Source: an uncultured Methanosarcinaceae archaeon (GTDB taxonomy: Archaea > Halobacteriota > Methanosarcinia > Methanosarcinales > Methanosarcinaceae). Taken from it: a stretch of DNA of 64,000 bases. Every line of letters begins with the position of its first letter. Positions within the stretch are counted from its first letter, which is position 1. The translations under genes were made by a program, and so were the position numbers. Below are positions 1 to 64,000 of this stretch, piece after piece. The notes beneath the pieces are model-generated. The model saw only the letters and a program-made list of their open reading frames with translations. It did no database searches and had not been told where the DNA came from. The stretch spans positions 32,001 to 96,000 of the forward strand of contig CAWHXP010000015.1 of assembly GCA_963833425.1 (NCBI GenBank), written 5' to 3'.

Positions 1-505
1 ACACAATTTGATAAAAATATAAAACATCCCCATAACCAAAACGGAGTTATTATATTTGTGCCTGATAGAGGGTACAATATCAGTAATTTTAGTAATTTCG
101 GCCACAATTATAGCACAGGATAAAGTGAAACTAAAAATAGTATAATGTATATAAATGAACTTTTTATTAAAAAATTTAAAAAATTAGTAATTCGTTTTGT
201 TCTCCAACCAGCGAAAGTTTGTCCATAATTTTTTACCTTAGTATATCAACGTCTTTGACGATTATATCAACATTCTCATTCTGGTTCGCGGAAACAACAT
301 TCATTTTACGATATGAAAGTAAAGAAATCATATTTAAGAAGCAGAGTGGTTTTGGTATCCTTTAACTAGAAACCAGTATTTAGAGTGACAGTCTCAATAA
401 TTAGTGGTATAATTGAAGACTGAATAACAGAAAAACAAGTAGGTTAATTAATTTCAATTGTTCCATGAGCTCCATATGCTCTAACAGTCATCTAGGCTTC
501 ATGAG

Positions 506-600
506 TTCCATAAGCTCCAGGAGTCATAGATCAATAACCTTTTCTTATTTCGTATGGAGCTTAGGAAATGCATAGATTTTGATACAAAAACTGTGTATGA
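506..600. repeat. Dispersed repeat / decayed MITE, copy A (related copies at about 1808-1925 and 6503-6674)
   Basis: gttccataagctccaggagtcat...cttttcttattt...taggaaat recurs at 1808; partial match at 6503. Confidence 0.7.
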
Positions 601-778
601 ATCCTGATGAAAATCTAATAAAATAATGACTGTATCTTTTTAGATAAAACAGAGAAACGAGAAATAAAGCGGTGTTGCAAATTTGCTATAACTTCAAAGT
701 TAAGTTTTTTGTATAATGTGTGTTTTGAATATACAAACTCTTCAATTTATGAAAAAAATAGCAAAAGGGGATATTTAA

Positions 779-1711
779 ATAAAAGAGAAGCAAGCTAGCC
801 TTACTGCAATGATGGTAGCCTATATGCGTGCTTATCATGCTATACACGCTACAGATAAAATTTTTGATGACTTCCTAGCCTATGATTTGATACCAGAAGA
901 TAAACGAAAACTAATCGAGCAATATTTAACAGAATTATGTTTGACATGTGACAAAGAGTTCAATGATTCTGAAAATACTGCATCGCTCTCTGATAGGATC
1001 ACTACCTCAGAGTTACTAATGCAAGCAATTAGTAATGTTATCAGTCGTACTAGATATGCAGAGGACACCCTGAAGAAAGCTTTCAGGCAAGGAGTGAGGC
1101 AGTGTGTAATTCTTGGAGCAGGAATGGATACATTTGCGTTTCGACACCCTGAAATGATGAAAGAGTTGGAAGTGTTTGAGGTTGATCACCCAGCTACGCA
1201 AGAATTTAAGCTTCATCGACTTGCTGAGTTAGAATGGGAACATCCAACAAAATTACATTTTATTCCTGTAGATTTCACAAAGGAGAGTTTAGTCACATTA
1301 CTCACTCGCTCATCATCTTATGACCCAAATGTTAAAAGTTTATTTAGTTGGCTTGGTGTCGTATCGTACTTATCCCAAGAAGATATTTTTGCAACACTGC
1401 GTTCTATCGCTGTGGTTGCTTCTGTGGGTAGCATAGTTGTTTTTAATTATGCAGATACCAATACATTTATCCCTGAAAAATTATCTCCACAAATGAAAGA
1501 ATTTTTAAAACTGTTGCGGAAGATAGGTGAACCAATGAAAATGAGTGGCTTCAATCCTTCAAGGTTAGCTGAAGATCTCAAAAGTTTAGGATTCCGTCTT
1601 CAAGAGGATTTGAGTCCAGTAAACATCGAAGAACGTTATTTCAAAGGACGTACTGATGGACTTCATGCATATGAGTACGGGCACTTTGCATGTGCAATTG
1701 TTGAACAATAA
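779..1711 (+). CDS. Class I SAM-dependent methyltransferase (LCM/TIGR00027-like)
   Basis: ILGAGMDTFAFR, FEVDHPATQ, PVDF, SWLGV motifs; first ATG at 809, with an in-frame ATA at 779 behind AGGGG. Confidence 0.85.
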   Translation: MKEKQASLTAMMVAYMRAYHAIHATDKIFDDFLAYDLIPEDKRKLIEQYLTELCLTCDKEFNDSENTASLSDRITTSELLMQAISNVISRTRYAEDTLKKAFRQGVRQCVILGAGMDTFAFRHPEMMKELEVFEVDHPATQEFKLHRLAELEWEHPTKLHFIPVDFTKESLVTLLTRSSSYDPNVKSLFSWLGVVSYLSQEDIFATLRSIAVVASVGSIVVFNYADTNTFIPEKLSPQMKEFLKLLRKIGEPMKMSGFNPSRLAEDLKSLGFRLQEDLSPVNIEERYFKGRTDGLHAYEYGHFACAIVEQ

Positions 1712-1807
1712 AGCATATGATATATTCCGATGAAGATTTTGATTCACTTCCTATTTTTTTCTTATCTATTCTATTTATGCTTGTAGTTTAGTTTAATTAG
1801 TTTCAGG

Positions 1808-1925
1808 TGTTCCATAAGCTCCAGGAGTCATAAATCAGAACCTTTTCTTATTTGGAATGGAATTTAGGAAATTCAGAGCTTTTGGCGCAAAATATCTGTA
1901 TCATTATTAAAACCATTTTATGCAG
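1808..1925. repeat. Dispersed repeat / decayed MITE, copy B
   Basis: Direct repeat of 506-600. Confidence 0.7.
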
Positions 1926-1954
1926 GACCACTCTCTATTAAGGAGGAATCTATT

Positions 1955-2509
1955 ATAAAAATCGTTAAATTAGTTGCAGGAATGCGATTCTTTGGGTTGA
2001 TTCCGGTTATCGGTTTGGCAATTGCGGCTTGTATTCTGTTCATTAAAGGTGGATTTGATCTAGTTAATTTACTACTAGAAGTGATTGCCGAAATAGAAAA
2101 GACAGGTACAAAAGGCGTTATTATTGTTGGATTTGTGGAGATTGTTCATTTTTTTTTAATTGGTACAATACTTTTCCTCACTTCACTTGGTTTCTACCAA
2201 TTGTTTTTCCAGGTGCTTCCGTTACCTGAGTGGTTGAAGATGGATAATATTGAGGAGATGGAATTGAGTTTAATAGGACTTACTATAGTTGTGCTTGGGG
2301 TTAATTTCTTGAGCGTGATCTTTGAACAGCAAGAAATCAATTTGGCAGTCTATGGAATCGGCTACTCTTTACCTATAATAGCATTGTCTTATTTTATGAA
2401 AGTGCGCTCTGAATTAAAAAATAATAATAGTAAGCATCCGATGGTAATCGAGGAGGTATTCTCTCTAGATAGTGAATCTACTCAATTATTGGACAGAAAA
2501 AAAGGTTGA
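1955..2509 (+). CDS. YqhA/UPF0114 family membrane protein
   Basis: Four hydrophobic segments, GFYQLF and LPEWLKMDNIEE; AGGAGG at 1941 with in-frame ATA at 1955, first ATG at 1982. Confidence 0.75.
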   Translation: MKIVKLVAGMRFFGLIPVIGLAIAACILFIKGGFDLVNLLLEVIAEIEKTGTKGVIIVGFVEIVHFFLIGTILFLTSLGFYQLFFQVLPLPEWLKMDNIEEMELSLIGLTIVVLGVNFLSVIFEQQEINLAVYGIGYSLPIIALSYFMKVRSELKNNNSKHPMVIEEVFSLDSESTQLLDRKKG

Positions 2510-2600
2510 AAAGGGAATAATTATATTTTTTGCTAAAGTAAAAACGGGAAATTTGGATACATACGCTTTGTTTTCCTAAATCTATGATAGTTCTATGTAT

Positions 2601-2873
2601 GGTTCTGGTGCAAAAATAATGTTTCCTCAGTTTGAGACTACAATTATTGCCTTTGTGTGCTATTTTATTCCGAATGAAACTAATTAAATCTCCTTATTGT
2701 GAATGTTTACATTGATTTTGCAACAAAGCCATATCTTAAGTACCATATTACTGTTTGCAGAATGATTTCGCCTACAAAGTGTTTCCATTTAAAAGCATTT
2801 AATGGCATATTATATACTCTTAAATTCCTATTTATTTATAGTATCAAGCTCATATTTTTTTTGCAACGGAACC
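2601..2873. mobile_element. IS6-type MITE (273 bp, non-coding)
   Basis: Ends ggttctggtgcaaaaa / tttttgcaacggaacc match the IS6 inverted repeats in this window. Confidence 0.65.
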
Positions 2874-2958
2874 TAATCACTACAGAAAAGGGGGGAATTG
2901 GCTAAAAAAATATATTTGTAATTTTCCTTGCCTAAATAGTTAATAGCTCCCCATGCTT

Positions 2959-4876
2959 TTATTCTACCACAGCAATACGATTTCTGGGTCCAGGATCCAT
3001 TGCCTTGGAGTGAGAGAAGTAATTGGCTGTGACATTCACATCATCCAGAGCTGTAACATTCATACCATCCAGAGATGATTCATTAATCCTATTGCCAGCC
3101 TCCAGGATAGATAAATTCTTGACTCTCTCAGCCATGAAGCTGTCCATTGTTACGCGGTAAGGGTTGTTTGGATCGATAGAAGTCCCATTGATCTTTATGC
3201 CGGAGATATTGACCCTCTCACTAACTGGGGCGCTCTTGTTCCAGGTATAATCGAAGCCTTTTGAGACTTGGAGTGTGCTGCTCTTGTTGCCACTAATAGT
3301 GTAACTGATTCTCCAGCAAATCTTTTATTTGAGTTCCATTCAAGGTCATTGTGACTAACTTGTCTCCAAAGGGCTGGATGCTGAAAATCTGACCATACGT
3401 AACATTACTTTGGCGCTCACTTCCACTCAAATTTAAGTCAGAGCGAATGCCTTCCGGATTCGTGAAAGCTACATCAGCACCGCCATAACTTGGATTATGT
3501 GTGTAATAGAGTTGGGCATCAGCTATAAGATCTCCCAGAGTGGATTCGCCTGCCTCATTAGGTTCTGCCGTAAAATTACCCTTGATGCTGCCAATTACCT
3601 TGTCTGCAATGGGTGCAACTAGAAATTTGTACCTCATAACCAACCCAGCTACTCTGGAATCTTTAGGAACATCACTTGACACTAGAATGTTTCTGGCCTT
3701 TTTCTCGATCACGTCATGAGTCTCGTTGCTAATCACCATATCGATATCTGTGAGTACATTACCATATGCATAAGCTTCTGTCACATTGCGGTCGTCAAAA
3801 AGTTCATTGTAGGCCTGATGGGTATGGCCGGTGATAAATACAACTACTGAACGATCGGTGTTTTTAACAACATCTAAAATGTGCATGCTATTGCTATCAT
3901 TCTGATCCAGTTGCGTGTTGTTTAATGTCTGATTTTGTGAATATCCTCCATTGTGTATGAGCACCACTATGGTTTTTACTCCCTTATCATCCTTCAGCTC
4001 CTTGACGTATTTGTTAATGGTCTCAGTTTCATTTAGGAACTTAAGCCCTTTTACAGCGAATTTACTAACTGTCGTTGGTGTACTCTCCAGTGCTATTCCA
4101 ATGAATCCTATAGGTACTCCCTGAACATAGGTGACAGCATAAGCAGGGAATACTAGGGCGTTAGTGCTGTTATTGACTATGTTAGCAGCCAGATACTGGA
4201 AGTGTGTTCCTTCAAAGGACGAGTTCTCAAGACAGTCATCTGGATGGCAACCACCATATTGAATTCGCATGAGCTCATCTAGTCCTTTATCCAGCTCGTG
4301 ATTGCCTACTGTAGAAAAATCAAATCCCATCATGTTAAGAGCCTTTATTGTTGGTTCATCATGGAAGTGGGCTGAGATCAGTGGGCTAGCACCTATATTG
4401 TCTCCAGCCGAAACCACAATTGTATTTGGGTTCTCTGATTTGAATCTCTTTATGTAAGTGGCTAGGTATTCGGCACCTACTGCATCTTTGGATGTCTCCA
4501 GATGGCCGTGGAAATCATTAATAGACAGGATGTGAACGGATATATTGCCTGTTTTATCGATAGGAGAACAAAAAAATGCATGATTATACAGAGTAGGTGA
4601 ATTCTGCGAGTTAATTTCAATTGCTTTGTCATACGCACTTATTGCTTTATCAAATTTACTAAAATTAAATACATTGTTATTGCCGGGAATTTGAATCTCA
4701 AATTTATTAGAATTAAATGCATTGTTACTGCCGGAATTTTTAATATCTTCAGATGAAGCCACGCTTGCGATATTCACCAGAATTAAAAACATCACCATAG
4801 TGATGCTTAAAGCCATTATGTAAGTATGCTTTCTACTTGCTTTATCACATAACACTTTTTTCATGCTAAACCTCAT
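2959..4876 (-). pseudogene. Secreted bifunctional metallophosphatase/5'-nucleotidase, frameshifted near 3300
   Basis: INDFHG, SAGDNIG, VGNHE, GHTH, FTNPEGIR, IQPFGD motifs; C-terminal LQVSKGFDYTW...YRVTMDSFMA lies in another frame. Confidence 0.85.
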
Positions 4877-5020
4877 TATATGGATTTAAATATTGATTCT
4901 AAAGAACGGTTGCGAGATTGGAAGCAGTAAACAAAAACTTAACTCCCAGTTTACAAAAAATTTGTGACATTGTTTTCTATATTTTTGACTGGATCTTACA
5001 ATTAAGGTCATCTGGATTGC

Positions 5021-6093
5021 TTATAAATTCCCTTCATTTTTTCGATATAGGTTAAGCTTTGTACAGATGACTACGGAAACCCAGATTGTAAATACAGGAA
5101 TGAAAGTTTTCAAGAAATCCGTTAATATGAATCCGTGACAATTAATTTCGGGACAATTAATCTCTCCGGCTGCACAAAACAAAAGCTCCAAAATGTTTTT
5201 GGACACCATAAATAGCAGAAGTGCAATAAATGCCCTTGTAATCCGCTGCTCTGCAGTTCCGGTGTCTTCTGGTATTCCTTTTCTTATGATAAGGATATAT
5301 GCAACATTCATGCCAAAGAAATATCCTACTGATTCAAAATTTAAAGGATTATAATGAACTAGGGATAATGCAACGAGGAAAATAGGAATAATGAACATAA
5401 AACAGTACAAAAATAGATTCGGATACCTCAAAGCAAATTCAAAGCTCTCTTTTTTAAAAAAATCCTCTTTTAACGAACTTTTAAGAAAATGTTCAAAAAA
5501 GACTAGGGAAATTAACCCCACAACAGCTCCACCAAACACGTCTCCTATGAAATGTTTCCCGAGGTATATTCTTGAAAAAGCCATCAATACCACCGCGAAA
5601 GGAGTTAATCTTTTGATTAGCTGATTGTTGAAAATAATTGCAGTTCCTCCCCATAGCGCAGTTGTAAGCGATACGTGCCCTGAAGGAAAGCCAAGACTAG
5701 CAAGGTCATAAATGTGTTGAAATGAAAGGCTGTAAGAATGTCATCGCTAGGAAGAGCTAAAAAGCCTTTTGCTCCATTCCCAGTAAAATTAGACGTACTT
5801 GTCATATTAGTACAGTTTTCTAGGTTAAGAACCTTGTTATCTATATAATAAGGCCTTGGATATCCAAATAATAGTTTTAGAATATCGGTGAGCAGATCTG
5901 TCCAGATAAATATCTGAAGTAAAAGGAACCCTTTTTTAAAATTGATACCAAAAATGGCTATAATTATGATGGGCACAATTAAAGAGGGATATCCCATATT
6001 AGTTATCGGAATCACGGATTGATGCGCAAAACATTGGGTTGTATTGTTTCCAAGGACATGTTGTAAGGAGACTATGTGGTCAGTCTGGAACAT
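5021..6093 (-). pseudogene. PAP2-family phosphatase, frameshifted near 5690
   Basis: KLLFGYPRP in the 5' ORF, FSRIYLGKHFIGDV in the 3' ORF; an FPSGH-like motif lies off-frame between them. Confidence 0.8.
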
Positions 6094-6502
6094 GTAGTAT
6101 CAATCCTTCAAAAAGTTTCAATGTTATCGTTTTATGTGGCAATTATTATAAAGATATTCCACTTTAAATTTCGATCGTGAAGATGTACTCAAAGTATATG
6201 GGTGATATGTCGAGTTCTATTTTCTTTTGTTCTTATAGGGCTTCCAAAAACTTTGAAGTGATTTTTAAAGGCAAGATATTTTAGTTGATTATGTGCTCAA
6301 AATTCAAAAATGAGATTTCTTTTGTTTTATTAGCTTAGATATCCGGTTGGTCTAATATCTCAAAAATTTGATCTCTTGAGCTGCAGGTGGTGAACCGTTT
6401 GAAGCCTTCTAGAAATCTATTTCAAGGTACGGGGATATATGTAACTTATAAAAGATTTAATTTATTATATATTTTTTGTATGTATACTAAATACTACTAA
6501 TA

Positions 6503-6674
6503 GGTTCCATTGCAAAAATATTCGAGTCATTTGAATTTACTTTATTTCGTATGCACAGATTTTATAGCAAAATCTCTGCATTGACGTAACCACGAAATCT
6601 CATTTTATAATGGTAGAAACAATGAAAAACAGTAGTTTTTACTAAATTTTTAGCATACAGTTCTGTAATGAATT
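6503..6674. mobile_element. Decayed IS6-type MITE
   Basis: Left end ggttccattgcaaaaa; interior resembles 506-600; right end degenerate. Confidence 0.5.
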
Positions 6675-6838
6675 AAAAACGCAGAAAAGAGTATAAAATT
6701 TTTTATTTTAAGAAAACTGTGCTATAGTCAATCAGATAATTTTATTCAGGGAAAGCTAGAAGTATACAATGATCAATTAGCAAAATATTTATCTGTAATC
6801 AAAATGGTAATTGAATTTTTGGTCGTGAGAAGATTAGC

Positions 6839-7423
6839 CTGGATTGGAATGAAGCATACAAGGGTACACCACCATGGGATATCAGTCACCCCCAGTCAGT
6901 TTTCGAAGCTCTTATAAAGGATGGAGAAATTACGCCTGGAAGAGCTCTGGATATTGGATGTGGCCGGGGTGATAATGCAATAATGTTAACCATAAATGGA
7001 TGTAATGTCACAGGTATAGACATTGTTGAAGATGCTATCACAGATGCAAAAGCAAAAGCTATAAAGCATCATGTTAAGGTAAATTTTGTAGTCGGAAATG
7101 TGTTACAGATGGACCGACTTTTCACAGAGGCTGAATTCGATATCGTTATTGATTCGGGTTTGTTTCATGTGATGACGGATGAGGAAAGGCCAGTTTTTGC
7201 ATGGCAGATACATAGAGTGCTAAAACCAGGCGGCAAATATTTCATGCTTTGTTTCTCGGATAAAGAGCCCGGAGACTACGGGCCCAGGAGGATTTCAAAA
7301 GCTGAAATAGAGCGTACTTTCACGTCACTTTTTAATATTATATATATAAAAGACTCGGCTTTAGATACTGGAGTTAGGGCAAGTAGCATTAAAGCTTACC
7401 TGTTGTTAGCGACAAGGAGTTAA
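6839..7423 (+). CDS. Class I SAM-dependent methyltransferase
   Basis: In frame upstream of the ATG at 6983: WNEAYKGTPPWDI and ALDIGCGRG (motif I); FDIVIDSGLFH; probable CTG start at 6839. Confidence 0.85.
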   Translation: MDWNEAYKGTPPWDISHPQSVFEALIKDGEITPGRALDIGCGRGDNAIMLTINGCNVTGIDIVEDAITDAKAKAIKHHVKVNFVVGNVLQMDRLFTEAEFDIVIDSGLFHVMTDEERPVFAWQIHRVLKPGGKYFMLCFSDKEPGDYGPRRISKAEIERTFTSLFNIIYIKDSALDTGVRASSIKAYLLLATRS

Positions 7424-7756
7424 TTAGATCAATCAGAGATTTGATGCTCCATCTACGAAGTTCCATAAAATCTTGGATAGGCTTTTTATTGGCAGTTAGG
7501 ATGTAGGAGATCTAATATCCCCTTCATTATTTTTCAATCAATTTTTTATAGGTCTCTTTTCATTCAGCATTTATTAGGGATCTCTTAGTCGTGTATGGTT
7601 TTTAAGTCTTATGATTAATCAATTTACTCGATATAATAATTATTTTATCTTTCGAATAGGCTTTTGGTCAGTCAACATAAGGAACCCTTAAACTTTAATC
7701 ATCCAACCTCCAGAATTTATATAAAATTCGGACGGCATAGAACTAGATAGATTAAA

Positions 7757-7951
7757 ATGAAAGTGCGTGAGGTTATCAAGCTACTTGAAGCCGATGGTTG
7801 GTATCTGGTTGCCACAAAAGGAAGCCCTCGGCAATATAAACACCCGATTAAATCAGGCCGAGTAACGATTGCGGGTCATAGTGGAGATGATCTTGCTCCA
7901 GGTACTTTAAGTAGCATAGTAAAGCAAGCGCGATTGAAAATGGAGAGTTAA
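7757..7951 (+). CDS. hicA: HicA family toxin (conserved His replaced by Pro)
   Basis: 64 aa, LEADGW...KGSPRQYKHP...VTI...DLAPGTLSSI. Confidence 0.9.
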   Translation: MKVREVIKLLEADGWYLVATKGSPRQYKHPIKSGRVTIAGHSGDDLAPGTLSSIVKQARLKMES

Positions 7952-7953
7952 AA

Positions 7954-8196
7954 ATGTACCGTTTTCTTGTTGTAATAGAAAAAGCAAGCAATAACTATTC
8001 AGCATATTCTCCTGACTTGCCAGGTTGTATAGCTACTGGCTCAACCAGGGCCGAAGCGGAGAAGAATATCTATGAAGCTATCGAAATGCATGTTCAAGGA
8101 TTGTTGGATGATAATTTACCGATTCCGGAATCAGAATCATTTGCAGAATATGTAGTTATTGCTGAAAAGTCATCGACTAGGTTTGAAGTTATGTAA
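7954..8196 (+). CDS. hicB: HicB family antitoxin
   Basis: YSAYSPDLPGCIATGSTRAEA, directly after hicA. Confidence 0.9.
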   Translation: MYRFLVVIEKASNNYSAYSPDLPGCIATGSTRAEAEKNIYEAIEMHVQGLLDDNLPIPESESFAEYVVIAEKSSTRFEVM

Positions 8197-8428
8197 ATTA
8201 TATTTCATATATATCGCCTTATAACATTTTTTTCGTTAAAATTTCACCTGAAAGTTCTTGTGTTCTACCTATGTTTTTGCTAACTGGATCATTCCATTAC
8301 ATATAAGAATATCCAAGTTTCTATCGATTACATGCCATTAAATGCAAAAAAATAGTAAGAAAAACACAGGCAAATTCTACCACATCCTTAAGATATCGAT
8401 TTTAAATTAAGAAAAGTATACCAAATAC

Positions 8429-9283
8429 GGTTCCGTTGCAAAAACTTCAAAAAAATATGTAAATCTATAAGTAATTAATAAAAATCAAAATATTTAAGGA
8501 AAATGTACTAACATTATAAAGCTATACCAAATAATTGATTAATGTATTTGACTTTATTAAGAGCAGAGTAGTTTAGATCGATTACTTGTCCTTTTTTGAT
8601 CATATTTATAGCTTCAATTCCTTTTAAAGTCTTATTAGCAGATTGAAAAGACTGAAATCCTAACATTGGATTAACAATTCTCTTTATAGATCTGTGATCT
8701 TGTTCTATAATATTATTCAAATAGTTGATTTGTCTAATTTCAACATTTTTAGACAATTTCTTTTCATTTTTCAGTTAATCTCTAGCAGGTGGATAAGCTG
8801 GATTCTTATCAACGGTTATTAATCTTGGAATTTGATTATGATTAAAACTTAAAGCTTTCTTAAAGAATCTCTTCGCTGCTTTTCTATTTAGTTTTGAACT
8901 TAACATGAAATCAATTGTATCTCCATTTGAGTCAACTGCTCGATAAAAATAGTCCCATTTACCTTTTACTTTGATATAGGTTTCATCAACTCTCCACGAA
9001 TAGTTTGTTAGCCTTAAATGTCTTCTTATCTTCTTTTCTATTTCAGGTGAATATTGATGTACCCATCTCATGATTGTTGTATGGTAGACTTTTACTCCCC
9101 TTTCTGCCATCATTTCCTTTAAATTTCTATAGCTTAATGGATATTTTAAGTACCATCTTACATTTAATAGGATAATTTCCCTTTCATAATGCTTCCATTT
9201 AAAGGAATTAGATAGCATGTTACTATCTTTGATTTTCTTTTTATTCTATTGTATCATTAAAAAGGATTTTTTGCAACGGAACC
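8429..9283 (-). mobile_element. IS6 family element, copy 1 (855 bp); transposase 9218-8514 interrupted by in-frame TAA at 8775-8777
   Basis: IRs ggttccgttgcaaaaa; WRVDETYIKVKG, ITVDK and NNIIEQDHR DDE motifs. Confidence 0.95.
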
Positions 9284-9294
9284 TATCATTTCTA

Positions 9295-9660
9295 GTCTAT
9301 GTAAATCAGTGCATGCCGATTGTTTGTCTGGCACGAGAGTAAACTAAAAACCAAGAGCAGAAGCTGTATTAGATCTCACAGATAAGTCTTCATCGGTAGT
9401 CGGTCTATGTAAGTCATTCCATGCACGTTGTTTATCTGGTACGTGAGAAAACGCAGAACCAAGAGCAGAAGTGCATTAAATTTCATCAAATTGTCTTCAT
9501 AAAGGATCAGGCCAACTAAATAGTTCCACACCTGGTGTTTATCTGGTACGTGAGCAATGCAGAACCAAAAGCCTAGGCTGCACCAAATCTCATAGTACTG
9601 CTTTCATCATTGGCCAGTCATGTAATCGTACCATGCCTGTTGTTTATCTGACATACAAGA
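9295..9660 (-). pseudogene. Relic of a HEAT/PBS-lyase-like 39-aa repeat protein (about 4 decayed units)
   Basis: tgtttatctggtacgtgag-like unit repeated; minus strand reads SALGSAFSHVPDKQRAWNDLHR. Confidence 0.65.
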
Positions 9661-9834
9661 ACATCATTGTTTCTCCAATCTGTCACAGATATTTTCCCGT
9701 TCAGAAACCAAGTTCAATGCCCGTTTGCAGCAAATCGGACCAGAGGCGCAGTGGACACCCCAAAAACTAGCATTAAAGCTTCATCATGCGCAAATACAAG
9801 CCTAATCCAGATTTTGTCGAAGATGTTCGCAAAA

Positions 9835-11118
9835 TCAAACGCGTTCAAGATCTCCACAACCTAGGGCATCGAGCGCCCGTTCAATAGAGCCAACTATAAA
9901 GTTCAAATCGTCTTTTGAAATGCAATAAGGCGGCAACAGATAGATTGTTTGCCCAATAGGACGCAACAACACACCCTGCGCCAGAAAATAGCGATAAAGC
10001 TTCGGCGCGACATCGGACAAATACCCTTGTCGAACATCGCATACATCAAGTGCCATAATCATGCCAATATGCCGCACATTTTCGACATCCTTGCGCGCCG
10101 CCAATCGCGGCAGCAATGCGGCTTGATGATCATGCAGCATCTTTATGCGCTCCATCACGTTATTTTTTTCCCATATATCTATCGAAGCGCAAGCTGCGGC
10201 GCAGGCCAGCGGATTTCCTGTAAAAGAAGTCGAATGGAAGAAAGTTTTGGCGCGGTCTGTGCTGTAAAATGTCTGATAAATATCTTCAGTCGCTAACGTC
10301 GCAGCCATAGGCAAACAACCGTTGGTAAGGCCTTTAGATAAACACACAATGTCCGGTTCTATATTCGCCTGTTCGCAGGCAAAGAGCGTCCCTGTGCGTC
10401 CCCATCCAGTCATGACCTCATCGGCAATGAAAATCACGCCGTAGCTTCGGCATAAAGCGTGCAGCGCGCGCAACGTTGCAGCACTGTAAATTCGCATTCC
10501 GGCAGCCCCAAGAACAAGTGGTTCGACAATCAATGCAGCGATATCGTTAGCTTGCGTTTTGAGCAGCTTCTCGAAGACCTCTACAGTCAAATGTTCGCGG
10601 CCAGTTTCAGGAAAAGGCAGACGATGCACATCGAACAGAAAATTTTCGTAGGGCGCGCTGAAAATGCCGCGCGAACCCACCGACATTGCACCGAACGTAT
10701 CGCCGTGGTACGCATTTTCAAGCGCTACAACGCCCCGCCGAGGTTTGTCTTTGTGCACCCAGTATCCCAACGCCATTTTCAAGGCAACTTCAACAGAAGT
10801 CGAACCGCTGTCGGAATAAAACACACGCGTCAAATTTGGCGGCGTGAGTCCCACCAATTTTTCCGCCAATCTTTCGGCGGGTTCATGTGTGAATCCGGCA
10901 AAGATAATCTGGTCGAGCTTTGTGGCCTGTTCCTGTACAGCCGCAACTATCTTTGGATGATTATGCCCGTGAATATTGACCCACCATGAAGAAATAGCGT
11001 CGATAATTCGACGTCCATCCTTGGCGTAAAGATAAGCACCCTCGGCGCGGTCAATAAAAACGGAATCCGGTAATAATGCATGTTGAGTAAAGGGATGCCA
11101 AATGGGGGAATGGATCAT
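9835..11118 (-). CDS. bioA: Adenosylmethionine-8-amino-7-oxononanoate transaminase
   Basis: IWHPFTQ, DAISSWWVNIHGH, DSGSTSVEVALKMA, YHGDTFGAMS, ADEVMTGWGRTG, LSKGLT. Confidence 0.97.
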   Translation of the reverse strand: MIHSPIWHPFTQHALLPDSVFIDRAEGAYLYAKDGRRIIDAISSWWVNIHGHNHPKIVAAVQEQATKLDQIIFAGFTHEPAERLAEKLVGLTPPNLTRVFYSDSGSTSVEVALKMALGYWVHKDKPRRGVVALENAYHGDTFGAMSVGSRGIFSAPYENFLFDVHRLPFPETGREHLTVEVFEKLLKTQANDIAALIVEPLVLGAAGMRIYSAATLRALHALCRSYGVIFIADEVMTGWGRTGTLFACEQANIEPDIVCLSKGLTNGCLPMAATLATEDIYQTFYSTDRAKTFFHSTSFTGNPLACAAACASIDIWEKNNVMERIKMLHDHQAALLPRLAARKDVENVRHIGMIMALDVCDVRQGYLSDVAPKLYRYFLAQGVLLRPIGQTIYLLPPYCISKDDLNFIVGSIERALDALGCGDLERV

Positions 11119-11735
11119 GCAAAATCCTCTTTCCGAAATCTCTGAGCAAAAACGCCCATCAATGAGGCACGGTCGATAACATCCAGATGTGGCACATGAC
11201 CGAGAACAAGCGCTCCGGAGAAATCTGCGATCGTGCGCATAGTATCGGGATTATCCTCACCGATAAAAATCAACCCGTGCAAAGTCATGTAGCGTTGGCG
11301 CAAGGCCTCAACGGATAACAACGTATGATTGATCGTTCCCAACCCGGTCCGCGCACATAAAATAACCGGTGCAGCCCACGCCTTGAAAACGTCGACCTGT
11401 AATTTCCTTCGAGTCACCGGAACCATAAGCCCGCCAGCGCCTTCGACAATCAAAGTTCCGTCCGCCTTGGGCAAAGAGAGCGCGCCTATTTCAGCGCCAT
11501 CCAATTCGGCCGCAAGATGCGGCGAGAGCGGACGCGATAGAATATAGCGTTCCTGCAGAAATCGATCGTTGGACAATCCAGTCAAACCCTGTACGCGCTG
11601 TGTATCCGTGCCGTCTTCGATGCCGGATTGTATAGGTTTCCAGTAGTGAGCATCCAGGGCAACGGTCAGCATAGCGGCAACAGTAGTTTTGCCGATACCA
11701 GTATCTGTGCCGCTGATAATAAAGATCTTAGTCAT
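11115..11735 (-). CDS. bioD: Dethiobiotin synthase
   Basis: GTDTGIGKT, WKPIQSG, SPHLAA, VEGAGG, LGTINHT; 4-nt overlap with bioA. Confidence 0.97.
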   Translation of the reverse strand: MTKIFIISGTDTGIGKTTVAAMLTVALDAHYWKPIQSGIEDGTDTQRVQGLTGLSNDRFLQERYILSRPLSPHLAAELDGAEIGALSLPKADGTLIVEGAGGLMVPVTRRKLQVDVFKAWAAPVILCARTGLGTINHTLLSVEALRQRYMTLHGLIFIGEDNPDTMRTIADFSGALVLGHVPHLDVIDRASLMGVFAQRFRKEDFA

Positions 11736-12862
11736 AGGCCGACACCAGATGGCAAAAGACTTTCCAAAGCCTGCGCAAAATTTTCGATATCTTGCGGCGT
11801 CAGCCCCACATTCAATGACAAGCGTAAACGAGCCGTACCTTCGGGAACGGCAGGGGGGCGTATTGCACGAATGTCGAATCCTTGCGCCTGTAGGTTCTTT
11901 GCCAGCTCGAAAGCTGCGGCATCTTCACCTATGATAATCGGTACAATCTGGCTTTTAACGGCAAGAGCTGAAATTCGTCGAGCCACAAGCGCTTTTAGCG
12001 CAGCAAGTCGTTTGCGCCGTTCAGGTTCATCGCGCACCAATTCTAACGCCCGTTTAACTAAAACAGCCTGCAAAGGCATTGGTGCAGTACTGTAGATAAA
12101 AGGTCGCGCTGCGTTGATGAGATAGTCGATGATATCCTCATTCGCACAAACAAGCGCGCCCGCTACTCCAAGGGCCTTACCGCAAGTATGCAGCGAAATC
12201 ATCCTGTCGTGTGAAAATCCTTCGGTTTCGCCGCGTCCAGTAGCACCGGAGACACCCGTCCCATGCGCTTCGTCAACGACCAGAATCGCATCATATTTTT
12301 CCGCAAGCATGAGAAGCTCGCGTACAGGTGCGATATCGCCGTCCATGCTATAAATAGATTCAACCAAAATCCATTTATTACATCCAGCTTCGACGGGCTT
12401 CTTAAGAGCATCTTCAAAAGCTTCTAGATTGTTATGAGAAATCTTGACCTTCATGCATTGCGCTGCATACAGCCCATCGCGCATACTTGCATGACACAAG
12501 GCATCGAAAATAGCAACATCGTGACGCGAGACTAGTGTTTTAATAAGTGCGTAATTTGCCTGAAATCCATTTGGAAAAAACAATGTGCGAGGGCATCCGT
12601 AATATGCGGCGGCAAAAAATTCAAGGTCTTCATGCGCTTGCCTGTTCCCACGTAAAAGCCTTGAGGCTGTCGCGCCGATTTCTATGCCGCCCTGCAACGC
12701 TTCAATTGCAGCCTGTCGTAAAGCTGGATGCTTAGAAAGGCCGAGATAATCATTAGACGAAAAATCAATTCCCTCAGGGAAGGAGAGCGAACGATAACGT
12801 CCCATGGCCTTCAGCCTGTCGAGATCAGGCGCGAAGTTTTTCACAACGACACCCCTCGTCAC
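11732..12862 (-). CDS. bioF: 8-amino-7-oxononanoate synthase
   Basis: FSSNDYLGL, HASMRDG, ESIYSMDGD, VDEAHGTG, TCGKALG, AIRPPAVP; exact start uncertain. Confidence 0.97.
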   Translation of the reverse strand: MTRGVVVKNFAPDLDRLKAMGRYRSLSFPEGIDFSSNDYLGLSKHPALRQAAIEALQGGIEIGATASRLLRGNRQAHEDLEFFAAAYYGCPRTLFFPNGFQANYALIKTLVSRHDVAIFDALCHASMRDGLYAAQCMKVKISHNNLEAFEDALKKPVEAGCNKWILVESIYSMDGDIAPVRELLMLAEKYDAILVVDEAHGTGVSGATGRGETEGFSHDRMISLHTCGKALGVAGALVCANEDIIDYLINAARPFIYSTAPMPLQAVLVKRALELVRDEPERRKRLAALKALVARRISALAVKSQIVPIIIGEDAAAFELAKNLQAQGFDIRAIRPPAVPEGTARLRLSLNVGLTPQDIENFAQALESLLPSGVGL

Positions 12863-13154
12863 AATTTTTATCCATCTCAGAAGCCTTCAATCTCAGATAC
12901 GCCATTAAACAAAGATCTTCATTGGTACCGGGATTAGGCATGGTCAGTAGCTTGTCGCCGGTAAAAATAGAATTGGCTCCCTTGATCAGAAACTCCACAG
13001 CTGTTAGGGTCTTTCTTAAACCTGCATTTCCATATACAAGTGTGATACGACCCTTTGGCAGGACATCATCAGTGATGTCATCAAAACCAGTAATACCAAT
13101 TGGATATTTTTCCAGATGTTTTTCTTTTAAAGTTGGGCTCTTTTGTTTAGTCAT
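12825..13154 (-). pseudogene. Chimeric ORF: KaiC-like ATPase N-terminus fused in frame to the BioB C-terminal tail
   Basis: PIGITGFDDIT...PKGRITLVYGNAGLRKT...EFLIKGA (KaiC) runs into GANSIFTGDKLLTMPNP (BioB) at 12975-12980. Confidence 0.85.
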
Positions 13155-13299
13155 CAAATACACCTTTTTAAATCTAGTAAGAAGCAGTAGTTTAAATAAG
13201 TATAAATTATCCAATTTATTTTGATCTCTTTAGCCCTTATTTTAGATCTTAATTAATATATTTGTTCTAATATTTTAAAAATATATATTTTTTGAACTG

Positions 13300-13870
13300 A
13301 TTATCGGAATACTCAATCAAGTCAATCCTTAACAGAAGCGACAATCAAAAGCGTTAATCTGTCCTTGACTCAGTAGTGAGTACCAATAACACTACAGATA
13401 AATCGATCTATTAGAGCTGTAAGAAGCCAGGATAAGAAAGCAGTAACATCGGATCAATGTCAAATATGACCAAATAGACATCAAAAATAACAATGAACTC
13501 CAACAGGCCAAAATAGACGATCTGAAAAATCAGATCCAAGCACTCTACTGCCATATAACATTAAGGACGAGAGATAGAAAAGCTAAATAAGAATATGCAC
13601 AAACCGCGTATTCAAAGTTCAATCCAGAAAAATAGCAGGCTAAATATTAAGCCGCTTGCGGATAATGTAGAAAAAAGTAATGTCAAGAGGATAGTATTTA
13701 GTGCCCTTCCCAGCTTTGATATATGTATAAGCATGTATAAAATCTAGATAATCGTTAATATAATCTGGAGTAAATTCCTTTAATTCTTTGTCTCCACAAC
13801 ATTCTATGAATGGTATAAGAGTGGTTCCCAAAGTTGCGATTGTTACTTCTATCAGTCCATCTCTCGGCAC
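13300..13870. pseudogene. Fragments of decayed hypothetical genes (coiled-coil remnant on +, 76-aa fragment on -)
   Basis: Broken + frames such as NELQQAKIDDLKNQIQALY and IEKLNKNMHK; ORF 13640-13870 on -. Confidence 0.35.
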
Positions 13871-13999
13871 TTATTTAAATAATTTTTTAAAATTTTTGAA
13901 TTACTCATACTAACCTTAAAAGAATTAAATTCTAGATAAACAATATAGGTTTTTATGTTAGTTTACAATTGACTGAAGGAGTTTATATTTTCCTTTAAA

Positions 14000-14093
14000 G
14001 CAAAATCAGTAAAATATTTCATGAGTAAAAATTGATTTTAAGAGATTTAAACTCCCCAATTCTCAAATGCATGCAGATTTATAGAAATTCTCT
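14000..14093. repeat. Direct repeat flanking pscS, copy 1
   Basis: catgagtaaaaa...taagagatttaaactc...ctcaaatgcat...gaaattctct also at 16252-16346. Confidence 0.8.
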
Positions 14094-14095
14094 AA

Positions 14096-15484
14096 TTATT
14101 TGCTGTCATTAAAATGAGATTTCCTATTCACCTGAATTTTATATTTCTCAGCGACTTCCTGGAAAATATCTACCATATAGTGAACTTTTTCCCAGGAAAG
14201 GCCGTATGTATTCAATTTCCACATGCGTGTAGCCCCCGCAAATTCTCCGACGATTCCCTTGCTTGAGAGTTCGTCTGAAAGGAAAAAACCTTTGCGCTTA
14301 TGGCCATGTGCCACGATATCGAAGTTACCACTTGTATCTATTTTTGAGAGTGTATGCTTGCGTGGGTACTCCGATGAAACCCTACTTCCTTCTATGGCAA
14401 GTAAACCATCAATCAGATAGTTTGACTTTTTCACCTCATCTCCCCAATTATGTACTCTCTTTCTTACAGTAGGAAAAGAAGCCATCATACCCATTAATGT
14501 CGAACCCATTAGTGTACAGCCGAGCATCTCAACTTCTTTGACGCCAAACTTACGTAGAGTAACATCCCCCACCATCTGAGTTGTACGAAATACCTTTGGA
14601 GCCCATTCATTGGTTGTTGCCAGCACTCCCGAAGGTGCGGGCGATGCCATGCTTTTGTGGCCGGAGCCTACGACAAAATCCGCGCCAATTTCCTTTCCAT
14701 TCACTGGCATGACACCAACAGTGTATGCACCATTATATAGGAAAGGAATATCATACTGATGTGCAACTTTTGCTATGTCTTTTACATCATGTTCGTTGGC
14801 ATACTGGTAATCAAAGTGGTCAATTATCACCAGTACAGGCAATTTACCTGTTTCCAGTTTGACTGCCTCAATTTTCTCGGCAGTGAGATCTGCAGTTACA
14901 ATATTGTGCTCGTTTACAGGCACTTCCTTAACTATCCCTCCGGCCTCTTCAACTGCCAAAAACTCTGTATAGTGGGCTAAAGCTGAAACTATGACAGAAT
15001 CATTTTTATTGACAATAGTAGATGCCACTGCCTGAAAACCGCGCCTTGCTCCAGGAACTACACGCGCAACATCCATGTTAAGGAAGCTAGCGAGTTGTTC
15101 ATGGAACGGGCCAATTGGCGGAGTTCTGATTGTGTCTAACCTAAAGGGCTTGCTGCAGGCATCACAGACAGAATATCCATCACCATATGCTATGAGTGCT
15201 TTTCGTGCTTCTGGGGTAAGCCTTCCAGCTGCCTGAATTGGCTGTATGTTGATGTACATTTCTTCTCTGGATCTAATGTTAATATTACCAGCTATCTTTC
15301 TAACTTGCGGAGTTCCAGTACTGTTTTCGATATCATCCAAAATTTTTCTTACCTTGTTTACACCTTCCTTAATAGAGTTTTCTTCTTCCGGACTAGTGAC
15401 ATTTGGAAGTGATTGTCTAAAGATCTCTCGAACATCTTCAAGTGCAAAAAGAGCCTCAAAAGTCTTTTGAATTCTTATATCCAT
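14096..15484 (-). CDS. pscS: Sep-tRNA:Cys-tRNA synthase with about 70-aa N-terminal extension
   Basis: PIQAAGRLT, GDGYSVCD, GARRGF, AHYT, NGAY, GSGHKSMA, ELLGCT-like EMLGCT. Confidence 0.95.
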   Translation of the reverse strand: MDIRIQKTFEALFALEDVREIFRQSLPNVTSPEEENSIKEGVNKVRKILDDIENSTGTPQVRKIAGNINIRSREEMYINIQPIQAAGRLTPEARKALIAYGDGYSVCDACSKPFRLDTIRTPPIGPFHEQLASFLNMDVARVVPGARRGFQAVASTIVNKNDSVIVSALAHYTEFLAVEEAGGIVKEVPVNEHNIVTADLTAEKIEAVKLETGKLPVLVIIDHFDYQYANEHDVKDIAKVAHQYDIPFLYNGAYTVGVMPVNGKEIGADFVVGSGHKSMASPAPSGVLATTNEWAPKVFRTTQMVGDVTLRKFGVKEVEMLGCTLMGSTLMGMMASFPTVRKRVHNWGDEVKKSNYLIDGLLAIEGSRVSSEYPRKHTLSKIDTSGNFDIVAHGHKRKGFFLSDELSSKGIVGEFAGATRMWKLNTYGLSWEKVHYMVDIFQEVAEKYKIQVNRKSHFNDSK

Positions 15485-15511
15485 GGAATTACCTCAAAGC
15501 TTAGACACGGA

Positions 15512-15695
15512 ACAGAACCTAAGTGAAATGGGTATGCAGTTCATCGAGTAGTTTTTCCACCATCTAAGCATTCATCTCTACATTCCTATAATTTTGAGTC
15601 ATTTTATTCTGCAAAATACACAATTTTAGCATCTATTTGCCGATTTGTTCAATGTATATCAATGAACATGGAGTTAGTTTTTAGCTATTGACATA
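15512..15695 (-). pseudogene. Possible decayed small ORF upstream of pscS
   Basis: Broken frames RQIDAKIVYFAE*...ECRDECL / MVEKLLDELHTHFT*. Confidence 0.3.
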
Positions 15696-16251
15696 TCGAG
15701 AAAAAGCTGGCATTTGTGTACTTGTGCAGGAAGTGAGTTTTAGGATTGATTTTGTATCTACTTATCTATGACTGACCTTTATATCCGTGAATCAGATCAC
15801 TATACTCAGTGATTTAAGTCTATACAAAGTGAGCGAGTTATACTAGGTGATTGAAATCATATTTTAATTGGTAACGCATAATTCACATTAGTGATCTTAG
15901 GATTTGCTATTGAAGCTTACTTATATTTGAACCTTCTTTTTAGAATAAATATCGCCTCAAAGATTTTATTTGTATCCGTAAAAAAATTTTCAATCTCCAA
16001 AATGGAATAGAACAATGTGAAATGGATGTGCTGTCCATTGCGTAGCTTCTCTGCCACCTCAAAAATAATTTTTGTTCATAATTGTGAACAGAGATCACAT
16101 AATGATTATGCCAGCTTATATACACATTTTGAAACTATTTTGTAAAAATATATCGATTCAAAAATGATAAGAAAAGGTTTCAATAAATTAAAGAATTAAT
16201 CTCAACAAGTTAGTCTCAACTGGCTGGAGAAGACTGCATTCTTCTTAAAGA

Positions 16252-16346
16252 GCAAAATAAGTAAGAGTTTATCATGAGTAAAAACTATTACTAAGAGATT
16301 TAAACTCATCAATACTCAAATGCATAGGAGCTTATCGAAATTCTCT
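16252..16346. repeat. Direct repeat flanking pscS, copy 2
   Basis: Matches 14000-14093. Confidence 0.8.
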
Positions 16347-17145
16347 TTAATCAAAAATTAATATATCAGAACTTACACACTTGAAGTATATAACCAAGTA
16401 GAATATTCATTATGGTCAAATAAATTATTTAAATAGTTGAAGATTTAATGCTATTGACTATACCTAAATGCATAAATCCTATACTTAGCAGCTATCGTAA
16501 TTATTATTCTTTATCTATAACTAAAAAAGTAAAAGCTCAATAATAAAAAAAACATTTTCTGAATAAAAAACACATATCATGAAAAATTCTGAAATTTTAA
16601 AGCAGTGTAGCGAATTTGCTAAAATTCAAAGTTAAATTTCTGCATATTTTATGTTAGTAGATTCTTCCGATGTGCATTTTCCGTTCTAATAATTTTCTGA
16701 AATTTGTTATTCTAAGCAAAATTGGCACATGAGATTTTTTTTATATATATCTATGGAGATCTTAAAAAATAACCATTAATTTCACTAATAATTGAATGCA
16801 ATCAATCAAAAAACAGAAAAGAATAGAAAATCTAAAAATTCAGTACATCCTCAAATTCGAGAAAAAAATTTCCTAACAGAAAAATATGCAACAATTTATA
16901 GCACGGTAACGAATCTAACGCGTTTTCGGATTAATTTTTTCAAAAAGTGAATAAATTTTTAAATATTCAGCAAAATCTAAAATTTACTTCTTTCGTACAA
17001 TTTGACGAAGATACGGAGATTTCACATACATAAATGGGGTAATAATATAATCAAAAAGGATATAATAACCATAATAAATCCGAGAGATACACTCTAAATT
17101 AAAAAAAATCAAAAATAAAAATATTTCCCCAATTAAGGTGATATT

Positions 17146-18426
17146 ATCGTTCCCATAATTCAGGTTGCACTTGACCTCCTGGAATTGGACCGCTCGATAG
17201 AGATTGCAAGAGATGCGGTCGCAGGTGGTGTGGATTGGATCGAAATAGGAACACCCCTGATAAAAAGCGAGGGAATGAACGCAATTCGCAAGATGAGAAA
17301 AGCTTTTCCTGATCTAACGATCCTGGCGGATATGAAAACCATAGATGCAGGAGCCATGGAAATCGAGATGGCAGCAAAAGCAGGGGCAGATGTAGTTATT
17401 GTACTAGGAAGTGCTGATGACTCTACAGTACTCGATGCACTACGTTCAGCTCACAAATATGGGGTCAGGTTAATGGCAGATCTTATTTCGGTCCTTGATC
17501 CAGTGAAAAGAGCTGTAGAACTTGAAGCTATGGGAATAGACTACGTAAATGTGCACATAGGTATAGACCAACAGATGATAGGAAAAAACCCTGTATCGAT
17601 CCTCAAGAAAATTTCAGAAAAAGTTAGAGTACAGCTTGCAGTTGCTGGAGGGCTCGATGCAGAAAGTGCTGCCCAAGCAGTTAAGACCGGAGCCAGTATT
17701 GTAATTGTCGGAGGAAATATCACCCATTCTGAAAACGTTACAGAAGCTGCCAGAAAAATTCGGCAGAGTGTGAACTCCCCTGAAGCTGTGGTTATTCGGG
17801 GTACAAGAACAGTAGATCAGGAAATCAGAAAAATCCTTCGAGAAGTATCAACCTCAAATATTTCGGATGCTATGCACAGAAAAGGAGCAATGAAAGACAT
17901 TCATCCTGTGGTGAGAGGGAAGATGGTAGGAACTGCAGTTACAGTGCAGGTTTTTGCTGGGGATTGGGCGAAGACTGTGGAAGCAATTGATATTGCCAAA
18001 GAAGGGGATGTAATCGTTATCTACAACGAGAGTAAAGACATCGCCTGCTGGGGAGGACTCGCAACCCTGAGCAGCCTGAATAAAAGAATCTCCGGCGTGG
18101 TAATAGAAGGTGCTGTGAGAGATATTGATGAAATAGAGGGTATGAAGCTTCCGATTTACACAAGTAATACGGTACCTAATGCTGGAGATCCCAAAGGTTT
18201 TGGTGAAATCAACGCCGAAATTACTTGCGGAGGTCAGACAGTAAAGCCAGGAGACTTCATAGTTGGCGATGAGAGTGGAGTTGTGGTAATTCCAAAGGAG
18301 AGAGCTTACGAACTGGCAAGAAGAGCAAAAGAAGTCAATAAAACTGAAAAGAGACTTTTTGATGAGATTCGGAGAGGAGGCACTCTGTCTGAAATTTTGA
18401 AAATCAAAAAATGGGAAAAACTTTGA
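17146..18426 (+). CDS. hps: 3-hexulose-6-phosphate synthase fused to an RraA/MenG-like domain
   Basis: [41 protein letters not shown]-terminal [17 protein letters not shown]; near-cognate start inferred. Confidence 0.92.
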
Positions 18427-18638
18427 ATCAATATTTCCGGATATTGAAATCGAAATTAAACCGAATTCCATAAATGCACACAGATACAGAATTTGCTTGC
18501 CTATTTTCTCAACTACTATTCATAGAAAGATAGATTAATTTTTAAGCTCAGTCTGAGAAGATATATGTTATTCTTGTGTAGATATACGAAAGATGAGATT
18601 AAAAGAAATTTAGGATTATTTAAATAAAGGAACTTTAT

Positions 18639-21224
18639 TCACGGTCTTAAGATTGAGTAGCAGATTTTGGACAGAAGAAGAGCTCTGATAAACTTAAATT
18701 CTTCTTCCTGGCATTTTTCACCTATATTAGTTCGAATCATCGAATCCAGTTCAGTTTCTAACATTTCAAGTACAGCTTTAATCTGTCTTTGCCTTTCAGG
18801 AGGCAAAAGTCCCCCCATATCCCTGACCTTTCCTGTAAGGATAAGATGTTCAAATTGCCTGAAAACAGCTTCTATACTCATGCCCTGAACTTCAGCAATT
18901 CGATTGATCTCCAGGCCATGAATAAAAAGGAAATAAGTCCTTTGCAAAGAATCTTTTTCAAGAATGTTTGTTTCAAACTGCTCCGTCTTATAAGATTCCT
19001 CTCCAATAGATCTTATATCCAAATATCTTGCTTTTTTTGCTGGAAATCTGAAAACCTCTGAGTTTTTCATTTTATCAGATTCAAGAATAGGTACTTTAAT
19101 TCCAGATACCTCTATTTCATCTTCCAGTTCAGAGTTTTCATTCTTTTGAACTATGTTTTTTGTGATTACCCTCCCATTGTCAGAATTTGTATCTTCAGCT
19201 TCTGAACTTTCTACCTTTCCTACAGATACCAAACCATAGTCCTTACAGTAATGTTCAATTTCCGTGAGAAAAATATCCCCATATTTCCGCAGTTTATGGT
19301 CTCCAACTCCTGTAATGGAATGAAACTCTTCAGAGCTGTGCGGAAATTTTGTAGCCATTTCCTTAAGGGTTGTATCGGAGAAAATAATATAAGGTGGAAG
19401 ATTTTTCTTTAGAGCTATTTCCTTTCTCAGGGCTTTTAACCGCTCAAAAAGGATCGCATCATGCTCTTTTCCGGATTTTAAGACTGTCTTAACTTTGGAT
19501 GCATTCAGGATATCAGCAGCTACTGAAAGTTCTTCTGTCAAACATCCTTCTGTTGAGGACTCTTCTTCCGAATACTTCTCTGTTGGAAACTCTCCTGTTG
19601 GAAGTCCTTCTATCTGGAACTGTATGCCATTTTTTACTTTATTACTCTTTGTGACTCCCATTGAAAAAATTAGGCTACCTTCAGAATTTGCCACAAAACC
19701 TTCCGGGCAGATAAGTTCTATTCGCTCTAAGCCTTTCAGAATTCTTCTGCTCATAGAATTCAGTTTCAAAACAGGATATTGCGCTCCACTCACTTCAAGA
19801 AGACCTGTACCTGTAATTTCGGAAACTAATGATCTCCATTGTTCTTTTGTGAATTCCCGGCCACTGCCATGACTTTTCAACTTCTCATGGCGATTTTGCC
19901 TAATTTTTTTATTTTTTGAACCTAAAAGGATGTCAATAACATAGGTAGCGCCAAAGCGTTGATTCAGTTCCTGAACACAGGTCATTAGTTTCCTAGCGGT
20001 TTCAGTTCCTTCGAAGGTACCTTTTGGACTGAGGCAAGAGTCACAATTTCCGCAGAATTGTGGGAGTTCCTCACCAAAGTATTTCATTAGTTTCTGACGC
20101 CTACATTTATTCCCCTCGCAATAAGCTACCATCTCCCTTAATTGCACAAGAGAGAGATCCTTTTCATGTTCATTTGTTTTCTGAGAAATAAAGTAGTCAA
20201 ACTTGAAGCGATCCCCCCTACTGAAAAAAAGGATGCACTCACAAACTCCCCCATCCCTTCCCCCCCTTCCGGTTTCCTGGTAGTAACTTTCAAGATTTCG
20301 TGGGAGATCATAATGTATCACAAAACGCACGTTGGACTTATCTATTCCCATCCCAAAAGCAATTGTTGCAACTATTATATCCACGTCGTCCTTTATGAAC
20401 AATTCCTGATTTTTAGCCCGTTCGGTATCTGAAAGGCCCGCATGGTAGGGTAGAACTCTAAAACCTGCAAGATTTAACTTTTTTGTAAGGGCTTCGACTT
20501 TGTTTCTGCTTTGACAATAGATAATACCAGCTTCATCGCTATGCCTGCGTAGGTAATCAATAATCTCAGAAAAGGTCTCTTTCTTTGGTCTGACCTCATA
20601 GTAGAGATTTTTACGATTAAAACTGGCCAAATATGGACCTTTTTCCGGAGATATCGACAGACTTAGCTGTGATACGATATCCTTTCGAACCCTTTCAGTA
20701 GCAGTAGCCGTAAGTGCGATAATTGGTATATCAGGAAAGCCTGTATTTGGATCTCTTAAAAGTTTAAGGTTTCCGTACTCAGGCCGAAAATCATGTCCCC
20801 ACTCAGAAATACAATGTGCCTCGTCGATTGCAAAGAGGCTTACTTTTCCTTTTTTTAAAAAAGCAAAAGTTCCGGGCATCATGAGCCTTTCTGGAGCAAC
20901 ATAAAGAATTTTCAACCTGTTTTCAAGAAAAGCTGTTCTCACATCACTGGATTCTCTGGGACTCTGGGTGCTGTTCAAAAGAGCTGCATTAATTCCATTT
21001 GTATCTAGGCCGTCCACCTGGTCTTTCATGAGGGAAATTAGAGGAGAAACCACGACTGCAACACCTTTCATCAGAAGAGCGGGCAACTGATAGCATATAG
21101 ATTTCCCCCCTCCCGTAGGCATTATCACAAAAACATCTTTCTTCTCCAGAACATCCCTGATAATTTCTTCCTGTAAAGGCCGAAAAGAAGTGTAGCCAAA
21201 ATACTGGTGTAGAGCGGAATGCAT
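18639..21224 (-). CDS. recQ: ATP-dependent DNA helicase RecQ with RQC and HRDC domains
   Basis: MPTGGGKS, IDEAHCISEWGHDFRP, ALTATA, ATIAFGMGIDK, YQETGRGGRDG, LPPYIIFSD; frame also open to an ACG at 21296. Confidence 0.97.
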   Translation of the reverse strand: MHSALHQYFGYTSFRPLQEEIIRDVLEKKDVFVIMPTGGGKSICYQLPALLMKGVAVVVSPLISLMKDQVDGLDTNGINAALLNSTQSPRESSDVRTAFLENRLKILYVAPERLMMPGTFAFLKKGKVSLFAIDEAHCISEWGHDFRPEYGNLKLLRDPNTGFPDIPIIALTATATERVRKDIVSQLSLSISPEKGPYLASFNRKNLYYEVRPKKETFSEIIDYLRRHSDEAGIIYCQSRNKVEALTKKLNLAGFRVLPYHAGLSDTERAKNQELFIKDDVDIIVATIAFGMGIDKSNVRFVIHYDLPRNLESYYQETGRGGRDGGVCECILFFSRGDRFKFDYFISQKTNEHEKDLSLVQLREMVAYCEGNKCRRQKLMKYFGEELPQFCGNCDSCLSPKGTFEGTETARKLMTCVQELNQRFGATYVIDILLGSKNKKIRQNRHEKLKSHGSGREFTKEQWRSLVSEITGTGLLEVSGAQYPVLKLNSMSRRILKGLERIELICPEGFVANSEGSLIFSMGVTKSNKVKNGIQFQIEGLPTGEFPTEKYSEEESSTEGCLTEELSVAADILNASKVKTVLKSGKEHDAILFERLKALRKEIALKKNLPPYIIFSDTTLKEMATKFPHSSEEFHSITGVGDHKLRKYGDIFLTEIEHYCKDYGLVSVGKVESSEAEDTNSDNGRVITKNIVQKNENSELEDEIEVSGIKVPILESDKMKNSEVFRFPAKKARYLDIRSIGEESYKTEQFETNILEKDSLQRTYFLFIHGLEINRIAEVQGMSIEAVFRQFEHLILTGKVRDMGGLLPPERQRQIKAVLEMLETELDSMIRTNIGEKCQEEEFKFIRALLLSKICYSILRP

Positions 21225-21904
21225 TATGTCTGATATAGAAGTCTTTGACTCAAGTTCATCTTTACTCGAACTTAAGAGATCATAATCAGTACTCGTTTTC
21301 TAATCCTCCTGGTCTGCAGAGTATTGCTATTACGCTAGAATAGAAAATCTCGAAAAAATATAATGAAATTAAATATGTGTATATGCTTTCATACAAAATA
21401 TTGTTCCCAATTCTGTGTTTTATATTGATTATAATATTTAATAATATATACTTGGGTTTGGAATCAGCAACTGTTGGTGTTTCAAGCTTATCATATTTAA
21501 GTTACATATGTGCGTAATGAAAGTATTTAGTAGTAAGCTCTCGATACATTATCCTCGATACTTCTTGGTATAGCAGGACTTAGAAAAAAGTAGAATCTTT
21601 AAAGACATTTTTTGTAATCTATTCTTTTTTCTACTTAAATATCCTTGGATCATAATTCTCAAAAAATCTATAATCTTCAATTTGAGAGACCTCCCTTACT
21701 TGAGATAATTTATTAATTAGTACAGCCTTTTTTATGAAAAAAGAATTTGATTGAGGATAATCAAAAAAAACCTACGTAGAGCTGGATTAAGTTGTCTTGA
21801 GATCAAAAGAAAAAAAGGATTATCATCATATAAGCCAGTAAAATTAAGTAAAACAAAATTCATCTAGGTATTCGGGGATATAATCTGCCAATATTATTTT
21901 TTAA

Positions 21905-22758
21905 GGTTCCGTTGCAAAAATTTCGAAATAAGCATGTAAATCTATAAGTGATTAATAAAAATCAAAATATTCAAGGAAAATGTACTAACATTATAAAACT
22001 ATATCAAACAATTGATTAATGTATTTGACTTCATTAAGAACAGAGTAATTTAGATCATTTACTTGTCCTTTTTTGATCATATTTATAGCTTCAATTCCTT
22101 TTAAAGTCTTATTAGCAGATCGAAAAGACTGAAATCCTAACATTGGATTAACGATTCTCTTTATAGATCTGTGATCTTGTTCTATAATGTTATTCAAATA
22201 CTTGACTTGTCTAATGCCTACTTTTTTAGACAATTTCTTTTCATTTTTCAGTTAATCTCTAGCAGGTGGATAAGCTGGATTCTTATCAACGGTTATTAAT
22301 CTTGGAATTTGATTATGATTAAAACTTAAAGCTTTCTTAAAGAATCTCTTCGCTGCTTTTCTATTTCGTTTTGAACTTAACATGAAATCAATTGTATCTC
22401 CATTTGAGTCAACTGCTCGATAAAAATAGTCCCATTTACCTTTTACTTTGATATAGGTTTCATCAACTCTCCACGAATAGTTTGTTAGCCTTAAATGTCT
22501 TCTTATCTTCTTTTCTATTTCAGGTGAATATTGATGTACCGATCTCATGATTGTCGTATGGTAGACTTTTACTCCCCTTTCTATCATCATTTCCTTTAAA
22601 TTTCTATAGCTTAATGGATATTTTAAGTACCATCTTACATTTAATAGGATAATTTCCCCTTCATAATGCTTCCATTTAAAGGAATTAGATAGCAGTTACT
22701 ATCTTTGATTTTCTTTTTATTCTATTTATCATTAGAAAGGATTTTTTGCAACGGAACT
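21905..22758 (-). mobile_element. IS6 family element, copy 2 (start codon lost, TAA at 22252-22254)
   Basis: IRs at both ends, near-identical to copy 1. Confidence 0.95.
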
Positions 22759-22790
22759 CTAAAACTGTGCATCAACGAGACACTAAATAC

Positions 22791-22939
22791 GGTTCCGTTG
22801 CAAAAAATCTGCCTATTTTACAAAACCAGTGAAAAACATCACAAGTGGGATTTTTATATGCCATAAACATGTCAAGAATTATACAAAAAGCAATAGTTAT
22901 AGCCTAAAAAGGTAGTAAAATTATTTTTGCAACAGAACC
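22791..22939. mobile_element. IS6-type MITE (149 bp)
   Basis: ggttccgttgcaaaaa ... tttttgcaacagaacc. Confidence 0.85.
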
Positions 22940-23205
22940 AAAAAAAGATACTGGCTATTTTGCTGGTAGTTCTTTTCGTATTATCAGTAACTTCATCAAT
23001 AGTTAGTGCTGTACCACTTCACAATTGTGGTGTTGACTGCTTTCACCGTGGCTATCGCGCTGGGGGCACGGCCACTGAGACGACTATTATGGCTGGGGCA
23101 ACCGCCATTAGTACCCCTTACAGGATACAACTTGGATGTAAATACGGCACAGTATTTCTCTACACAGAAGAAGATCACGTCCATGAGTTTGTTTTAGTTT
23201 CATAA
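22940..23205 (+). pseudogene. Small secreted-protein gene, 5' end abutting the MITE
   Basis: Signal-peptide-like KKILAILLVVLFVLSVTSSIVSA starts right at the MITE end. Confidence 0.45.
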
Positions 23206-23783
23206 TTAAAAGAAGGCAGATTTTGGTCAGATGTCCGACAATATTTTATAATTTCTAATGCAAGTTTGAAACAATCTAGTTTTGAATAATCAGTCCCAAG
23301 TACTGCACCACTGTGTTTCAAATTATCTTCTAAGTCCATTGCACACTTTGTAAGCTCACGGTTTATTTTAATATAATCACAAATCTCTTCATCTGAGATT
23401 CCAGTTATAGAGACATCATAGTCAAATTTATCATTAGGTAATTCTCTACCCAAAGCGTGATGAAGGAGATGGTCTACAAGATTTTTTATTCTATGTGCAA
23501 TTTTTATTCTCTGTGCAAACTGAATTGAACCTTCTAAGGCTGAAATAACAGTAATTATAGCAATAACATCAAGACTCCCTTCACGAAAAGAGATTACTTT
23601 TGACATAATTTGTATACCTAATTCCTTTTTTGCGTAATCAGGTAATTCATGCTCAATTACTATCCTTACAATTCTAACAAGTTCCCAATCCAGCTCTTTA
23701 TTTTTATTAGAAAAATTTTTTTTATCATCGTCAATGCGATTAATTTTGATATCTAATTTTATCCGATTATAATTCCAACTCAT
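23175..23783 (-). CDS. Hypothetical protein (202 aa)
   Basis: Long ORF in AT-rich DNA, GGTGAT upstream of the ATG. Confidence 0.7.
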   Translation of the reverse strand: MSWNYNRIKLDIKINRIDDDKKNFSNKNKELDWELVRIVRIVIEHELPDYAKKELGIQIMSKVISFREGSLDVIAIITVISALEGSIQFAQRIKIAHRIKNLVDHLLHHALGRELPNDKFDYDVSITGISDEEICDYIKINRELTKCAMDLEDNLKHSGAVLGTDYSKLDCFKLALEIIKYCRTSDQNLPSFNYETKTNSWT

Positions 23784-23887
23784 TTTGTAATCACCACTTT
23801 ATTTTAGTTATTTCCTAGAGCTGTTAATATTAATTTTGATTTAGTTTTTTATTATTCAGTGATTTAAGCAAAATCGTTCTGCAAACA

Positions 23888-24621
23888 GTAAGATGGTACT
23901 TAAAATATCCATTGAGCCATAGAAATTTAAAGGAAATGATGGCAGAAAGAGGAATAAAAGTCAACCATACAACAATCATAGGATAGGTACATCAATATTT
24001 CCCTGAAATAGAAAAGAAGATAAGAAGACATTTAAGGCTAACAAACTATTCGTGGAGAGTTGATGAAATCTATATCAAAGTAAAAGGTAAATGGGACTAT
24101 TTTTATCGAGCAGTTGACTCAAATGGAGATACAATTGATTTCATGTTAAGTTCAAAACGAAATAGAAAAGCAGCGAAGAGATTCTTTAAGAAAGCTTTAA
24201 GTTTTAATCATAATCAAATTCCAAGATTAATAACCGTTGATAAGAATCCAGCTTATCCACCTGCTAGAGATTAACTGAAAAATGAAAAGAAATTGTCTAA
24301 AAAAGTAGGCATTAGACAAGTCAAGTATTTGAATAACATTATAGAACAAGATCACAGATCTATAAAGAGAATCGTTAATCCAATGTTAGGATTTCAGTCT
24401 TTTCGATCTGCTAATAAGACTTTAAAAGGAATTGAAGCTATAAATATGATCAAAAAAGGACAAGTAAATGATCTAAATTACTCTGTTCTTAATGAAGTCA
24501 AATACATTAATCAATTGTTTGATATAGTTTTATAATGTTAGTACATTTTCCTTGAATATTTTGATTTTTATTAATCACTTATAGATTTACATGCTTATTT
24601 CGAAATTTTTGCAACGGAACC
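23888..24621 (+). mobile_element. IS6 family element, copy 3, 5'-truncated, inverted relative to copy 2
   Basis: 3' part encodes a peptide identical to copy 2; TAA at 24272-24274; right IR ends at 24621. Confidence 0.95.
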
Positions 24622-24652
24622 AAAAAAAGTATATTAAACTAAAATAGGTAAG

Positions 24653-24724
24653 AGTCGCCGGAGGGACTCGAACCCTCGCCCTGCTGATTACGAATCAGCC
24701 GCTATACCACTAAGCCACGACGAC
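24653..24724 (-). tRNA. tRNA-Thr(CGT)
   Basis: Cloverleaf: acceptor GTCGTCG/CGGCGAC, anticodon arm GCTGA-TTCGTAA-TCAGC, T arm GAGGGTTCGAGTCCCTC; CCA not encoded. Confidence 0.95.
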
Positions 24725-24811
24725 ATATGGAGAAGAGAGAATCGGCAAGCTTAAAATAACAATTAAGAATTTAACTATTTCGCTCTGTAGAATCATTTTA
24801 TACTCATGACC

Positions 24812-25819
24812 TCAATTTATTTTGACTTCAATGCATATATTATACTGATGAGGAGCATAAGAACGGACCACTCTTTTATCCAGAATCTTTACGCATCTTC
24901 CTGTTCTCTCAGCTGCTACGCTTATGAGTTTAATATAGCCTTCGAAAAGATCATCTTCTGGAGCTATTCCGTAGTAATGTATAATTCCTCCAGGTTTTGT
25001 AAGGAGAATGGCAGAGTCAAGAAACTCGTGGGCACTGTGGGGGAGATTCATGATCACTTGGTCTGCAGTGCTTGCAAATTTTTTTGCTTCTTCCCTTGAA
25101 TCCCCTTCTATTGCTTCGATATTTTTCGCCGAATTGAGGGTTATATTTTCTTTCAGGTAGTACACGGCGTCAGGATTTTTATCAATCGCCATCACATTTA
25201 AAGGTTTTTTACTTTTTGCGAGAAGGATGCTGTAAGGGCCTACACCAGCAAACATGTCTATAACGATATCACCTTCCTGAATCCATGATAGAATTCTAGA
25301 GCGCTCGGTAGACAGGCGTGGAGTGAAATAAGCTTTTTCAAGGTCCACTTTGTAGCTACATCCGTATTCCCTATGTATGGTTTCTGTTTTTGGTTCGCCT
25401 GCTATAATTCCGAATTTCCGGAGCCTGAATTCCCCGATTACAGGGGTTAGGGGCTTGAGCACGGTTTTTATATTAGGTAGGGTCCGGATGAGAAAGTTTG
25501 CGATTCTTGAAGCTTTCTGATGATCAAGGTTTTCTTCCAGAAGGGCAATATCTCCTATGACTTCATATGAGGGGCTGAAATCCAAGAGGTCTTTAAGAAC
25601 AGGTTTTTTTTTCTGGAACTCAAAATAGAAATCAATAAGTTCCGTTTTTTCAGGAAGCCTTTTCAATTCACCAGTTGTAGGTTCTCTAAAAATGGGAATA
25701 TAAAGAAATGCCCCATCCCCGGCTATCTTTAGTGAATTATCAAGGATTTCAAGATCAAGTAGTATTTTCCTCACAGATTCTCCTTTTTTTTTGTGGATCT
25801 TTATGCAGTTCCGTTTCAT
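24812..25819 (-). CDS. trm5: tRNA (guanine37-N1)-methyltransferase Trm5
   Basis: YEVIGDIA, YFTPRLSTER, DMFAGVGPY, MNLP, VRSYAP. Confidence 0.92.
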   Translation of the reverse strand: MKRNCIKIHKKKGESVRKILLDLEILDNSLKIAGDGAFLYIPIFREPTTGELKRLPEKTELIDFYFEFQKKKPVLKDLLDFSPSYEVIGDIALLEENLDHQKASRIANFLIRTLPNIKTVLKPLTPVIGEFRLRKFGIIAGEPKTETIHREYGCSYKVDLEKAYFTPRLSTERSRILSWIQEGDIVIDMFAGVGPYSILLAKSKKPLNVMAIDKNPDAVYYLKENITLNSAKNIEAIEGDSREEAKKFASTADQVIMNLPHSAHEFLDSAILLTKPGGIIHYYGIAPEDDLFEGYIKLISVAAERTGRCVKILDKRVVRSYAPHQYNICIEVKIN

Positions 25820-26459
25820 GAGAATTTACCTTCCGGAATTCTGAAGTTACCTTTTGTTATTAAGCTTTCAAATTATACATTTGAATTGAAAAACCAATAT
25901 ATTAAACTCTAAATTGTATAAAAAATAACTTTAAAAACCATATAATCCATTTTAATTGATCTTGGATCTCATGTGCGTAAGTCTTAAAGGTATTTCAGAT
26001 TTTGCTAATACTTCTTGCGAAAATATCAAACTATCTAAAATTATGTTAATTATTTCCCTAGTTTTTGAATACACTAGAAAGCTGAGAATTAATCAGGGTA
26101 TTTATGCTGAAAAACAAGTTTAGATTCCGAAAGAATGTGTCTACTCAGGATAGTATAATAGAATTAATATAATTAATAATGAAATGAAAACCGAGAACTA
26201 TTTTACATGCTCTGGACACATAACGAATTTGCAGGTTAATTTTTTGAGGAGTTAGGACTTCTAACTGCTGACTTGCCCGGCTACGGATGTAAGCTAGCTA
26301 AGATGTGCTGTCCAATTTCCGTGGATTGAAGGTACTGTGATAATAATTCATACTTCATATTCACATGCATAAGGGCAAAATCTCCAGATAATTTCTATAA
26401 GTTTCTATGAATCGAGTATTGGATAGTTAAAATATCTTAACAATAGTTTTTATTCATCC

Positions 26460-27300
26460 AAAATTTTACTGGTTTTGCTCTTAAAGAGGAATGTAAGCGT
26501 CTTCAACCCGTTGAAGATAAACTTGCTGAAATTGATTCTTAATAGATTGCAAATCTTTTCGTATCATTTTTGAGTCCATATAGTTTCACAAAACAGTTTT
26601 CTGAGGAAAACCCGAAACTGACGTAATCTTTAAGTCAAAATGCTTATTTTACTTCAATATTACGGATCTTTCAGACTCTGAATTTGGGAAACAGGGTATT
26701 GGTCGAATTTCTTTCAGGAAATTTCTCAATTTTTCTTAGTCATGCTAGACGGTTCCACGGTCTAATCATTCAGAAAAGAATTATTGATAACTGAAATAAG
26801 AAGAAATATGACACCAGTTGAAAGTTAATCTAATTGTTTCGTTTTGGAAAAAGAAGACCATTCAGGATGCTACTTTTGTCCATTCAGATCCAGGACATAC
26901 AAAAGCAGAGAGATGAGGCAAAAACAAGGGGAAGCAGATATGGAACCTTGATTAAAAAAGGGTGATAAGTCGCACTTTGAATATAAACTTCATAGAATTA
27001 ATATATGGGGATTCTGAGCTGATCAAAAATTCAAAATAATGATTGTAGTACTTCATAATTCTCAGGTAAATTTATCAGAACAAAAAAGAAATGTTTGCAG
27101 GGAGAGAGGATACTTTGGAGCAAAACCAAAACTCATGATGCAACTATGAAAAGAGCAGTATGAGAACATCTATGGGAATTAGTGATATCTCAAGAAGCAA
27201 GAGAATAAGTTCAAAAAGATCTCAATAGTAATGAGTTTATACAGTAACTAAAAAGATATTCAAAGCAGGAAAATTTTTCTCACTACCGTTTGCAAATCTG
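26460..27300 (+). mobile_element. Highly decayed IS5-family transposase
   Basis: Broken frames FALKEECKRLQPVEDKLAEIDS, DATFVHSDPGH, KKGDKSHFEYKLH, HNSQVNLSE. Confidence 0.7.
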
Positions 27301-27706
27301 AAGATTCTGTGTAAAGCTTTTGTTATAAATCTGTCTAATGAACCAGAAAAGAAAAAAATTGATTCAAATACTGAAATCAACGAGCAAAATTTTGATAGGG
27401 TTCGCGATAAGAAAAAAATTAGAGGTAAATCGGAATTCTATCCCGATTTTCACTAGCAACATACATATACAATTTAGAAATATTGACGAAATTTAGGAGT
27501 TAATCAAAATTTTCCAAAAGAACATCTTTTGAAATTTCTATTAGTAACATCATTGATCAAATAGTTTGCAGAAATATTTTTAAAGTCTTTCTAAATATCC
27601 GCTGATGGATCAAAAAACAAAAGCAACTTTAAAAATAAGTATTTTCTACCCTGCAAATATAGAGACGAACCGAAACAGAGTTGGAGCAAGGGAAATAAGA
27701 AAAATT

Positions 27707-28720
27707 TTAGAGGATAATTTCAATATCTAGCTCCTCTGCAAGTTCTTTGTATCTATTCCTGATGGTGACTTCAGTAACTCCGGCAACGTCTGCGACTTCA
27801 CGCTGAGTCCTCCGTTCACCGCATAGTATGGATGCAATATATATTGCAGCCGCTGCAACTCCTGTAGGGCCTCTGCCGCTTGTCAGTTCTTTTTCTGAGG
27901 CCTGTCTCAGGATCTCAACGCTTTTGGACTGGACTTCTCCTTTCAGATTTAGGCCAGAACAGAACCTTGGGACATAATCGATAGGAGAAGTTGGCATGAG
28001 CTTTAATGCAAGTTCCCTGGAAATGAAGCGATAGGTTCTTCCGATTTCTTTTCTACTGACTCTGGACACTTCTTCAATCTCATCAAGAGTTCTTGGGACA
28101 CTGCACTGACGACAAGCAGCATAAAGAGCTGCTGCAGCCACACCCTCAATGCTTCGTCCCCGTATCAGATTTTTATCCACAGCTTTCCTGTAGACGACAG
28201 CTGCTGTTTCTCTTACAGTTCTAGGGAGTCCCAAAGCAGAAGCCATTCTGTCCAGTTCTGAAAGGGCAAAAGCTAGGTTTCTTTCAGTCGCGTTGCTTAC
28301 GCGGATTCTGCGCTGCCATTTTCTTAAACGATAGAGCTGAGCACGGTTTTTGGAGGAGATTGATTTTCCGTAGGAATCACGATTTCTCCAGTCTATCATT
28401 GTGGAAAGTCCTTTGTCATGGATTGTATAAGTCATAGGCGCGCCCACACGAGAGCGTTTCATCCGTTGATCGTGATCGAAAGCTCGCCATTCTGGTCCTT
28501 CATCCACAAAATCAGCATCTATGACAAGGCCGCAGTCGCCGCACACTAGCTCAGCTCGCTCATAGTCGTGAACAAGGTTCCTGCTGCCGCATTCTGGACA
28601 CAAGGCCTTTTCGTTCTCAAAACTTTGCTCCTTTTGCTTTTCTTTACGAGCTTTGATCATGGAACGTATTTTTTCTCTTTCAAGAGTGTCCGAATAGCGA
28701 ACTCTTTCGACTTCTACCAT
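27707..28720 (-). CDS. tfb: Transcription initiation factor IIB
   Basis: CPECGS Zn ribbon, GPEWRAF, two cyclin repeats, [11 protein letters not shown]. Confidence 0.99.
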
Positions 28721-28908
28721 ATCATATCACCTTACAAGTTAGCATGACATCTTTATGATTTTTCTGTAATTCAGAACCTGCACCAAACTAAATAATCTAT
28801 GTTAAAAAATAGGATAGGAAAACTCACGGATATTACTAGCAAAAAACATATATACCAGTTAGAGTTGAACCATGTCAATAGATTCATATATGTATCGAAT
28901 TAGAGTTC

Positions 28909-29178
28909 TCACCGAATATAGACCTTTTCATTGACCATAGTCCGAAACTCAGAATCAGGAATTCGTTTAAATCCCTTCACGAAAAAATAAGGTTGGTTTA
29001 TAGGTCCAAAGACACTGACAGTCGCACCAATCTGGTTCAGTGCCTTATCCACAACAATCGAATTCAATTTTGGAAGATTACCCGAGGTATTATCGGATTT
29101 GATCTCATCTCCTTTGACTATCAGATTTTTGACACCTGATCTTTGTAGCACTTTACCGAGTCGTCTCATATCAACCAT
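28909..29178 (-). CDS. gar1: H/ACA RNP protein Gar1
   Basis: MRRLGKV...IGATVSVFGPINQPY; immediately upstream of tfb. Confidence 0.85.
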   Translation of the reverse strand: MVDMRRLGKVLQRSGVKNLIVKGDEIKSDNTSGNLPKLNSIVVDKALNQIGATVSVFGPINQPYFFVKGFKRIPDSEFRTMVNEKVYIR

Positions 29179-29447
29179 GAATAATTAATTGGATACTTCC
29201 AGCTCAGGGCAAAAATATCTTGGTTTTTAGCGGGTTAGATTTTCAGCTTTTTTAAGAAGATATATTGTAGACTGAAAAGCATATGTAGTCTATGCTTATA
29301 ATATATAAGGATATCGCAAGACCTATATTATACAAAACTTTGGGTAAAGCTCGAGCCAAAATGTAAAATAAATGGAATAATTAAACCATAGGCTTATATA
29401 TTTTATAAGTATCGTTGTCATTAATAAAACTAAGATTCTAACTATAT

Positions 29448-29608
29448 ACTAACTCCGATTACTGACATCTTTTCAGGAAGAATGGTCACTGTCTAAGTTC
29501 ATATTTTTTTGGAATGGGTGCAACGATAACTGATGGCAAAGTTGCATGAAAAATTTACTTAAATTAAGGATGCAAACCTTGTCGAGAGGCAAATCTCGGA
29601 GTCCCCGT
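29448..29608 (+). repeat. Degenerate duplicate of the ppdK leader and first about 40 codons (30308-30467)
   Basis: actaactccgattactgac ... ggcaaatctcggagtccccgt present in both. Confidence 0.9.
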
Positions 29609-30348
29609 ACTGCTATAACTTTATATATAAATTGAATTGTGCGTATCAATCAGCTGATTAGATATTTAATTTTCAGAAAAAGCGATTTAGAGCATATTTC
29701 TGAATTATTTTAATCAGTTGAGATATTTACGATAGCAAGTGATCTAGTCAAAACTTGCTGGCCTATATAGAGAGATAGCGGAACTAAGTTAAGAGATTTA
29801 ATTTTGATTAAATTATTAAAATTACTTGCCCCCTCTTTAGTAAGGACATTTAAGTTCAGTACTTCTATACGTGTTTTTTGATGTAAAACCTATCCATAAG
29901 TAAAAACAATAAATCCAATTTTTTGTGGTGAAGAAAAAAAAATTATGTGGTCAATCAAGATTTACTGAAATTTCTGTAAACTGCTTCTAAGCATCCTGAT
30001 TTAATTTTCTGAGAAGTTGTATAGCATTCAGTTGTATAGCATTCATTACTTGTTCCTCTTTTTTATGTTGGATTGTTTTATCTCAAGTAAGAGCTGCTAT
30101 TATATGGTCTGTAAATTTCCCTCCTAGATCTTCATATGATTATTTTGTATGTACTGTGTATCTAAAGACAAAAGGAAGTATAAATAAACAAGTAGAAAGG
30201 TACATAGTCGTATAGGAGTAATTATATATCATGATGTAACACGAAAAGAGGAAAAGTTAAATATATGGATCGGAAATCAGGTATGAGTGTTTTATTTCCA
30301 GTAATACACTAACTCCGATTACTGACCTCGTTCCAGGGAGGATAGTCA

Positions 30349-33000
30349 TTGTCTAAGTTTGTATATTTTTTTGGAAAAGATGTAACTGATGGCAAAAGTA
30401 GCATGAAAGATCTACTCGGAGGTAAGGGTGCAAACCTTGCCGAGATGGCAAATCTCGGAGTCCCCGTGCCTCCTGGATTTACAATCACAACTGAAGTATG
30501 TGTACTCTATCTGAAAAATAAAAACTATCCAAAAGAAGTAATCCAACAGATAGAAGGGGCTATCGACAAACTTGAGGCCTTAAACAACAAAAAATTAGGA
30601 GATACAGATGATCCATTGCTTGTCTCAGTGCGGTCTGGAGCCAGGGTATCCATGCCGGGGATGATGGATACAGTACTTAACCTTGGGCTCACAGACAATT
30701 CTGTGATTGAGCTTGCAAATAAGGTCAGTGATGAAAGGTTTGCTTACGATTGCTATCGCAGATTTATTTCTATGTTCGGGGATGTAGTGCTCGGAATTGA
30801 ATTTAAAAAGTTTGATTCCCTTATTGATGGTAAAAAAAAGGAACTGAGAGTCGAGTCAGATACAGATCTTGATGCAGAATCGTTGAAAGAACTAGCTAAT
30901 AGTTTTAAGGATGTAATCAAACTCGAAAAGGGATTTGAATTCCCCCAGGATCCGAAAGTTCAGCTATATATGGCAATTGATGCTGTTTTTGAATCTTGGA
31001 ATAATCCGAGAGCCATTACTTACAGGAAACTTAATGGAATTGATGATAGCTGGGGAACTGCCGTCAATGTACAGACGATGGTTTATGGGAACAGAGGGAG
31101 TAATTCTGGCACAGGAGTTGCTTTTACAAGGAACCCATCAACAGGGGAGAAAAAGTTTTTCGGAGAATACTTAATAAATGCACAGGGCGAAGATGTGGTC
31201 GCAGGCATTCGGACTCCGGATTTTATTGATACCCTTGAAGATAAAATTCCAGAGGCCTACAAACAACTTGTGGATATCTGTCATACGCTTGAAGCCCACT
31301 TCCAAGATATGCAGGACTTAGAGTTTACCATTCAAGAAGGAAAACTTTATATGTTGCAGACCCGCACAGGGAAACGTACAGCTGCTGCAGCCATGAAAAT
31401 TGCAACGGATATGGTTGCAGAAGGGCTTATAGATAAGGAAACTGCGATCACAAGAGTAAGAGCCGAACAAATAGACCTGCTCCTGCACCCAAGGATTGAT
31501 CCCAATGCAAAGTTAGAAGTAATTGCGAAGGGCCTCCCAGCATCTCCTGGAGCCGCTGTAGGAAAAGTTGTGTTTACTGCTGAAGCCGCAGAGGCAATGG
31601 CCGAATTAGGGGAGAAAACAATCCTCGTACGAACCGAAACCTCCCCTGAAGATATAGGAGGAATGGCCGCAGCACAGGGTTTCCTTACAGTGCGTGGTGG
31701 GATGACTTCTCATGCAGCAGTTGTTGGAAGAGGCATGGGTAAACCATGTGTTGTGGGCTGTGGATCGATCTCAATTGACATAAAACACGGTCTTTTTGTG
31801 GCAAACGGTCACACTATAAGGGAACATGAATATATTACCATTGACGGGAGCTCCGGGAGTGTAATTATTGGGAAGGTAGAACTGATTGATGCCGAAATTA
31901 ATAAAGATTTGAAACAGGTTCTCTTATGGGCTGACGAAATCAGGACTCTCGGTATAAGAACAAATGCAGATAATCCGGCAGATGCAGGCCTTGCTCGCGA
32001 ACTTGGTGCAGAAGGTATAGGGCTTTGTAGAACTGAACACATGTTCTTTGGGGATGACAGAATACCTGTAGTAAGGGAAATGATTCTGGCAGAAGATGAA
32101 AAATCTAGAAAAAAGGCACTCAAGAAACTGCTACCGATGCAGAAGGCTGATTTCCTTGGAATCTTCCGTAGTATGGAAGGTTTACCAGTGACTATTAGGT
32201 TGCTTGATCCACCTCTTCATGAGTTCCTACCGGACAAGGAGGAACTAGACGAAAAGCTTAGGGAACTTGAAGCATCAGGGGATTGGGAGAAAATCGGTGA
32301 TGTGAAGAAAATTATCCAGCGTGTGGTTTCCCTTAAAGAACTAAACCCTATGCTTGGGCATAGAGGATGCAGGCTTGGAATCACCTATCCCGAAATATAT
32401 GATATGCAGGTACGCGCAATTATGGAAGCGGCTTGTGAACTTGCAGCCGATGGAATGAAAATTGTTCCTGAAATTATGATCCCATTGGTGAGTCTTGCAA
32501 AGGAACTCTCAGTGACCAGAAATGGAGTATGCAAGATGGCAGATAAGGTCATGGGTGAGAAAGGAATAAAGATCGATTATCATGTAGGGACAATGATCGA
32601 ACTTCCTAGAGCCGTAATTACTGCAGACGAGATAGCAATGGAAGCCGACTTCTTCTCTTTTGGGACAAACGACCTGACCCAAACAACATTCGGATTCAGT
32701 CGTGACGATGTATCCAAATTCGTGCCAATCTATCAGAAAGCAGGTATCATTGAGCACGATCCTTTCGCAGTCCTCGATCAGGAAGGCGTTGGCGAGTTGA
32801 TGAAAATTGGAATTCAAAAGGGTCGTTCCGTTAAACCTAACCTCCAGATGGGAATATGTGGAGAACATGGTGGAGAACCAAAATCCATCCACTTTGCTCA
32901 CAAAATAGGACTCAATTATGTGAGCTGCTCTCCGTACAGGGTTCCGATCGCGAGGCTTGTAGCTGCTCAAAGCACAATAGATTCCCGAAACGCAAAATAA
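30349..33000 (+). CDS. ppdK: Pyruvate, phosphate dikinase
   Basis: LGGKGANLAEM, SVRSGA, GGMTSHAAVV, GLCRTEHMF, SFGTNDLTQ, GICGEHGG. Confidence 0.99.
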   Translation: MSKFVYFFGKDVTDGKSSMKDLLGGKGANLAEMANLGVPVPPGFTITTEVCVLYLKNKNYPKEVIQQIEGAIDKLEALNNKKLGDTDDPLLVSVRSGARVSMPGMMDTVLNLGLTDNSVIELANKVSDERFAYDCYRRFISMFGDVVLGIEFKKFDSLIDGKKKELRVESDTDLDAESLKELANSFKDVIKLEKGFEFPQDPKVQLYMAIDAVFESWNNPRAITYRKLNGIDDSWGTAVNVQTMVYGNRGSNSGTGVAFTRNPSTGEKKFFGEYLINAQGEDVVAGIRTPDFIDTLEDKIPEAYKQLVDICHTLEAHFQDMQDLEFTIQEGKLYMLQTRTGKRTAAAAMKIATDMVAEGLIDKETAITRVRAEQIDLLLHPRIDPNAKLEVIAKGLPASPGAAVGKVVFTAEAAEAMAELGEKTILVRTETSPEDIGGMAAAQGFLTVRGGMTSHAAVVGRGMGKPCVVGCGSISIDIKHGLFVANGHTIREHEYITIDGSSGSVIIGKVELIDAEINKDLKQVLLWADEIRTLGIRTNADNPADAGLARELGAEGIGLCRTEHMFFGDDRIPVVREMILAEDEKSRKKALKKLLPMQKADFLGIFRSMEGLPVTIRLLDPPLHEFLPDKEELDEKLRELEASGDWEKIGDVKKIIQRVVSLKELNPMLGHRGCRLGITYPEIYDMQVRAIMEAACELAADGMKIVPEIMIPLVSLAKELSVTRNGVCKMADKVMGEKGIKIDYHVGTMIELPRAVITADEIAMEADFFSFGTNDLTQTTFGFSRDDVSKFVPIYQKAGIIEHDPFAVLDQEGVGELMKIGIQKGRSVKPNLQMGICGEHGGEPKSIHFAHKIGLNYVSCSPYRVPIARLVAAQSTIDSRNAK

Positions 33001-33033
33001 AATCTTTAAATTGAATATCGATTCAAAAAGCAC

Positions 33034-33063
33034 GCAGGATTAAAATCCTGCCTCAATTTTTTT
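33034..33063 (+). terminator. Hairpin plus T-run after ppdK
   Basis: gcaggat-taaa-atcctgc followed by ttttttt. Confidence 0.55.
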
Positions 33064-33184
33064 CTGAAAAATTTCAATTGAGCTTAGCAATTCTAAAAAA
33101 AGTATGATTATCGAGGTATTAATTGTGAGTTTCTAAATAAATCATTTCTGTGGAATTATAGTGGCTATCCTGAAATCATTTCAT

Positions 33185-33550
33185 GCCACTTTTGAGTCCA
33201 TATATTTTAACAAAACAGTTTTATGAGGTAGATCCGAAGCTAAATTAATCATTATGTTCAAAATGCTGTTTTACAGCAATGGCATCGAAATATTGGAACA
33301 GTTATCAAGATAACTTAATCACCTTGTTTGAAAACAAAAAGGGAACGGATTCAGGACAGTAAAATAATTTAAACTTGAGAAAATAAAACAAAAACCAGGA
33401 AAAGCCGAGATCTAACTTGGACAAAAAAGAGTAATAAATCACACTTTGGATGTATAGCTCGTATCACAATAGACAGGGATTATTGGCTAATCAGAAGATT
33501 AAAACATGACTTCCTCATTCCATTATTCTTAGGTGGATTTATCAGAAAAT
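33185..33550 (+). mobile_element. Second, internally deleted IS5 relic
   Basis: Similar to 26565-26660 and 26920-27080 (ttttgagtccatat...acaaaacagtttt; cactttg; atttatcagaa). Confidence 0.65.
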
Positions 33551-33805
33551 AATTATATAATTCTCACGTAGTAAGACTAAAAAACAGCAGGATTAGGCAT
33601 TTAATGGCGAGACTTTTATTATTTTTTTTAGTTTTTATTGATTACGGTCAATTGCTGGTGTAATTAATGGCAAATTTAGATAATCCCATAAAATATTAAA
33701 AAGTATCGAAAATGAAACGATTTGATTTTGAATAATTTCTTTATACCAGAGCATCACGAAACATTAATCTTGTGACGAGTTTTAAATTTTAACAAAACAA
33801 AAAAC

Positions 33806-34486
33806 ATGAGGTGTATTATGAAAGCAATAGCGATAAACGGAAGTCCGAGAAAGAAATGGAACACAGCAACCCTTTTAGAAAAAACTCTTGAAGGTGCAGC
33901 CTCTGAGGGTGCAGAAACAGAAATAATTCATCTTTATGATCTCAATTTCAAAGGATGTATAAGTTGTTTTGCCTGTAAGCTAAAAGATGGAAAAAGCTAT
34001 GGAAAATGCGCAATGAATGATGAACTAACACCTGTACTGGAAAAGCTGAAAAATGCTGATGTAGTGATACTCGGATCACCCATCTACCTTGGAAATTCGA
34101 CTGGTGAGATGAGATCTTTCATGGAACGTTATATATTTCCATTTCTTGTTTATTCTGAGAATCCACGGTCATTATATCCGAGAAATACCCCTATAGGTTT
34201 CATATACACGACTGGTGCTAAGGAAGAAAATTTCGATTTATTTGGTCTTCATAAGACTATTGAATTAAATGAAGGGGTTGCAGCGAGAATTTTTGGGTAT
34301 TCTGAATCACTATATAGTACCGATACTTACCAATTCGATGATTATTCAAAGTATGTCGCGGATCGTTTTGATCCAGTAGAGAAAGCTAAAAGGCGGGAAA
34401 AAGTCTTCCCTAAGGACTGTGAGAAAGCCTTTGAGATGGGGATTAGGTTCGTAAAGCGACAAAAAGCTGCAGAAGAACATAAATAA
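33806..34486 (+). CDS. Flavodoxin family / iron-sulfur flavoprotein
   Basis: INGSPRKKWNT, GCISCFAC...C, GSPIY; likely start at 33818. Confidence 0.9.
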   Translation: MRCIMKAIAINGSPRKKWNTATLLEKTLEGAASEGAETEIIHLYDLNFKGCISCFACKLKDGKSYGKCAMNDELTPVLEKLKNADVVILGSPIYLGNSTGEMRSFMERYIFPFLVYSENPRSLYPRNTPIGFIYTTGAKEENFDLFGLHKTIELNEGVAARIFGYSESLYSTDTYQFDDYSKYVADRFDPVEKAKRREKVFPKDCEKAFEMGIRFVKRQKAAEEHK

Positions 34487-35256
34487 TACAAATTGTGAAG
34501 GAAAATGCCAGTAAATTTCTCCGATCTACCTGAATTTGATAGAAGCTCATTTATGCATTATAAAATTTGTACTTCTGTTAAGTTAGAGTTTCAACTACTG
34601 AATTTCCAATGCAAAACTGAACTCTCAAAACTTTTGACTATGTGTCCTTAGATTCATTCAATATTATATAGAAATAAACTTGTCAAATGAGGTCTCAAGT
34701 ATTCATTAAAAATTTTAGTCACAATTTCTACTAGTTCTTCAGAGTCATTGTCAAGAATACATTTCCGATAAACTTTTTAATTATTTTCTTATAATTTTAA
34801 ATAGTGACTCCAGATTCGTAAATTTCATTGATTACATCTTCATCAGGATCAATGAGTAGTGCAGCCTTTCTTGTAGTCAGATTTGTATATATTTTATAAG
34901 CCAGTTCTATATTTTCATAATTTCTCTGTAATTTGTATTTACATTTTAGGAGTTTAACATCAAATTCAAGCTCAACAGAATAAATTTTATTTTTATTCTT
35001 AAGTATATATATGAAAAGTACCGAATACTAAAACTAAAATTAAAAATAAAAAAATTATTTTTAAATTAAAATCTAAGAAGCTGGATTAAAAATTAAACTC
35101 TATTATTCTGTTATTTTTATTTAAGCATATAATTGCAAATTACTGTTATTTTTTTAAAAGAAAATCTCAATGAACAAATGTTATTTCGTATTATCAAATG
35201 CTAAATGAAAAACGAAGGCTATTCATTAAATGTAGGTCGAGATCGGATGAAAAAAT

Positions 35257-35530
35257 TTAATCATTTTGTGACTCTCTCTAACCTGAATAAACTTTGATAG
35301 AATTTCTTTTCGAATTTCATTGACATCTTTGAAGACTATCTCAATGTTTTCATTTTTATTCTCTGAAATTGTATTAATTTTCCTGTATTCGCGCCTACCA
35401 AATCTTCTGGGAATCGTCTATTCAAAATCCAAATGCAAAACTGGCTATTTCCAGATTCAGCAGCATCATCAAATCGCTGTAGATTTTTTAAAGCCCTATC
35501 AGCATCGTATTTGGATAGCCTGTATACTAG
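35257..35530 (-). pseudogene. 3' fragment paralogous to 38785-39224
   Basis: DAAESGNSQFCIWILNRRFPED / EYRKINTISENKNENIEI. Confidence 0.7.
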
Positions 35531-35836
35531 AACAATGAATAAGGGTCTCTTAGTCAGATTTGATTAAATAGGAGTTGAAGTAGTTTCAATAAATCTGTAA
35601 CAATTAGAATTGTAAAATAAACATTATTTAAACTATAAGTTATAAAATTTTGTCATTTATGTTTAATTCAAGACATAAATGCCGAATAAAATTATTCAGA
35701 AGTATAAATATAATTATATTTGCTGGAGAAAAATATATTTATGTTTTATATCGTTTTTTATAGGGCTAATAAGTCGATCTACTTTTGAAATTATAAAATA
35801 TTAGTTAGTGAAGTTCTGGTTTAAGATACCATTTAT

Positions 35837-36907
35837 TTAGGATATTATCTTATCCAGCTGATTCTTCTGCGCTGCAATTTTGATTTCCTGAGCTATTCTC
35901 CTTCCGGTTGAAAGGCTTTCTTGCATCAGGTCTGCATAAGGAGAGCCTGAAATATAAAGGTTTGTCCCAGCCACAATCCTGGCTGAAATTTCAAAAACCT
36001 TGATCTCAAGAGAATCAGTAAAAACTGTTTCAAGACAGAAGGCCCCTACCATCCCGCCAAAAAGATCAAGAGACTCTTCTACTACCCTTTCTCCAAGTGA
36101 AAAAATAAGAGGCAGAAGGGACTCTCTAACTACTAAGGGTACATTTCCTGTGACAACATATGTGGGACGAATGCCTGCTTCTATGAGTTCTCTGGGTGAG
36201 CCGAGTCTAAAGATTTCATCTGCATTAGACTCCACTCTGCGATCCATACTTAGGAGCTCAAGGATACCTTCGCTTAAGGCATATCCCTCGTTTCTGATCG
36301 GGGAATAAAAATAATGTAGGTAATAACGGGTCCCTGTGATAAATTCCTGAATTGTGAATTTTTGGGTTCGGTCTACGAGTTCATTGAATTCTTTATAGGT
36401 TTTTGCGACGAAAAAACCCTTTCCCCCTTTTGCTCCGTGGTACTTAACCATCACAGGCCCATTGATATCACGAGGATCTTCTATTTTTTCGGGCATGTGA
36501 ATACCTGCTCCAAGCAACCACTCACGTTCTTTATCTCTGTCAGATTCCCATTCGAGCACAGCTCTGTTTCCAAAAGTAGGAACTTCCAAATCTGCAAAAT
36601 TTTTCGTGCCCAGGTAAGCAACGAATGAGCCGTGTGGAATTATAATAGTGTTCTTCTTTCTAAGTTCTTCAGCCTTGGTCATTATATGTTCATACCTATC
36701 AACGATAAGGTACTCATCGGGTTTTGCCTTTGGAAATGCATCATAGAATTTAGGAGGTTTACCAACGCAGATTCCAAGAGTTCTGAATCCTTCTTTTCTC
36801 GCTCCGTCAAAGATTTGTAGGCTTGAGTGAGAACAGACTGTTGCGATAGCAATATTTTTTAAGTCATATTTTTTCAGAAATTCAAAAACCTGCGGTTTTG
36901 TGATCAT
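35837..36907 (-). CDS. purP: 5-formaminoimidazole-4-carboxamide ribonucleotide synthetase (ATP-grasp)
   Basis: CSHSSLQI, IPHGSFVAY, GAKGGKGFF, VFEISARIVAGTN. Confidence 0.95.
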   Translation of the reverse strand: MITKPQVFEFLKKYDLKNIAIATVCSHSSLQIFDGARKEGFRTLGICVGKPPKFYDAFPKAKPDEYLIVDRYEHIMTKAEELRKKNTIIIPHGSFVAYLGTKNFADLEVPTFGNRAVLEWESDRDKEREWLLGAGIHMPEKIEDPRDINGPVMVKYHGAKGGKGFFVAKTYKEFNELVDRTQKFTIQEFITGTRYYLHYFYSPIRNEGYALSEGILELLSMDRRVESNADEIFRLGSPRELIEAGIRPTYVVTGNVPLVVRESLLPLIFSLGERVVEESLDLFGGMVGAFCLETVFTDSLEIKVFEISARIVAGTNLYISGSPYADLMQESLSTGRRIAQEIKIAAQKNQLDKIIS

Positions 36908-37390
36908 GATTATTACCAGCGAAAAATTTAGACTAGAATGTACAATGTTATATTTAACATTAAGGTTTAATTTTACATAAATATATAACAGTGTGCATAT
37001 ATTAACCCATAATAAATCAAAGTTGTGGTTGCACACCCACTAGCAAACAACGGGGTATTTTAGTAGTACATAAATGGATTGAAATGAATTATTCAAAATC
37101 AAATATTTTAATTTGCCTTATACTCATTTTTCTTCTTTGTTTCCTGATTTTCAGTATAGTTTTTAATGATTCAGAAGTTGTGCCGTCATAAACACTTCCA
37201 ATGTAACTCAATCACTCCACAGTTTCTGTCTATCCTAAAAGACTCGATCACGCCGTAGAGATTCATGGATTTCGTGATTCTCTATCTCTTCACCCTGCAG
37301 TCGGTTCCTTTTTGGATGTATTTATATAGTATTTCTGATGATGTAAGAGAAGTTTATTAAATAAAAAAAGCCAAATAATCGGAGATTGGT

Positions 37391-38200
37391 ATGAGGGTCG
37401 CTTTAAAGCTTGCATACATAGGCACTGAATTTCACGGCTCCCAGATCCAGCCCAATGTCGTGACAGTAGAAGGAGAACTCTTCAAAGCACTTCGTAATTT
37501 AGGAATCATAGAAAGCCATAAGTATGCTAATTATACCTGCGCCGGCAGGACGGATGCAGGAGTTAATGCCTTCGAACAGATCGTATCTTTTGATACTGAC
37601 AAAACAAATCTAGCAATTCCCAGGGTCATAAACTCCGAACTTCCCCCAACAATCTGGGCCTGGGCTCACGCGGAGGTACCTAACCACTTTGACGCTAGAA
37701 GAGACGCGATTTCAAGACACTATCGCTATATAATTAGTGGGGAAGGATACAATATTTCAAAGATCCGTGAGGCTTCAAAATTACTGGTCGGAAGACATGA
37801 TTTTGAGAACTTTTCAAAAATCAGTGGAGAAAAGAGCACAATTCGCACCTTGTTAAGGATTGATGCTCGCGTAGACGGGGATGTTACAAAAATCGATGTT
37901 ATTGGAAATAGTTTCCTTTGGAACATGGTCAGGAAAATAGTAACTGCACTTTCAATGATCGGAAAAGGTTTACGTGATAATGACTGGCTGCTCCAGATGC
38001 TAAACCCTGATATTTATGAAGAAGGAATTGAACCTGCTCCTGCCTGTGGTCTAACCCTGATGAAAATAAATTACGAAAAAAAAATAGATTGGATCGAAGA
38101 TAATTATTCTATCACAAGAGCTGGTTTGCAAAACAAGAAGCTTATTATCAAACATAGAGTTATTGCTGAGGTGCTGGATGAACTGATTTCCCATGAATAA
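37391..38200 (+). CDS. truA: tRNA pseudouridine(38-40) synthase
   Basis: AYIGTEFHGSQ, AGRTDAGV, SFLWNMVR. Confidence 0.97.
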   Translation: MRVALKLAYIGTEFHGSQIQPNVVTVEGELFKALRNLGIIESHKYANYTCAGRTDAGVNAFEQIVSFDTDKTNLAIPRVINSELPPTIWAWAHAEVPNHFDARRDAISRHYRYIISGEGYNISKIREASKLLVGRHDFENFSKISGEKSTIRTLLRIDARVDGDVTKIDVIGNSFLWNMVRKIVTALSMIGKGLRDNDWLLQMLNPDIYEEGIEPAPACGLTLMKINYEKKIDWIEDNYSITRAGLQNKKLIIKHRVIAEVLDELISHE

Positions 38201-38784
38201 GAAATGTCTTTTAAGTGACATACACTTAATGTTCAATGCACCGTTCATTTTCAATCGCTTAGTTTTACCTAATATAAACTATAGTTAATTAAAGTTTTCA
38301 ATATTTCACTCATAAAACATCAAGGCATTTAATATTTAGGCCTTTCCATACGATTCTTGGCCATCTTCCAAATAGGTAATGGCTACTTAAATCAACAGGG
38401 GATATGGCACTGATACGCGCATAGTAAGGTTCTTATTCGATGGCATTGGAGAAGCTAGCCATCATAAAATCGTTCTTAGAGTCGCTAAACTAATTGTGTT
38501 TGGTAAGGGCGATTTGATGAACTCAATGCCATAATGAAACATTGAAAATGGATTTAGCCCAAGCACGTCAGGATAAAGATGACATTAAAAAGACGTTTGA
38601 TAATTACATTATACAAGTTCAAATCCCTATTAATCAAAAAGCAGTTGAAGCTCAGGAGCAAAAAAGCCAAGGTGTCGATTTTTGTAATATTTGCTACAAT
38701 TATGCTACATAACAGAATGTGAAAGGAAAAATTTTCTAATAAAAGTAAATAGAGTTTTAATAAAAAAATTTAAACATTTTTTGG

Positions 38785-39224
38785 TTAATTTTCTTCTTTA
38801 ATCAATCCAAACTTTTCTAATATCTGTTGCCTTATTTTGTCCGGGTCGTTGATAATTATCTCAATGTTCTCATTTTTATTCTCGGAAACAGTATTAATTC
38901 TCCTGTATTCATGCCTTCCAAAGTCAGCAGGGAACCTTCGTTCCAAAATCCACATACAAACCTGGCAATTTCCTGAATCAGCTGCTTCTTTCAGGCGTTG
39001 TAGACACTTAAGGGCTCCTTCTGCATTGCATTTTTTGATATGTTTATAGAACCTAAAATCTCTCCAGATCTTGAATTTTTGCCTTTATTCATCCAATCAT
39101 TGAACGTTTGATACGTTATCCCTGCGGACGCTGCTGCAAGGGCATAAGTAAGCCCCAATGCAACGTTCTCACCAATTAGCTGTTGAATTTCATAGTTTAA
39201 TTTTGAAGGTCGTGCCATTTTCAT
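38785..39224 (-). pseudogene. HTH protein resembling phage terminase small subunits, frameshifted near 39060
   Basis: MARPSKL...AAASAGITYQTFNDWMNKG, then off-frame CMWILERRFPADFGR. Confidence 0.6.
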
Positions 39225-39931
39225 CCCGTTTTTAATTTCTTTAATAAATATAATTGAGTGTCATGCTTAATATTTTTTTACTTTTCTTATCTATGGAACC
39301 TACTACGAACTCACAAATTGAATGAGTATTATGAGCTTTGAACTGCTTATAGCTTTGACAAATCCCACTAATGACGCTTTTCACAGGAATGAGCATGGGG
39401 CGATTCTAGGGGCTTTCAGGACTCGGGTAATGATATAGCATGTCTAACATCAAAAAAACTAAACTAAAGGACCCAGGATCAGCCAGGTCGATACTCTCTT
39501 TAAGAAAAATTAGGGACAAGGTTCACAATATAGTCCAAACTATGAAAAAAGTGAGTGAAATCTTATTTTGATTTAAGAATATGAGTAATCCATTATTTTT
39601 GATACTCTTAGTAAACAAACGCTATTGATACCGATTTAGTGAATATTAGTAAGTCGAATAGTCATCCTTTAACCTATTCACTTTCGAAATCCTAAGTGAG
39701 TTCATGATAGTGTTAATAATAATTTTTATTACTTTATTAATATAATTATTTTTTATGTTTTTAGCCTTCTTTTTGTTAGACATTACTTCAAATCGAAAAA
39801 AGAGATACATTATATAAAAAAAATGACCAGATAACTTAAAATCTAAAAGTTGCCATATCCAGATTTTTCATGATTTTGAGACTATAATTCTTACCTTTAT
39901 GTGCCATTCTCCAGTATAGATTCACTAGTTA

Positions 39932-40040
39932 CCATGAACAATAAGGTTCTGCGTAGCGGGGGTCAGATTGATATTCTGTACGCGCTGAAGTTAGTTTGAC
40001 GGTTAACCACACGAACTACACAGAACCGTATTGTTCCACG
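39932..40040. repeat. Long imperfect inverted repeat / possible mini-MITE
   Basis: gaacaataaggttctgcgtag ... ctacacagaaccgtattgttc (21 bp, 2 mismatches). Confidence 0.7.
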
Positions 40041-40349
40041 GAAAATGGGGGATCTATATAGACAAAGGTTAATATATATGAGAAAATTTTACCAAAAATA
40101 GTTATGGTTTTAAAAATTTGCTTTTGTATAATAAGTGTAAACCTTACAGTTAAGAAAGTTAATAGATCTAAACATCAGGAAAATGGTATACATAGGTAAG
40201 AATTCTAACATCAAATTGAAGAAATAATATAACAGACAGAAACTAAGCCTCTGGCAATCGGCACTCAATTCTTCCAAGAGAAGAAAAGATTGAAGAGATT
40301 GCATACTATAGATTTGGTTTTGAATTTTTAGTCAATGTGAGGTAACTTT

Positions 40350-41390
<1,041 letters not shown>

Positions 41391-41958
41391 TCGTAGCATA
41401 AACGTCTTCAAGGCTTGAAGATCTTCAAAAAATTAAAAGTAAAATAAACTGACCCAAAAGTTCAATTATTCCCCCACAAGCCTTTTAAATTTTTATTGTA
41501 ACTTTTGAGCTCTTCTCTGCCCGCCTTTCAGCAGTAATTATCCCTAAGCTTACTAATTCATGGAGAGCCCTAATGAAATTGCTCATACTTGAGTTTGTAT
41601 TCCAAGTGCGAATTGATTTTAAAGAGAAATCAGTTAAAACTTGCTGATAGAAGAAGGGGGGATTCGATCAAAATGATTAACTTACGTGAAATTAGTTTGA
41701 AGATTGAATTACTGTATCACACAATTTCCCCGGTCAAATAGTAAAAAATGTATCCTATACTTTGGTATCCTGCGACAGACTAGCTCCATAATGATTGAGA
41801 TTTTTAGATACTGAGTATTAAGTTTTATTGAAGAATTCATTCTTTCTGCAAATTCAGCAGTTCAATCCAAAAAAATACAAAAATAGTTATATTTTGAACC
41901 AGATTCGAGATCGTATCATCTAAAATCTGGTTATACTTGTCAGGTCAATATTCCAAAG

Positions 41959-42757
41959 TTAGGTACTCCAGATTCCCTGCAAGAGCTGCTCCATTACTTT
42001 GTCGAGGGTAAATGTTGCAGATTTCTGGCGAGGAGGAAATTCCTTGAAGGTTGCCAAAAAATCGCCTAGAATGCTCTGTGCTGGCACCATCATGAAAGCG
42101 TGATCGATTAACCAGTCGTAATAGGTATTAGAGGTCTGATCTGCTCGTTCATAGGGATCGGTGCGTAGGTTAAATATTTTTGGTACGCGTAGATGGACAA
42201 AAGGTTCAGCCCAAACCAGTAGCGTACCTCTGGCGCGCTGCTCCATAAAGACGAGCTTCCAGTTATCATACCGTACAGCTACAAGATCTCCATCATCGGA
42301 AAAGTAAAAAAACTCGATACGTGGGGATTTATTCTCTTTCCCAATTAGATATGGTAGCAGGTTATAGCCATCAAGATGCACCTTGAAATTCTTGTCTCCT
42401 GCTTTGTAACCTTTTTTAAGTTTTTCCTTAATATCCGGTTTTCCTGCAGCTGCAAGCAAAGTAGGTAGCCAGTCAAGTAAACTCACCATCTCGTTAGAAA
42501 TCGTACCTGCCGGAATCTTCCCTGGCCAGCGCACTACCTCAGGAATTCGGAAAGCTCCTTCCCAACATGAATTCTTTTCGTTGCGGAATGGGGGTCATAC
42601 CTCCATCAGGCCAGGAGTTCATGTGTGGCCCATTATCTGTGCTGTAGACTACGATGGTGTCTTTTGCAATGCCAAGTTCGTCTAGTAAATTAAGTAACAT
42701 ACCTATCTGTTGATCGTGCTCAATCATAGCATCATGGTATTCCGACTGCCAGCGCCC
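41959..42757 (-). pseudogene. Arylsulfatase 3' half, frameshifted
   Basis: YSTDNGP, RWPGKIPAG, DWLPTL, HLDGYN, FNLRTDPYE. Confidence 0.9.
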
Positions 42758-43252
42758 ACAGCAGCAGGCGGGCTTCCACATTTACGGGGGAAGCGCCCGC
42801 TATCCATAAAGGCGTCGTGGCGATCACCCAGAGAAGCGTCCGGAAGTAGTGGTCTCGGAACACAGCATTTGTTGAATTTACGAGCGTCCATACAGTGCGC
42901 TCCAGTTGGATCAGTAGCAAGGGAATGACGAAGGCCCAGCCGGAGGTGGTGAAGGCCATGGTCACCGAAGCGTTCATGAACAGGCTCAGCAGCATCACCC
43001 CCAGAACCAACCAGCGGGTCCGAGATTGATCGGCTCGGATCATGGTAGCCGACCAGCTTGTAGTAAGCCATACCGTGAATATAGCCAACATCATCACCAG
43101 CGTCTAAGCCGCACCATGCCATGAGAGGTGAGTCAATAGATAAAGTGTGAGAGCTGCGATACTGCGAACACGAACACGAGGTCGAAGAACAGCTCCAATG
43201 GATTGACCTCATATTTTTGTTCAGGGATGATGTGAATGGGATGAGCAGTCAT
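42739..43252 (-). pseudogene. LtrA (low temperature requirement A) family 5' part
   Basis: PLELFFDLVFVFAVSQLSH signature, hydrophobic helices, ends at LLLWALAVGI. Confidence 0.85.
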
Positions 43253-43454
43253 ATATCTTCACTTGCTTAGTGCAAAAATCATTTTACAAATCATTAGCTG
43301 TTTCCCGGTACGTCTACTTGTCCAAAACCACTCGAATCGGTACTCCAGTTAGGCAACTAGCAGCGTGAACGACTCGGCATATCTGGGCGATTCAAAGGGG
43401 CTGGCATCCACAGGATCGGAAAGCACATCGCTAATCCGCCCGGAGACCAGTTTA

Positions 43455-44580
43455 TGCTTGGAGTAGAAGAAGGGGACAACCCGAAAATAGAGCATTCTAA
43501 GGACGCATAATCAGGCTGACATCGAATGCGATATGTGAAAGCGATATTCACATGTACGAGGGAAGAACTCCCATAAATCCCGGAAGGATTTTAGGCCATG
43601 AGCCCCTAGGAGTAGTTGAAAAAACAGACGACGGGATTGAATCGATAAATGAAGGCGATAGAGTCGTTATGACCTTTAATGTCGCCTGTGGTTATTGCTA
43701 TAACTGCATGAGAGGGGTATAACTATGCATGTTTGAACGGTGGCAATTTGGGTTATGTTGGGCCTTTTGCTGGCGCTCAGGCAGAATACATCCGCATTCC
43801 ATTTGCGGATTTTAATTGCATAAAGCTTCCTGGGTCTCCAGGAGATAAATGGGAAAATGATTTTGTATTGCTTGCAGATATCTTTCCAACAGGATTTCAT
43901 GCGACTGAGCTGGCCATGGTGAAGCCTGGAATGAATGTTGCCATTTTCGGTGCCGGTCCAGTCGGTCTGCTTTCGGCCTACAGCGCAATTTTGAAGGGCG
44001 CAAACCAGGTATATGTGGTGGATTATATCCCTGAACGTCTTAAGAAAGCCAAGCAGATTGGCGCTATTCCAATTGATTTCACAAGGGGAGATCCCGTAGA
44101 TCAAATCATGGCTATAAAGGCAAAAAATCCAGCAAATCTTCTAGGTAAGGAGAAGATGTCAGGCGTCATGTGCGGAATAGATGCAGTGGGCTATCAGGCG
44201 AGGGATAGAAAGAACCCTAAAATTGAGAATCCAACGCAGGTTCTAGAAGACCTTGCGAGGCTTGTCAATCCAACAGGCCATCTTGGAATGATAGGAGTAT
44301 ATGAGGCGGAGGATCCCGAGGCGCCAACAGAGGATAGAAAGCAGGGTAGGTTCACGATACCCTGGGGACTATATGGGGCAAAGGCCTCACTATTGGAACT
44401 GGCGCAACCTCAGTCAAGAAGATTGCCTTAAAGCTTCTGGACCTTATAATTGATGAAAAGGCTAAGCCTAGCTTTATTGTGAGCCATAGAATACCTATTG
44501 AGGAGACGCCAGATGCTTACAAGAAGTTCGCTGAAAGATATGATGGGTATACGAAGGTGGTAATAAAGTTCGGGGAATAA
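43455..44580 (+). pseudogene. Zn-dependent alcohol / glutathione-independent formaldehyde dehydrogenase
   Basis: ICESDIHMYEGR, LGHEPLG, CGYCYNC, LADIFPTG, GAGPVG, DAVG; several frameshifts. Confidence 0.9.
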
Positions 44581-44907
44581 TCAGGGTAACTTCCTGGCAT
44601 ATTTTCGTAATCCTTTTTCTATTTTCTTATCCCAGCATTCATTCATCGATTACCCAGTTATATTTATATTTTTTTTAAGAATAATGCCCAAAGTATCAAT
44701 CCTGTTCGTATGTACCGTATATGACCGTTCACACTATTTATGCAAAGGACTGAAAAAGTCGCTATTGTTGATGGGCAAAGCATATCGCCATTTACAATAT
44801 ACCGAAATATGTAGATCAGGCTGTAACCAAGTTAACAGAGTTTTTTGGTAAAAATTTTTAACAATCAAGAAAGTAATTTCATGAAAAAATTTGAAGGAGA
44901 ATAAAAC

Positions 44908-45345
44908 ATGAATAAATCAAATAATTTAAATGAAAGTGTAATTTTCCCAAAAGGCGAAAAAATTACGAATGATTATTTCATAGGGACAGCATGGCTTGAA
45001 ATGCTGGTTTCTAATGACAGCATCTTTAATTGTCCGATAGGTAATATAACTTTTGAACCAGGCGCAAGAAATAATTGGCATAAACATCCTGGTGGGCAGA
45101 TTCTGCTTGTTACCGGCGGCAAAGGATATTTTCAGGAAGAAGGCAAGCCTGTAAAGGTGATTCAGGAAGGAGACGTAGTAAAAATCCATCCAAATGTGAA
45201 ACATTGGCATGGTGCTAAACCGGATAGCTGGTTTGTACATATCGCGATAAGTACTAATCCCCAAAAGGGAGACGCTGAGTGGCTGGAACCAATAACGGAT
45301 GAAGAATATATCGCTTTGAAAGAGAATGGAAACAATAATTTATGA
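44908..45345 (+). CDS. Cupin domain protein
   Basis: TFEPGARNNWHKHPGGQIL, VKHWHGA. Confidence 0.9.
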   Translation: MNKSNNLNESVIFPKGEKITNDYFIGTAWLEMLVSNDSIFNCPIGNITFEPGARNNWHKHPGGQILLVTGGKGYFQEEGKPVKVIQEGDVVKIHPNVKHWHGAKPDSWFVHIAISTNPQKGDAEWLEPITDEEYIALKENGNNNL

Positions 45346-45385
45346 AATATTGTATTTTCCTGAGTAAGAATAATTATTATTTAAA

Positions 45386-45967
45386 ATGTTCGGCAACGAA
45401 TACGCAAAAAAAAGCGAGGAACAAGAAATGATGAATTTAAAAGAAAAGAAATGTCTGATAGCCTATTATTCACGTGAGGGGAATAACTATGTTAGTGGAA
45501 GGATTGTTAATTTGCCAATCGGTAATACAAAAGTAGTAGTAAAGATGATTCAGGAAATGACAGAAGGCGATGTTTTCCGTATTGATACAGTAAAGTCTTA
45601 TCCTGAGGATTATACCGAAACCACCAACGTGGCAAAAAAAGAACAGCATGACAATGCCAGACCTAAGCTTTCCAGCCATGTAGAAAATATGGATTCTTAT
45701 AATGTGATATTCATTGGCTATCCGATTTGGTTTGGCACAATACCAATGGGAGTATTTACATTTTTTGAAGAGTATGATTTTTCCGGAAAAACCATTGTAC
45801 CTTTTTGCACGCACGAAGGTAGCGAATTGGGCCGAAGTGAAAGGGACATAAAGAAACTTTGTCCAAACTCCGGTGTTCTTAAAGGCTTGGCAATCAGAGG
45901 CAGCGATGTAAAAAATGCGCAGAATGAGGTATCCAAGTGGCTGCATGAACTTGAAATGACAGGATAA
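45386..45967 (+). CDS. Flavodoxin
   Basis: AYYSREG, GNT, IGYPIW, PFCTHEGS; likely start at 45428. Confidence 0.9.
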   Translation: MFGNEYAKKSEEQEMMNLKEKKCLIAYYSREGNNYVSGRIVNLPIGNTKVVVKMIQEMTEGDVFRIDTVKSYPEDYTETTNVAKKEQHDNARPKLSSHVENMDSYNVIFIGYPIWFGTIPMGVFTFFEEYDFSGKTIVPFCTHEGSELGRSERDIKKLCPNSGVLKGLAIRGSDVKNAQNEVSKWLHELEMTG

Positions 45968-45971
45968 AAAT

Positions 45972-46491
45972 TTGTTGACAATCAAAACACTAGGAAAGGC
46001 GGAAACTCCGACATGTTGTGCGATCAGTTTATGCTTGGAGCAAAAGAAGCAGGCTATCAAGCAGAGATTTTTTTTAAGAGATAAAAATATCAATTATTGC
46101 CTGCGCTGTCTTGCTTGCCAGAGTAATGGTGGCAGTTGTGCACAGAGAGATGATATGGATGAAATCTTGGATAAAATGATTGAAGCAGACGTTCTTGTAA
46201 TGGTAACTCTTGTGTATTTTATTGTAAGAGTGCACAGATGAAGACATTAATTGACATAACTTGTCCAAGATATACATCCATTAATGACAAAAATTCTATC
46301 TAATTGCAACTACTAATGACAGCAGCAAAAATGAAATGAGTGAGAAGATTGCAGGTTTCAGGGAATTTCTGCGTTGCCTTTATAATGCAGAAGAATCAGG
46401 CACCATTTATGGTATCGGAGTATATGACATAGGAGATATTAAAGGACATCCTGCAATGAAGCAGGCTTATGAAATTGAAAAGAATGCATAA
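45972..46491 (+). pseudogene. Flavodoxin-family Fe-S flavoprotein, multiple frameshifts
   Basis: CLRCLAC...CAQRDDM, ADVLVMVTLVYF; tail YGIGVYDIGDIKGHPAMKQAYE. Confidence 0.75.
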
Positions 46492-46522
46492 GCTTTAAAC
46501 TGCATAACAGAAGGGATAAAAT

Positions 46523-47368
46523 ATGACACCGAAAAATAATCAAGTATGGTTTATTACAGGAGCAAACAAGGGTCTGGGCTCTGCAATCGCCAAAGAAGCT
46601 TTAGACAGAGGATACAAGGTTGTCGCTACGGCACGTAAACCAGAAGGAATAGAAAAAACTCTTGGTAACTCTCCAAACCTGCTGACCCTCAAGCTTGACA
46701 TAACAAATAATGAACAGGTGCAGTCATCTGTTGATGCCGCTTTGGAACGGTTTGGACGTGTTGATGTGCTGGTCAACAGTGCAGGATACGGGTTACTCGG
46801 ATACTTTGAGGAAATATCTGAAAAGCTGATCCGCCAACATATAGAGACCAATATTTTGGGGACAATGAAAATTACCCGCGCTGTGCTGCCGTTCATGCGC
46901 AAGCAGCGTTCAGGCTGGATAATCGTTATTAGTTCCACTTCGGGAATCAGAGCTGTTGAAGGCAACTCCGTGTACAGTGCCTCCAAATTTGCACTGGAAG
47001 GCTGGACTGAAGGCATGAGCACTGACCTTAAACCATTTGGGATCCGGTGCATGATTGTTGAGCCAGGCGCATTCCGTACAGAGTTTTTCAATGAAAAGAC
47101 ATCCCTCATTATCTCAGATATAGAGATTGACAACTATAAAGATAGACGTGAAATTTTACATGATAACGCAGTTTTATGGCATCAGAAACAACCAGGTGAC
47201 CCCGCAAAACTCGCCAAGGCACTGATGACGGCATTAAATGCTCCCAATCCACCTCTGCGCTTGTTAGTTGGCAATGCCGCCGTGGACTCCATTGACAAGT
47301 ATCTCAAGGAGCGCCGCTCCGAGTTTGAAATCTGGCGTGAAGTCTCAGCTAACACTGATTTTGATTAA
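46523..47368 (+). CDS. SDR family oxidoreductase
   Basis: TGANKGLG, VNSAG, YSASK, VEPG. Confidence 0.92.
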   Translation: MTPKNNQVWFITGANKGLGSAIAKEALDRGYKVVATARKPEGIEKTLGNSPNLLTLKLDITNNEQVQSSVDAALERFGRVDVLVNSAGYGLLGYFEEISEKLIRQHIETNILGTMKITRAVLPFMRKQRSGWIIVISSTSGIRAVEGNSVYSASKFALEGWTEGMSTDLKPFGIRCMIVEPGAFRTEFFNEKTSLIISDIEIDNYKDRREILHDNAVLWHQKQPGDPAKLAKALMTALNAPNPPLRLLVGNAAVDSIDKYLKERRSEFEIWREVSANTDFD

Positions 47369-47517
47369 TATTTATGCAAAGATAAACGGCTTTTTCTGCT
47401 GAAGCTAGAGTATTACTGACAATGAGCTCGGAGTTAATATGGCTTTCCAAGAACTTTAAACGCACTGAATTTGAAATGAAATTAAGAAAGAGGTTTAAAA
47501 CAGTGTAGATTTTTTAA

Positions 47518-48899
47518 TTAGGATACCTGGACGATTTGAATAGCAAAGGGACCTGCTGAAATTTCAGAATTGAAGGCAAGAATTGAAGAAAAAGGGGAAT
47601 CAAATAGAGGATAAAAATCGACATATTTAAACATCTCAGGGAAGATCACGCTTAAAGCATAAAGAGTAGAAACAATAATTATAATAAATACAATCAAAAA
47701 ACCCAATAAATTTTGCATTAAGGTATTCTTATATTTCCCCATCATCTCTTCATTGTTAAGCAGAAGTAGCAGAAAAACCAGAGTTTCAGGAAGAAGAATA
47801 ACAGTTATCACTTGCACGAAAAGAGTTATCAGCACCAACGGGGCCCCTGGAGTTATTACAACCAAGCCAGCGAAAATCAAGCTCAGGAAATAAAAAGCAT
47901 AGAACATAGGTGCTTCTGAAACCTTGTTGTTGATGGAATGAGCCCATCCAAAAACCTCACCCATAGCCCATGAACTTGCCAATGATATACACATAGCACC
48001 AAGAAGTCCGGCATCGAAGAGTCCTATGGCGAGAGCAGAACCAACGATTGGGGAACTGCTCATGATTGCAATTGCAGCTTGAGCAGCACTTTCTATATCT
48101 ACTCCACCGGGCTTGAAGAGCAACGTGCCTGTGAGAATTACACATGCTATTGCAACTACAACTGTAAAGAATGCACCAACTGCAGTATCGAATTTTCCAA
48201 AAGAAATATCTTTCTCAGTCATGCCCTTATCTACTACAGAGCTCTGCTGGAAGAATATCATCCAGGGGGCTATTATAGTTCCTATATTCGCCATGGAAAA
48301 GAAGAAAAAATCACCTGTGAACCCTGTGATCGGAATACTTGGAATCAAACCTTTGATGACATCGCTATAATTGGGGTGAATAAGCAGAATCGCAGGAATA
48401 TAGATTAGATTGAGTAAGCAGAAAAGGAGTACTATCTTTTCCCATGTCCAGTATCTCCCGTGAACGAATATGGTGACCATCAAGATGGAGACAGCTATTA
48501 TCGTCAATATAGGCGGTATACCAAATATCTTTAGAGCAGCTGTCATTCCTATAAACTCAGTTACCATCGTAAGAAAATACAAGGAGTCCAAGTCTATTAA
48601 CGAGAACCAGCCCCAAAAAGAGCCAAAAGCATCGAATATAGCCTCTGCATGTCCTCGTTTGGTGACTGCGCCTAATCTCACAGTCATTTCCTGAACATAT
48701 ATGCTACTGGACCACGTAGAATTAAGAGCCAGATTAAATTAAAGCCGAATTTGGCACCTGTTGCTGTATAGGTTGTGATACTACCTGCATCATTGTCTGC
48801 TACCATCACAATTATGCCTGGCCCAGCAATTACCAAATATAAACCCAGCCATTTTATTAATCGGCGACATTTGTAGTAATACCATGCACCTTCAATGAT
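47518..48899 (-). pseudogene. NRAMP/MntH divalent metal transporter, 5' region frameshifted
   Basis: GPGIIVMVADNDAGSITTY off-frame; QEMTVRLG; MANIGTIIAPWMIFFQQS. Confidence 0.85.
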
Positions 48900-49119
48900 T
48901 AATCAGCTCCTCAGTTTGATTTCCTACTGAATTAAATAAATTTCATTTGTTGCCCAGTTGAATAGAAAAACAGTAATATTAAGCACTTAATGGTCTAGAT
49001 CTCAATATGATAAGTACATGGGATTTGTTTATCTGGTAATTCGGAACAGTTGCTCAAAAAGCTTCGAGCCATAAGTTTTAACCTGTTTTTGCTATTTGAT
49101 TATCGGGAGTGGGATAAAG

Positions 49120-49400
49120 AAGGCTCAATATGTACAATTACATCAGAAATATCCTTACACTATTCCCTCAGCTTTTTGCTGACCTTGTAAAAGATAATAT
49201 GGGCATCTCTAAGAGACATCTAAGATACAACAAGTAGGTGCATATCGACCTTGATATCTCCCATGCTTCCACGTGTCCGAATTTTATGACAGTCGTTTAC
49301 GCCATCCATTCTGATAATTAATTTCCTTATTTCCTTCCTTATTTTTTCCTTAACATTCTTAGTTTAATCGTGTTTTTGCTGAAAAGAACATTGAGAATTT
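49120..49400 (-). pseudogene. Cation diffusion facilitator C-terminal relic
   Basis: GVNDCHKIRTRGSMGDIKVDMHL...DVIVHIEP with internal stops. Confidence 0.7.
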
Positions 49401-49745
49401 CGATAAACTCCTATGCATTTGAGCATTCAAGATTTTAAATCTCTTAACAATATAATTTCTATTTATGAAAACTCTTACTGATTTTGCTCTTAACAACAAT
49501 ATTGAAGCTCTAAAGAAGATGAATGCGGATCTGGAATTATATTCTGCAGATGGAAGCCATGATTCATTCATGATCCATTATTTTCATCTGAGACTCATTG
49601 GTTGCTGTCTTGAGATTTTTTAGGTGCACTTCGTGCAATTTAATAGCTTTCTCAAGCTAGAAAAGAGCGCTTTCAACATTAATTTTGGGTAGTTCCATAT
49701 GTGAAGAATAAGGTTTCTAGAAAATTCTTAGTGGAAGCTGTAACA

Positions 49746-50216
49746 TTAATAATAAATTGCTATTAACACCATCAAAGTGGATAGGGTCACGTATAAAGCT
49801 CCAGGTATAAAATGAGCCCAAAAATCTGGATGAAGGAAGCGTGCTTTTTGTATCGTTTCTTCATCTGCGAAAAAAGATTCTGGATACCTGTGCAAAAAAG
49901 CTTCATATATTCTGAAATAACCAAACTCAAAAAATGAACCTAGGCCTATTAAAGTAACATTTAAAATACCTCTTATAGTCATATCGAATCGAACATCAAT
50001 TAATCCAAGAAGAGCAAATAAAATTGCAAACTGGAATAGTGGTACTATGAATAAAATAATCCATGCCATTAATAAACGATTAATATTATGAGACTTTCCT
50101 TTCCAGGCATTATAAGTGTCCCAAGGTTTATACATTTCATGAGAGCGGTCTATTATCAGAGAGAAATAAATTGCAAAGAATAATGAAAACAGCTCTTGTG
50201 CTTCAGTGAAAGGCAT
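49746..50216 (-). CDS. Hypothetical membrane protein
   Basis: 156 aa with about four hydrophobic segments. Confidence 0.7.
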   Translation of the reverse strand: MPFTEAQELFSLFFAIYFSLIIDRSHEMYKPWDTYNAWKGKSHNINRLLMAWIILFIVPLFQFAILFALLGLIDVRFDMTIRGILNVTLIGLGSFFEFGYFRIYEAFLHRYPESFFADEETIQKARFLHPDFWAHFIPGALYVTLSTLMVLIAIYY

Positions 50217-50313
50217 TTTCTACCAAATTTTTAATCTATTCAGGCTCAAAGCATCGATAAAGGAATAAAAGGGGATAGAATAATAAAGGGTATTTATTGC
50301 GTGTAACCATAAA

Positions 50314-50991
50314 TTAAACTTTCTTCTCTGGAGGGACCATCTGTCCATTGCTATAGGCCGTCGCTGTATCCAGCAAGTGGCCCCAACTAGGCAGATGCTC
50401 TCTAAATACCATAGCATAAGGCCATCCTTTTGCTTCATCTATGCGCCAATCAGCTTGAAGTTCAGCACCAATTGACCACCAGTTACGCACCTTCACACCC
50501 GCCGGAGCAAGAGTTGCTATGGTAGCCTCACGTTCAAGAACACTCACTGCTCCACTCGCATCTATGACAGCATGGATGTCAAACCCCTCAAGAACCGCAT
50601 CTAATGAAGGAAACTGCAAGCATGTTGAATCACTGATCCCGGCGATTATGAGCTTCCCTCGTCCAATACTATCAACTGCTTTCCTAAATGCTGGCCAGCG
50701 CCAGGCATTGATAACACCAGGACGACGAATGACCTCTACATCTGGGAACAGAGTCTTCAATTCAGGAAGAATAGTGCCGTTTGGTCCCCAGTCTACACTG
50801 GTGGTTAGGATTACGGGAAGACCAAAAATTTTTGCTGTTTTGGCCAGACCCACTACATTATTTTTGAACTCCTCTGGAGTCATATCTCGTACCAACTGCA
50901 TGAGGCCTACTTGGTGATCTATCAGCAATAGCGCTGCATTTTCCGGCGTGAGAGTATCACGAGGCCCTACATTCTCTTCATACTTGTTCAT
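50314..50991 (-). CDS. Isochorismatase/YcaC family hydrolase
   Basis: LLLIDHQ, PVILTT, INAW, AGISDSTC, DASG. Confidence 0.9.
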   Translation of the reverse strand: MNKYEENVGPRDTLTPENAALLLIDHQVGLMQLVRDMTPEEFKNNVVGLAKTAKIFGLPVILTTSVDWGPNGTILPELKTLFPDVEVIRRPGVINAWRWPAFRKAVDSIGRGKLIIAGISDSTCLQFPSLDAVLEGFDIHAVIDASGAVSVLEREATIATLAPAGVKVRNWWSIGAELQADWRIDEAKGWPYAMVFREHLPSWGHLLDTATAYSNGQMVPPEKKV

Positions 50992-51371
50992 TTTTTACCT
51001 CTTTGCTATTTGTTGTATTTCCAAATCAGTTATGCAATTCTAATTGATTCGGGCAATAGCCACTGAAATTATATTATTAAAGTCCGATCATTGCACCGTA
51101 ATTTGAATAAACTTCTTTGACCAACTCGCCTGCTTTAGGATTGTTCCAATCATGCATCCACATAAATATGCGGAAAGTGGGGTGTTGCTATAATAAACAC
51201 CAGCGATACTTAAGTACAATCGATATTGGGTAATTGTCGAAAGACCATTTGAGGAGATATTTTGATGGTATTAAGATGGATTGCCAGCGCAATTACTGCA
51301 AACCTATGCCAACAGAGATAAAATGCAAATCTAAACTCCTTTTGCACTCGCATCCATTTTTTCAATCTTTT

Positions 51372-52078
51372 TCATCTCTTCACATGACTGCCATCACAGA
51401 ATGGTTTGTTCTGTGATTCCCCACATCCACAGATAGTGACCCGATTCCTAATCTCGTACTGTTTGCCGTCTGCGGATTCTATCGGGATGCCACCGCGTAT
51501 CCAGAAAGGACTGTGCTGGGGGGAGGGTACTCAACGAAGACAATGGACTTCTCAAGTTCAGGCTCAATCGCCTTCCCGGTGACGTTGTCAAGGATTACCA
51601 ACCTACCTGAAGGGCAATTGCATGCTTCCTCAATGGCAGTGTCCCAAGCCTCTGGATTTTCGGATTGTCGAACAAGGTTCCAGATGCTCCCTTCCCGCAT
51701 GCAGAATCCAGTGTGGACACAGAGGTGTTTATTGTCAGTCAGAGTCAGCATAGAGCCAGGGATAACTTTAGCACTTTCTATATAAGGCTCATAGTCCCCA
51801 GCCTCGGTTCCATCAAAGTGAATCTTTGCATGTGTCCCATCACAGAAAACTTTGTTATCTGAGTGACCACAACGGCATAGAGCATACTGTTCCTGCACGG
51901 GGTATCTTTTGACTTCACGCCAACTTCGGCGGTAGCCTTCTTCATCGTTGCGAATCTCCGAGGTAATAAGGGGAACTCCACCGATTACGATATATGGACC
52001 ATTCTTAATCACAGTGATCTTCATGGAGTTGTCCGATACATTTGATTTTGTTTTCATATTTTCCGGCATGATCATCAT
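51372..52078 (-). pseudogene. CDGSH iron-sulfur domain protein, frameshift in C-run near 51520
   Basis: LCRCGHSDNKVFCDGTH, CPSGRL; off-frame [16 protein letters not shown]. Confidence 0.88.
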
Positions 52079-52297
52079 CTTTCAGCTTCTCTATGTCCCA
52101 ATTTCTCAAAGTTTTTTATGGCAGAACCACCAATCTTAGCAGGTAATATCTCCGCCGTTTTACACGTGTCTTGGCAGTCTTCTCGTCCGATGGTAGGGGT
52201 ATCATTACCTCGTCTTTTATCTTGCTCTATCATGAGCAGAAGCCCCTATTTTAAGCCAGTGTTTTCAGTCTTCTAGATCTTATGGTCTCATATTAAA

Positions 52298-52903
52298 TCA
52301 GGAAGTTTCTGCTATGCACTGACTATTTGCCCGTAGATTGGTGTTTACCCGACCGGGAGCAACAGCATTGGTGCGGATATTTCTGCGCATATAGTTGAAA
52401 GCGACATTCTTCGTCAGCCCAATGATCCCGTACTTTGAGGCTACATAAACGGCTCCGCCACCGCGTGCGGCAAACATTTCAGCAATATACGCCATGTTAA
52501 CGATGACCCTGCAGCCTTGCTTTTCTAACATCGGAAGAGCTTTTCGGATGGTCTGCATCGGCGCGGTCAGGTTGATGTCGATCACTTTGTTCCAGAGCTC
52601 ATCACTCACATACCCTGCCGGCAACAGCATGTCAAAAATGCCGGCGTTGTTGACCAGGATATCCAAACTGCGAAACTGCCTTATCGACAATCCTTTGCAC
52701 ATCATTTTCTTTTGTGACATCCGCTTGAACTGCAATGGCCATGCCATGCTCTGAGGTTATTTCGCATACAGTAGCCTGAACGCCGTCTTCGTCCAGATCA
52801 ACATCTACAACTTTTGCTCCTTCTTTTGCATACAGTTTGGCAATGGCTTTGCCGTTTCCAGAAGCGGCACCTGTTACCAAAGCAACTTTACTTTAAGTCT
52901 CAT
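52298..52903 (-). pseudogene. SDR oxidoreductase, frameshifted and truncated
   Basis: VTGAASGNG / LVNNAG / YVASK split across two ORFs. Confidence 0.85.
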
Positions 52904-53077
52904 AATTAGGATACCCCTTCTTTAGGCAGCATGAAATAATAAACATCCGCACCCTATAAGGGTACGGCTTTGATCAGCTCCCCCAAAGGAGGCAGGGCAG
53001 CACAGGTTGTGCTACAATTATGTTTTTTCATAACAGTTCGGCACTGTCACACATTTGGGAATTTGCAAAAAAAGACT

Positions 53078-53250
53078 CAGGTTACCCCAATTTCATTGAT
53101 TTTTCCATCAACACAGCACTGACCGATAACCAGTCCTGCTTCATGAGCATAGTTAGAAGGAACGTGCAGAGCTTTCTCATGTCTGTCGTCCGTCGTTCCC
53201 CACGCATCGTTTTGCCATCAATGACAACAACTTCTTTTACGATTCCGATA
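53078..53250 (-). mobile_element. ISAs1-family transposase fragment
   Basis: VVVIDGKTMRG...ALHV...GLVIGQCCVDGKINEI. Confidence 0.75.
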
Positions 53251-53304
53251 GGGCTCTATCAACCCGAAGTGCTTAAGCCCTCTCTAGGTTAGCGTTGTCA
53301 AATC

Positions 53305-53949
53305 TTAGTGTCCGCCACCAATGGCCTTTAAGTAGGCAATGCCAATCCCATAGGCACCCCCCAGTTTCGTTACAAGGCCAGTAACGGCTTCGTAGGTACC
53401 AACGCGCGCCCAATCTCGCTGTAACTCAAGCAAATATTGCATCGACGTCATCGGCCTTATGCCGCATTGAATCATACGTTCCATAGCCACCTCATGCGTT
53501 TCATCCGTGATATCTCCGCAAGCATCGGCTATTACATACACTTCAAAACCTTGATCGATTGCCGAAAGTGCGGGACCGGCAACGCAAACTGAGGTCCAAA
53601 GTCCAGACATAACTATTTTGTCTTTCCCATATTTATTGATGCGGTCCGTGATGCGACTATCCTCCCACGCGTTTACCGTCGTTCGATCAATGACCTCGAC
53701 ATCGGGATAAACCCCTTTAATCTCATCAAACATGGGACCAGAGAACGATTTCTCGGCCACAGTCGTGAGAACGGTGGGGATTTTAAATATAGCGGAGGCA
53801 TGCGCCACAAGAGCGGTATTATTGCGAAGCATTACTGGATCAATAGACTTCACCGCAAAAGCCATTTGCGATTGATGATCAATCATCATTAGCACGTGAT
53901 TAGCGGGTGACAGCAGAGTGTTACCGGGTGCAGGGGTTGCCTTAATCAT
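53305..53949 (-). CDS. Isochorismatase/YcaC family hydrolase
   Basis: MIDHQSQM, VNAWED, GLWTSVC, DACGD, ELQRDWAR. Confidence 0.92.
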   Translation of the reverse strand: MIKATPAPGNTLLSPANHVLMMIDHQSQMAFAVKSIDPVMLRNNTALVAHASAIFKIPTVLTTVAEKSFSGPMFDEIKGVYPDVEVIDRTTVNAWEDSRITDRINKYGKDKIVMSGLWTSVCVAGPALSAIDQGFEVYVIADACGDITDETHEVAMERMIQCGIRPMTSMQYLLELQRDWARVGTYEAVTGLVTKLGGAYGIGIAYLKAIGGGH

Positions 53950-54169
53950 GAGAACACCCTCTCAAACTTCTTTCATCAATCATTTTTTCCGCATTCTCTT
54001 CTGCTCTTTTGATTTCAGATAAGATTTCATTTTTAGTCATATGAATCTCCATCTCTCAAAATTTAATATATAAATTAATAATTAATAGCCAATAGGGGAT
54101 TTCAACAAACCCAAATTTTTGGTTAATTACTTATATAAATGAATGTGAACAATTGTAGACTGTACCATT

Positions 54170-54440
54170 TGGATGCATCTCACGAGCCATATACTGGACA
54201 GGATAAAAGGAACAGTTGGGACTGGCAGTTGGAATACCATGATGCTATGATTGAGCACGATCATCCAGGTAGGCATTGATACTGAATTTGCTGGACGAAC
54301 TTTGACATTGCAGGAGACACCATCGTCATCTACAGCACAGATTACGGCCCACACATGAGCTCCTCGCCTGATGAAGTATGACTCCATTCCGCAACGAAAA
54401 GAATTCATGTTGGGAAGGAGCTTTTCGCAATCCTGAGGTA
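54170..54440 (+). pseudogene. Second arylsulfatase fragment, inverted relative to 42535-42757
   Basis: ggaataccatgatgctatgattgagcacgatca and attccgcaacgaaaagaattcatgttgggaaggagcttt shared. Confidence 0.9.
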
Positions 54441-54514
54441 TTGCCTGCCAAGATTTTCTAAAAAAATTTAGATCTATGAGCAGGAAGCCCTCTCATTTAG
54501 GATATGGGAAAAAG

Positions 54515-55055
54515 TCATAGCGATTCCTGACAGACCGGGACAAATACTATTTTCTCTTTACCCTGAACTTCTTCTTGAGTTGGTGCTTCCCCTTCGATTT
54601 TTTCCTTTCCGGTTTCTTTTCCAGAAACATCCGTTGCTTCTCTTGGGTATATAGTTCGTGAGTTTATCTGCCAGAATAATTGATAAAGTCGGTATGACTT
54701 TTGAAACAGTGATTTTGCCTCTTCTATTTTACCTTCTTCAAGCAGTTTTGTTCCAGTTTCCATTAAATCTCATGGAGGCCGAAAGCAAGTGTTTGCTGAT
54801 GCACCAAACCTCACCTTCGTATTCCTTGATGATTTTCTTGAGGAGTTCTATTCTCATTTTCCTAACTTCTTGCAATAGATCAAAATATTCATCTTTATCG
54901 GTCTCTTCAGCCGTAAAGAACAAATGCCCTTCTAAGGCGATGAGATTCATTATACCGATGCTCAAATCCGCATCGGTTGATAAATCCATTTCCCTTTTCT
55001 TCGTTACCTTTTCTACTTTATCGACTAATTCATTTACATCTGACTCTGTAACCAT
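54515..55055 (-). pseudogene. Hypothetical protein, frameshifted near 54760
   Basis: DLSIGIMNLIALEGH...WCISKHLL continues in the second ORF METGTKLL. Confidence 0.7.
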
Positions 55056-55704
55056 TAAGTTCGCTCTCCGTTAACTACTGAAAGCCCAGAGGCATTGAAT
55101 AAGTTCATGTAGTCCCAATACAATCTCTCCGAATATACTACGCTCCCACAAATATACCCATTCGAAGAAGGATTAGCGACCTTCAGGAGAATTATTTGTT
55201 GTGTCTGACCCAGTTTACTCTATAACTCTTGATAATATCATAATTAATTTATATTAAATTAATTCTGGAAAAAGTTAGTTTAAAGCAAAAAATAGTTTGA
55301 CGTAAAAAATTTCAAATCTATCAAAAACTTTAACCATTAATTTAAAGCATCATTTGCATTAAGTTAAATTACCCTTATATCAAAACCCTTCTTTTTGCTT
55401 CAGCTAACAATTTGTGAAGAGACATTAACATTAGTTTGAAATCAGTATTTACTTAGGACTATTAAGAATATTTTTATAGTCCATCCGAAAGTCTGAACAG
55501 TTTTAAGGCTGATATCAACAAATTTAATATACTCATTTGATTTCGATATACGGTGCTCCTTCGTTTTTTGTGGGGACAAAAAAATAAAAAGCAATTTTCG
55601 AATCTAAATTTTATAAATTTTTGGGATAAAAATGTAATTTAGAGAATTTATACAAGCCGATATTTTAGCTAGCTAGCTAAAACAATAATTAAACGAGGGT
55701 TAAA

Positions 55705-56472
55705 ATGAAAAATCCATTTGATTTAACAGGAAAACTTGCTCTTGTAACAGGTGGCTCATCAGGTCTTGGAGTAGAGTTTGCCAAAGCTTTGGCAAATCAA
55801 GGTGCAAATATTGCTTTAATTGCACGTCGTGAAGAAAAATTAAAGGAAGTACAGAAGGAAATTGAAGAACTTGGCGTAACTTGCCACTATTACGTGTGTG
55901 ATGTAATGCAAACAGAACAAATTGAGAATGCTGTGGAGCAAGTCGAAAAAGACTTCGGCAGAATTGATATTCTTGTAAATAATGCTGGTCTTGGACTTTT
56001 TGACAATGCAGACAAAACAACTGATGAAATGTGGCGCAAAATGATTGATACTAATCTGAATGCTGTTTATTTCTTTGCCCGCGAAGTTGGGAAAGTAATG
56101 TTGAAGCAAAAATATGGAAGAATTATTAATGTTGGATCAATTCACTCTACAGTGGCAATGAACGGATTGCCACTTACAGCTTATTGCTCAACAAAAGGTG
56201 GAGTTTTAATGCTCACCAAGGCTCTGGCAAATGAATGGGCAAAACACGGCATTACTGTTAATGCAATTGGACCTGGTTATTTTGATCTTGGAATGGCAGA
56301 AAGACTTGTAGCTGATCCGAAATTTGCAAAAACTGTTGAATTTATGTGTCCGATTGGACGTGCAGGAATGTCTGGAGAGTTGGATACAACATTTCTTTAC
56401 TTTGCATCCGATGCATCAACATATACTACAGGTCAAATAATTATAGTTGATGGCGGCTGGACAACAATTTAA
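55705..56472 (+). CDS. SDR oxidoreductase (gluconate 5-dehydrogenase-like)
   Basis: TGGSSGLG, VNNAG, YCSTK, IGPG, VDGG. Confidence 0.92.
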   Translation: MKNPFDLTGKLALVTGGSSGLGVEFAKALANQGANIALIARREEKLKEVQKEIEELGVTCHYYVCDVMQTEQIENAVEQVEKDFGRIDILVNNAGLGLFDNADKTTDEMWRKMIDTNLNAVYFFAREVGKVMLKQKYGRIINVGSIHSTVAMNGLPLTAYCSTKGGVLMLTKALANEWAKHGITVNAIGPGYFDLGMAERLVADPKFAKTVEFMCPIGRAGMSGELDTTFLYFASDASTYTTGQIIIVDGGWTTI

Positions 56473-56787
56473 GGCAAAAGGCATCTATTTTCTAGTTTTG
56501 GCAGTGTGTTGAATTTTCCATACAATAACTTCTTGAAATTTGTGATTTTACGGACAAATTATCACACTGTCAAATTATTAAATACATTCTCTAAGGCCAT
56601 CTTCATCTTTGGGGATAATAACAACATAATCAATATTAAATAATTGTTTTCTCCATCTCACAAAAACTTGTCTACCCAATACAATTGCAATAGGAAGTGT
56701 CAAAATGGAAGTAACTAGGAACACTAAATCTGTAAGTGCCTTATAGTCATAAAATTTTAATTTTGAAAAAAATATCAGTGATCGGTA

Positions 56788-57335
56788 TCATTGTATTTTT
56801 ACTTCTATTTTCCCTTCAGTCTTACACGCATCAAGCTCACAGGGACATGCAGAAATAGCAACTGTGCAATTTTTAAGGACATAGAAACTTACTGAATCTC
56901 CACATTTTACTCTTGAAGTCCTAGTCTTAAACTCATAATTATTGCTATCCAGCTCGAAATCCATAAACAGGTTTATTGTACTGGGGAGAGTTATAGTTGG
57001 AATTCCCAGAGCAAATGCTAGGAGATCTCTACATCCGGATTTATCTTTTCCATATTTTTCAACATATAGTTTTTTTCGGCATCCTGGATATATAATGTTT
57101 GTGTCTGCTTCGGAATCTATTGACAGCACTTGAAGAACCCTTTCTTCATTTGAATCAAACAATTCATCTCCATATTTTAGAACCAATCTACGTAACCTAT
57201 CGAGGGTTATACCTGATTATAATCAAGAAAAACTAGGTCAGCTAACTGCTCTCCATTTATACAAGAAATTATAATTTTTTGCCCTTTGGACACTACAATC
57301 CCTTTAGCTTCTCCTTTATTAAGAATAAATTCCAG
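56788..57335 (-). pseudogene. DUF1989 / urea carboxylase-associated family protein, frameshifted near 57210
   Basis: GEQLADLVF off-frame; PGCR, GCRDLL, INLFM, ISACP. Confidence 0.7.
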
Positions 57336-57976
57336 TTTTTCAACCCCTTGTTTTTTTTAGATAGCACTTCCAAGAATTATTAATTAATCCTATAAATTAT
57401 GGGAAAAATAAGATAAAGAGATCTTCAATCAATGAAAATTATCATTTAGATTAATATTCGAGATCTAATCCCTTTGAAAATTCCCAAATTCTGTGTTCGG
57501 TCTTAAAAATCAACTTCTTTCAACGATCTTAATTTTGAATTAATTTTAATAAGTTGTTATAATCTCTTGATAATTTTTGTACCATGTTAATCAGGATTAG
57601 GTATTTAAGTAGAACATTTATCCGCTTGTATTCGATTAAGGAAATCTATTAACGTCAAAATGATTACTGCAATAATTCACCCATTTGACTTACATTTATA
57701 GGTTTACAGAAAAAAGAAACAAATCGAATACATCTTATACGGATTTTCAGTAATTATCTTCGTTTTGTTCATACTTAACTCTTACTATGTGCTTAAAATT
57801 TAAAAACATGTCTAATTAGTATTATTTTATTCAGTTATCCTAAATCAGTTTAGTGATGAAGATGATTTTATAGAACTCATCTATATTTTTACCATGAAAT
57901 ACGGATACATAGTTTTTATATGGCATTTAATAAAAAGTCTCTTTTTGAGACACTAAAAACAGAATTGGTATATCTA

Positions 57977-58603
57977 TTAAACTAATTCAAGGTATTGCAA
58001 AATAAGATGCACACTATTATCTACTCCTGTTTTACTTGTATCTATTGAAAGGTCATACTGCCTTGCATCAGTCCATTCCTTTCCAGTAAGCTTATAGTGA
58101 TAACGAGATCTCTCACTATCGCTTTCAGCAATCCTTTTACTGGAAACTTCCTGCGAAACATTATATAACTTTTCAATACGTCCCTTACGGAATTCAATAT
58201 CCGCATGTAAAAATATGCTGGTATGATTCGGACAGGCATGCAATATATAAGAGCCACATCTTCCGATAATTACCGCTGAACGATCATTAGCAATGCGCTT
58301 TATTATTTCTGCTTCAGTCTCAAAAAGCTCCCTGTCTGTTGGAACAAAAATGTGTGGTGGTATATACACATCGGGGCCAATATATCCTTTTGATTGAAAA
58401 AAGGATTCCCAAAAAGACAGTATTCTTTCATCATGTGGTTCCAACTCATCTTCTAATAATGAGAGCTTTTTAGCAGCCAATCTAATGATTTCGTGATCCA
58501 AATAAGAAATATTCAATTTTTTTGCCAGTTGCTGCCCTATATACGCTCCCCCACTTCCTAACTGGCGGCTAATTGTAATTATAATTTGTGAATTATCTTT
58601 CAT
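57977..58603 (-). CDS. Cytidylate kinase-like family protein
   Basis: ITISRQLGSGG, VIIGRCG, YDLSIDT. Confidence 0.88.
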   Translation of the reverse strand: MKDNSQIIITISRQLGSGGAYIGQQLAKKLNISYLDHEIIRLAAKKLSLLEDELEPHDERILSFWESFFQSKGYIGPDVYIPPHIFVPTDRELFETEAEIIKRIANDRSAVIIGRCGSYILHACPNHTSIFLHADIEFRKGRIEKLYNVSQEVSSKRIAESDSERSRYHYKLTGKEWTDARQYDLSIDTSKTGVDNSVHLILQYLELV

Positions 58604-58939
58604 TCAAGTATCCCTTTTACTATATTCTTTAATAAAATGAAAATTTTATATATTTAAAACATACATTATACAAAAAACTTAACTTTGAAGTTACAGCAAA
58701 GTCGTAACACTGCTCTATTTCTTACTTCTCGGTTTTATTTAAAAATATATAGTCATTATTTTAGTGGATTTCCACCAGGATTCGTATACAGTTTTTTTGT
58801 GTCTAAACATATGCACAAAATATAAACAAAAGGCATATCAAATTAAGAACAAAAATTGCCTTTAATAGATTATATTCAATTTTATATATTTTGATAAAAT
58901 ATTTACATATCTGGAATTAAAGAAATCATCATCTTTTCT

Positions 58940-59386
58940 ATGGAAAGGAGTCAAATGAGAGCTAATTATAATATATTTATGGTAGATCAGCTTAAAATAT
59001 TTAAAATGATAATTAATTTCATTACTATTATCATTCTTTATGTATTGCTATTGGCACTAATTGTGGGAGTGGCAAATATCCTCTTTAATATCAAATCAAT
59101 TATATTTGGGACTTTTGGGGGGGGCTTTAGTCATATAGTATCCGATGTCCTCACAGTTTTTGTTCTTATCGACCTTTTCAGGACTTTTGTTGATTATCGT
59201 GTACATGAAGAAGTTAGAATTACATATGTAACTAATGTTACAATTTTAATAGTCCTGCGTGAAATTGCGACAGGATTATATGCCCAAAGATATGATTCTC
59301 AATTTATTTTAGGCCTATCAGCATTGCTGTTGATATTAGGTATAATGAGAGTTCTAACTATCAAATATCCCTCAACGCCCACGTAA
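58940..59386 (+). CDS. PsiE family membrane protein
   Basis: DVLTVFVLIDLF...ILIVLREI, four hydrophobic segments. Confidence 0.75.
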   Translation: MERSQMRANYNIFMVDQLKIFKMIINFITIIILYVLLLALIVGVANILFNIKSIIFGTFGGGFSHIVSDVLTVFVLIDLFRTFVDYRVHEEVRITYVTNVTILIVLREIATGLYAQRYDSQFILGLSALLLILGIMRVLTIKYPSTPT

Positions 59387-59759
59387 ATCACTTTAGTGAA
59401 TCTAATATCTATTTTTTGATGGCTAGTATTCATTTTCATTAAGTATAGTGATATATACTTAGGATTTATCCATTTGGAGTAAAAAATCAAGTAAATTAAA
59501 AGTTTTTATCCAGTTATGCATTTTAGCTAATTAAAGCTAAATTCTAATGATTTCTCAGTTAAACTGCATAAGTTCTTTTTTATTCGTTTCGTAAAGCTAG
59601 GCGGACAATTTTGTTATCCTGACGTAACTCGACTTGAGCACGCTTTGAGATGTATACATAAATATGATGATTTCAAACCTGAACATCCGGTTATAAACGT
59701 GTAAAGAATCCTTTTAAAATTAAGAGTCTCAACTCTAAACAAGGATCAAACACGACACA

Positions 59760-60158
59760 TCATCTATGTACTTTCAGCCCATCTCCATGGTCGAAATTTA
59801 AAGTGGGATATTCTTCATAACAATTGTCACATAATACAGTTACAGTAGGGCTTTTACCCTTTTGTCGGATCGTTTTTATCATTCCACATTTTTCTAACTC
59901 ATCCAATGCTTTCGGAAACGTCCAACCTGGAACAGGTAGAAATGAGTTTATACCCTTCAGGGTGACTACTAAGTCTTTAGTAGATTTCTTCACCCCTTTT
60001 AAATGCCAAATATACATAGCCACCCTGTATGTATGCCCCAATGAATTGGAAGGTAACTTTACAACCCATTCTGAAGGCATTTGAGCTATAAAAGATCCTT
60101 TTATTTTATCTTTAGGATTCACCGGCATTATCTTACTCCCATTTAATATTATTATCAA
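59760..60158 (-). CDS. Small basic hypothetical protein, probable winged-helix DNA binder
   Basis: FPKALDELEKCGMIKTIRQKGKSPTV resembles a wHTH recognition helix plus wing. Confidence 0.6.
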   Translation of the reverse strand: MIIILNGSKIMPVNPKDKIKGSFIAQMPSEWVVKLPSNSLGHTYRVAMYIWHLKGVKKSTKDLVVTLKGINSFLPVPGWTFPKALDELEKCGMIKTIRQKGKSPTVTVLCDNCYEEYPTLNFDHGDGLKVHR

Positions 60159-60227
60159 ATATTAAGAAGAAATAAAGTAGATATAATAAAGAAATATAAG
60201 TAGTAAAACCGAGATCATGAGACCTTA

Positions 60228-60316
60228 GAATTTAGCTGTACAGCTAATTAATTTTAGCTGGAGAGCGAAATATATTTTGCTGTGCAGCTAATTAATATTG
60301 CTCTACAGCTAAATTC
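60228..60316. repeat. Array of four 16-bp palindromic iteron-like repeats at 22/22/21 bp spacing
   Basis: ttagctgtacagctaa (60232), ttagctggagagcgaa (60254), tttgctgtgcagctaa (60276), attgctctacagctaa (60297). Confidence 0.85.
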
Positions 60317-60357
60317 AAATTTAGGTCTTAACAGAAATTATTGAAATTAGTATGTTC

Positions 60358-61048
60358 TCAGAGTCCTTCTTCTTTAATTTCTTCTAAAATCTTCATAATC
60401 AAACGCCACGTTTCTGCACCTTTCTCATCTATATACCTGCCAGGATAGCAGATAATACTGGCATCTGTTTTCAATCTGTTACCAGTACCTAGAACAATTT
60501 CAGATGCATCACACATTAGCTTTCTTGCCATCTCTATCTCTTTGTCTGCCACTTTTTCATCGCACTCAATCATAACCGCATCGTGGACTGGAGCAACAAT
60601 TTTAGTATTATTCTCCGAGAGAAGGATGCATGCCACTCTAAGAATTTCTGCTCCAGTGGCTTGAATTGGGAAATTTCGGACGGTCAACATTTCCTTATTG
60701 CTGGAGCCTGAGACAATCATTTTCCATTTATAACAGGTTTCAATCCTTTTCATTAAACAGGCTTGAGTCCAGATCTATATCTACCCAACGCCAATAATTT
60801 TTGAAAATTCTTTTATGATGGTTAAGCAGTTCTTTTGCATAAGGCGTAGGCTTACCAATTTTGAACCCAAGTGATTCTGCACCCAGACCATACTGAACGC
60901 CGAGCACACAGGATTTAAAGAGCTGTCTCAAACTACCATGCGTTTCTTTTGTAGCGTCTTCTGGAACTGCACCTGCTAATTTTGCAAAAGCCAGATATGG
61001 ATCTCCGCTCTTATATGCCTCAATCATATTAGGGTCCTTAGAGAGCAT
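60358..61048 (-). pseudogene. Family A DNA polymerase, C-terminal part only, frameshift near 60775
   Basis: Motif B RQLFKSCVLGVQYG, RNFPIQATGAE, motif C APVHDAV. Confidence 0.9.
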
Positions 61049-61076
61049 TTTTCATATTTCAGATCTAAGATTCCAT

Positions 61077-62114
61077 CTATTTTTGAAAAATAGTTACTCT
61101 CCTAGTAAGACTTTTATGCACTCTCTGGAAATAAATTTCAAGAACCTTAAGTCCGACCAGTTTTCCGTATTCAGATGCATCCTTATCAGAGACTACAACT
61201 GCAATACCTCCTGGCTTCAAAACACGTTGAATATCCTTAAGAGCACAGGAATAAAGATTCTCTAAGGATTCGGCAAGAACTGCTGCCGACCGTCCATATG
61301 GTGGATCAGTCACGATTGCGCTTATTGTCCCTTCCTTAAAAGGCATCATACGGGCATCTCCTTTCACCAAGGTATAGTCCAGCTCAAAGGCACTAAGGTT
61401 CATACAGGCACCTCTAACAATTTTTTCTTGGGCATCGATTCCCAAAACTCGTGCTCCCAAAATTCCGGCCTCAATAAGTATGCCAGCAGTACCACAAAAA
61501 GGATCCAGGAATAACTCCCCATGTTTTATTTTGGAAAGATTTGTAATAGCACGTGCTACCCTGGGCATAAGGACTCCAGGATGGAAAAAAGGTTTATTTT
61601 GGGGATTTCTGGTTTCATATGCACTTCTGTTGATGGAAGATGTAAGCGTTCCTAAAACAGCCTTTCCACTTAAGATCAGCCGAAATTCCACATCTGGACT
61701 TTTCAGGTTCGCTTGAAAGCCTTTTTTATTGATGAATCCTCCTATTTTTGATTCCAGAAGATTGGTGGAAAAGTTCACGTGATGTTTAACACTTTTTGCT
61801 CGAACTACAAAACTTTGACCTTCCGTTATAAAACATGAGAACTCAAAGGAGTTTGTAAGTACCAGAATCGCATCCACGGTGTTTTCAGTAATCCCTATAA
61901 CTTTTAGGATATGATGGGTCATTGCGAGCCTTTCAGTTATAGGACCTTTAAGAATTTTTTCTACGTCTTCTTCTTTACCTGCTATATCAACCACCAGGCA
62001 TTGGTCAACCCTGGTATGTGGCTGGAAATCAAGCTCCTCTATTTTGAGGCAAGCAAGAACTTCAGCAGCTGGCAATTCTTCATGCTCTCCAGAGAGTTCA
62101 AAAGCGTACAGCAT
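61077..62114 (-). CDS. trm11: tRNA (guanine10-N2)-methyltransferase (THUMP + MTase)
   Basis: FELSGEH, RPFFHPG-like KPFFHPG, DPFCGTAG, TDPPYG. Confidence 0.92.
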   Translation of the reverse strand: MLYAFELSGEHEELPAAEVLACLKIEELDFQPHTRVDQCLVVDIAGKEEDVEKILKGPITERLAMTHHILKVIGITENTVDAILVLTNSFEFSCFITEGQSFVVRAKSVKHHVNFSTNLLESKIGGFINKKGFQANLKSPDVEFRLILSGKAVLGTLTSSINRSAYETRNPQNKPFFHPGVLMPRVARAITNLSKIKHGELFLDPFCGTAGILIEAGILGARVLGIDAQEKIVRGACMNLSAFELDYTLVKGDARMMPFKEGTISAIVTDPPYGRSAAVLAESLENLYSCALKDIQRVLKPGGIAVVVSDKDASEYGKLVGLKVLEIYFQRVHKSLTRRVTIFQK

Positions 62115-62509
62115 CTGTAATCCGGAATATATGATTTATATAGATTGGATTGATATTCAAATTATATAATTATTTATATCTATCTTAAAATATACATAAA
62201 ATGTAATGCTAATTGCCAACTTGAAAGAACTTGCTAAATAATTATTTAATAAATAAAATCAGGGCCTCCTCAATTATTTGGTTTATTTAATTTTCAAAAT
62301 CATTTAGTTCCATTTTTCCTGATTTTGTTCGCATCTTACGAGATTAGTTAGAGTGAATTTGTTTCAGTGAATGAAAAAGCAAATATTCGTACACTTGAAA
62401 CTTAATCATGAAAGCTTAATCATTCAGTGAGGGACGAGAAGGTCGTATATCTGAAATAGATTGTATGGATAAGTTTATCCTTAAAAGCAATTTTTCAAGT
62501 ATTTTTTCC

Positions 62510-62797
62510 TCAAAACATCTTCTCCAGAGCTTCTCTGCCAATCATCTCTGGCTTAATCCCAAGTCTTCTGGCCATTTCAGTTACTTCCACTACCTGGGCT
62601 TTGAGCATATCTTCAAAGCTTTTTACGCCTTTTACTTTCGCTGCTATATCCCCAAACTCCTCAGCAGCATTTACATTCAGGTATCCGCACATTAGGAACC
62701 CTTTATCAGTTCTTATAACCAATAGAGTATATTTTTGCATCTCAAAGCTGAGGCCCAAAGCACACCCATTTTCAAGCTGAATTTGTTCGATGAGCAT
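62510..62797 (-). CDS. YunC/DUF1805 family protein
   Basis: KGFLMCGYLN, AAKVKGVKSFEDML, GREAL. Confidence 0.88.
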   Translation of the reverse strand: MLIEQIQLENGCALGLSFEMQKYTLLVIRTDKGFLMCGYLNVNAAEEFGDIAAKVKGVKSFEDMLKAQVVEVTEMARRLGIKPEMIGREALEKMF

Positions 62798-63659
62798 ATT
62801 TTTTAGAATTAGCTTCAAACCAAATTAACTTTTTGGACTCAGCAAATTTATAATTTTTTGTGGTTCAGATTCTCAGATTTACTCGTTTCTTCAGATCTTT
62901 TTTGGAAATCCTGTTCTTCACAATGATCTAAGACACTTTTGTAATCTCGTATGTTAAATATCTTTTTTTTCATGATTTTTGGCACTTAAAAAAGGTAAGA
63001 ATCTAAATATTTAGTAGTCACCATGATAGGTATAAATTCATTTTTACCTGTCCAACATTGGGCTTTTTCGAAGATCTTGACGAATTAGAAAAATATTAAA
63101 TGCTAAAAACGATAAGATAACGAGGTCAAAGTTCCAAATTAACTCTGTTATGTGACAATTGTTGTGAAGGATATCCCACTTTAAAAATCCTTAATAGGTT
63201 CGAAAAACACGCATATGAAATGAAAATCAAATACTTTAGACATTGTAGTGTGATCAAAAAAGATGATTGAGGAGTTTATAGCAGATTTTACAGAAATTAT
63301 GACACTGCATCTCAGATTAATCTTCATCATTTTTAGGAAAAATCTCAATGTTAAATTTATGAATATTTCCTAAAATAATAAAAATATGGTTAATATGGAA
63401 TTATATTTTGATTTTAAAAAATTTTATGGGGGAATTAATTTTATTCAGAAACTGCGTTTTATATAATTAATTTCAAATAACGAAGGAGATAATTGTACAT
63501 GTAGCTTGAAGTAACAGATAATGAATTAAAAAGTGAGAAATTTTCCAACACTTCCAAGATTACTATTATTGGGTTACATTTGAATTGTCATTGATTATAG
63601 TTTACAAGGATATAAAGCCAATGAAGTAAGCATTATAGTGGTAAAAATAAAGAGGTTAA

Positions 63660-63900
63660 TGTATGCTTGATCTTGGAGAATTAACCTTTTCGATTCTAAT
63701 TTTAAAATAATTAACTTTTAAAGGGCAAACCTTGTAGGGACTAATCTTGAAAAAGCTAACCTTAAAGAAGCTAATCTTCAAAAAACTAAATTATTTCGGG
63801 CTAATCTTTAAGTAGCTAACCTCAATTAGTTGACCCTTAAGGAGCGGTCAATTTATCTATTAACAGTTGTCTGGGGTGAGAACATTTTATAATGCAAAAT
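63660..63900 (+). pseudogene. Pentapeptide-repeat protein relic
   Basis: NFKRANLVGTNLEKANLKEANLQKTKLFRANL. Confidence 0.7.
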
Positions 63901-64000
63901 TAAACAACGAGCTCTCATGCCATTAAAAGAAGAGTTTCAGTTCCTTTTTATTCACTAGAGCAGAATTTTCTAGAATATCAGAGCAACTTTTTAGAAGCTA

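Follow-up and report, generated by a model that had tools for sequence, protein, structure and literature searches.

The window, by which we mean the whole stretch of 64,000 nucleotides that was analysed, belongs to a genome of an uncultured Methanosarcinaceae archaeon (G000, of which C5, C8 and C11 are other contigs). It holds a bioF-bioD-bioA cassette with the following surroundings, listed in the reading direction of the genes.

13155..13225, minus strand: AT-rich stretch upstream, containing TATA-like tracts and, ahead of the ATG, AGGTG (from the sequence)
12982..13154, minus strand: 5' part of host kaiC, 58 codons, which gives the leader ORF its start codon (KaiC match)
12975..12981, minus strand: 7-nt microhomology at the crossover, common to kaiC and bioB (seen on aligning the kaiC paralog, G055 and L243)
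12825..12981, minus strand: bioB', C-terminal remnant of the donor Type I BioB, 51 codons (TIGR00433 positions 250-305)
11732-12862, minus strand: bioF, predicted 8-amino-7-oxononanoate synthase, 376 aa (family search, tree)
11115-11735, minus strand: bioD, predicted dethiobiotin synthetase, 206 aa (P-loop 9-17, K33, E98)
9835-11118, minus strand: bioA, predicted 7,8-diaminononanoate transaminase, 427 aa (D233, K262)
9680..9820, no strand assigned: 140-nt piece common to G000 and G065 only (sequence comparison)
9284..9680, minus strand: decayed host HEAT-repeat gene with 108-nt repeats, the right-hand flank of the operon in the reading direction
8429..9283, minus strand: self-contained IS6 element bounded by perfect 16-nt terminal inverted repeats, its transposase interrupted by a stop

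The three ORFs are intact and overlap by 4 nt at each of the two joints, as an earlier sequence-only reading had described. BioA lies above the NCBIfam equivalog cut-offs (552 vs 405 and 583 vs 494 bits), with the PLP lysine motif (K262, D233) present, and BioD above that of TIGR00347 (118.6 vs 83.3 bits). BioF is under the TIGR00858 equivalog cut-off (350 vs 426.45 bits), with bioF still its best family by far (next 246). It has K229, which we take to be the PLP lysine, together with H124, D197 and H200, the roles of all four being assumed from E. coli BioF. Moreover, its gene occupies the slot between bioB and bioD, and the protein is an ortholog of an operon-borne BioF (80% amino acid identity to that of L243, see below); an alternative GTG start at 12844 would give 370 aa, in agreement with bacterial homologs. 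BioF, BioD and BioA are therefore predicted enzymes of biotin synthesis.

The same reading had judged the cassette by eye to be CpG-rich and of about 50% GC. Its GC content (9835-12862) is indeed 49.6%, against 36% for the genome, and its observed/expected CpG ratio is 1.30; the means of 4017 3-kb genome windows are 0.358 and 0.71, respectively, and just 8 of these windows reach so high a CpG ratio. The decay of neighbouring genes is likewise evident, from the stop in the IS6 transposase, the HEAT-repeat pseudogene and the truncated kaiC, and of the bioB described as truncated only the C-terminal tail is present. This tail is fused in frame to the kaiC' part, forming an open leader ORF of 109 aa whose stop lies 20 nt inside bioF, as in the donor operon. 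A host kaiC paralog located on C5 shares 69% amino acid identity with the kaiC' part, and the same kaiC/bioB' junction is found in G065. The AT-rich region upstream is a putative captured host promoter with a ribosome site; a sigma-70 scan, based on a model unsuited to archaea, gave matches at chance level.

The cassette is not a composite transposon or an IS-borne unit. Within 8300-13500 there is a single IS6, on one side only, and neither paired IS copies nor repeats at the cassette ends were found; the IS is missing from the matching regions of the five other carriers described below, and was rejected as the vehicle in favour of a mere neighbour. The idea that the 140-nt piece after bioA is what remains of the fifth gene of the donor operon was also rejected, as no tblastx match was obtained in bacterial loci.

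The sequence-only reading had reckoned with a chimeric assembly, against which coverage across both junctions now argues. In a comparison with the window, concerning the bioF-D-A cassette, of 4 of the 21 sequencing runs listed, a contig from the public run X1 covers 9600-13093 at ~95% identity (depth 8.9) and bridges both junctions; the next X1 contig spans 13067-14303 (depth 8.1), and run X2 also bridges the kaiC junction. With the cassette occurring, in addition, in six genomes and two genomic settings, a chimera was rejected. RNA-library contigs from one study, which may include DNA, cover bioF, bioD and bioA.

The closest operon is the proteobacterial L243, with the order B-F-D-A-ORF5 and 73% nucleotide identity over 3152 bp. 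In the trees, BioF and BioA fall within groups of proteobacterial sequences, well removed from other archaeal BioF (the BioA tree is without any archaeal BioA). Archaeal monophyly is rejected by the BioF tree (p-AU 0.025) and not by that of BioD alone (p-AU 0.55), so that vertical inheritance, the other outcome that the earlier reading had weighed, is rejected for BioF. The attribution of the order bioB-F-D-A to Alphaproteobacteria holds as regards gene order, which was seen in 47 of the 79 bacterial loci fetched with BioA; 33 have a FabH-like gene after bioA. The alphaproteobacterial bioBFDA(Z) operons share with the archaeal cassette this order, the overlaps and a BioA of 53-60% amino acid identity (to named genomes). 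The cassette differs in being without bioZ (no BioZ match in G000), in retaining only the 51-codon tail of bioB and in standing behind what are probably host promoters. These comparisons support an inter-domain transfer from a proteobacterial, apparently alpha-type, operon.

The closest bacterial sub-lineage (L243, L244, L251, L252, L258, L261-L263 and L064) ends in a BioE-like gene, not in bioZ. The protein encoded by this ORF5 gave no passing sequence match in Pfam, NCBIfam or PDB, and Foldseek alone gave no E < 0.001; its fold is closest to an aldehyde-deformylating oxygenase-like protein (Z 17.0, rmsd 2.8, 190 aligned). BioE, the ferritin-like diiron oxygenase of Elizabethkingia (PMC12704756), has the same closest fold and likewise a gene adjoining bio genes, and six invariant or near-invariant ligands of ORF5 have the spacing of those of BioE (E41, E68, H71, E134, E164 and H167 vs E26, E53, H56, E125, E155 and H158). 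By ligands, fold and neighbourhood, ORF5 is likely BioE-like, and BioE-type initiation likely extends to proteobacterial operons. This ferritin-like diiron protein is a feature of the donor operon, with no homolog matched in G000; the archaeal cassette has lost the donor's fifth gene, and the aerobe-type Type I bioB is reduced to its tail.

Of the 59 genomes available for the genus, six carry the cassette; they are species-level genomes and form one subclade. Among these 59, BioF of the five other carriers is 90-93% identical (aa) to that of G000; rpoB identity is 94% in the four other carriers holding rpoB and at most 86% in non-carriers, and other host genes of G065 are 91-96% identical. Since the cassette is common to the subclade, the transfer is ancestral to it and not strain-recent; the synonymous divergence of the cassette is at least that of host rpoB, and a strain-recent event was rejected, the cassette being older than the radiation of the six genomes. 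The claim of a recent inter-domain transfer is thus upheld for the crossing of domains (by the 73% match to a bacterial operon and the BioF tree) and not for its recency. Although the kaiC junction is common to G000 and G065, a sister relationship of their bio genes is rejected (p-AU 0.016), which may reflect recombination among members of the clade or the presence of two copies in its ancestor. One further sequence, L246, shows 100% identity to G019; L042 was not treated as independent of the genus matches.

At a wider scale, five of 177 family genomes have a bioA above its cut-off, and all five are carriers; a phylum-wide draw of 400 genomes yielded the same BioF type (E < 1e-100) in no other genome. 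In published descriptions, the Methanosarcinales import biotin and have no genes for its synthesis, and bioF, bioA or bioD is present in none of the 29 genomes of this order tabulated (PMC6138646). The statement that bioF/D/A are uncommon in archaea nevertheless needs amending, as bioF-bioD is not rare across Methanosarcinales (29 of the 251 genomes from the order have a bioD over cut-off, most of them belonging to other families), those genes being of a distant type.

The genes bioF, bioD and bioA are under purifying selection and are drifting towards AT. Changes private to G000 comprise 69 synonymous and 15 non-synonymous ones (p 4e-28), and dN/dS of pairs including G000 is 0.10-0.22. The omega of the G000 branch, bioF included, is ~0.07, the second strongest selection among the six carriers, and the constraint on BioF is as strong as that on BioA and BioD; the bioB tail, an internal control, shows relaxed selection (omega ~0.58). 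Private base changes run from GC to AT in 276 cases vs 84 in the opposite direction. The cassette is broken in two of the six carriers, both with an intact bioB. In G019, bioF, bioD and bioA are broken, bioY is frameshifted and ecfA decayed, with bioB, birA and pyc kept. In G067 there is a stop in bioD; L245 (97.8% identical to G067) is open at this codon, and the lesion is therefore strain-level. The apparent frameshifts of G055 sit at NN gaps.

All six carriers possess a separate, anaerobe-type bioB of predicted Type II, whose G000 copy, on C5, is intact. A bioB over cut-off was recorded in five of the six (the remaining copy is divided by an NN gap) and in just 2 of the 53 other genomes. 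The C5 protein scores 390 against the TIGR00433 cut-off of 225, its named matches are Bacillota (64-73%), and C50, S104, C136, S138, H159 and C196 match 8VCW at an offset of 2; the assignment to Type II is predicted from the Cys/Ser swap and the active-site Ser and His. The same features, Cys for Ser43 and Ser for Cys97 (E. coli numbering) with an active-site Ser and His, mark the Type II enzymes of Blautia obeum and Veillonella, and Type II biotin synthase has a 4Fe-5S auxiliary cluster (PMC10813225). The present case differs in that, as read from sequence, a Bacillota-derived gene in an archaeon would replace the operon's Type I bioB. Predicted archaeal Type II BioBs failed to work in E. coli (PMC10813225). 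Given a Type II bioB in all six genomes, the F-A-D-B set is complete, and the product is likely biotin rather than dethiobiotin alone; the BioB encoded elsewhere that the earlier reading had called for would thus be supplied.

As regards the use of biotin, birA-pycA-pycB (BirA and pyruvate carboxylase) are intact in G000, and a pycB stop in G064 is located upstream of the likely start. The uptake genes bioY and ecfA are decayed in G000, and bioY-ECF is intact in G064 and G065. Their loss is no proof of synthesis, because G019 is without a working bioY-ECF though its bioF, bioD and bioA are broken.

Of the genes that the sequence-only reading had proposed to look for in the genome, bioB was thus located and bioY proved decayed, and no bioW, no bioC over cut-off and no bioZ was obtained. 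BioW is found in none of the six carrier genomes; in five genomes there is no BioC over cut-off, no FabB/F beyond thiolase-size matches, and no match to acyl-CoA dehydrogenase or family III CoA transferase (the genomes searched are 73-92% complete, and BioH, BioG, BioI, BioK and BioU were left out). PF08541 matches in four of the five, single frames of 362-394 aa adjoining the thiolase-size matches, are read as probable native HMG-CoA synthase; G000 is without even these, which shows its assembly to be incomplete. Candidate pimelate activators are an AMP-forming acyl-CoA ligase (C8:165093-166730) and a ligase-ACP pair (C11:71176-72878).

We consider it probable that a proteobacterial bioF-D-A cassette was fixed in the ancestor of a Methanosarcina-like subclade, was maintained by selection and, together with the acquired anaerobe-type bioB, yields biotin from a pimeloyl thioester for pyruvate carboxylase. 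With three proteobacterial genes and a fourth derived from an anaerobic Gram-positive bacterium under selection, the clade is likely able to synthesize biotin itself from a starter compound. The captured kaiC promoter and chimeric leader ORF would drive bioF-D-A and couple their translation; BioF, BioA and BioD would convert pimeloyl-CoA to dethiobiotin, to which Type II BioB would add sulfur, and BirA would then load PycB. The pieces lost would be the two suited to aerobes, including a BioE-like oxygenase. The weakest step is the conversion of environmental pimelate to pimeloyl-CoA, most likely by the native C8 ligase or the C11 ligase-ACP pair. Only tentatively would we go further and suggest that the subclade is prototrophic, combining the oxygen-independent half of the operon and Type II BioB with an archaeal route to pimeloyl-CoA, as yet undescribed and independent of oxygen, that dispenses with BioC/H, BioW, BioI, BioZ and BioE.

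An undescribed oxygen-independent route to the pimeloyl thioester, e.g. CoA-linked elongation with native thiolase-type enzymes, would make the clade a true biotin prototroph, and is rather unlikely as an explanation in its own right. BioF is constrained like BioA and BioD, so its substrate must be supplied; the upstream families searched are all missing, bioY-ECF is lost in G000, and the archaeal pimeloyl source has been called open, with reversed beta-oxidation discussed (PMC6138646). However, the five genomes lack any acyl-CoA dehydrogenase family match, family-by-family searches found no clade-specific candidate enzyme, and salvage via native acyl-CoA ligases is simpler. We regard as improbable a conditional salvage of precursors (KAPA, DAPA or pimelate from neighbours), in which the cassette is being lost where dethiobiotin or biotin is available and salvage with bioB only is the stable condition. 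The two broken cassettes with intact bioB would fit it, as would G051 and G068, where bioB adjoins bioY without bioF, bioD or bioA, and bioB-only salvage of dethiobiotin is documented in bacteria (PMC9561691); but selection on the G000 branch includes bioF, and the G067 lesion is strain-level. That the genes are functionless passengers or an assembly chimera is hardly credible: bacterial-looking blocks do occur at some contig ends of the assembly, including the end of the window's contig, but the X1 and X2 junction contigs, the six genomes in two genomic settings, and low dN/dS combined with AT drift refute it.

The biotin synthesis proposed here resembles that of the Methanococcales (bioWFADB) and Nitrososphaera (bioDABF) clusters in being a late F-A-D-B pathway in an archaeon, with the pimeloyl source open in Nitrososphaera too (PMC6138646); it differs in having two donors, two loci and no bioW. 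No description of the cassette was found in the literature searched, whose coverage excludes most subscription papers. Many bacterial genes are present in Methanosarcina genomes; what sets this case apart from such general transfer is that a whole cofactor pathway would have been reassembled across domains with genes of two donors, the parts suited to aerobes being exchanged or discarded, and that uptake was lost in one member. Intact, partly broken and bioB-only genomes coexist, and so provide a natural series. Because bioF is selected without a known upstream enzyme, the origin of archaeal pimeloyl becomes testable in the genetically tractable Methanosarcina.

We confirmed three minus-strand ORFs in the window (C15:32001-96000), with a 4-nt overlap at both the bioF/bioD and bioD/bioA joints:

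11732-12862, minus strand, bioF (best-scoring family bioF)
11115-11735, minus strand, bioD
9835-11118, minus strand, bioA

BioA and BioD scored above their equivalog cut-offs; BioF scored below its own. The stretch has a GC content of 49.6% and a CpG o/e of 1.30 (genome-wide 0.358 and 0.71), a CpG value reached in 8 of 4017 genome windows. The overlapping, GC-raised and CpG-rich genes described in the sequence-only reading were thus borne out, as were its truncated bioB (the upstream ORF is a KaiC N-terminus fused to the final 51 codons of a BioB, with the crossover at 12975-12981, a 7-nt microhomology) and its decayed neighbours, the latter for a HEAT-repeat gene downstream. A self-contained IS6 also lies there (8429-9283, perfect 16-nt inverted repeats); its close relatives exceed a depth of 1000 in the compared runs, where the family is therefore high-copy. 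A second GC-raised patch (40000-44500, 45-51%), carrying fragmented sulfatase-like and alcohol dehydrogenase-like ORFs (labelled by eye), is possibly an older, decaying transfer.

The host assembly (4.07 Mb, 21 contigs, completeness rated 80%) is archaeal, as indicated by SepCysS adjoining the cassette, PylB-size radical SAM matches throughout the genus and a locus of an uncultured Methanosarcinaceae (L042) whose BioA matches at 91%. The genus is probably Methanosarcina. High-GC blocks with bacterial-looking ORFs occur at some contig ends (C3:616000-624181, C12:1-11500 and C15:184000-198816, the last tad-pilus-like), possibly through mis-joins or contamination, which made a chimera a fair worry. 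At the cassette it is excluded. Among the 4 of 21 listed runs compared with the window, DNA run X1 yielded a single 3547-nt contig over 9600-13093 (~95% identity, depth 8.9) and a next contig spanning 13067-14303 and reaching sepCysS (depth 8.1), while the peat metagenome X2 bridged the kaiC junction by 72 nt; contigs thus do span both junctions. Moreover, BioF recurs at 90-93% amino acid identity in five other genomes of the 59 examined in the genus. G065 shares the kaiC junction (88% nucleotide identity across 9649-13247); in G019, G067, G064 and G055 the cassette adjoins thi4 and the bioB remnant is about 30 codons longer.

The named relatives of BioF (68-76%) are Alphaproteobacteria, Xanthobacteraceae and Asticcacaulis; closer relatives reach 78-84%. 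The nearest whole operon, L243, has the order bioB-F-D-A-ORF5; from the bioB tail onward it shares 73% nucleotide identity with the window over 3152 bp. Its GC content of 53-58%, against 59-68% in its flanks, suggests that operons of this lineage may themselves be mobile between bacteria. Descent with archaeal homologs was weighed gene by gene. In a BioF tree (67 rows, selected from 170 locus-derived rows plus 15 proteins), the four clade sequences nested among proteobacterial operon relatives, far from 10 BioF of other Methanosarcinales families, and a constraint joining all archaeal rows was rejected (p-AU 0.025). For BioD alone archaeal monophyly was not rejected (p-AU 0.55), and the BioA tree, built without an archaeal outgroup, gave the BioF grouping. 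Adjacent bioF-bioD pairs of a distant type also occur in other Methanosarcinales families (L155-L180); in genus g4, 21 of 49 genomes have bioD. This conflicts with an archaeal biotin survey (PMC6138646), which tabulates bioF, bioA or bioD in 0 of 29 Methanosarcinales and terms them BioY-dependent importers.

The transfer had been called recent, which did not hold. The carriers are one subclade, since rpoB identity to the source genome is 94% in G064, G019, G055 and G067 but does not exceed 86% in any of the 45 other genomes giving a match, and other host genes of G065 (among the 9 genomes without an rpoB match) are 91-96% identical. Synonymous distances from the source genome (bio genes 0.29-0.44, rpoB 0.28-0.29) show that the cassette diverged along with its hosts; the transfer is clade-ancestral. 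dN/dS is 0.10-0.22 in pairs with the source genome and 0.10-0.26 in all pairs except bioD of G067-G019 (0.64, both genes broken); the bioB tail, a local control, gives ~0.58. The source genome's private changes comprise 69 synonymous against 15 non-synonymous ones (p 4e-28 for a departure from neutrality). Private changes in the cassette run 276 GC>AT to 84 AT>GC; those in the Bacillota-type bioB described below are balanced (41 to 39). The cassette is intact in G000 (the source genome), G065 and G064; G055 breaks are NN gaps, codon 40 of bioD is a stop in G067, and G019 has stops or frameshifts in all three genes. We are almost certain that this is a real, clade-ancestral and selected inter-domain transfer.

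An ORF through the bioB remnant ends over a bioF start in 8 of 8 clade loci examined. The reading frame is preserved both across the kaiC fusion and across a 162-nt deletion in locus L260, and no stop arose from the 64 or more substitutions in the bioB tail (chance ~0.08); this pattern, recognized post hoc, suggests selection for translational coupling. In contigs of two RNA libraries of one study (X6, X9), depth over bioF, bioD and bioA is mostly 11-100, a single X9 bin being empty. Over non-coding 13193-13574, where the study's DNA run shows even coverage, it is 0-4, but it reaches 18-37 in the next non-coding bin; transcription is thus hinted at, not proven.

The sequence-only reading required a BioB encoded elsewhere, and one was found:

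C5:238411-239370, intact bioB, 319 aa, 37% GC

Its named relatives are Bacillota (64-73%), and C50, S104, C136, S138, H159 and C196 match the Type II structure 8VCW (offset 2), a type reported in PMC10813225 as typical of obligate anaerobes; by its motifs, read against the same paper, the donor BioB is Type I. Of the 59 genomes, seven hold a full bioB scoring above cut-off, five of them carriers; in the sixth carrier the gene is split in two at an NN gap. Second, broken copies occur at C14:15700-16620 and in G064 (C4:702066-702968). The former occupies the locus of G065's intact copy, and the intact G000 and G064 genes are separated by a dS of 0.10, against 0.28 expected from rpoB; a duplication or an exchange between clade members may lie behind this. 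In G051 and G068, which lack bioF/D/A, a different bioB directly upstream of bioY-ECF (L022, L023) is likely a dethiobiotin-salvage operon. G000, G064, G019 and G067 retain intact birA, pycA and pycB; G065 gave no match. BioY occurs in 55 of 59 genomes, but the source genome's copy has decayed through a stop and frameshifts, its ecfA contains many stops, and the stretch gave no match of its own for the second ATPase or ecfT.

The pimeloyl source was not found among known genes: BioW is absent from all six carriers, and neither BioC above cut-off, BioZ, a FabB/F-size match, acyl-CoA dehydrogenase nor family III CoA transferase was found in five genomes per search. As BioF is constrained like BioA and BioD, its substrate must arrive. 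We favour a route in which pimelate would be taken up and activated by a native ligase, candidates being a fatty acid-CoA ligase family protein (C8:165093-166730) and a C11 ligase adjoining an ACP. The state of G019, which lost bioF, bioD, bioA and most of bioY-ECF and kept bioB and pyc, counts against the whole functional reading and implies some other vitamer supply; bioB-only use of dethiobiotin is documented in PMC9561691. A functional late biotin pathway with pimelate salvage is nevertheless the reading we consider reasonably probable.

The fifth gene of the donor-type operon, ORF5 (L243:8982-9671, 229 aa), is unannotated, ferritin-like and overlaps the bioA end; counterparts occupy that position in L244, L251, L252, L258, L261-L263 and L064, and named homologs (n=504 in all) are alphaproteobacterial or unclassified Proteobacteria. 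It matched no family. Its model (pLDDT 91.7) has as its closest structural neighbour an aldehyde-deformylating oxygenase-like protein (Z 17.0, rmsd 2.8 over 190 residues; the following hit has Z 13.8), and E41, E68, H71, E134, E164 and H167 are invariant or nearly so across 81 homologs. According to PMC12704756, BioE has ligands E26, E53, H56, E125, E155 and H158, has the same nearest fold and requires oxygen. Given this like spacing and fold, ORF5 probably supplies pimeloyl in the manner of BioE, a function of no use to a methanogen; no trace of it was found in the source genome or carrier loci. ORF5 likely extends BioE-type initiation to proteobacteria.

To conclude, the parts of this pathway were already known, and the literature searched on Methanosarcina and biotin yielded no description of their combination: a two-donor late biotin pathway has formed in a lineage described as auxotrophic.
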